A stretch of DNA of 14,025 nucleotides from positions 1 through 14,025 of the forward strand of contig JBGGMJ010000028.1 of NCBI GenBank assembly GCA_041288095.1. Reading direction: 5' to 3'. Shown in pieces: positions 1-14,025 of this stretch (positions are counted from its first letter, which is position 1; every line of letters begins with the position of its first letter). This DNA comes from Myxococcota bacterium (GTDB lineage: Bacteria > Myxococcota > XYA12-FULL-58-9 > JALHOP01). The notes beneath the pieces are model-generated. The model had not been told where the DNA came from and ran no database searches. It saw nothing but the letters and a program-made list of their open reading frames with translations. A program made the position numbers and the translations under genes.

Positions 1-531
1 GGCGGCAAGAGCTACAAGGTGCTCATCAAGTCGGTCGATCGCGACCCGGTGAACAGCTCGTACGTACACGTCGACCTCTACGCCGTCGACATGAAGAAGC
101 CGATTCGCGTCGAGATCTTCCTCGAGCTCATCGGTAAGCCGAAGGGCATCGTGGACGGCGGTCTGCTTTCGCAGATCATGCGCACCGTTCAGGTCCAGTG
201 CTTGCCCGACGCCATCCCCGAGAAGCTCCAGCTCGACACGTCGGACATGGACATCGGCGACATCAAGCACATCTCCGACATCACGTTCCCGCAGGGCGTG
301 AAGGCGACCTCGACCCACGACGAAGCCGTCGCGGCGGTCGTTGCGCCGGAAGAGATCAAGGAAGAGACGCCAGTGGCGGTGGCTGGTGCTGAAGGCGCTG
401 CTGCGGCTCCTGGCGCGGCTGGTGCCGCTCCGGCGGCTGGTGCTGCTCCGGCGGCTGGTGCCAAGGCAGGCGATGCCAAGGCTGCAGCTCCGGCGGCTGG
501 TGCCAAGGCCGGCGGCGACAAGAAGAAGTAG
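1..531 (+). CDS. rplY: 50S ribosomal protein L25/Ctc (long form), 5'-truncated by the window edge, with Ala/Gly/Pro-rich C-terminal tail
   Basis: Frame 1 is open from base 1 (GGKSYKVLIK...). Motifs LIKSVDRDPV..HVDLY, GIVDGG and VQCLPDAIPE..DTSDMDIGD..HISDI..P.GV match L25/TL5. Directly upstream of pth, the usual context. Confidence 0.96.
   Translation, partial: GGKSYKVLIKSVDRDPVNSSYVHVDLYAVDMKKPIRVEIFLELIGKPKGIVDGGLLSQIMRTVQVQCLPDAIPEKLQLDTSDMDIGDIKHISDITFPQGVKATSTHDEAVAAVVAPEEIKEETPVAVAGAEGAAAAPGAAGAAPAAGAAPAAGAKAGDAKAAAPAAGAKAGGDKKK
397..510 (+). repeat. Imperfect tandem repeat encoding AAPAAG units in the L25 tail
   Basis: GCTCCGGCGGCTGGTGC occurs exactly at 427, 445 and 487, with a degenerate copy near 405-426. 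Confidence 0.85.
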
Positions 532-540
532 TTCTTCTTG
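519..540 (+). other. Perfect 9-bp hairpin with the rplY stop codon in its loop
   Basis: CAAGAAGAA (519-527) - GTAG - TTCTTCTTG (532-540). Confidence 0.6.
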
Positions 541-561
541 GTACAGACGTAGGAGTGCTTC

Positions 562-1125
562 GTGTTTCTCGTCGTTGGCCTGGGCAACCCCGGCAAAGAC
601 TACGATGGCACGAAGCACAACGTCGGCTTCGAGCTCGTCGACTCCCTGGCGCGGCGCCTGAACGCTCCGCGCTGGAAGTCCGAGCTCCGGGCCGAGACCT
701 GCAAGGTCAAGGTGGGCAACGCCGACGTCCTGTTGGTGAAGCCCCAGACCTATATGAACCTCTCGGGCGAGTCCGTTCAGGCCTTGGCGCATTACTACAA
801 GGTCGAGCCGGCGAGCGTCATCGTGGCCCACGACGAGCTCGACTTCGAGCCCGGGACAGTCAAGCTCAAGGTCGGCGGTGGCCACGGGGGCAACAACGGC
901 CTACGGTCCATCATCGCGCATTTGGGCGCCGACTTCGTGCGCCTGCGCATCGGCATCGGCAAGCCCCCGCAATCCGATCGCGGCGCCGACTGGGTCCTGT
1001 CGCGTTTCAACAAGGCGACCCGGCCGCTCATCGACGATGCGCTCATCAAGGCCGACCAAGCCATCGAGTCGATCATCGTCAACGGCGTCGCCAAGGCCAT
1101 GAACGCAATCAACCAGGCCGGCTGA
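562..1125 (+). CDS. pth: Peptidyl-tRNA hydrolase
   Basis: VVGLGNPG..Y..TKHNVGF, KPQTYMNLSG, HDELD, GGHGGNNGLRSI, RLRIGIG, VLSRF. GTG start with AGGAG at 551-555. Confidence 0.98.
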   Translation: MFLVVGLGNPGKDYDGTKHNVGFELVDSLARRLNAPRWKSELRAETCKVKVGNADVLLVKPQTYMNLSGESVQALAHYYKVEPASVIVAHDELDFEPGTVKLKVGGGHGGNNGLRSIIAHLGADFVRLRIGIGKPPQSDRGADWVLSRFNKATRPLIDDALIKADQAIESIIVNGVAKAMNAINQAG

Positions 1126-1143
1126 CCGCGTCCGCTGTAACCG

Positions 1144-2919
<1,776 letters not shown>

Positions 2920-3050
2920 GGGCGCATGCAGTCTCACCGAGGTGGAAACGACGCGCAATGATTTGCACGTTGGGCAATTTACACCACAGACGCTCTAACC
3001 CGCTGACACCAGGGCGGAAATTGCGACTTCAGAGAATATTTCCGGAAAAA

Positions 3051-3072
3051 CACGTGCATTGCGTTGCACGTG
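3051..3072. promoter_or_regulatory. Palindromic candidate activator/regulator binding site
   Basis: CACGTGCA-TTGCGT-TGCACGTG, a perfect 8-bp inverted repeat in the divergent intergenic region. A second palindrome TTTCCGGAAA lies at 3039-3048. Confidence 0.5.
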
Positions 3073-3095
3073 CACCAATCACACCACACAAACGA

Positions 3096-3108
3096 TTTCA
3101 GGTACTTA
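3096..3108 (+). promoter_or_regulatory. IHF-like binding site
   Basis: TTTCAGGTACTTA has one mismatch to WATCAR-N4-TTR and lies between the palindrome and the -24/-12 element. Confidence 0.5.
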
Positions 3109-3121
3109 GGCGGCTTCGAGA

Positions 3122-3137
3122 TGGTTTGAGCCTTGCA
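3122..3137 (+). promoter_or_regulatory. Sigma54 (-24/-12) promoter for the di-heme gene
   Basis: TGGTTTGAGCCTTGCA has exact GG-N10-GC spacing and a perfect TTGCA; the -24 CAC is degenerate. It lies just upstream of RBS AGGAG (3156-3160) and ATG 3166. Confidence 0.65.
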
Positions 3138-3165
3138 ACGGACGGGTCACACCCCAGGAGAACCA

Positions 3166-4401
3166 ATGCACCACGAGCGAAGTTTGCTAAATGCCGGATT
3201 CCTCGTCGCTGCTGCGACCGCGCTTGCCGCTTGCGGCAATTCGTCGGTCACCGGCCCCAGCGAGCCGGAACCCACAGCGACCGTCGATGACGTTCTTGGC
3301 GGCGACTCGGCTGAGGTCGCGGCATCGCTCGGTATCAGCGAGCAGGAGCTGCGCGGTCTCGACCGCGACAAGATCTCCGAGATGCTGAAGATCCTCCAGG
3401 GTGGCTTGATCTTCCACTTCGAGCGCTTCCGCGGCAACGGTCGTACTTGCGCCACCTGCCACCGCGGCGCCGCCTTCGACCTCAAGCCCGAGGACGTGCA
3501 AGAGCTCCACGCTCGCCGTCCCAACGACCCGTTGTTCCTCCACGACGGTAGCGATGACGGCCTCGGTAACGGGACCACGCGCATCCAACAGAACGCGACG
3601 ATTCGCGTCGACTTCAACCTGCCGGCGAACGTGACCATCGTCGAAAACCCGTCGCTTCGACAGGTGACGTTGATGCGCGCGGTGCCCTCGTTGCTCAACG
3701 TCCCGGCGCTCGAGACCATCTTCATGCTCGACGGTCGCCAGCCGACGCTGCAGGCCCAGGCCCTCGGCGCGGTCAACGATCACGCCCAAGCAGAGCGCCA
3801 GCCGACGGCCGGCGAGCTCGACGCGATTGCGATCTTCCAGGAGAAGGATCCCCACTTCTTCAGCTCGCCGGTCCTGCGTGAGTTCGCCAACGGCGGTCCG
3901 GCGCCGGTGCTGCCCGAGGGCAATACGGACAGTGAGCGCCGCGGTCGCGCCTTCTTCGAGCCCGACACCGCCTGCGGCTCGTGCCACGGTGGCCCGATGT
4001 TGAACGAGACCACGGCCGGTAACATCGGCACCAAGCTCGGCTTCGGCAATGGCGTGCGCGTCCGCAACATTCGCGTGCCGATCGACAACGTCGCCGGCTT
4101 GCCGCAGTGGACGTATCGCTGCGTGTCCCCGACCGGCGCCGTCACGACGTCGAAGACCGCGGACCCTGGCCTCGTCCTGACCAACGGTAACTGCGGCGAC
4201 ATGAACCACTTCCGTATCTCAACGCTTTGGGGCATCAACGAAAGTGCGCCGTATTTCCACAACAATTCGGCCAAGACGCTGGAAGAGGTCATGGATCAGT
4301 ACGACCGCTTCTTCAACATCCTGGTCACGGCGCGTGGTCTGGATATTCGTCTGACGCGTGAGCAGCGGGCTGACATCCTGGCCTATATGCGCTTGCTCTA
4401 A
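3166..4401 (+). CDS. Di-heme cytochrome c lipoprotein, bacterial cytochrome c peroxidase/MauG superfamily
   Basis: Lipobox LAAC (Cys23), two CxxCH motifs (CATCH 3448-3462, CGSCH 3973-3987), PSLLN..LDGR..LQAQA, RGRAFF, FRISTLWGI..SAPYFHNNSAKTLEEV, LT.EQRADILAYM. RBS AGGAG supports ATG 3166 rather than TTG 3133. Confidence 0.88.
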   Translation: MHHERSLLNAGFLVAAATALAACGNSSVTGPSEPEPTATVDDVLGGDSAEVAASLGISEQELRGLDRDKISEMLKILQGGLIFHFERFRGNGRTCATCHRGAAFDLKPEDVQELHARRPNDPLFLHDGSDDGLGNGTTRIQQNATIRVDFNLPANVTIVENPSLRQVTLMRAVPSLLNVPALETIFMLDGRQPTLQAQALGAVNDHAQAERQPTAGELDAIAIFQEKDPHFFSSPVLREFANGGPAPVLPEGNTDSERRGRAFFEPDTACGSCHGGPMLNETTAGNIGTKLGFGNGVRVRNIRVPIDNVAGLPQWTYRCVSPTGAVTTSKTADPGLVLTNGNCGDMNHFRISTLWGINESAPYFHNNSAKTLEEVMDQYDRFFNILVTARGLDIRLTREQRADILAYMRLL

Positions 4402-4427
4402 GAAGAAATCGTCTCCGGGGTTCCCAC

Positions 4428-4484
4428 ACACGGTGCCGGCAGTGCCCTCCAGGCTGGGAGGGCGCTTGCCGGCACCCGTGTTTT
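4428..4484 (+). terminator. Long GC-rich hairpin followed by a short T run; probable intrinsic terminator
   Basis: ACACGGTGCCGGCAGTGCCCTCC pairs with GGAGGGCGCTTGCCGGCACCCGTGT (a few bulges and GU pairs) and runs into TTTT, just after the stop at 4401. Confidence 0.7.
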
Positions 4485-4570
4485 CACGCTCTGTCGTTCG
4501 AATAACGCTTGCCGTATCGGTTTTCGATCATGTATCTAGCCCGCTCCTTTTTTTGGGAAACGGTAAGACG

Positions 4571-5050
4571 ATGTTGATGACCGAATACGAGACCACGATG
4601 GTGGTGCGCCCCGACATCAGCGGCGACGTCATCGAAGCTACGCTCGACCGCGTGCGCGACGCCGTGAAGAAGAGCGGCGGCAAGCTCGTCGCCCTGAATC
4701 ACTGGGGCAAGAAGAAGCTCGCGTACCCGATCGCCAAGCACACCCGCGGCATTTACGTGCAGGCGCACTACCTCGGACAGGGCGGCCTCGTCGCCGAGGT
4801 CGAGCGCAACCTGCGCATTTCGGACAGCGTCCTGCGCTTCCTGACCGTGAAGGTCAGCGACCATGTGACCGCCGACGAGCGCCAAGAGAAGGAATACGTA
4901 CGCCCGACCTACGAAGCGCAAGCCGACGAGGTCGATGACGAGCCGATGTTCGGCCGTGACGACCGCCGCGACCGCGAGCGTGATCGGGATGATCGAGACG
5001 ACGTCGAAGTCGGCGGACGCGACGACGAGAGTGCGGACTACAAGGACTAA
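4571..5050 (+). CDS. rpsF: 30S ribosomal protein S6 with long charged C-terminal tail
   Basis: EYETTMVVRPD, GGK....HWGKKKLAYPIAK...GIY, EVERNLRISDSVLRFLTVK. Start is ATG 4571 or ATG 4577; the ORF track upstream extension from 4358 is not credible. Confidence 0.97.
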   Translation: MLMTEYETTMVVRPDISGDVIEATLDRVRDAVKKSGGKLVALNHWGKKKLAYPIAKHTRGIYVQAHYLGQGGLVAEVERNLRISDSVLRFLTVKVSDHVTADERQEKEYVRPTYEAQADEVDDEPMFGRDDRRDRERDRDDRDDVEVGGRDDESADYKD

Positions 5051-5053
5051 GCC

Positions 5054-5338
5054 ATGTCAGACGATAAGTTCGAGCGTTATGGTGACCGCGATGGCGGAGA
5101 TGAGCGTGGCGATGGCGGGCCGGGTTTCCGCCGCCGCAAGGTGTCGCGCCTCTACACCGAGATGGGTGGCAAGGTCGATTACCGCGATCCGCAGACCCTG
5201 AAGTACTTCGTGACCGAGCGTGGCAAGGTCGTTCCGCGCCGCATCAGCAAGGTCTCCGCGAAGGACCAGCGCAAGATTACCCGCGCTGTGAAGCGCGCCC
5301 GCTCTCTCGGGTTGATGCCCTTCCAAATCACCACCTAG
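5054..5338 (+). CDS. rpsR: 30S ribosomal protein S18 (no zinc-binding cysteines)
   Basis: FRRRK..., VDYRD..TLKYFVTERGKVVPRRIS..SAKDQR.ITRAVKRARSLGLMPF. Confidence 0.98.
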   Translation: MSDDKFERYGDRDGGDERGDGGPGFRRRKVSRLYTEMGGKVDYRDPQTLKYFVTERGKVVPRRISKVSAKDQRKITRAVKRARSLGLMPFQITT

Positions 5339-5355
5339 GGTGAAGTGAGCTCGTT

Positions 5356-5802
5356 ATGCAGGTGATCCTCCTAGAAGACATGCCCAACCTGGGCGGCATC
5401 GGTGAGCAGGTGAACGCGCGCGACGGTTACGCGCGTAACTATCTCTTCCCCAACAAGCTCGCCGTCCCGGCGTCGACCAACAACGCCAAGCGTTTGGCGC
5501 ACGAGAAGCGCGTCGCCAACTTCCGCCTCGCCAAGGCGAAGGCCGAGGCCGAAGGCGTCGCCAAGAAGCTTTCCGCGACCGCGGTCTCGATTGCCCGCAA
5601 GGTGGGCGAGCAGAACAAGCTGTTCGGCTCGGTCAGCGCGCACGACGTCGAGCAAGCGCTCCTGGAAAAGGGCGTCAAGGTCGACCGTCGCAAGATCGAT
5701 GTCGGCGAGCCCATCCGTCAGGTTGGCGAGTATGACGTCAAGATCCGGCTGGTGGGCGGCGTGGCCGCGACCATCAAGGTCAGCGTCGTCGCCGAAGCCT
5801 GA
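5356..5802 (+). CDS. rplI: 50S ribosomal protein L9
   Basis: MQVILLEDMPNLG..GE.V..RDGYARNYLFP..LA, KLFGSVS, VDRRKI....PIRQVGEY. Confidence 0.98.
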   Translation: MQVILLEDMPNLGGIGEQVNARDGYARNYLFPNKLAVPASTNNAKRLAHEKRVANFRLAKAKAEAEGVAKKLSATAVSIARKVGEQNKLFGSVSAHDVEQALLEKGVKVDRRKIDVGEPIRQVGEYDVKIRLVGGVAATIKVSVVAEA

Positions 5803-5806
5803 GACA

Positions 5807-5826
5807 CTGACCGCTATTGCGGTCAG
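5807..5826. terminator. Perfect 8-bp hairpin just after rplI; terminator or mRNA-stabilising element
   Basis: CTGACCGC-TATT-GCGGTCAG, 4 nt after the stop. It is followed by CAAAA rather than a U-tract, so + strand intrinsic termination is uncertain. Confidence 0.5.
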
Positions 5827-5937
5827 CAAAATCGAGATTAACCAAGTAAACGGTTCTTAACGTTTGTTGGCGCCGCTTCGCGTCGCGCTCAGCGCGTTCG
5901 TCGGGCGCGAAACGTTTCGATACCATCGTCACTTTGT

Positions 5938-5967
5938 TTGCGGAGTGGGCCGGCGTCGGTCTATCAT
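5938..5967 (+). promoter_or_regulatory. Candidate sigma70-type promoter of the signalling cluster
   Basis: TTGCGG-N18-TATCAT upstream of RBS GAGGAG (6001-6006) and ATG 6011. A 12-bp palindrome CGAAACGTTTCG (5908-5919) lies just upstream. Confidence 0.45.
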
Positions 5968-6010
5968 AGCGTTCGGCTTGTGCTCCGGTCCATGCGGTCC
6001 GAGGAGCTGA

Positions 6011-8263
6011 ATGCAGACGCATAAGGAAGTTGCCGCGAAGGGAGTGCTCGCTCGAGCACTCGCTGGAAACCTCGCGGAAGATTTCGACCCAAAAAACGTC
6101 GATCCCAAGGGCGCGGCACACCTGATCCTCGATCTGTCGCGTGTCAGCGGCGTTTCGTCGTTCGGCGTGCGCGAATGGGTCCGAGCGGTGCGCGAGTCCG
6201 CGGAGAAGACGCGCATCTGGTACGTGGCGGCCTCGCCGCGCATGACCGATCAGTTCAACATGATCGCCGGCTTCGACGGCGGCGGCACGTTGCTGAGCTT
6301 CTACGGCAACTACCTGTGCCCCGAGTGCAACAACGAGACGCCGGCCATGTTCGACGTCCAGCTCGACGCCGCCAGCTTCACGTCGGACAACGCACCCGTT
6401 CGTCAGTGCCGCATCTGCGGCCGTCACGCCGAGCTCGATGACATTCCCGAGGCGCTCTTCGAGTACGCCGGCTCGCACCCCGTAAGCGAGGTCGCGCCCG
6501 ACGTAGCCGCCTTCTTGAAGGGCCCGCAGTACTGGGCCGAGGTGGCCCCCGGCGATCGCTTCGCCATTCGCAAGCTGCGCGCCGCCGACGCGACCACTTA
6601 CGACATCCACGGCATCATCGACGTTGGCTTCTCGCTCGACTCCGTGAGCAGCGAGCTCGGCGACGTCGTGTCGCTGTCGTTACCGCACGTCCAGCACATC
6701 GATCCGACCTCGGGGACGGCACGCTGGATCGAGGTGGTAGGCAAGCTCAAGCGCGATCGTAAGGTCAGGCTGGTGGCCGTGCCGCCGGTGTTCCTGCGCC
6801 GCGTGATGGACTCGTCCGCGATGGTGGCGGGCTGCGAGATCTCGTCGGTCGTCTATCCGACCAAGTGCGCGCAGTGCCAATACAAGGCTCTGCTCCAGAT
6901 CGACCCGCGCAACGCGTTCGACCAGACGACGCTGGCGCGCACCAAGTGCCGCAACTGCAATGGCGGACCGTTGTTGACGCGTTGCGATTTCAGCGACATC
7001 ACCGCGATGCACAACTTCGTGCTCCGCTCGCGCAGCGCGAGCGTCGGTAGGCCCGAGCATGCCGCGCCCCGCGAGGCGCCGAGCGAGCGGCAAGAGTCGG
7101 ATTTGCCGGCGTTCCTCGCCCAGAGCTCGCCGTCTCGCTACGAGCCGCTCTGCAAGATTGGCGAAGGCGGCATGTCGGATGTCTACCTGGTGCGCCAGCA
7201 CGGCGCCGTGGGCTTCCGCCGTCTCGTCGTCATCAAGGTCATCCGCTCCGAGTTCCTCACGGACGATCGCCTGGTGCGCATGTTCATCGACGAAGCTCGC
7301 CTCGCGGCGCGCCTCGACCATCCGAACATCATCCGCGTCCACGACCTTGGCCGCGGTGGCGGTGCGTTCTTCATGGTCATGGACTTCCTCCATGGCCGCA
7401 GCGTCAGCGAAGCCCTGTTCCAGACAGCCAAGCAAAACGTGACCTGGCCCCCGGCGCTGGCCGCGACCATCGTCGCCGACCTTTGCTCGGCGCTCGCGCG
7501 AGCGCACATCCCGGACGCATCGGGCAAGGCGCTGGTGCACCGCGACGTGACCCCGGCGAACGTCATTCTCCGCTTCGACGGACTCGTGAAGCTCATCGAC
7601 TTCGGTCTCGCGGGCTACCAGCACTTCGCCAAGGATGCGAGCCGCGCCGGTCAGGTCGTGGGCAACTTCGCTTACCTCGCGCCCGAGGCGTTGAACGAGC
7701 AAGAAGCCACGCCGCAGCTCGACATCTGGGGCGCCGGCCTCATCCTCGCGTGCCTCGCGCTCGGCCGTCATCCGTTCAAGCGGGCAACGTCCGAAGAGAC
7801 GATCATCGCCATTCTTCGGCAGCCGCCGAACCTCACCGGGCTCCCGAAGGAGCTGCTGCCCATCGTCGAGAAGAGCCTCCAGAAGGATCCGAAGCTGCGC
7901 TATGCCAGCATCGCCGACATGGGCAACGAGCTTCGCGAGGTCATCGTCGAGATGACGCGTGACCGGAAGAGCTCGGGCTCCGGCTCGGGCTTGTGGCGAT
8001 GGCTCGGACGCAAGAGCGAGGATGCGGAAAAGCCGCTCACGCTCGAGTCCATGTTGCGACGGTTGTTCTCGCACCAGATCCGTATCGAGAACGAGTTCTC
8101 GCGCCGCGCTGGCGCGCCTCAGTTCATCGATGCGTTGCTTGACGCTTCTCCGAAGGATGTGGCCCGCCTCTTCCGCACGTTGCATGTGGACGACGCGACG
8201 CCGACGGCATCGGCCTCGGTACCGCCGCCTAGTGATGTGCGATCACTCGGCGCACTGACGTAG
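6011..8263 (+). CDS. Cytoplasmic Hanks-type Ser/Thr protein kinase with two N-terminal STAS-like/Cys4-ribbon modules
   Basis: Kinase motifs IGEGGMS.VY, VVIK, FIDEA, HPNI, HRDVTPAN, DFG, YLAPE and DIW at about 7139-7945. N-terminus has LDLSRVSGVSSFGVREW + CPEC-x26-CRIC, then a diverged copy + CAQC-x23-CRNC. No transmembrane helix seen. Confidence 0.92.
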   Translation: MQTHKEVAAKGVLARALAGNLAEDFDPKNVDPKGAAHLILDLSRVSGVSSFGVREWVRAVRESAEKTRIWYVAASPRMTDQFNMIAGFDGGGTLLSFYGNYLCPECNNETPAMFDVQLDAASFTSDNAPVRQCRICGRHAELDDIPEALFEYAGSHPVSEVAPDVAAFLKGPQYWAEVAPGDRFAIRKLRAADATTYDIHGIIDVGFSLDSVSSELGDVVSLSLPHVQHIDPTSGTARWIEVVGKLKRDRKVRLVAVPPVFLRRVMDSSAMVAGCEISSVVYPTKCAQCQYKALLQIDPRNAFDQTTLARTKCRNCNGGPLLTRCDFSDITAMHNFVLRSRSASVGRPEHAAPREAPSERQESDLPAFLAQSSPSRYEPLCKIGEGGMSDVYLVRQHGAVGFRRLVVIKVIRSEFLTDDRLVRMFIDEARLAARLDHPNIIRVHDLGRGGGAFFMVMDFLHGRSVSEALFQTAKQNVTWPPALAATIVADLCSALARAHIPDASGKALVHRDVTPANVILRFDGLVKLIDFGLAGYQHFAKDASRAGQVVGNFAYLAPEALNEQEATPQLDIWGAGLILACLALGRHPFKRATSEETIIAILRQPPNLTGLPKELLPIVEKSLQKDPKLRYASIADMGNELREVIVEMTRDRKSSGSGSGLWRWLGRKSEDAEKPLTLESMLRRLFSHQIRIENEFSRRAGAPQFIDALLDASPKDVARLFRTLHVDDATPTASASVPPPSDVRSLGALT

Positions 8264-8333
8264 CCAGCAGCACGAGCTTGATTTTCGATGTGATAGAAAG
8301 AGCCGGACCGGGCAGTCTCAGTCGGATGCGAAT

Positions 8334-9293
8334 GTGAGTAACGGCAATATCTTACTGGTTTGGGGCGACAACAGGGATCGCCGAGCTCTCTACAAGGCGC
8401 TCGCGACGACAGGCGCCGGTGTGTCGTTCGCCAACGACCCGAGCCAGCTGCGCGCGGGGCTCGAGCAGTGCCGCCTGGTGGTGATGGACTACGATGCCGT
8501 CCGCGATACGGCGCGCGAAGTCCTCCAACATCTGTCGCTGCAACCCTCGCCGCCGCCGGTGCTCGTCGTCACCTCGAGCAACCACAAGGCCGATCTCATC
8601 GAGCTCTTCGGACACGCCGCGCTCACCAATCTGGTCGCCAAGAACGCCGACTTCAATCTCAACGAGCTCATCATCACGGCGCAGAAGGTCATTCGGAACG
8701 ACATCTTCGGGCTCGACAAGTACCTGAGCTGGGGCGTGCAGGCTTACCAGTACAACATCACCAGCTCAGCCGGGCGCTTCGGGCCCATGAAGGACCTCGA
8801 GAGCTACTTGCACGCCATCGGCGCCAACCGCCGTCTCGCCGCGCTCGCCCACAGCGTCGCCGACGAGCTGCTGATGAACGCCATCTACAACGCGCCGGCG
8901 GATCCACAGGGCAATCCGAAATACGCCAGCCGCTCACGTACCGAGCAAGTCGAATTGCTGCCCGACGAAACAGTCTCGTTTTCGTTCGCCTGTGACGGCC
9001 AGTATCTCGGGCTGTGCGTCGCCGATCGCTTCGGCCGTCTCGAGACCGACACCGTGCGCAACTACCTGCGCAAGTGCTTTCTGCAGGGCGAAAATCAGAT
9101 CGACACCAAAGATGGTGGCGCCGGCCTGGGACTCTATTACATTTTCCAGTCTCTCAATCACTTCATCATCAACGTCGCGCGCGGCAAGCGCACCGAGCTG
9201 ATCGGACTCATGGACATCTCGGGCAGCTTCAAGGACTTCGCGCAGCGCACCAAGTCTCTTCATCTATTCATAGCTGGGGGAAGGCAGCAGTGA
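8334..9293 (+). CDS. Atypical receiver domain fused to an RsbW/SpoIIAB-like GHKL (HATPase_c-type) domain
   Basis: N-terminal REC-like pattern (ILLVWGD, LVVMDYD, VLVVTS, LVAK). C-terminal N-box DELLMNAIYN, VADRFG and G-box GGAGLGLYYI, with no H-box/DHp. GTG start with weak RBS. Confidence 0.75.
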   Translation: MSNGNILLVWGDNRDRRALYKALATTGAGVSFANDPSQLRAGLEQCRLVVMDYDAVRDTAREVLQHLSLQPSPPPVLVVTSSNHKADLIELFGHAALTNLVAKNADFNLNELIITAQKVIRNDIFGLDKYLSWGVQAYQYNITSSAGRFGPMKDLESYLHAIGANRRLAALAHSVADELLMNAIYNAPADPQGNPKYASRSRTEQVELLPDETVSFSFACDGQYLGLCVADRFGRLETDTVRNYLRKCFLQGENQIDTKDGGAGLGLYYIFQSLNHFIINVARGKRTELIGLMDISGSFKDFAQRTKSLHLFIAGGRQQ

Positions 9294-9760
9294 CCGCTGG
9301 GCTCAAGTGGAAGGTCGACCGGGGCTCGGAGGCGATAGTCGTCGCGTTCGCCGGATCCATCGACGAAGACGCGCGCCTCGACACGCTCACCGGTGAGCTC
9401 TCGGGCGCACCACGCCTGCGTTTCGACATGGGCGGCATCACGCGCATCAACTCGTGCGGCGTACGCGAGTGGGTGAACTTCATGCGGGCGATTCCGCCGG
9501 GAACGCGCGCGACGCTCGAAAATTGCCCGTCGGTCGTGGTCGCGCAGGTCAATATGATCAGCAACTTCAGCGGTCCGGCGCGCGTTGCGTCCGTGCGCGT
9601 CCCCTACGTCTGTAAGGACTGCGGCTTCGACGCCGAGCTGCCGATGGACACGCCTCCCGGCGCGCGTCCGGTGCTACCCGCGATGCAATGCCCGCGCTGC
9701 AAGAAGAGCGAGTTCATTTTCGACGACCTCGCGGATAGTTACTTCGCGTTCTTGACCTAA
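9290..9760 (+). CDS. Stand-alone STAS-like (anti-anti-sigma-like) protein with C-terminal Cys4 ribbon
   Basis: GTG start overlaps the upstream TGA (GTGA, 9290-9293), with purine-rich GGGGGAAGG upstream. VAFAGSIDE, LRFDMGGITRINSCGVREW, CKDC-x22-CPRC; 156 aa. The ORF track start at 9014 overlaps the upstream gene and is rejected. Confidence 0.82.
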   Translation: MTAGLKWKVDRGSEAIVVAFAGSIDEDARLDTLTGELSGAPRLRFDMGGITRINSCGVREWVNFMRAIPPGTRATLENCPSVVVAQVNMISNFSGPARVASVRVPYVCKDCGFDAELPMDTPPGARPVLPAMQCPRCKKSEFIFDDLADSYFAFLT

Positions 9761-9779
9761 CCCCGGGAGCCCCTGGCCT

Positions 9780-11114
9780 TTGACTACGGTGAGCACAGGA
9801 GTCGACGTCGTGCGTGGCAGCCTGCGTGCCGCCATCGCCCAGACCGTGCTCGACCAGCTCGTCGATGCCGCCGTGGTAGTCGATCGTGACCTGAAACCGA
9901 TCGCTTGGAACGCTCGCTACCTCCAGCAGCTCGGGTTGCGACAGCAGCAGTTCATGCGGCGCTTGGAGTCGGCTTCACCGCGCTGCTGCGATCTCCTGCG
10001 CCTCGAGGTTTGTCGTGAGGGTTGCCTCGCGCAACGGGTGCTCACGCAGCGCAAGCCGGTGCGCGTCGACGAGATCGCGGGCTGGGTCGAGACCATGCCC
10101 GACGACAAGATGACGTTCATCGTGAACGCCTCGCCGGTCGTCGACGAGCAGGGCGAGATCGTCGGCACGCTCGAGGTGTATCGCGACGTCACCGGAGAGG
10201 CGCGCATCCAGGCGCGCTACAAGGCGCTCCTCGAGGAAGAGCGCAAACGTTCGGTCTCGCTCGAAGAGCAAGTGCGGCTGCGCACGGAACAGCTGCAGCA
10301 GAGCATCAATCAGCTCGAGCAAACCCGCGACCGCTTGATCCAGGCGGAGAAGCTCTCGTCGCTCGGCCAACTCGTCGCCGGTGTCGCGCACGAGATCAAC
10401 AATCCCACGAGCTTCATCTACGGCAACATGCGCTTCCTCTCGGAGCACGCGACCGCGTTGCTCAAGATGCTCGACTTCGCGACCGCTGAAGCGAACCTCG
10501 CTCCGACGGCGCGCGAAGAGCTCCACCGTCTCATGACCGAGCTCGAGATCGACTACGTGCGCGACGATCTCTTCAAGATCATCGACGCGATCTCGACCGG
10601 CGCCGAGCGCATCACCGCCATCGTCCGCGACCTGCGCCGTTACGTTCACAACGGCTCCGCCGACGAACGCGCAACCGTCGATCTGGCGCGTTGCCTCGAC
10701 ATGGCGCTCTCCTTCTTCAAGTTCGAGATCCGCGGCATCCACGGCCTCGAGCGCGCATTCGATCCGGCGACGCCGAAGGTCGTGGGCAATGAAGGTCAGC
10801 TCAGCCAGGTGGTCATCAACCTGGTCGCCAACTCCGTGCACGCCGTCGGCCCAGAAGGGCGCATCCGTGTCGAGCTGCGCCCGCACGACAACGGCGCCTG
10901 TATCGTCGTCCAGGACAACGGGGCCGGCATCCCCGAAGAGCACTTGCTCAAGGTCTTCGACCCATTCTTCACGACCAAGCCGGTGGGCGAGGGGACCGGC
11001 ATGGGCCTCGCCATCGCTCATTCCATCGTCGACCGCCACGGCGGGACCATCGGCGTGACCAGCAAGGTGGGCGCCGGGACGACATTCACCGTTTGGCTTC
11101 CGGCGGCGCCCTGA
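9780..11114 (+). CDS. Soluble PAS-domain sensor histidine kinase (NtrB-like core)
   Basis: PAS ([37 protein letters not shown]), coiled coil, H-box [10 protein letters not shown]-box [34 protein letters not shown]. Start is TTG 9780 or GTG 9810 (AGGAG at 9797-9801). Confidence 0.94.
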
Positions 11115-11143
11115 TACACTAATGTGGGGTCAAGGAGCCGGCG

Positions 11144-11578
11144 GTGGCGGAAGCAGCGCGCGAGAGAAGGACGTTGAGCGTCCTGTGCGTCGACGATGAG
11201 GCACAGAATCTCGACGCGATCCGACGCGCTTTTCGCAAGAACACCGACCTCAAGGTGCAGTCCGCCGAGTCGAGCGCCGCGGCGATGCAGCTCGTTCGCG
11301 CCGAGAAGTTCGATCTCTTCCTCGTCGACTATTCGATGGCCGGGGTAAACGGCGTCGAGTTCATCGAGCAGGCGAAGGTGCTGGCGCCGAACGCCGTCTT
11401 CATCATGCTGACCGGTTATCCCGAGCTCAAGAAGGTCGTCGACGCGCATGCCCGCGGATTGGTGGACGGCATTCTCGGCAAGCCGTGGAGCGCCGAGGAG
11501 CTGACGCTAACGGTGACGCAAGCGCGCTCCATCCTCCACCTGCGGGCGATCCGTCTGGGTGTGGCCGAGCGCGGCTGA
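11144..11578 (+). CDS. Single-domain response regulator
   Basis: VLCVDDE, FLVDYSMAGVNG (phospho-Asp), MLTGY, GKPW; no output domain. AGGAG at 11133-11137 precedes the GTG. Confidence 0.93.
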   Translation: MAEAARERRTLSVLCVDDEAQNLDAIRRAFRKNTDLKVQSAESSAAAMQLVRAEKFDLFLVDYSMAGVNGVEFIEQAKVLAPNAVFIMLTGYPELKKVVDAHARGLVDGILGKPWSAEELTLTVTQARSILHLRAIRLGVAERG

Positions 11579-13249
11579 TCAGGGAGCGCTGTCGGCGACC
11601 TTCACCGCGACGAGGCTGTCGGGCTGCAGCAGGCCCTCGGGATCATCGACGGTGACCACGAGCGACTCCCCATCGCCTCGGATCGCGCAAGCAAGACTCG
11701 GGTTGTCGACCAAGGTGCAGGTCGCCGTCGCGGCGGGGAAGCTCACGGCGCCGGCCGGCACACGTGTGGTGAGCTTGGCGCGCGAGGCGAGAGTGGCGAC
11801 AGCTTGGTTCGCCTCGACCGTCGTGCCGACCTCGACCAGCGACGCGATCTCGCCGGCCGCTTCGGCGGTCACCTCGACCCAACGTACCGTGCGCGCGGTG
11901 CGCTCGTAGGCGTCGCGCGCCTGCGCGAGGAAATAGCGGTAGACCTCGTCGTAGCGGGCGCTCTTTTGAATGCTCTCGTAGCGCTTCTGCGCCCGTGAAA
12001 GCTTGGCATAGCTCTTGGCGTCCAAGAGCGCGCCGACGACCGCTCCTGCGGACACGCGATCGCGGACGGCGACATCGACACGCGCCCACGTGCCCGCGCT
12101 CGGCGCGGTGACCGTGCCGCCTTCGCTCGGCTCGAAGCGCGCCTGCACGACGACGGTCGGGTTGGCGCGAGGCTGCGCGCTGGGCGGCGCCACTTGCGGC
12201 ACCACCGGTGCTCCCGCTTGCTTCTCGAGGCCGGCCAGCTGAGCGGCGACGCGTTGCTCGGCGCGTATCACGATGGCCGCGGCCGCGGCGCTGACGGCGA
12301 CGACGATGGCGGCGGCCACGAAGACGATGCGGCGGTGACCGCTCGGGGCGACGGTCGGGATGATCGGGTCGATCTTGGTCGGCCGCGGCTCGGGCGCCTG
12401 CGCCTCGGGCTCGAGCTCATCGATGTCGAAAGCAATCGACTCGGCCCGCGGCGCGCGCGGGCGCCGCTCGAGCGCGACCCGCGCTTGCTCGTTGTCGGGA
12501 TTGATCTCCAGCGCGGCTTCGAGATAGCCGGCGACTCCCTGGTCGTTGCCGGCACGTTCCACGGTGAGCGCGGAGCGTAGCAGGTGGCGCTCCTCCTCGC
12601 TGTCCGCGGCGGCGAGCGCCGCCCTCAAGTCGGCGCTCTTCTCGGGCGCCCCCGACGAGTCGTCCGCGAGGAAACCGTAGCCTCGCAGCTCGCGCATGAA
12701 CGAACGGACGAGCTCGGGCGTCGCTTGCAAGCCGAGCTGCTGCGCGCGCTGCGCGATGGCGGTCAGGCTGCGGTGGCCATCCATGAGCTGCGCGATGCGC
12801 CATTCGACGCGGTAGATGGGGAACGCCGTCGCCGTGCCGGCGCGACGCACACTGACCGTGTCGGCGGTCTCCTTGACGATGGTCAGGTCGCTCCGTAATA
12901 GCGGAGCGGTGGGGAGATTGGCGACGCCGATCATGCGGGCGCCGGCGCCCACGCTCACGGAACCGACTTGGGTCACGGCGCCGGGCTTCGGGCCTACGTG
13001 GGTCGCCGCGACCGGCCATGGTCCGACGTGAGTCTCGGCCACCGGCGCCTGCCCGACGTAGGTCTCCGCCACCTGGAACGGCTCGGCGATGGTCACGTCG
13101 CGCGACGGCGCGTCTTCGCTGTCGGTCGGCGGCGGCGGCGGGCGCGAGATCACCGTGCGCTCGACACCGTGCTCGCCGGTCTGCCGGCCCTGTAGCGGCG
13201 GCGGCGCTTCCCAAGGGTTACGGGGCGGTCTATCGGGCGGCTTGGCCAT
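11579..13249 (-). CDS. HlyD/membrane-fusion-like protein with Pro-rich repeat N-terminus, PqqD/RRE-like domain, TPR-like motif and one TM helix
   Basis: PLLRSDL..V.VR....AF.I..VEWRIAQLMDGHRSL..I.....VRSFMRELRGYGFL (PqqD-like); YLEAALEINPDNEQA (TPR-like); TM IVFVAAAIVVAVSAAAAAIVI; two lipoyl-like halves VTAPSAG..V.V.DRV.AG and VTAEAAGEI..VEVG..V flanking a helical hairpin. Confidence 0.7.
   Translation of the reverse strand: MAKPPDRPPRNPWEAPPPLQGRQTGEHGVERTVISRPPPPPTDSEDAPSRDVTIAEPFQVAETYVGQAPVAETHVGPWPVAATHVGPKPGAVTQVGSVSVGAGARMIGVANLPTAPLLRSDLTIVKETADTVSVRRAGTATAFPIYRVEWRIAQLMDGHRSLTAIAQRAQQLGLQATPELVRSFMRELRGYGFLADDSSGAPEKSADLRAALAAADSEEERHLLRSALTVERAGNDQGVAGYLEAALEINPDNEQARVALERRPRAPRAESIAFDIDELEPEAQAPEPRPTKIDPIIPTVAPSGHRRIVFVAAAIVVAVSAAAAAIVIRAEQRVAAQLAGLEKQAGAPVVPQVAPPSAQPRANPTVVVQARFEPSEGGTVTAPSAGTWARVDVAVRDRVSAGAVVGALLDAKSYAKLSRAQKRYESIQKSARYDEVYRYFLAQARDAYERTARTVRWVEVTAEAAGEIASLVEVGTTVEANQAVATLASRAKLTTRVPAGAVSFPAATATCTLVDNPSLACAIRGDGESLVVTVDDPEGLLQPDSLVAVKVADSAP
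12953..13072 (-). repeat. Four imperfect 30-nt (10-aa) tandem repeats
   Basis: VAETYVGQAP / VAETHVGPWP / VAATHVGPKP / GAVTQVGSVS. Confidence 0.85.
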
Positions 13250-13949
13250 CGCCTCCCCACTCCTCGAAGGGGATCACGCGTCGGATTTCGAGGGTCGGGC
13301 GTCCGCCCTCTGCGAGAAAGGCTACCGCGCCGGCGTAGCCTTCCGCGACTTTGACGCTCGAGAGCCACCAGCCCTTCGCGTCGCCGTCGATGCGGGCTTC
13401 ACCGCCCTGGCCGAAACGCACCGTGAACTCCTGGAAAGCCGTTGAAAGTCCGGTGCCGAGAGCTTTGGCGTAGGCTTCCTTGAGAGTCCAGAGCCGGAAG
13501 AACAAAGCCCGACGTTCGTCTTCGGGGGCGCGGGTGAGCAAAGCTTGCTCATCCGGGCTGAAGCTTCCTTCGGCGTTCGCCATCACGTCGAGGCGCTCGT
13601 CGATGCGCTCCACGTCGACGCCGACGCTGCCCCCCGGTGCGAACGCCGCGACCGCGAATTGGCCGCTCTGCGAGGCGTTGAACGCCACTTCGGCGGTGGG
13701 GAAGGTGAGTGTGGGTTTGCCATGGCTACCGGGCTCTAGACGCAAGCTCTTGCCGTCCACTCCGAGCGAGCGCCCAAGGCCCCAGCGTAGGAGGGCCGTG
13801 GACACGAGGTGCGCGCGCTGGTCGCCGGGCCGGAGGAAGCGGTCGATGCGCTGGCGTTCCTCGGAGCTCAGCACCTCGCGGTAGATTGCCAGGCGGGCCA
13901 CGACCTCGGGCGCTTCGCAATCGACGGTGCAGACCTCCAGCGGTTTCAT
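13230..13949 (-). CDS. Sfp-type 4'-phosphopantetheinyl transferase
   Basis: LSSEERQR..RF, HGKP, FNASQSG, VGVDVE, FS.DE, FFRLWTLKEAYAKALGTGL. Start ATG 13949 (or GTG 13952); its end overlaps the next gene by 20 nt. Confidence 0.93.
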   Translation of the reverse strand: MKPLEVCTVDCEAPEVVARLAIYREVLSSEERQRIDRFLRPGDQRAHLVSTALLRWGLGRSLGVDGKSLRLEPGSHGKPTLTFPTAEVAFNASQSGQFAVAAFAPGGSVGVDVERIDERLDVMANAEGSFSPDEQALLTRAPEDERRALFFRLWTLKEAYAKALGTGLSTAFQEFTVRFGQGGEARIDGDAKGWWLSSVKVAEGYAGAVAFLAEGGRPTLEIRRVIPFEEWGGDGQAAR

Positions 13950-14025
13950 CACAAGCTTCTTTTTGTAAGTCGGTTGAGCGGGTGTTAACCTTTTGCGTTT
14001 GCTTCAGGTCGGTCGGCACCTGTGA

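Follow-up and report, generated by a model that had tools for sequence, protein, structure and literature searches.

The five genes that occupy 6011–11578 of the window (the whole 14,025-nucleotide stretch of DNA analysed) may form a partner-switching circuit that works independently of a sigma factor, a reading that we put forward tentatively from the sequence. In this circuit, a GHKL serine kinase together with zinc-ribbon STAS proteins would appear to control, in place of a sigma factor, a Hanks kinase and a two-component pair. The preliminary description had arrived at a similar scheme; its domain architecture, its GHKL-STAS logic and its tie to the Hanks kinase held, whereas its transfer of phosphate from the histidine kinase to the Asp of the receiver-GHKL protein gained little support. 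For comparison, we surveyed 79 related loci, comprising 86 rows of the receiver-like-GHKL protein (RG) and 52 STAS-zinc-ribbon (SZ) modules.

The ORF list and direct reading of the junctions bore out the five co-oriented genes with the spacing previously given, i.e. 70 nt between P0001 and P0002, a 4-nt overlap (GTGA) of P0002 with P0003, 19 nt between P0003 and P0004, and 29 nt between P0004 and P0005 (Table 1). Shine-Dalgarno-like motifs were located ahead of 6011, 9290 and 11144; the start of P0003 was set at 9290 as in its homologues, the mechanical ORF start being 9014. Predicted membrane segments were found in none of the five proteins, which was counted for the proposed circuit. An inverted repeat read in the sequence right behind the rplI stop is a possible upstream limit of the transcription unit; it was not flagged by the terminator scan because it has no T run. 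Profiles and predicted folds agreed with every domain assigned earlier, with the nuances that P0002 has a degenerate receiver and that the Ser motif has been lost from STAS module 2 of P0001.

Table 1. Positions and properties of the features in and next to the five-gene cluster (nucleotide positions are those of the window)
Feature	Position	Strand	Description
Inverted repeat	5807-5826	+	CTGACCGC-TATT-GCGGTCAG, right behind rplI stop
P0001 ORF	6011-8263	+	(STAS-zinc-ribbon)x2 + Hanks-type Ser/Thr kinase
P0001 STAS-ribbon module 1	6038-6466	+	aa 10-152; Ser50 in GVSSFGVREW; Cys103/106/133/136
P0001 STAS-ribbon module 2	6557-6964	+	aa 183-318; IDPTSGTARW; Cys286/289/313/316
P0001 protein kinase catalytic domain	7142-7906	+	Pfam Pkinase
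P0001 C-terminal tail	7976-8260	+	95 aa, no family match; conserved only in L001, L002, L066
P0002 (RG)	8334-9293	+	Degenerate receiver + GHKL
P0002 domains		+	Degenerate receiver aa 1-121; RsbW/SpoIIAB-like GHKL Ser-kinase domain aa 138-313 (AF2, Foldseek)
P0003 (SZ)	9290-9760	+	Free STAS + C-terminal Cys4 zinc ribbon
P0003 domains		+	STAS aa 1-95; Cys4 zinc ribbon aa 101-144; Ser55 codon 9452-9454 (AF2, Foldseek)
P0004	9780-11114	+	PAS histidine kinase
P0004 features			PAS 24-141 with Cys70/78/82; H204 in HEINNP; HATPase 337-443 (Pfam)
P0005	11144-11578	+	Single-domain receiver

P0001 matched Pfam Pkinase at aa 378–632 (E 7e-38), and reading of its sequence revealed the motifs of a Hanks-type Ser/Thr kinase intact, namely the G-loop (384–391), the catalytic Lys (K409), HRD (510–512), DFG (530–532) and APE (557–559). 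Its N-terminus was matched twice by profile A2 of the free STAS-ribbon proteins (E 3e-38). In the first module, the Ser and all four Cys were kept in 13/13 kinases, that of the window counted, in favour of the proposed circuit. In the second module, the first three Cys were kept in 7/7 and the fourth in 6/7, and the Ser motif was degenerate, the Ser position being S in three, P in two, A in one and T in one (T233 in the window); this loss was counted against the circuit. No hydrophobicity window of P0001 came up to 1.6, in line with a soluble kinase.

The free STAS-ribbon protein P0003 gave an AF2 model with a pLDDT of 95, whose best fold matches by Foldseek were SpoIIAA, RsbV and TM1442, with four Cys making up the C-terminal ribbon. 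Its Ser lies at the N-terminus of helix 2, where the STAS partner of a partner switch has its conserved, phosphorylatable Ser, and aligned with the MDSxG Ser of TM1442, RsbV and 4hyl; the STAS-only profile A3 matched TM1442 with the Ser aligned (E 3.9e-4). S55 was kept in 51 of the 52 SZ modules and the Cys residues in 47–50. Despite the clear fold match, P0003 gave no match to Pfam STAS (PF01740/PF13466) at E ≤ 0.01 or E ≤ 1, while 25 of 35 STAS-only relatives were matched at E ≤ 1 (best 9.2e-7); the failure of P0003 with the Pfam model was counted against the circuit.

P0002 (319 aa) had no match in NCBIfam or in Pfam, Response_reg included. Its AF2 model (pLDDT 91) consisted of two domains only, a receiver fold and a GHKL fold, the latter resembling SpoIIAB and RsbW with a TM by target of 0.72–0.76 (Foldseek). 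The N, G1 and G2 boxes of a GHKL/Bergerat-fold kinase were present: E178, N182, D231 and G234 were kept in 86/86 RG rows, and G262, G264 and G266 in 85/86, evidence that the domain is active as a kinase or ATPase. Together with the Ser alignment, the invariant boxes are consistent with the kinase/substrate logic of the preliminary description, and by homology it is likely that the GHKL domain of P0002 would bind the STAS-zinc-ribbon and phosphorylate the invariant Ser, namely Ser55 of P0003 and Ser50 in module 1 of P0001. Alternatively, the Hanks kinase P0001 might be the enzyme that phosphorylates the STAS domains, its own or that of P0003, with P0002 just reading their state. The intact catalytic motifs of P0001, the union of substrate and enzyme on one chain in a STAS-kinase fusion, and the phosphorylation of the anti-anti-sigma homologue Rv0516c by PknD of Mycobacterium tuberculosis (PMC1847690) speak for this; however, the conservation of the GHKL ATP site, the position of the Ser, which is the classical GHKL target position, and the occurrence of RG-SZ without a Hanks kinase in most loci (a Hanks kinase was found in 24/79) make it the least probable of the alternatives considered here.

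The conserved core of the 79 loci was the RG-SZ pair. SZ was located directly 3′ of RG in 36 of the 75 loci with room for it, in favour of the proposed circuit, and somewhere in the locus in 50/79; RG was without SZ within reach in 29/79, which suggests that RG can also act with partners that are encoded far away or are of another kind, and was counted against the circuit. The tie of RG to a STAS-fused Hanks kinase also recurred, in favour of the circuit: among 10 loci having an SZ-kinase gene, 7 place it directly 5′ of RG, and these are distributed in two distant clades of the RG tree. In the available DNA of L013 and L078, the only SZ seen was the one borne by the kinase, which also speaks for the circuit, though a free SZ might lie just past the edge, L078 being a 4.1-kb contig and L013 stopping about 540 nt past RG. 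Since the STAS-ribbon modules are the sole regulatory domains of the soluble P0001, action of P0002 on them would set its activity; architecture and gene pairing make it probable that binding or phosphorylation of these modules by P0002 would serve this function, with free P0003 competing for P0002.

The N-terminal domain of P0002 is recognisable as a receiver by fold and by profile A1, which found receiver chains among PDB entries (best E 2.4e-6). It does not have a canonical site: D52, T80 and K103 are present, but W10-G11 occupy the place of the acidic pair that would bind Mg. Across the RG family, D52 was kept in 44/86 rows, T/S80 in 39/86 and K103 in 54/86, and position 11 was never D or E among the residues listed, which cover 80/86 rows. 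In contrast, P0005 matched Pfam Response_reg (E 2.9e-19) with canonical D17 D18, D62, T90 and K113, and its gene adjoins that of P0004, a cytoplasmic protein matching Pfam PAS_4, HisKA and HATPase_c, with H204 and the N, G1 and G2 motifs. Because this canonical lone receiver adjoins the histidine kinase, P0005, not P0002, is the default partner, and P0004 most likely phosphorylates P0005. The earlier proposal was a linear relay, in which P0004 would phosphorylate Asp52 of P0002 and the GHKL domain would then act on the STAS-ribbon modules and through them on the Hanks kinase, with P0003 as titrator and P0005 as sink. Two precedents favour it, HptB acting on HsbR (PMC6482189) and phosphorylation of D53 in the REC-Bergerat protein LvrC, the top fold match of P0002, by the histidine kinase LvrB (PMC13269768). 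It also agrees with the window clade, where D52, T80 and K103 were all kept in 4 of 5 RG rows, a point counted against the proposed circuit too, and which is the clade with histidine kinase and receiver genes. Nevertheless, the missing acidic pair, the failure of P0002 with the Response_reg model, the canonical receiver encoded 29 nt past the histidine kinase, and the replacement of the acceptor Asp in loci where RG stands beside a PAS histidine kinase (L039 has N there, L019 has H and RG′ of L001 has Q) render the relay unlikely.

The PAS domain of P0004 is homologous to that of PAS-GGDEF and PAS-only genes 3′ of SZ elsewhere; a gene with the same PAS follows SZ in 13 further loci and, as judged by eye, in L071, its output being a histidine kinase, GGDEF or the PAS alone, which was counted for the circuit. 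From gene order, the two arms of the proposed circuit might be linked through the STAS-ribbon acting on the Cys-bearing PAS of P0004; this is doubtful, though likelier than P0004 acting on the degenerate P0002 receiver. The PAS histidine kinase and its receiver could also be a separate system lying beside an RG/SZ/SZ-kinase module without direct cross-talk, given that Myxococcota-type genomes are rich in signalling genes, that a PAS histidine kinase was found in just 6/79 loci, most RG-SZ loci being without any histidine kinase, and that the five-gene set is restricted to a single clade. This we regard as improbable, since the PAS histidine kinase joined RG-SZ at three separate places of the tree (window clade, L039 and L019), the same PAS follows SZ with three output types, and the set has outlasted rearrangement.

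All five gene types recurred only in the three nearest relatives (L001, L002 and L066), which together with the window make one clade of four genomes. The recurrence in these relatives shows that the arrangement goes beyond chance, and its persistence through rearrangement was counted for the proposed circuit, the flanks and also the gene order in L002 and L066 being different from those of the window; as the layout of one clade, it counts as a single evolutionary origin, against the circuit.

As claimed previously, the five-gene cluster was found to be free of genes for a sigma factor, a PP2C or a DNA-binding protein, and two elements of a classic partner switch, a PP2C/SpoIIE phosphatase and a sigma-factor target, were both absent from the window. 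The absence of PP2C applies to the window and not to the family, in which PP2C occurred in 23/79 loci, including a HAMP-SpoIIE gene bordering the L066 cluster. The lack of a phosphatase in the window was counted against the circuit with regard to reversibility; resetting would involve dephosphorylation by a phosphatase encoded beyond the window, SpoIIE-type PP2C being present in related loci. It is also conceivable that P0002 is an LvrC-like receiver-regulated anti-sigma factor whose sigma factor is encoded elsewhere, with P0003 and the STAS modules of P0001 as anti-anti-sigma antagonists. The fold of P0002 is like those of SpoIIAB, RsbW and LvrC, LvrC likewise has no known or adjacent sigma target (PMC13269768), and HsbR has RpoS as a binding partner although the RpoS gene lies elsewhere (PMC6482189). 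However, no sigma-70-family domain was detected in the window ORFs, nor among 100 further ORFs from the neighbourhoods of 35 related loci, which was also counted for the proposed circuit, and the recurrent RG neighbours encode kinases, GGDEF/EAL, PilZ and PP2C proteins rather than sigma factors, so that this explanation is quite improbable.

The earlier statement that no characterised system has this layout needs qualification, because the available accounts point to LvrB-LvrC, HptB-HsbR-HsbA-HsbD and SypE-SypA as the closest known systems. LvrC of pathogenic Leptospira has an N-terminal receiver and an RsbW/SpoIIAB-like Bergerat domain without PP2C, and the proposal is that it holds a sigma factor (PMC13269768). 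It was the top full-length fold match of P0002 (9qih, E 3.2e-7, Foldseek), which has the same two-domain architecture without PP2C, and the Leptospira system likewise ties a histidine kinase to partner-switch chemistry; sequence and profile searches found no sequence-level match between the two. The LvrC receiver is described as canonical, unlike that of P0002 with its missing acidic pair, and the consulted part of the account names no STAS-ribbon partner or Hanks kinase (PMC13269768), both of which are present here. In HptB-HsbR-HsbA(-HsbD/FlgM) of Pseudomonas aeruginosa and CrsR-CrsA of Shewanella, a relay reaches a receiver-containing GHKL kinase and then the Ser of a STAS protein, and HsbA subsequently acts on non-sigma partners, including the diguanylate cyclase HsbD (PMC6482189). 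The combination of such a kinase with STAS is shared with our cluster, and genes for PAS-GGDEF or REC-GGDEF-EAL proteins are found in related RG-SZ loci; the differences, as far as the source describes them, are that HsbR and CrsR have a PP2C between receiver and GHKL, that HsbA is a plain STAS without zinc ribbon, and that HptB-HsbR-HsbA is without a Hanks kinase. In SypE-SypA of Vibrio fischeri, a multi-domain regulator with an RsbW-like Ser kinase acts on a single-domain STAS protein independently of sigma (PMC3610818, PMC10120452). P0002-P0003 resembles this pair in joining an RsbW-like Ser kinase to a STAS protein, but SypE-SypA as described is without zinc ribbon and Hanks kinase. In addition to its PP2C domain, SypE has a central receiver; a PP2C in the same polypeptide as receiver and GHKL, as in HsbR, CrsR and SypE, is absent from P0002.

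More distant likenesses were also noted. SpoIIAB-SpoIIAA and RsbW-RsbV of Bacillus share the folds (TM by target 0.72–0.76 for the kinase, as above, and 0.53–0.69 for STAS) and the position of the Ser motif, whereas the present cluster is without sigma or a PP2C in the window and adds a receiver-like N-terminus to the kinase and a Cys4 ribbon to STAS. In SiaABCD of P. aeruginosa, a kinase/phosphatase pair sets the phosphorylation of a small partner, which activates a diguanylate cyclase (PMC8457831, PMC7647112). It is likewise a sigma-free switch, but with no receiver or Hanks kinase in the accounts consulted. Its small partner, SiaC, is a protein of another type. All4160, like HsbA-HsbD, is a precedent for STAS acting on a non-sigma target. 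Whereas PknD and Rv0516c are separate proteins (PMC1847690), P0001 is a fusion; fusions of STAS (COG1366) to kinases were remarked in 2010 in the myxobacterium Sorangium cellulosum, in a passage that is silent on architecture, ribbon, partner kinase and mechanism (PMC2887360).

According to the available accounts, HsbR-HsbA-HsbD and SypE-SypA are existing cases in which two-component signalling feeds a partner switch whose output is not a sigma factor (PMC6482189, PMC3610818, PMC10120452). The RG and SZ proteins described here constitute a large uncharacterised family, mostly in Myxococcota.

Direct reading of the junctions bore out the five co-oriented genes and short gaps of the preliminary description, the spacings being 70, -4, 19 and 29 nt. 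The -4-nt junction between P0002 (RG, a receiver-like plus GHKL protein) and P0003 (SZ, a free STAS domain with a Cys4 zinc ribbon) was GTGA, with stop and start overlapping; the mechanical ORF of P0003 begins at nt 9014, but every homologue aligned from nt 9290. A promoter/terminator scan of the window (G+C content, 62-72%) revealed no terminator-like sites at the four internal junctions, and the 7 such sites found, against 3.9 +/- 1.9 expected, were all within coding sequence. Since no hydrophobic 19-residue window of 1.6 or above was present in any of the five proteins, they are all predicted to be probably cytoplasmic. Among the genes upstream of the cluster were rpsF-rpsR-rplI; the S6 Pfam match began only at residue 76 of the mechanical rpsF ORF, and thus the rpsF start is probably near nt 4583. 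The sigma-54 activator farther upstream was an orphan response regulator that P0004 (the PAS histidine kinase, PAS-HK) could also serve; it was missing at the corresponding place in the related locus L001, where rpsF directly follows pth. The 556-aa ORF converging on the cluster had weak NCBIfam matches to HlyD/RND adaptors and sub-threshold Atlas leads only, to membrane-fusion adaptor proteins, and no counterpart was found in the 79 loci from the best 80 of 367 RG matches. A homologue of the 4'-phosphopantetheinyl transferase was present in L074.

Coordinates of features in the window and in related loci
Locus	Feature	Position (nt)	Strand	Remarks
Window	pth	562-1125		upstream of cluster
Window	Sigma-54 activator	1144-2958	-	two receiver stretches, AAA+ domain, Fis-type HTH; 3 kb upstream of cluster
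Window	Di-haem cytochrome c peroxidase/MauG-like ORF	3133-4401	+	weak match
Window	rpsF ORF (mechanical)	4358-5050	+	start overlapped by end of di-haem peroxidase-like ORF
Window	Inverted repeat, 8 bp	5807-5826		just past rplI stop; read from sequence
Window	P0001 gene (two STAS-ribbon modules, Hanks-type kinase)	6011-8263	+	ORF call; ATG start, GAGGAG upstream
Window	P0002 gene (RG)	8334-9293	+	ORF call
Window	P0003 gene (SZ)	9290-9760	+	ORF call; GTG start, GGGGGAAGG upstream
Window	P0004 gene (PAS-HK)	9780-11114	+	ORF call
Window	SZ-linked PAS	9780-10274		P0004 aa 1-165; also in L001, L002, L016, L019, L033, L039, L046, L049, L052, L060, L061, L066, L071, L076
Window	P0005 gene (lone receiver)	11144-11578	+	ORF call; GTG start, AGGAG upstream
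Window	556-aa ORF	11579-13249	-	converges on cluster, zero gap; no Pfam family
Window	4'-Phosphopantetheinyl transferase gene	13230-13952	-	window end
L001	RG' (second RG paralogue)	7192-8124	+	directly upstream of PAS-HK
L016	Giant protein	4430-9562	-	
L049	Giant protein	12358-17487	+	
L028	T2SSE gene	4536-5624	-	
L054	T2SSE gene	5889-6971	-	
L058	T2SSE gene	8341-9426	-	
L066	PilZ protein	6849-7592	-	
L039	PilZ protein	9270-9875	-	

Pfam assigned Pkinase to residues 378-632 of P0001, PAS_4, HisKA and HATPase_c to P0004, and Response_reg to P0005, with no match in P0002, P0003 or residues 1-377 of P0001; no usable match came from scanning P0002 and P0003 directly against Pfam and NCBIfam. A single-sequence PDB search with P0002 gave a weak receiver match only, and a word-based search with the P0001 N-terminus returned 9 proteins, none functionally named. 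Because Pfam was silent on these regions, homologue alignments were built, A1 from 40 of 207 matches to P0002 and A2 from 26 of 28 matches to P0003. The AlphaFold2 model of P0002 from A1 (pLDDT 91) had a (beta-alpha)5 receiver fold at residues 1-121 and an alpha/beta sandwich at residues 138-313; in the PDB, Foldseek ranked LvrC (9qih), a response regulator, first among full-length matches, while TM-scores by target were 0.72-0.76 for SpoIIAB and RsbW and about 0.8 for receiver domains. The model of P0003 from A2 (pLDDT 95) best matched SpoIIAA (complexed with SpoIIAB), RsbV, TM1442 and a Haliangium STAS protein. An identity of P0003 as a C2H2 zinc finger, from a single-sequence PDB search, was spurious and driven by CxxC spacing; such matches, which also headed the A2 profile search, were therefore set aside and a STAS-only alignment (A3, 35 sequences) was built. 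A3 matched TM1442 (E 3.9e-4) and RsbV (E 7.5e-3), and the invariant Ser of the P0003 RINSCG motif aligned with the Ser of MDSxG in both, which is the residue phosphorylated in RsbV and SpoIIAA. For HsbA, Ser56 is the reported residue (PMC6482189). Pfam STAS at E <= 1 matched 25 of the 35 A3 members, P0003 itself not being among them, and C108, C111, C134 and C137 sit in the last third of P0003. The earlier reading of P0001 as two STAS-ribbon modules followed by a kinase was right, as the A2 profile matched its N-terminus twice (residues 10-152 and 183-318, E 3e-38). The kinase motifs of P0001 were intact, and the receiver set of P0005 was complete (D17-D18, D62, T90 and K113).

The locus belongs to a large uncharacterised family. 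In one-genome-per-species contigs, 369 places fitted the RG pattern and 367 of them were confirmed, and the STAS-ribbon profile matched, among 1.84 billion, 4,824 cluster representatives at E <= 1e-3, 918 of which reached E <= 1e-30; neither Pfam nor NCBIfam has a model of its own for the RG/STAS-ribbon family. The best 80 of the 367 RG matches gave 79 loci, nearly all from Myxococcota MAGs, including Bradymonadia, Kofleriaceae and Polyangia, with a few labelled Bdellovibrionota; annotation was by profiles and by phmmer, with window proteins and locus proteins checked by Pfam as queries. Within this sample, all five gene types were together only in 1) L001 (65% identity), in the order SZSZ-kinase, RG', PAS-HK, REC, RG and SZ, 2) L002 (53%), in the order SZSZ-kinase, REC, RG, SZ, PAS-HK and REC, and 3) L066 (52%), with a divergent kinase, then RG, SZ and PAS-HK, and a convergent REC adjoined by a HAMP-SpoIIE gene. 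In a quick maximum-likelihood search, the RG rows of these loci and the window formed one clade (SH-aLRT 99), and hence the five-gene layout has a single origin, in four genomes. The rplY-pth...rpsF-rpsR-rplI flank was common to the window and L001; L002 and L066 had different flanks, so the gene set has been kept through rearrangement and relocation.

Among 86 RG rows (window included), E178, N182, D231 and G234 were present in all and G262, G264 and G266 in 85, the receiver part being far less conserved than these GHKL residues. STAS-ribbon modules without kinase fusion (n = 52, window included) kept the Ser in 51, G57 and W61 in 52, and each of the four Cys in 47-50. Kinase-borne first modules had the Ser (Ser50 in the window) and all four Cys in 13/13; in the second modules, only 7 of which were above threshold, the Ser position was S in 3, P in 2, A in 1 and T in 1 (T233 in the window), with the first three Cys in 7/7 and the fourth in 6/7.

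The preliminary description had proposed that P0004 phosphorylates the acceptor Asp of the P0002 receiver, from which the signal would pass to the Ser of the STAS-ribbon and on to the Hanks kinase. Such a relay has a precedent in the histidine kinase LvrB, which phosphorylates the REC-Bergerat protein LvrC (PMC13269768), and D52, T80 and K103 were kept in 4 of 5 RG rows of the window clade. However, alignment to a PDB receiver placed W10 and G11 of P0002 at the positions of the Mg-binding acidic pair, which is thus absent (position 11 being S, P, G, A, R, T, I or a gap among the 80 of 86 rows listed), RG beside PAS-HK carried N (L039), H (L019) or Q (RG' of L001) at the acceptor position, and the fully canonical receiver P0005 comes right after the histidine kinase. 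Over the 86 rows, the acceptor Asp was kept in 44, with N (16 rows), S (14), H (3), E (3) or another residue (6) in the others; the T80 position held A (35 rows), S (31) or T (8), and K103 was kept in 54. The step from histidine kinase to RG is weakened by the missing acidic pair and the substituted acceptors, and the relay is less likely than a regulatory pseudo-receiver in P0002 that is not a phospho-acceptor. RG', from the closest relative (L001), was a fast-evolving paralogue with no Pfam match.

In 13 other loci and, by eye, in L071, the gene after SZ encoded a homologue of the P0004 PAS domain; across these loci the PAS was joined to a HisKA-HATPase core or to GGDEF, or stood alone. Of 18 SZ-linked PAS sequences, 17 kept three Cys (C70, C78 and C82 in P0004) together with the R.DE and RDV motifs, L069 being without them; this conservation is suggestive of a site for a metal, redox chemistry or a cofactor. 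HsbA, a STAS protein, acts on HsbD (PMC6482189), and All4160 is reported to act on an EPS enzyme. From gene order only, and by analogy with these two, the STAS-ribbon may act on the SZ-linked PAS.

In the 79 loci (best 80 of 367 matches), SZ was found anywhere in 50 and directly downstream of RG in 36 of the 75 where 520 nt or more were available, and an SZ-kinase fusion was found in 10, PAS-HK in 6, PAS-GGDEF in 6, PAS only in 5, REC-GGDEF-EAL in 17, and any PP2C, by a single query, in at least 23. As in the window, RG was immediately preceded by a co-oriented SZ-kinase gene in 7 of the 10 loci with such a gene (L001, L007, L013, L040, L055, L067 and L078). The order SZ(extended)-PAS-PP2C-TPR-x-RG in several Bradymonadia-type loci is a full STAS, phosphatase and kinase set. 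The 29 loci of the same sample without SZ included an 18-row clade (support 100), mostly from animal-gut MAGs, in several loci of which RG comes after a TPR protein (L004, L006, L014 and L020). No sigma-70-family domain or helix-turn-helix regulator was present in 100 neighbour ORFs of 35 loci (100 of 148 candidates). Giant proteins of about 1700 aa, with Pkinase, a STAND-type AAA_16 NTPase, GAF and a SpoIIE phosphatase, adjoined RG-SZ(-PAS-GGDEF) in 8 of the 79 loci (L016, L049, L033, L052, L053, L055, L059 and L071; best 80 of 367 matches), so that a Hanks kinase and a PP2C lie within one chain beside a partner switch; those of L016 and L049 only were checked with Pfam, the latter also having TPR. 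Kofleriaceae-type loci had a T2SSE (type II/IV secretion ATPase) gene beside the RG-SZ unit, adjoining REC-GGDEF-EAL in L028 and L054, a hint of some connection with pili or motility.

A scan of 42 longer STAS-ribbon representatives revealed only 2 with Pkinase (P0193 and P0235), 1 with PDZ, 1 PilZ-STAS-ribbon and 2 FIST fusions, the PilZ, FIST and PDZ proteins being P0251, P0252, P0283 and P0201; an L074 protein also carries PDZ. The idea that two-module proteins of 670-815 aa are all kinase fusions was refuted by P0160, P0167 and P0170, which have no Pkinase, and the C-terminal domain of several two-module representatives of 730-750 aa was not recognised. PilZ proteins also adjoined the clusters in L066 and L039, and together with the PilZ fusion they point to a c-di-GMP connection. 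Across the family, the STAS-ribbon recurred as a fusion partner or neighbour of Hanks kinases, PAS-HK, PAS-GGDEF, PilZ, FIST, PDZ and PP2C.

Partner switches are classic regulators of sigma factors, and a few recent cases act on enzymes instead. Two-component input reaches a non-sigma output through a REC-bearing GHKL kinase and a STAS protein in HptB-HsbR-HsbA-HsbD and CrsR-CrsA (PMC6482189), the same logic appears in SypE-SypA (PMC3610818, PMC10120452), cross-talk between a Hanks kinase and a STAS protein is described for PknD-Rv0516c (PMC1847690), and STAS-kinase fusions were remarked on in Sorangium cellulosum in 2010 with no further analysis (PMC2887360). P0002 shares the two-domain REC-Bergerat architecture described for LvrC in 2026 (PMC13269768), but differs in being without the acidic pair. 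The earlier claim that no characterised system has this layout therefore stands in part: open-access papers and bioRxiv yielded no paper on the STAS-zinc-ribbon family or the five-gene layout, whereas two-component-to-STAS logic with a non-sigma output was already established. The same literature yielded no STAS domain with a Cys4 ribbon, no tandem STAS-ribbon fusion as the only regulatory region of a Hanks kinase, no STAS-ribbon paired with a pseudo-receiver GHKL protein, and no recurrent pairing of STAS-ribbon with a Cys-bearing PAS.

Taken together, the observation in the preliminary description was confirmed and its interpretation partly supported. As far as sequence can tell, the cluster is best read as a sigma-independent variant of the partner switch, the outputs of which would be the Hanks kinase and probably also the PAS-HK/REC pair. 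A bolder and rather unlikely extension is that the cluster is one integrated circuit of three phosphorylation chemistries with STAS-ribbon domains as portable regulatory plugs, in which the pseudo-receiver GHKL Ser kinase would write the state of the Cys4 STAS-ribbon domains, and these would gate the Hanks kinase in cis and, in trans, the Cys-bearing PAS on a histidine kinase, on a diguanylate cyclase, or alone. If this were true, the STAS-ribbon may be thiol- or metal-sensitive via its ribbon, and would be an adaptor domain in wide use in Myxococcota signalling that had so far gone unrecognised and that links Ser/Thr, His-Asp and c-di-GMP signalling without a sigma factor. If the wiring holds, the cluster would provide a new domain through which Hanks kinases of bacteria receive regulatory input, and a testable case of coupling among a Ser/Thr kinase, a two-component system and c-di-GMP enzymes in signalling-rich predatory and social bacteria.

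Follow-up and report, generated by a model that had tools for sequence, protein, structure and literature searches.

A STAS-type domain with a C-terminal Cys4 ribbon, encoded free and in tandem on a Hanks-type kinase, as a probable partner of a putative GHKL serine kinase in a Myxococcota bacterium

What is the function of a small protein when two further copies of the same module precede the catalytic domain of a kinase encoded upstream of it? The question is raised by a 14,025-nucleotide stretch from a Myxococcota bacterium (contig JBGGMJ010000028.1, positions 1 to 14,025, here called the window), for which an earlier note had described a STAS-like module with a Cys4 ribbon, present once as a free protein and twice fused to a kinase. 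The features concerned are as follows, from 5' to 3'.

6011..8263, + strand: gene of a 750-aa Hanks-type Ser/Thr kinase that carries two STAS-zinc-ribbon modules at its N-terminus (ORF, translation, Pkinase match)
6038..6466, + strand: kinase module 1, aa 10-152 (profile of free homologues, i-E 7.7e-26; BLASTP against the free copy, E 1e-13)
6158-6160, + strand: SpoIIAA-type Ser of module 1, S50, kept together with GVREW
6317-6328 and 6407-6418, + strand: Cys4 of module 1, C103/C106 and C133/C136
6557..7015, + strand: kinase module 2, profile match at aa 183-318, alignment extending to about aa 335 (profile of free homologues, i-E 2.8e-13; full-length alignment)
6866-6877 and 6947-6958, + strand: Cys4 of module 2, C286/C289 and C313/C316
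7142..7906, + strand: kinase catalytic domain, aa 378-632, with HRD, DFG and APE in the translation (Pfam PF00069)
8334..9293, + strand: receiver-like domain (about aa 5-121) and SpoIIAB/RsbW-fold GHKL domain (about aa 138-313) (AF2, Foldseek)
9290..9760, + strand: free STAS-zinc-ribbon protein, 156 aa, GTG start (ORF, profile, AF2, Foldseek)
9452-9454, + strand: S55 of the free protein
9611-9622 and 9689-9700, + strand: Cys4 of the free protein, C108/C111 and C134/C137
9780..11114, + strand: PAS histidine kinase directly 3' of the free module (Pfam HATPase_c, E 7.4e-30; PAS_4, E 3.9e-10)
11144..11578, + strand: single-domain response regulator, after the PAS histidine kinase (Response_reg, E 2.9e-19)

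The kinase is identified by its Pkinase domain (E 7e-38), and GAGGAG precedes its ATG; its first 370 aa gave no match in Pfam or NCBIfam. We scanned the six frames of the window with a profile of 25 free homologues, from which the window's own free protein was left out. Exactly three copies were recovered, namely the free protein (1.6e-59) and the two stretches at the kinase N-terminus; the rest of the six frames gave no score better than E 1. In BLASTP, kinase aa 16-152 and free aa 19-154 are identical at 41 of 142 positions (29%), and the two kinase modules match each other weakly (E 0.007). GVREW is identical between module 1 and the free protein, and every copy carries two CxxC pairs at the positions listed above. 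The profile and BLASTP scores, the motifs and the CxxC pairs therefore place three copies well beyond chance, which upholds the count in the earlier note; its coordinates for the kinase and the free protein are also correct, and the motifs that it listed are present. The three copies represent old paralogous classes, not recent copies.

We modelled the free protein with AF2 from 26 sequences (pLDDT 94.7, pTM 0.87). In Foldseek the top 10 PDB matches of this model are without exception STAS antagonists (E 1.7e-5 to 1.4e-4, probability 1.00), the best being SpoIIAA (1tid_D, E 1.7e-5), followed by RsfB (8ih8_B), RsbV (6m36_D), 4hyl_B and TM1442 (1vc1_A); SpoIIAA, RsfB, RsbV and TM1442 span E 1.7e-5 to 1.1e-4. 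As modelled, the free module has a STAS fold to which a C-terminal CxxC...CxxC ribbon is added, in line with the STAS-like assignment made earlier. At the sequence level, neither the window's free protein nor the kinase N-terminus has a Pfam STAS match at E ≤ 0.01; among 26 homologues STAS_2 was matched in nine and STAS in eight, with a best E of 0.0017 and below the Pfam cut-offs, and profile alignments to STAS entries in the PDB are weak (E 0.012-0.8). All Pfam and NCBIfam models stay below their cut-offs on the module, which supports the distinct STAS subfamily that the earlier note had suspected, and the literature searched yielded no published description of the module. The family is nevertheless large, with 4965 representative clusters at E ≤ 0.001 and 3856 at E ≤ 1e-10.

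In profile alignments, riNSCGVREW is aligned on yMDS(a/t)GLg of TM1442, RsbV and 4hyl, and S55 therefore sits on the Ser of the MDS(A/T)G motif, which we take to be the residue phosphorylated by RsbW. Within the best 150 representatives this Ser occurs in 53/53 free copies, in 86/88 first modules and in 10/88 second modules; in module 2 of the window the motif is degenerate (IDPTSG). The SpoIIAA-type Ser and its surrounding motifs are thus common to the free copy and module 1 but missing from module 2. Judging from these sequences, it is plausible that the free copy mimics the regulatory domain of the kinase, although the copies are old paralogues. Being invariant and placed at the N-terminus of a helix, the Ser may also have a purely structural role.

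The free gene overlaps the stop codon of the gene upstream by 4 nt (GTGA), and GGGGGAAGG precedes its start. The AF2 model of the upstream product (pLDDT 90.3) has a C-terminal domain that matches SpoIIAB in Foldseek (1l0o_A, E 9.1e-6, TM by target 0.77), with further matches to RsbW (6m37_C, TM by target 0.76) and SiaB (6kko_B). Residues of the ATP-binding N, G1 and G2 boxes (E178, N182, D231, G234 and G261-G266) are invariant among 33 homologues, 13 of which match HATPase_c_2 (best E 1.2e-6). We regard this receiver-GHKL protein as a candidate serine kinase that would also bind the STAS modules. Across the same 33 aligned homologues the receiver-like domain has no conserved phospho-acceptor Asp, which makes it doubtful that the neighbouring histidine kinase controls this protein. 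Of the 77 loci with room for such a gene, 19 have a receiver-GHKL gene immediately upstream of the free module, with a start/stop overlap of 4 or 1 nt in 13/19. A tree built from 81 free modules places that of the window in a supported group of 25, and 20 members of this group have a receiver-GHKL neighbour; the linkage may have arisen only once, so that the 19 linked loci are not independent. The other 58/77 free modules have no adjacent GHKL gene, and in 41/77 the upstream gene encodes a signal-peptide protein unrelated to the GHKL family. This RsbW/SpoIIAB-like kinase gene and the wider partner-switching context had been overlooked in the earlier note.

We postulate, with slightly better than even confidence, that the module is a switch domain of the SpoIIAA/RsbV type, extended by a C-terminal Cys4 ribbon, in a partner-switching circuit that involves no sigma factor, and that it is probably the phosphorylatable partner of the serine kinase encoded next door. 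The receiver-GHKL protein would bind the free protein and phosphorylate S55, and may likewise phosphorylate kinase module 1 on S50, with reversal by a SpoIIE-type phosphatase that would be encoded elsewhere in the same genome. The phosphorylation state would then select the partner of the STAS-ribbon module, be it the GHKL protein, the downstream PAS histidine kinase or the Hanks catalytic part. The free protein and module 1 would compete for one GHKL partner, and module 2, its Ser lost, would be a non-phosphorylatable structural or docking copy.

The gene context speaks partly for and partly against this picture. The neighbours of the free module in the window are the Hanks kinase, the PAS histidine kinase and the response regulator; there is no sigma/anti-sigma pair in the 14 kb and no sigma-70-family gene among the 17 ORFs scanned. 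A Pfam scan found no PP2C/SpoIIE gene in the window itself; this absence and that of a sigma/anti-sigma pair count against the circuit. A SpoIIE/PP2C-like stretch is present in 56 of 80 related loci, within 6.5 kb in 54 of these 56. Pfam SpoIIE was confirmed in seven loci (L003, L037, L063, L070, L078, L025 and L010), and the phosphatases come in at least three architectures (HAMP-SpoIIE, kinase-AAA-GAF-SpoIIE and HK-REC-SpoIIE). The PAS histidine kinase is a candidate output or input partner of the free module; the order free module, PAS histidine kinase, response regulator recurs in loci L001, L002, L025 and L010. Across the 80 loci the gene after the free module encodes a full PAS histidine kinase in 52 and a PAS-GGDEF enzyme in seven, and in all seven of the latter a receiver-GHKL gene lies upstream.

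Could phosphorylation of the free protein, or of module 1, be the work of the Hanks kinase itself and not of the GHKL protein, with the tandem modules forming an autoinhibitory or dimerising N-terminal region? Pkinase is fused to the modules in 12 of 48 representatives scanned, and the N-terminal fold recurs in an Atlas cluster with 489 kinase members. In Sorangium cellulosum, a myxobacterium, STAS (COG1366) domains of the anti-anti-sigma type are fused to eukaryotic-like kinases, with no Cys4 ribbon, tandem or free paralogue mentioned in the description compared here (Treuner-Lange 2010, PMC2887360). Likewise, the Hanks kinase PknD of M. tuberculosis phosphorylates the anti-anti-sigma homologue Rv0516c, although these are two separate proteins, lacking a ribbon and a GHKL partner in that account (PMC1847690). 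Against this reading, kinases that carry the module are absent from the vicinity of most free modules (the 80 loci contain 80 free modules but 8 kinase-fused ones), and many tandem proteins carry no kinase, having FIST, weak PDZ matches or no Pfam match instead. The conserved Ser, moreover, is the site used by GHKL kinases, and translation of the free gene is coupled to that of a GHKL gene. We therefore consider phosphorylation by the Hanks kinase unlikely.

An alternative that we judge improbable is that the module acts independently of phosphorylation, as a constitutive partner or ligand sensor for a dedicated PAS domain of the downstream histidine kinase, a GGDEF enzyme or a stand-alone PAS protein, the GHKL protein being an accessory of one subfamily only. 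A homologous PAS protein directly downstream is indeed the commonest association (59/76 free modules with room, versus 19/77 for GHKL), reaching 35/36 for the form of about 300 aa with a C-terminal extension. Furthermore, phosphorylation plays no part in the action of the STAS domains of SLC26/SulP and MlaB, both of which are among the Foldseek matches of the free module. Yet no free copy lacks the Ser, whether or not a GHKL gene lies next to it, and SpoIIE-type genes occur in clusters lacking that neighbour, where 40 HAMP-SpoIIE-like genes lie upstream on the same strand at a median of 3.6 kb. Both observations speak against a phosphorylation-independent adaptor.

We then considered the ribbon. 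Among the best 150 representatives (229 modules in total) the four Cys are kept in 53, 52, 52 and 50 of 53 free copies, in 88, 88, 88 and 87 of 88 first modules and in 87, 83, 85 and 84 of 88 second modules, that is, in at least 94% at every position of every class. DSSP assigns predicted strands 101-108 and 114-120 around C108/C111 and strand 141-144 after C134/C137 of the AF2 model. The two CxxC knuckles, 22-26 residues apart and each beside predicted strands, resemble those of Cys4 zinc ribbons such as TFIIB, TFIIS and Zn_ribbon_8, but here the ribbon is appended to a STAS core, and is not stand-alone or nucleic-acid-binding. Zn_ribbon_8 is matched below threshold in 9/26 members (best E 1.5e-4), and no Pfam ribbon model reaches its cut-off. 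A rubredoxin-type assignment was rejected, the matches being at chance level: the window protein scored E 0.5 with Zn_ribbon_LapB, and four of 26 homologues matched RUBY_RBDX, with a best E of 0.042. From the sequence pattern, a structural zinc site is the most likely role.

The earlier note had instead inferred a metal or redox-sensitive appendage; in such a sensor, oxidation, or removal or replacement of the Zn or Fe, would unfold the ribbon and alter partner choice. We consider this quite unlikely: no feature of the three classes is conserved better than the Cys4, which persists even in module 2 despite the loss there of the Ser and W61, and a thioredoxin/AhpC-like gene lies between module genes in one related locus (L068), but a fold-stabilising zinc site predicts equally strong conservation, rubredoxin-type matches do not exceed chance, and no redox enzyme is a regular neighbour in 10 annotated loci. 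Redox-controlled anti-sigma and antagonist proteins do exist (RsrA, M. tuberculosis RsfA); CxxC...CxxC ribbons are usually structural. We see a similarly slim chance for a dual-input switch, in which a phosphorylation signal, set on the Ser by GHKL kinase and SpoIIE phosphatase, and a thiol/metal signal (Cys4) would be combined and the result passed, in Myxococcota and Bdellovibrionota, to Hanks kinases, PAS histidine kinases, c-di-GMP enzymes, FIST and PDZ proteins, with free copies titrating the GHKL dimer that docks on the kinase tandem modules.

The phosphorylation-dependent circuit that we favour has its closest relatives among known partner switches, which are best known for sigma-factor control, a few cases controlling diguanylate cyclases. 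Like the antagonists SpoIIAA, RsbV and RsfB (PF01740, PF13466), the module has the predicted fold and a Ser at the same motif position, and as with SpoIIAB and RsbW it adjoins a GHKL gene of that fold, SpoIIE-type phosphatases occurring in related loci. It departs from SpoIIAA and RsbV in the Cys4 ribbon of about 50 aa and the conserved FDD..YFAF tail after the last core strand, in scoring below the Pfam STAS cut-offs, in having no sigma factor in its neighbourhood and in occurring as fused tandems; the GHKL protein departs from SpoIIAB and RsbW in its N-terminal receiver-like domain. According to accounts of the HptB-HsbR-HsbA-HsbD, BgrSTUWV-BgrR and SiaABCD systems, a STAS or STAS-like switch protein controls a diguanylate cyclase (HsbD, BgrR or SiaD), its phosphorylation state being set by an RsbW-like kinase and a PP2C phosphatase (PMC8457831; PMC5085249). 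The seven loci ordered receiver-GHKL, module, PAS-GGDEF resemble these systems, and SiaB matches the structure of the upstream protein. However, HsbA, BgrV and SiaC have no zinc ribbon, the commonest neighbour here is a PAS histidine kinase and not a cyclase, and our module also occurs within Hanks kinases.

The module defines a large STAS subfamily that lacks a Pfam or NCBIfam model, is connected with Hanks-type kinases, PAS histidine kinases, GGDEF, FIST and PDZ, and is found in phyla whose kinomes are known to be very large. If our reading is true, it would connect GHKL/PP2C switching with eukaryotic-like kinase signalling in myxobacteria in a concrete, testable way, and give a name and profile to thousands of proteins currently labelled hypothetical. 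A link to PilZ comes from an Atlas structural match alone.

The three copies of the module, a STAS-like domain followed by a Cys4 ribbon (CxxC...CxxC), lie within a run of five genes on one strand, behind three ribosomal protein genes:

4358–5802 (+), rpsF, rpsR and rplI, ribosomal protein genes
6011–8263 (+), Hanks-type kinase of 750 aa, with a Pkinase domain at aa 378–632 (E 7e-38)
8334–9293 (+), receiver-GHKL protein of 319 aa
9290–9760 (+), free module protein of 156 aa, GTG start
9780–11114 (+), PAS histidine kinase
11144–11578 (+), single-domain response regulator

The GTG start of the free gene overlaps the stop codon of the receiver-GHKL gene (GTGA) and has GGGGGAAGG ahead of it. Pfam and NCBIfam cut-offs are reached by none of kinase aa 1–370, the 319-aa protein and the 156-aa protein, and an Rfam scan of the window returned no match. 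Upstream, the rpsF reading frame as listed (4358–5050, +) encodes 230 aa, with the S6 domain spanning aa 76–165 only; translation probably begins at a site 3' of the listed GTG, and the protein has a long C-terminal tail.

The earlier note had proposed that the module occurs three times, once as a free protein and twice fused to the kinase. In BLASTP, kinase aa 16–152 and aa 19–154 of the free protein share 29% identity (E 1e-13). The similarity between module 1 and module 2, the tandem copies at the kinase N-terminus, is weak by itself (E 0.007), and for this reason a profile was made from 25 free homologues, with the window's own protein excluded. This profile matches kinase aa 10–152 (i-E 7.7e-26), kinase aa 183–318 (i-E 2.8e-13) and the free copy (1.6e-59), and a search of all six frames of the window found nothing else better than E 1, bearing out the proposed arrangement; the six CxxC motifs had likewise been placed correctly. 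All three copies can be aligned with the family over their full length, with G22, G57, W61, C108, C111 and C134 invariant. A homologue search with the kinase N-terminus gave 9 matches only and added little.

The free protein was modelled from a 26-sequence alignment (pLDDT 94.7, pTM 0.87). To about residue 108 the order of elements is that of a STAS domain, after which come two more strands, a short helix and the two CxxC knuckles. Foldseek against the PDB returned only STAS antagonists as top matches (SpoIIAA 1tid_D, E 1.7e-5; RsfB 8ih8_B; RsbV 6m36_D; 4hyl_B; TM1442 1vc1_A), with alignments of some 100–107 columns that cover the core without the ribbon. The claim that the 156-aa protein is STAS-like is therefore correct, its predicted structure placing antagonists of the SpoIIAA/RsbV type first. 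Sequence comparison points the same way, weakly but consistently: among 26 homologues Pfam finds STAS_2 in 9 and STAS in 8, below threshold (best E 0.0017), and PDB profile matches to TM1442 and RsbV lie at E 0.012–0.14. In the whole-module PDB profile search the STAS matches are weak (E 0.012–0.013), and the best match, to C2H2 zinc-finger arrays (E 8.6e-7), is spurious, being aligned on the repeated CxxC spacing only. The PDB profile alignments lay the family's most conserved motif, riNSCGVREW, on yMDS(a/t)GLg of TM1442 and RsbV, which puts S55 of the free protein at the antagonist phospho-serine position, presumably the residue phosphorylated by RsbW and SpoIIAB. The module combines a STAS fold and an appended, conserved Cys4 element, and both the free copy and module 1 (S50) have a serine at the SpoIIAA/RsbV site.

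A search of 1.84 billion representative proteins with a family profile made from 28 sequences gave 4965 matches at E<=0.001, of which 3856 reach E<=1e-10 and 1049 reach E<=1e-30. The best 150 matches comprise 62 proteins with a single module (53 of these <=200 aa) and 88 with two in tandem.

Copies that keep each cysteine and the serine among the best 150 matches (numbering of the free protein)
Free copies (n = 53): C108 in 53, C111 in 52, C134 in 52, C137 in 50; Ser55 in 53
Module 1 (n = 88): C108 in 88, C111 in 88, C134 in 88, C137 in 87; Ser55 in 86
Module 2 (n = 88): C108 in 87, C111 in 83, C134 in 85, C137 in 84; Ser55 in 10

Replacements at the serine position of module 2 include P (35), E (14), D (8) and A (7), and most module 2 copies also lack the C-terminal FDD..YFAF motif. 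For a FastTree (117 rows) we took 35 of the 53 free copies, the two modules from each of 35 of the 88 tandems, every one of the 9 longer single-module proteins and the three copies of the window. It unites module 2 in one clade (support 99) and the free and single-module proteins in one supported set (98); the window's copies therefore represent three old paralogous classes. We ran a domain scan on 48 of the best 150 matches, picked for unusual or typical length, which detected Pkinase in 12, C- or N-terminal to the modules, FIST domains in 7 and PDZ in 4. Many tandem proteins of 700–750 aa have no kinase and give weak PDZ signals only. The nearest ESM Atlas clusters are hypothetical proteins from Myxococcota and Bdellovibrionota with no common Pfam family, and structural matches there include a kinase cluster of 489 members and a PilZ cluster of 72.

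The receiver-GHKL protein, a neighbour that the earlier note overlooked, has 207 homologues at E<=0.001, and a few of the best 120 are named anti-sigma regulatory factor (Ser/Thr protein kinase) or CheY-like. Invariant in an alignment of 33 sequences are E178 and N182 (N box), D231 and G234 (G1) and G261-G262-A263-G264-G266 (G2); Pfam detects HATPase_c_2 in 13 of the 33 homologues and Response_reg in 10. In the model (pLDDT 90.3) the N-terminal part folds as a receiver, with RssB, LvrC and DivK as matches, and the matches to the C-terminal domain are SpoIIAB 1l0o_A (E 9.1e-6, TM by target 0.77), RsbW 6m37_C (0.76) and SiaB 6kko_B. The receiver phospho-acceptor Asp is found in the window protein and is not conserved across the family. 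A protein of SpoIIAB/RsbW fold with intact ATP-binding boxes is thus encoded in translational coupling with the free module.

Scanning a species-level genome set once for the motif NSCGVREW yielded 144 relatives, from which 80 loci were kept, nearly all of them labelled as Myxococcota MAGs. Three loci labelled Bifidobacterium breve (L052), Fibrobacteria (L057) and Omnitrophota (L061) have a gene order of Myxococcota type (receiver-GHKL, free module, PAS protein), and could be mis-binned contigs or genuine occurrences outside Myxococcota. The gene order of the window is repeated in L001 and L002. By tblastn the 80 loci contain 128 module matches: 80 free, 37 with a C-terminal extension of 115–185 aa, 8 kinase-fused and 3 other. 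Where there was room for a neighbour, the free module is immediately preceded by a receiver-GHKL gene in 19 of 77 cases, with a start/stop overlap of 4 or 1 nt in 13 of these 19 pairs, and a homologous PAS protein lies downstream in 59 of 76, 51 of them full-length histidine kinases. Counted over all 80 free modules with no room filter, the downstream gene is a PAS histidine kinase in 52, a PAS-GGDEF enzyme in 7, another PAS protein in 3 and none of these in 18; the receiver-GHKL gene precedes the module in every one of the 7 PAS-GGDEF loci. The extended form has a PAS-only gene <=2.6 kb away in 35 of 36 cases.

SpoIIE phosphatases, together with PAS-linked output enzymes, occur in these related clusters. 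SpoIIE/PP2C-like stretches are present in 56 of the 80 loci, in 54 of the 56 within 6.5 kb of the free module, and 40 of the stretches belong to one syntenic class, in which a HAMP-SpoIIE gene precedes the free module on its own strand, a median 3.6 kb away. Three architectures have a SpoIIE domain confirmed by Pfam: HAMP-SpoIIE (L003, L025, L010), kinase-AAA-TPR-GAF-SpoIIE (L037, L070) and HK-REC-SpoIIE (L063, L078).

In a tree of 81 free modules the window copy falls in a supported set of 25, 20 of which have a GHKL neighbour. The GHKL linkage is confined to this one subfamily and may have had a single origin; in the other large subfamily a gene for a signal-peptide protein takes the upstream position. 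We considered whether the ~309-aa upstream gene of 41 loci, which has the length of the receiver-GHKL gene, is a divergent homologue, and rejected this (hhalign probability 0.35%, N-terminus signal-peptide-like).

Several loci are more elaborate. About 10 kb of one MAG contig (L075:4664-12741) holds three tandem-module Hanks kinases, one free module and two receiver-GHKL genes, and is a local expansion of the whole system. L068:3883-10450 has four module-bearing genes (a 557-aa single, a 693-aa tandem without kinase and a 151-aa free form among them), and between module genes at 8660–9901 a thioredoxin/AhpC-like gene, the sole redox-type neighbour among 10 annotated loci. L025:3085-12191 and L010:4562-12170, loci of Kofleriaceae type, share a conserved cluster in the order extended module, PAS protein, HAMP-SpoIIE, TPR protein, signal-peptide ~309-aa protein, free module, PAS histidine kinase, response regulator. 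PilZ-domain proteins adjoin module genes at L003:4609-6645 (-) and L075:12854-13942 (+); with the Atlas PilZ cluster that matches the module fold, they hint at a c-di-GMP link beyond the PAS-GGDEF neighbours.

Functionally, the nearest known circuits are partner switches that lack a sigma factor and use a STAS or STAS-like protein to govern a diguanylate cyclase. SypE-SypA is another such switch. Control of this kind is described for HsbA-HsbD, BgrV-BgrR and SiaC-SiaD in two papers (PMC8457831; PMC5085249), and a third reports the Hanks kinase PknD acting on the anti-anti-sigma homologue Rv0516c (PMC1847690). A STAS-kinase fusion as such is not new, since Treuner-Lange 2010 (PMC2887360) notes that the expanded COG1366 (STAS) proteins of Sorangium cellulosum can be fused to eukaryotic-like kinases. 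What appears unreported so far is the Cys4 ribbon subfamily, its tandem form, the free paralogue and the receiver-GHKL partner, for which we found no description in open-access papers and preprints; the main text of the bacterial kinase atlas preprint never mentions STAS, zinc or FIST. The feature is real, a large, unnamed variant of a known domain in a known type of circuit.

We propose that the receiver-GHKL protein would bind the module and phosphorylate its serine, that a SpoIIE phosphatase encoded elsewhere in the genome would take the phosphate off, and that the phosphorylation state would decide whether the module pairs with the GHKL protein or with an output partner, for which the PAS histidine kinase and, in the fused form, the Hanks catalytic domain are candidates. 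On this model a single GHKL protein would have two alternative clients, the free protein and module 1, which sharpens the earlier idea that the free copy mimics the kinase's own regulatory domain. Against this mechanism stand the absence of both a PP2C gene and a sigma factor from the window, the restriction of the GHKL linkage to one subfamily and the sub-threshold Pfam STAS scores. The ribbon is most simply a putative structural zinc site that extends the interaction surface. A sensing role, redox sensing included, is conceivable, but none of the results point to it.

Elsewhere in the window, a sigma-54 activator at 1144–2958 (-) combines two receiver-domain matches, AAA+ and a Fis-type HTH, and has a copy of 87% identity in L001; the + strand ORFs 555–1277, 1298–1891 and 1925–2590 that overlie it lack any Pfam match and probably do not represent genes. 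A di-haem cytochrome c peroxidase/MauG-like protein at 3133–4401 (+), with Pfam scores slightly under the cut-offs, is also kept in L001 (69% identity). The GC-richest part of the window (0.70–0.72 against 0.62–0.65 elsewhere) contains a 556-aa ORF at 11579–13249 (-), with a proline-rich N-terminus, a hydrophobic stretch at about aa 320–340 and weak HlyD/lipoyl-like matches (TIGR03794, E 8.6e-6, far below the cut-off of that model).
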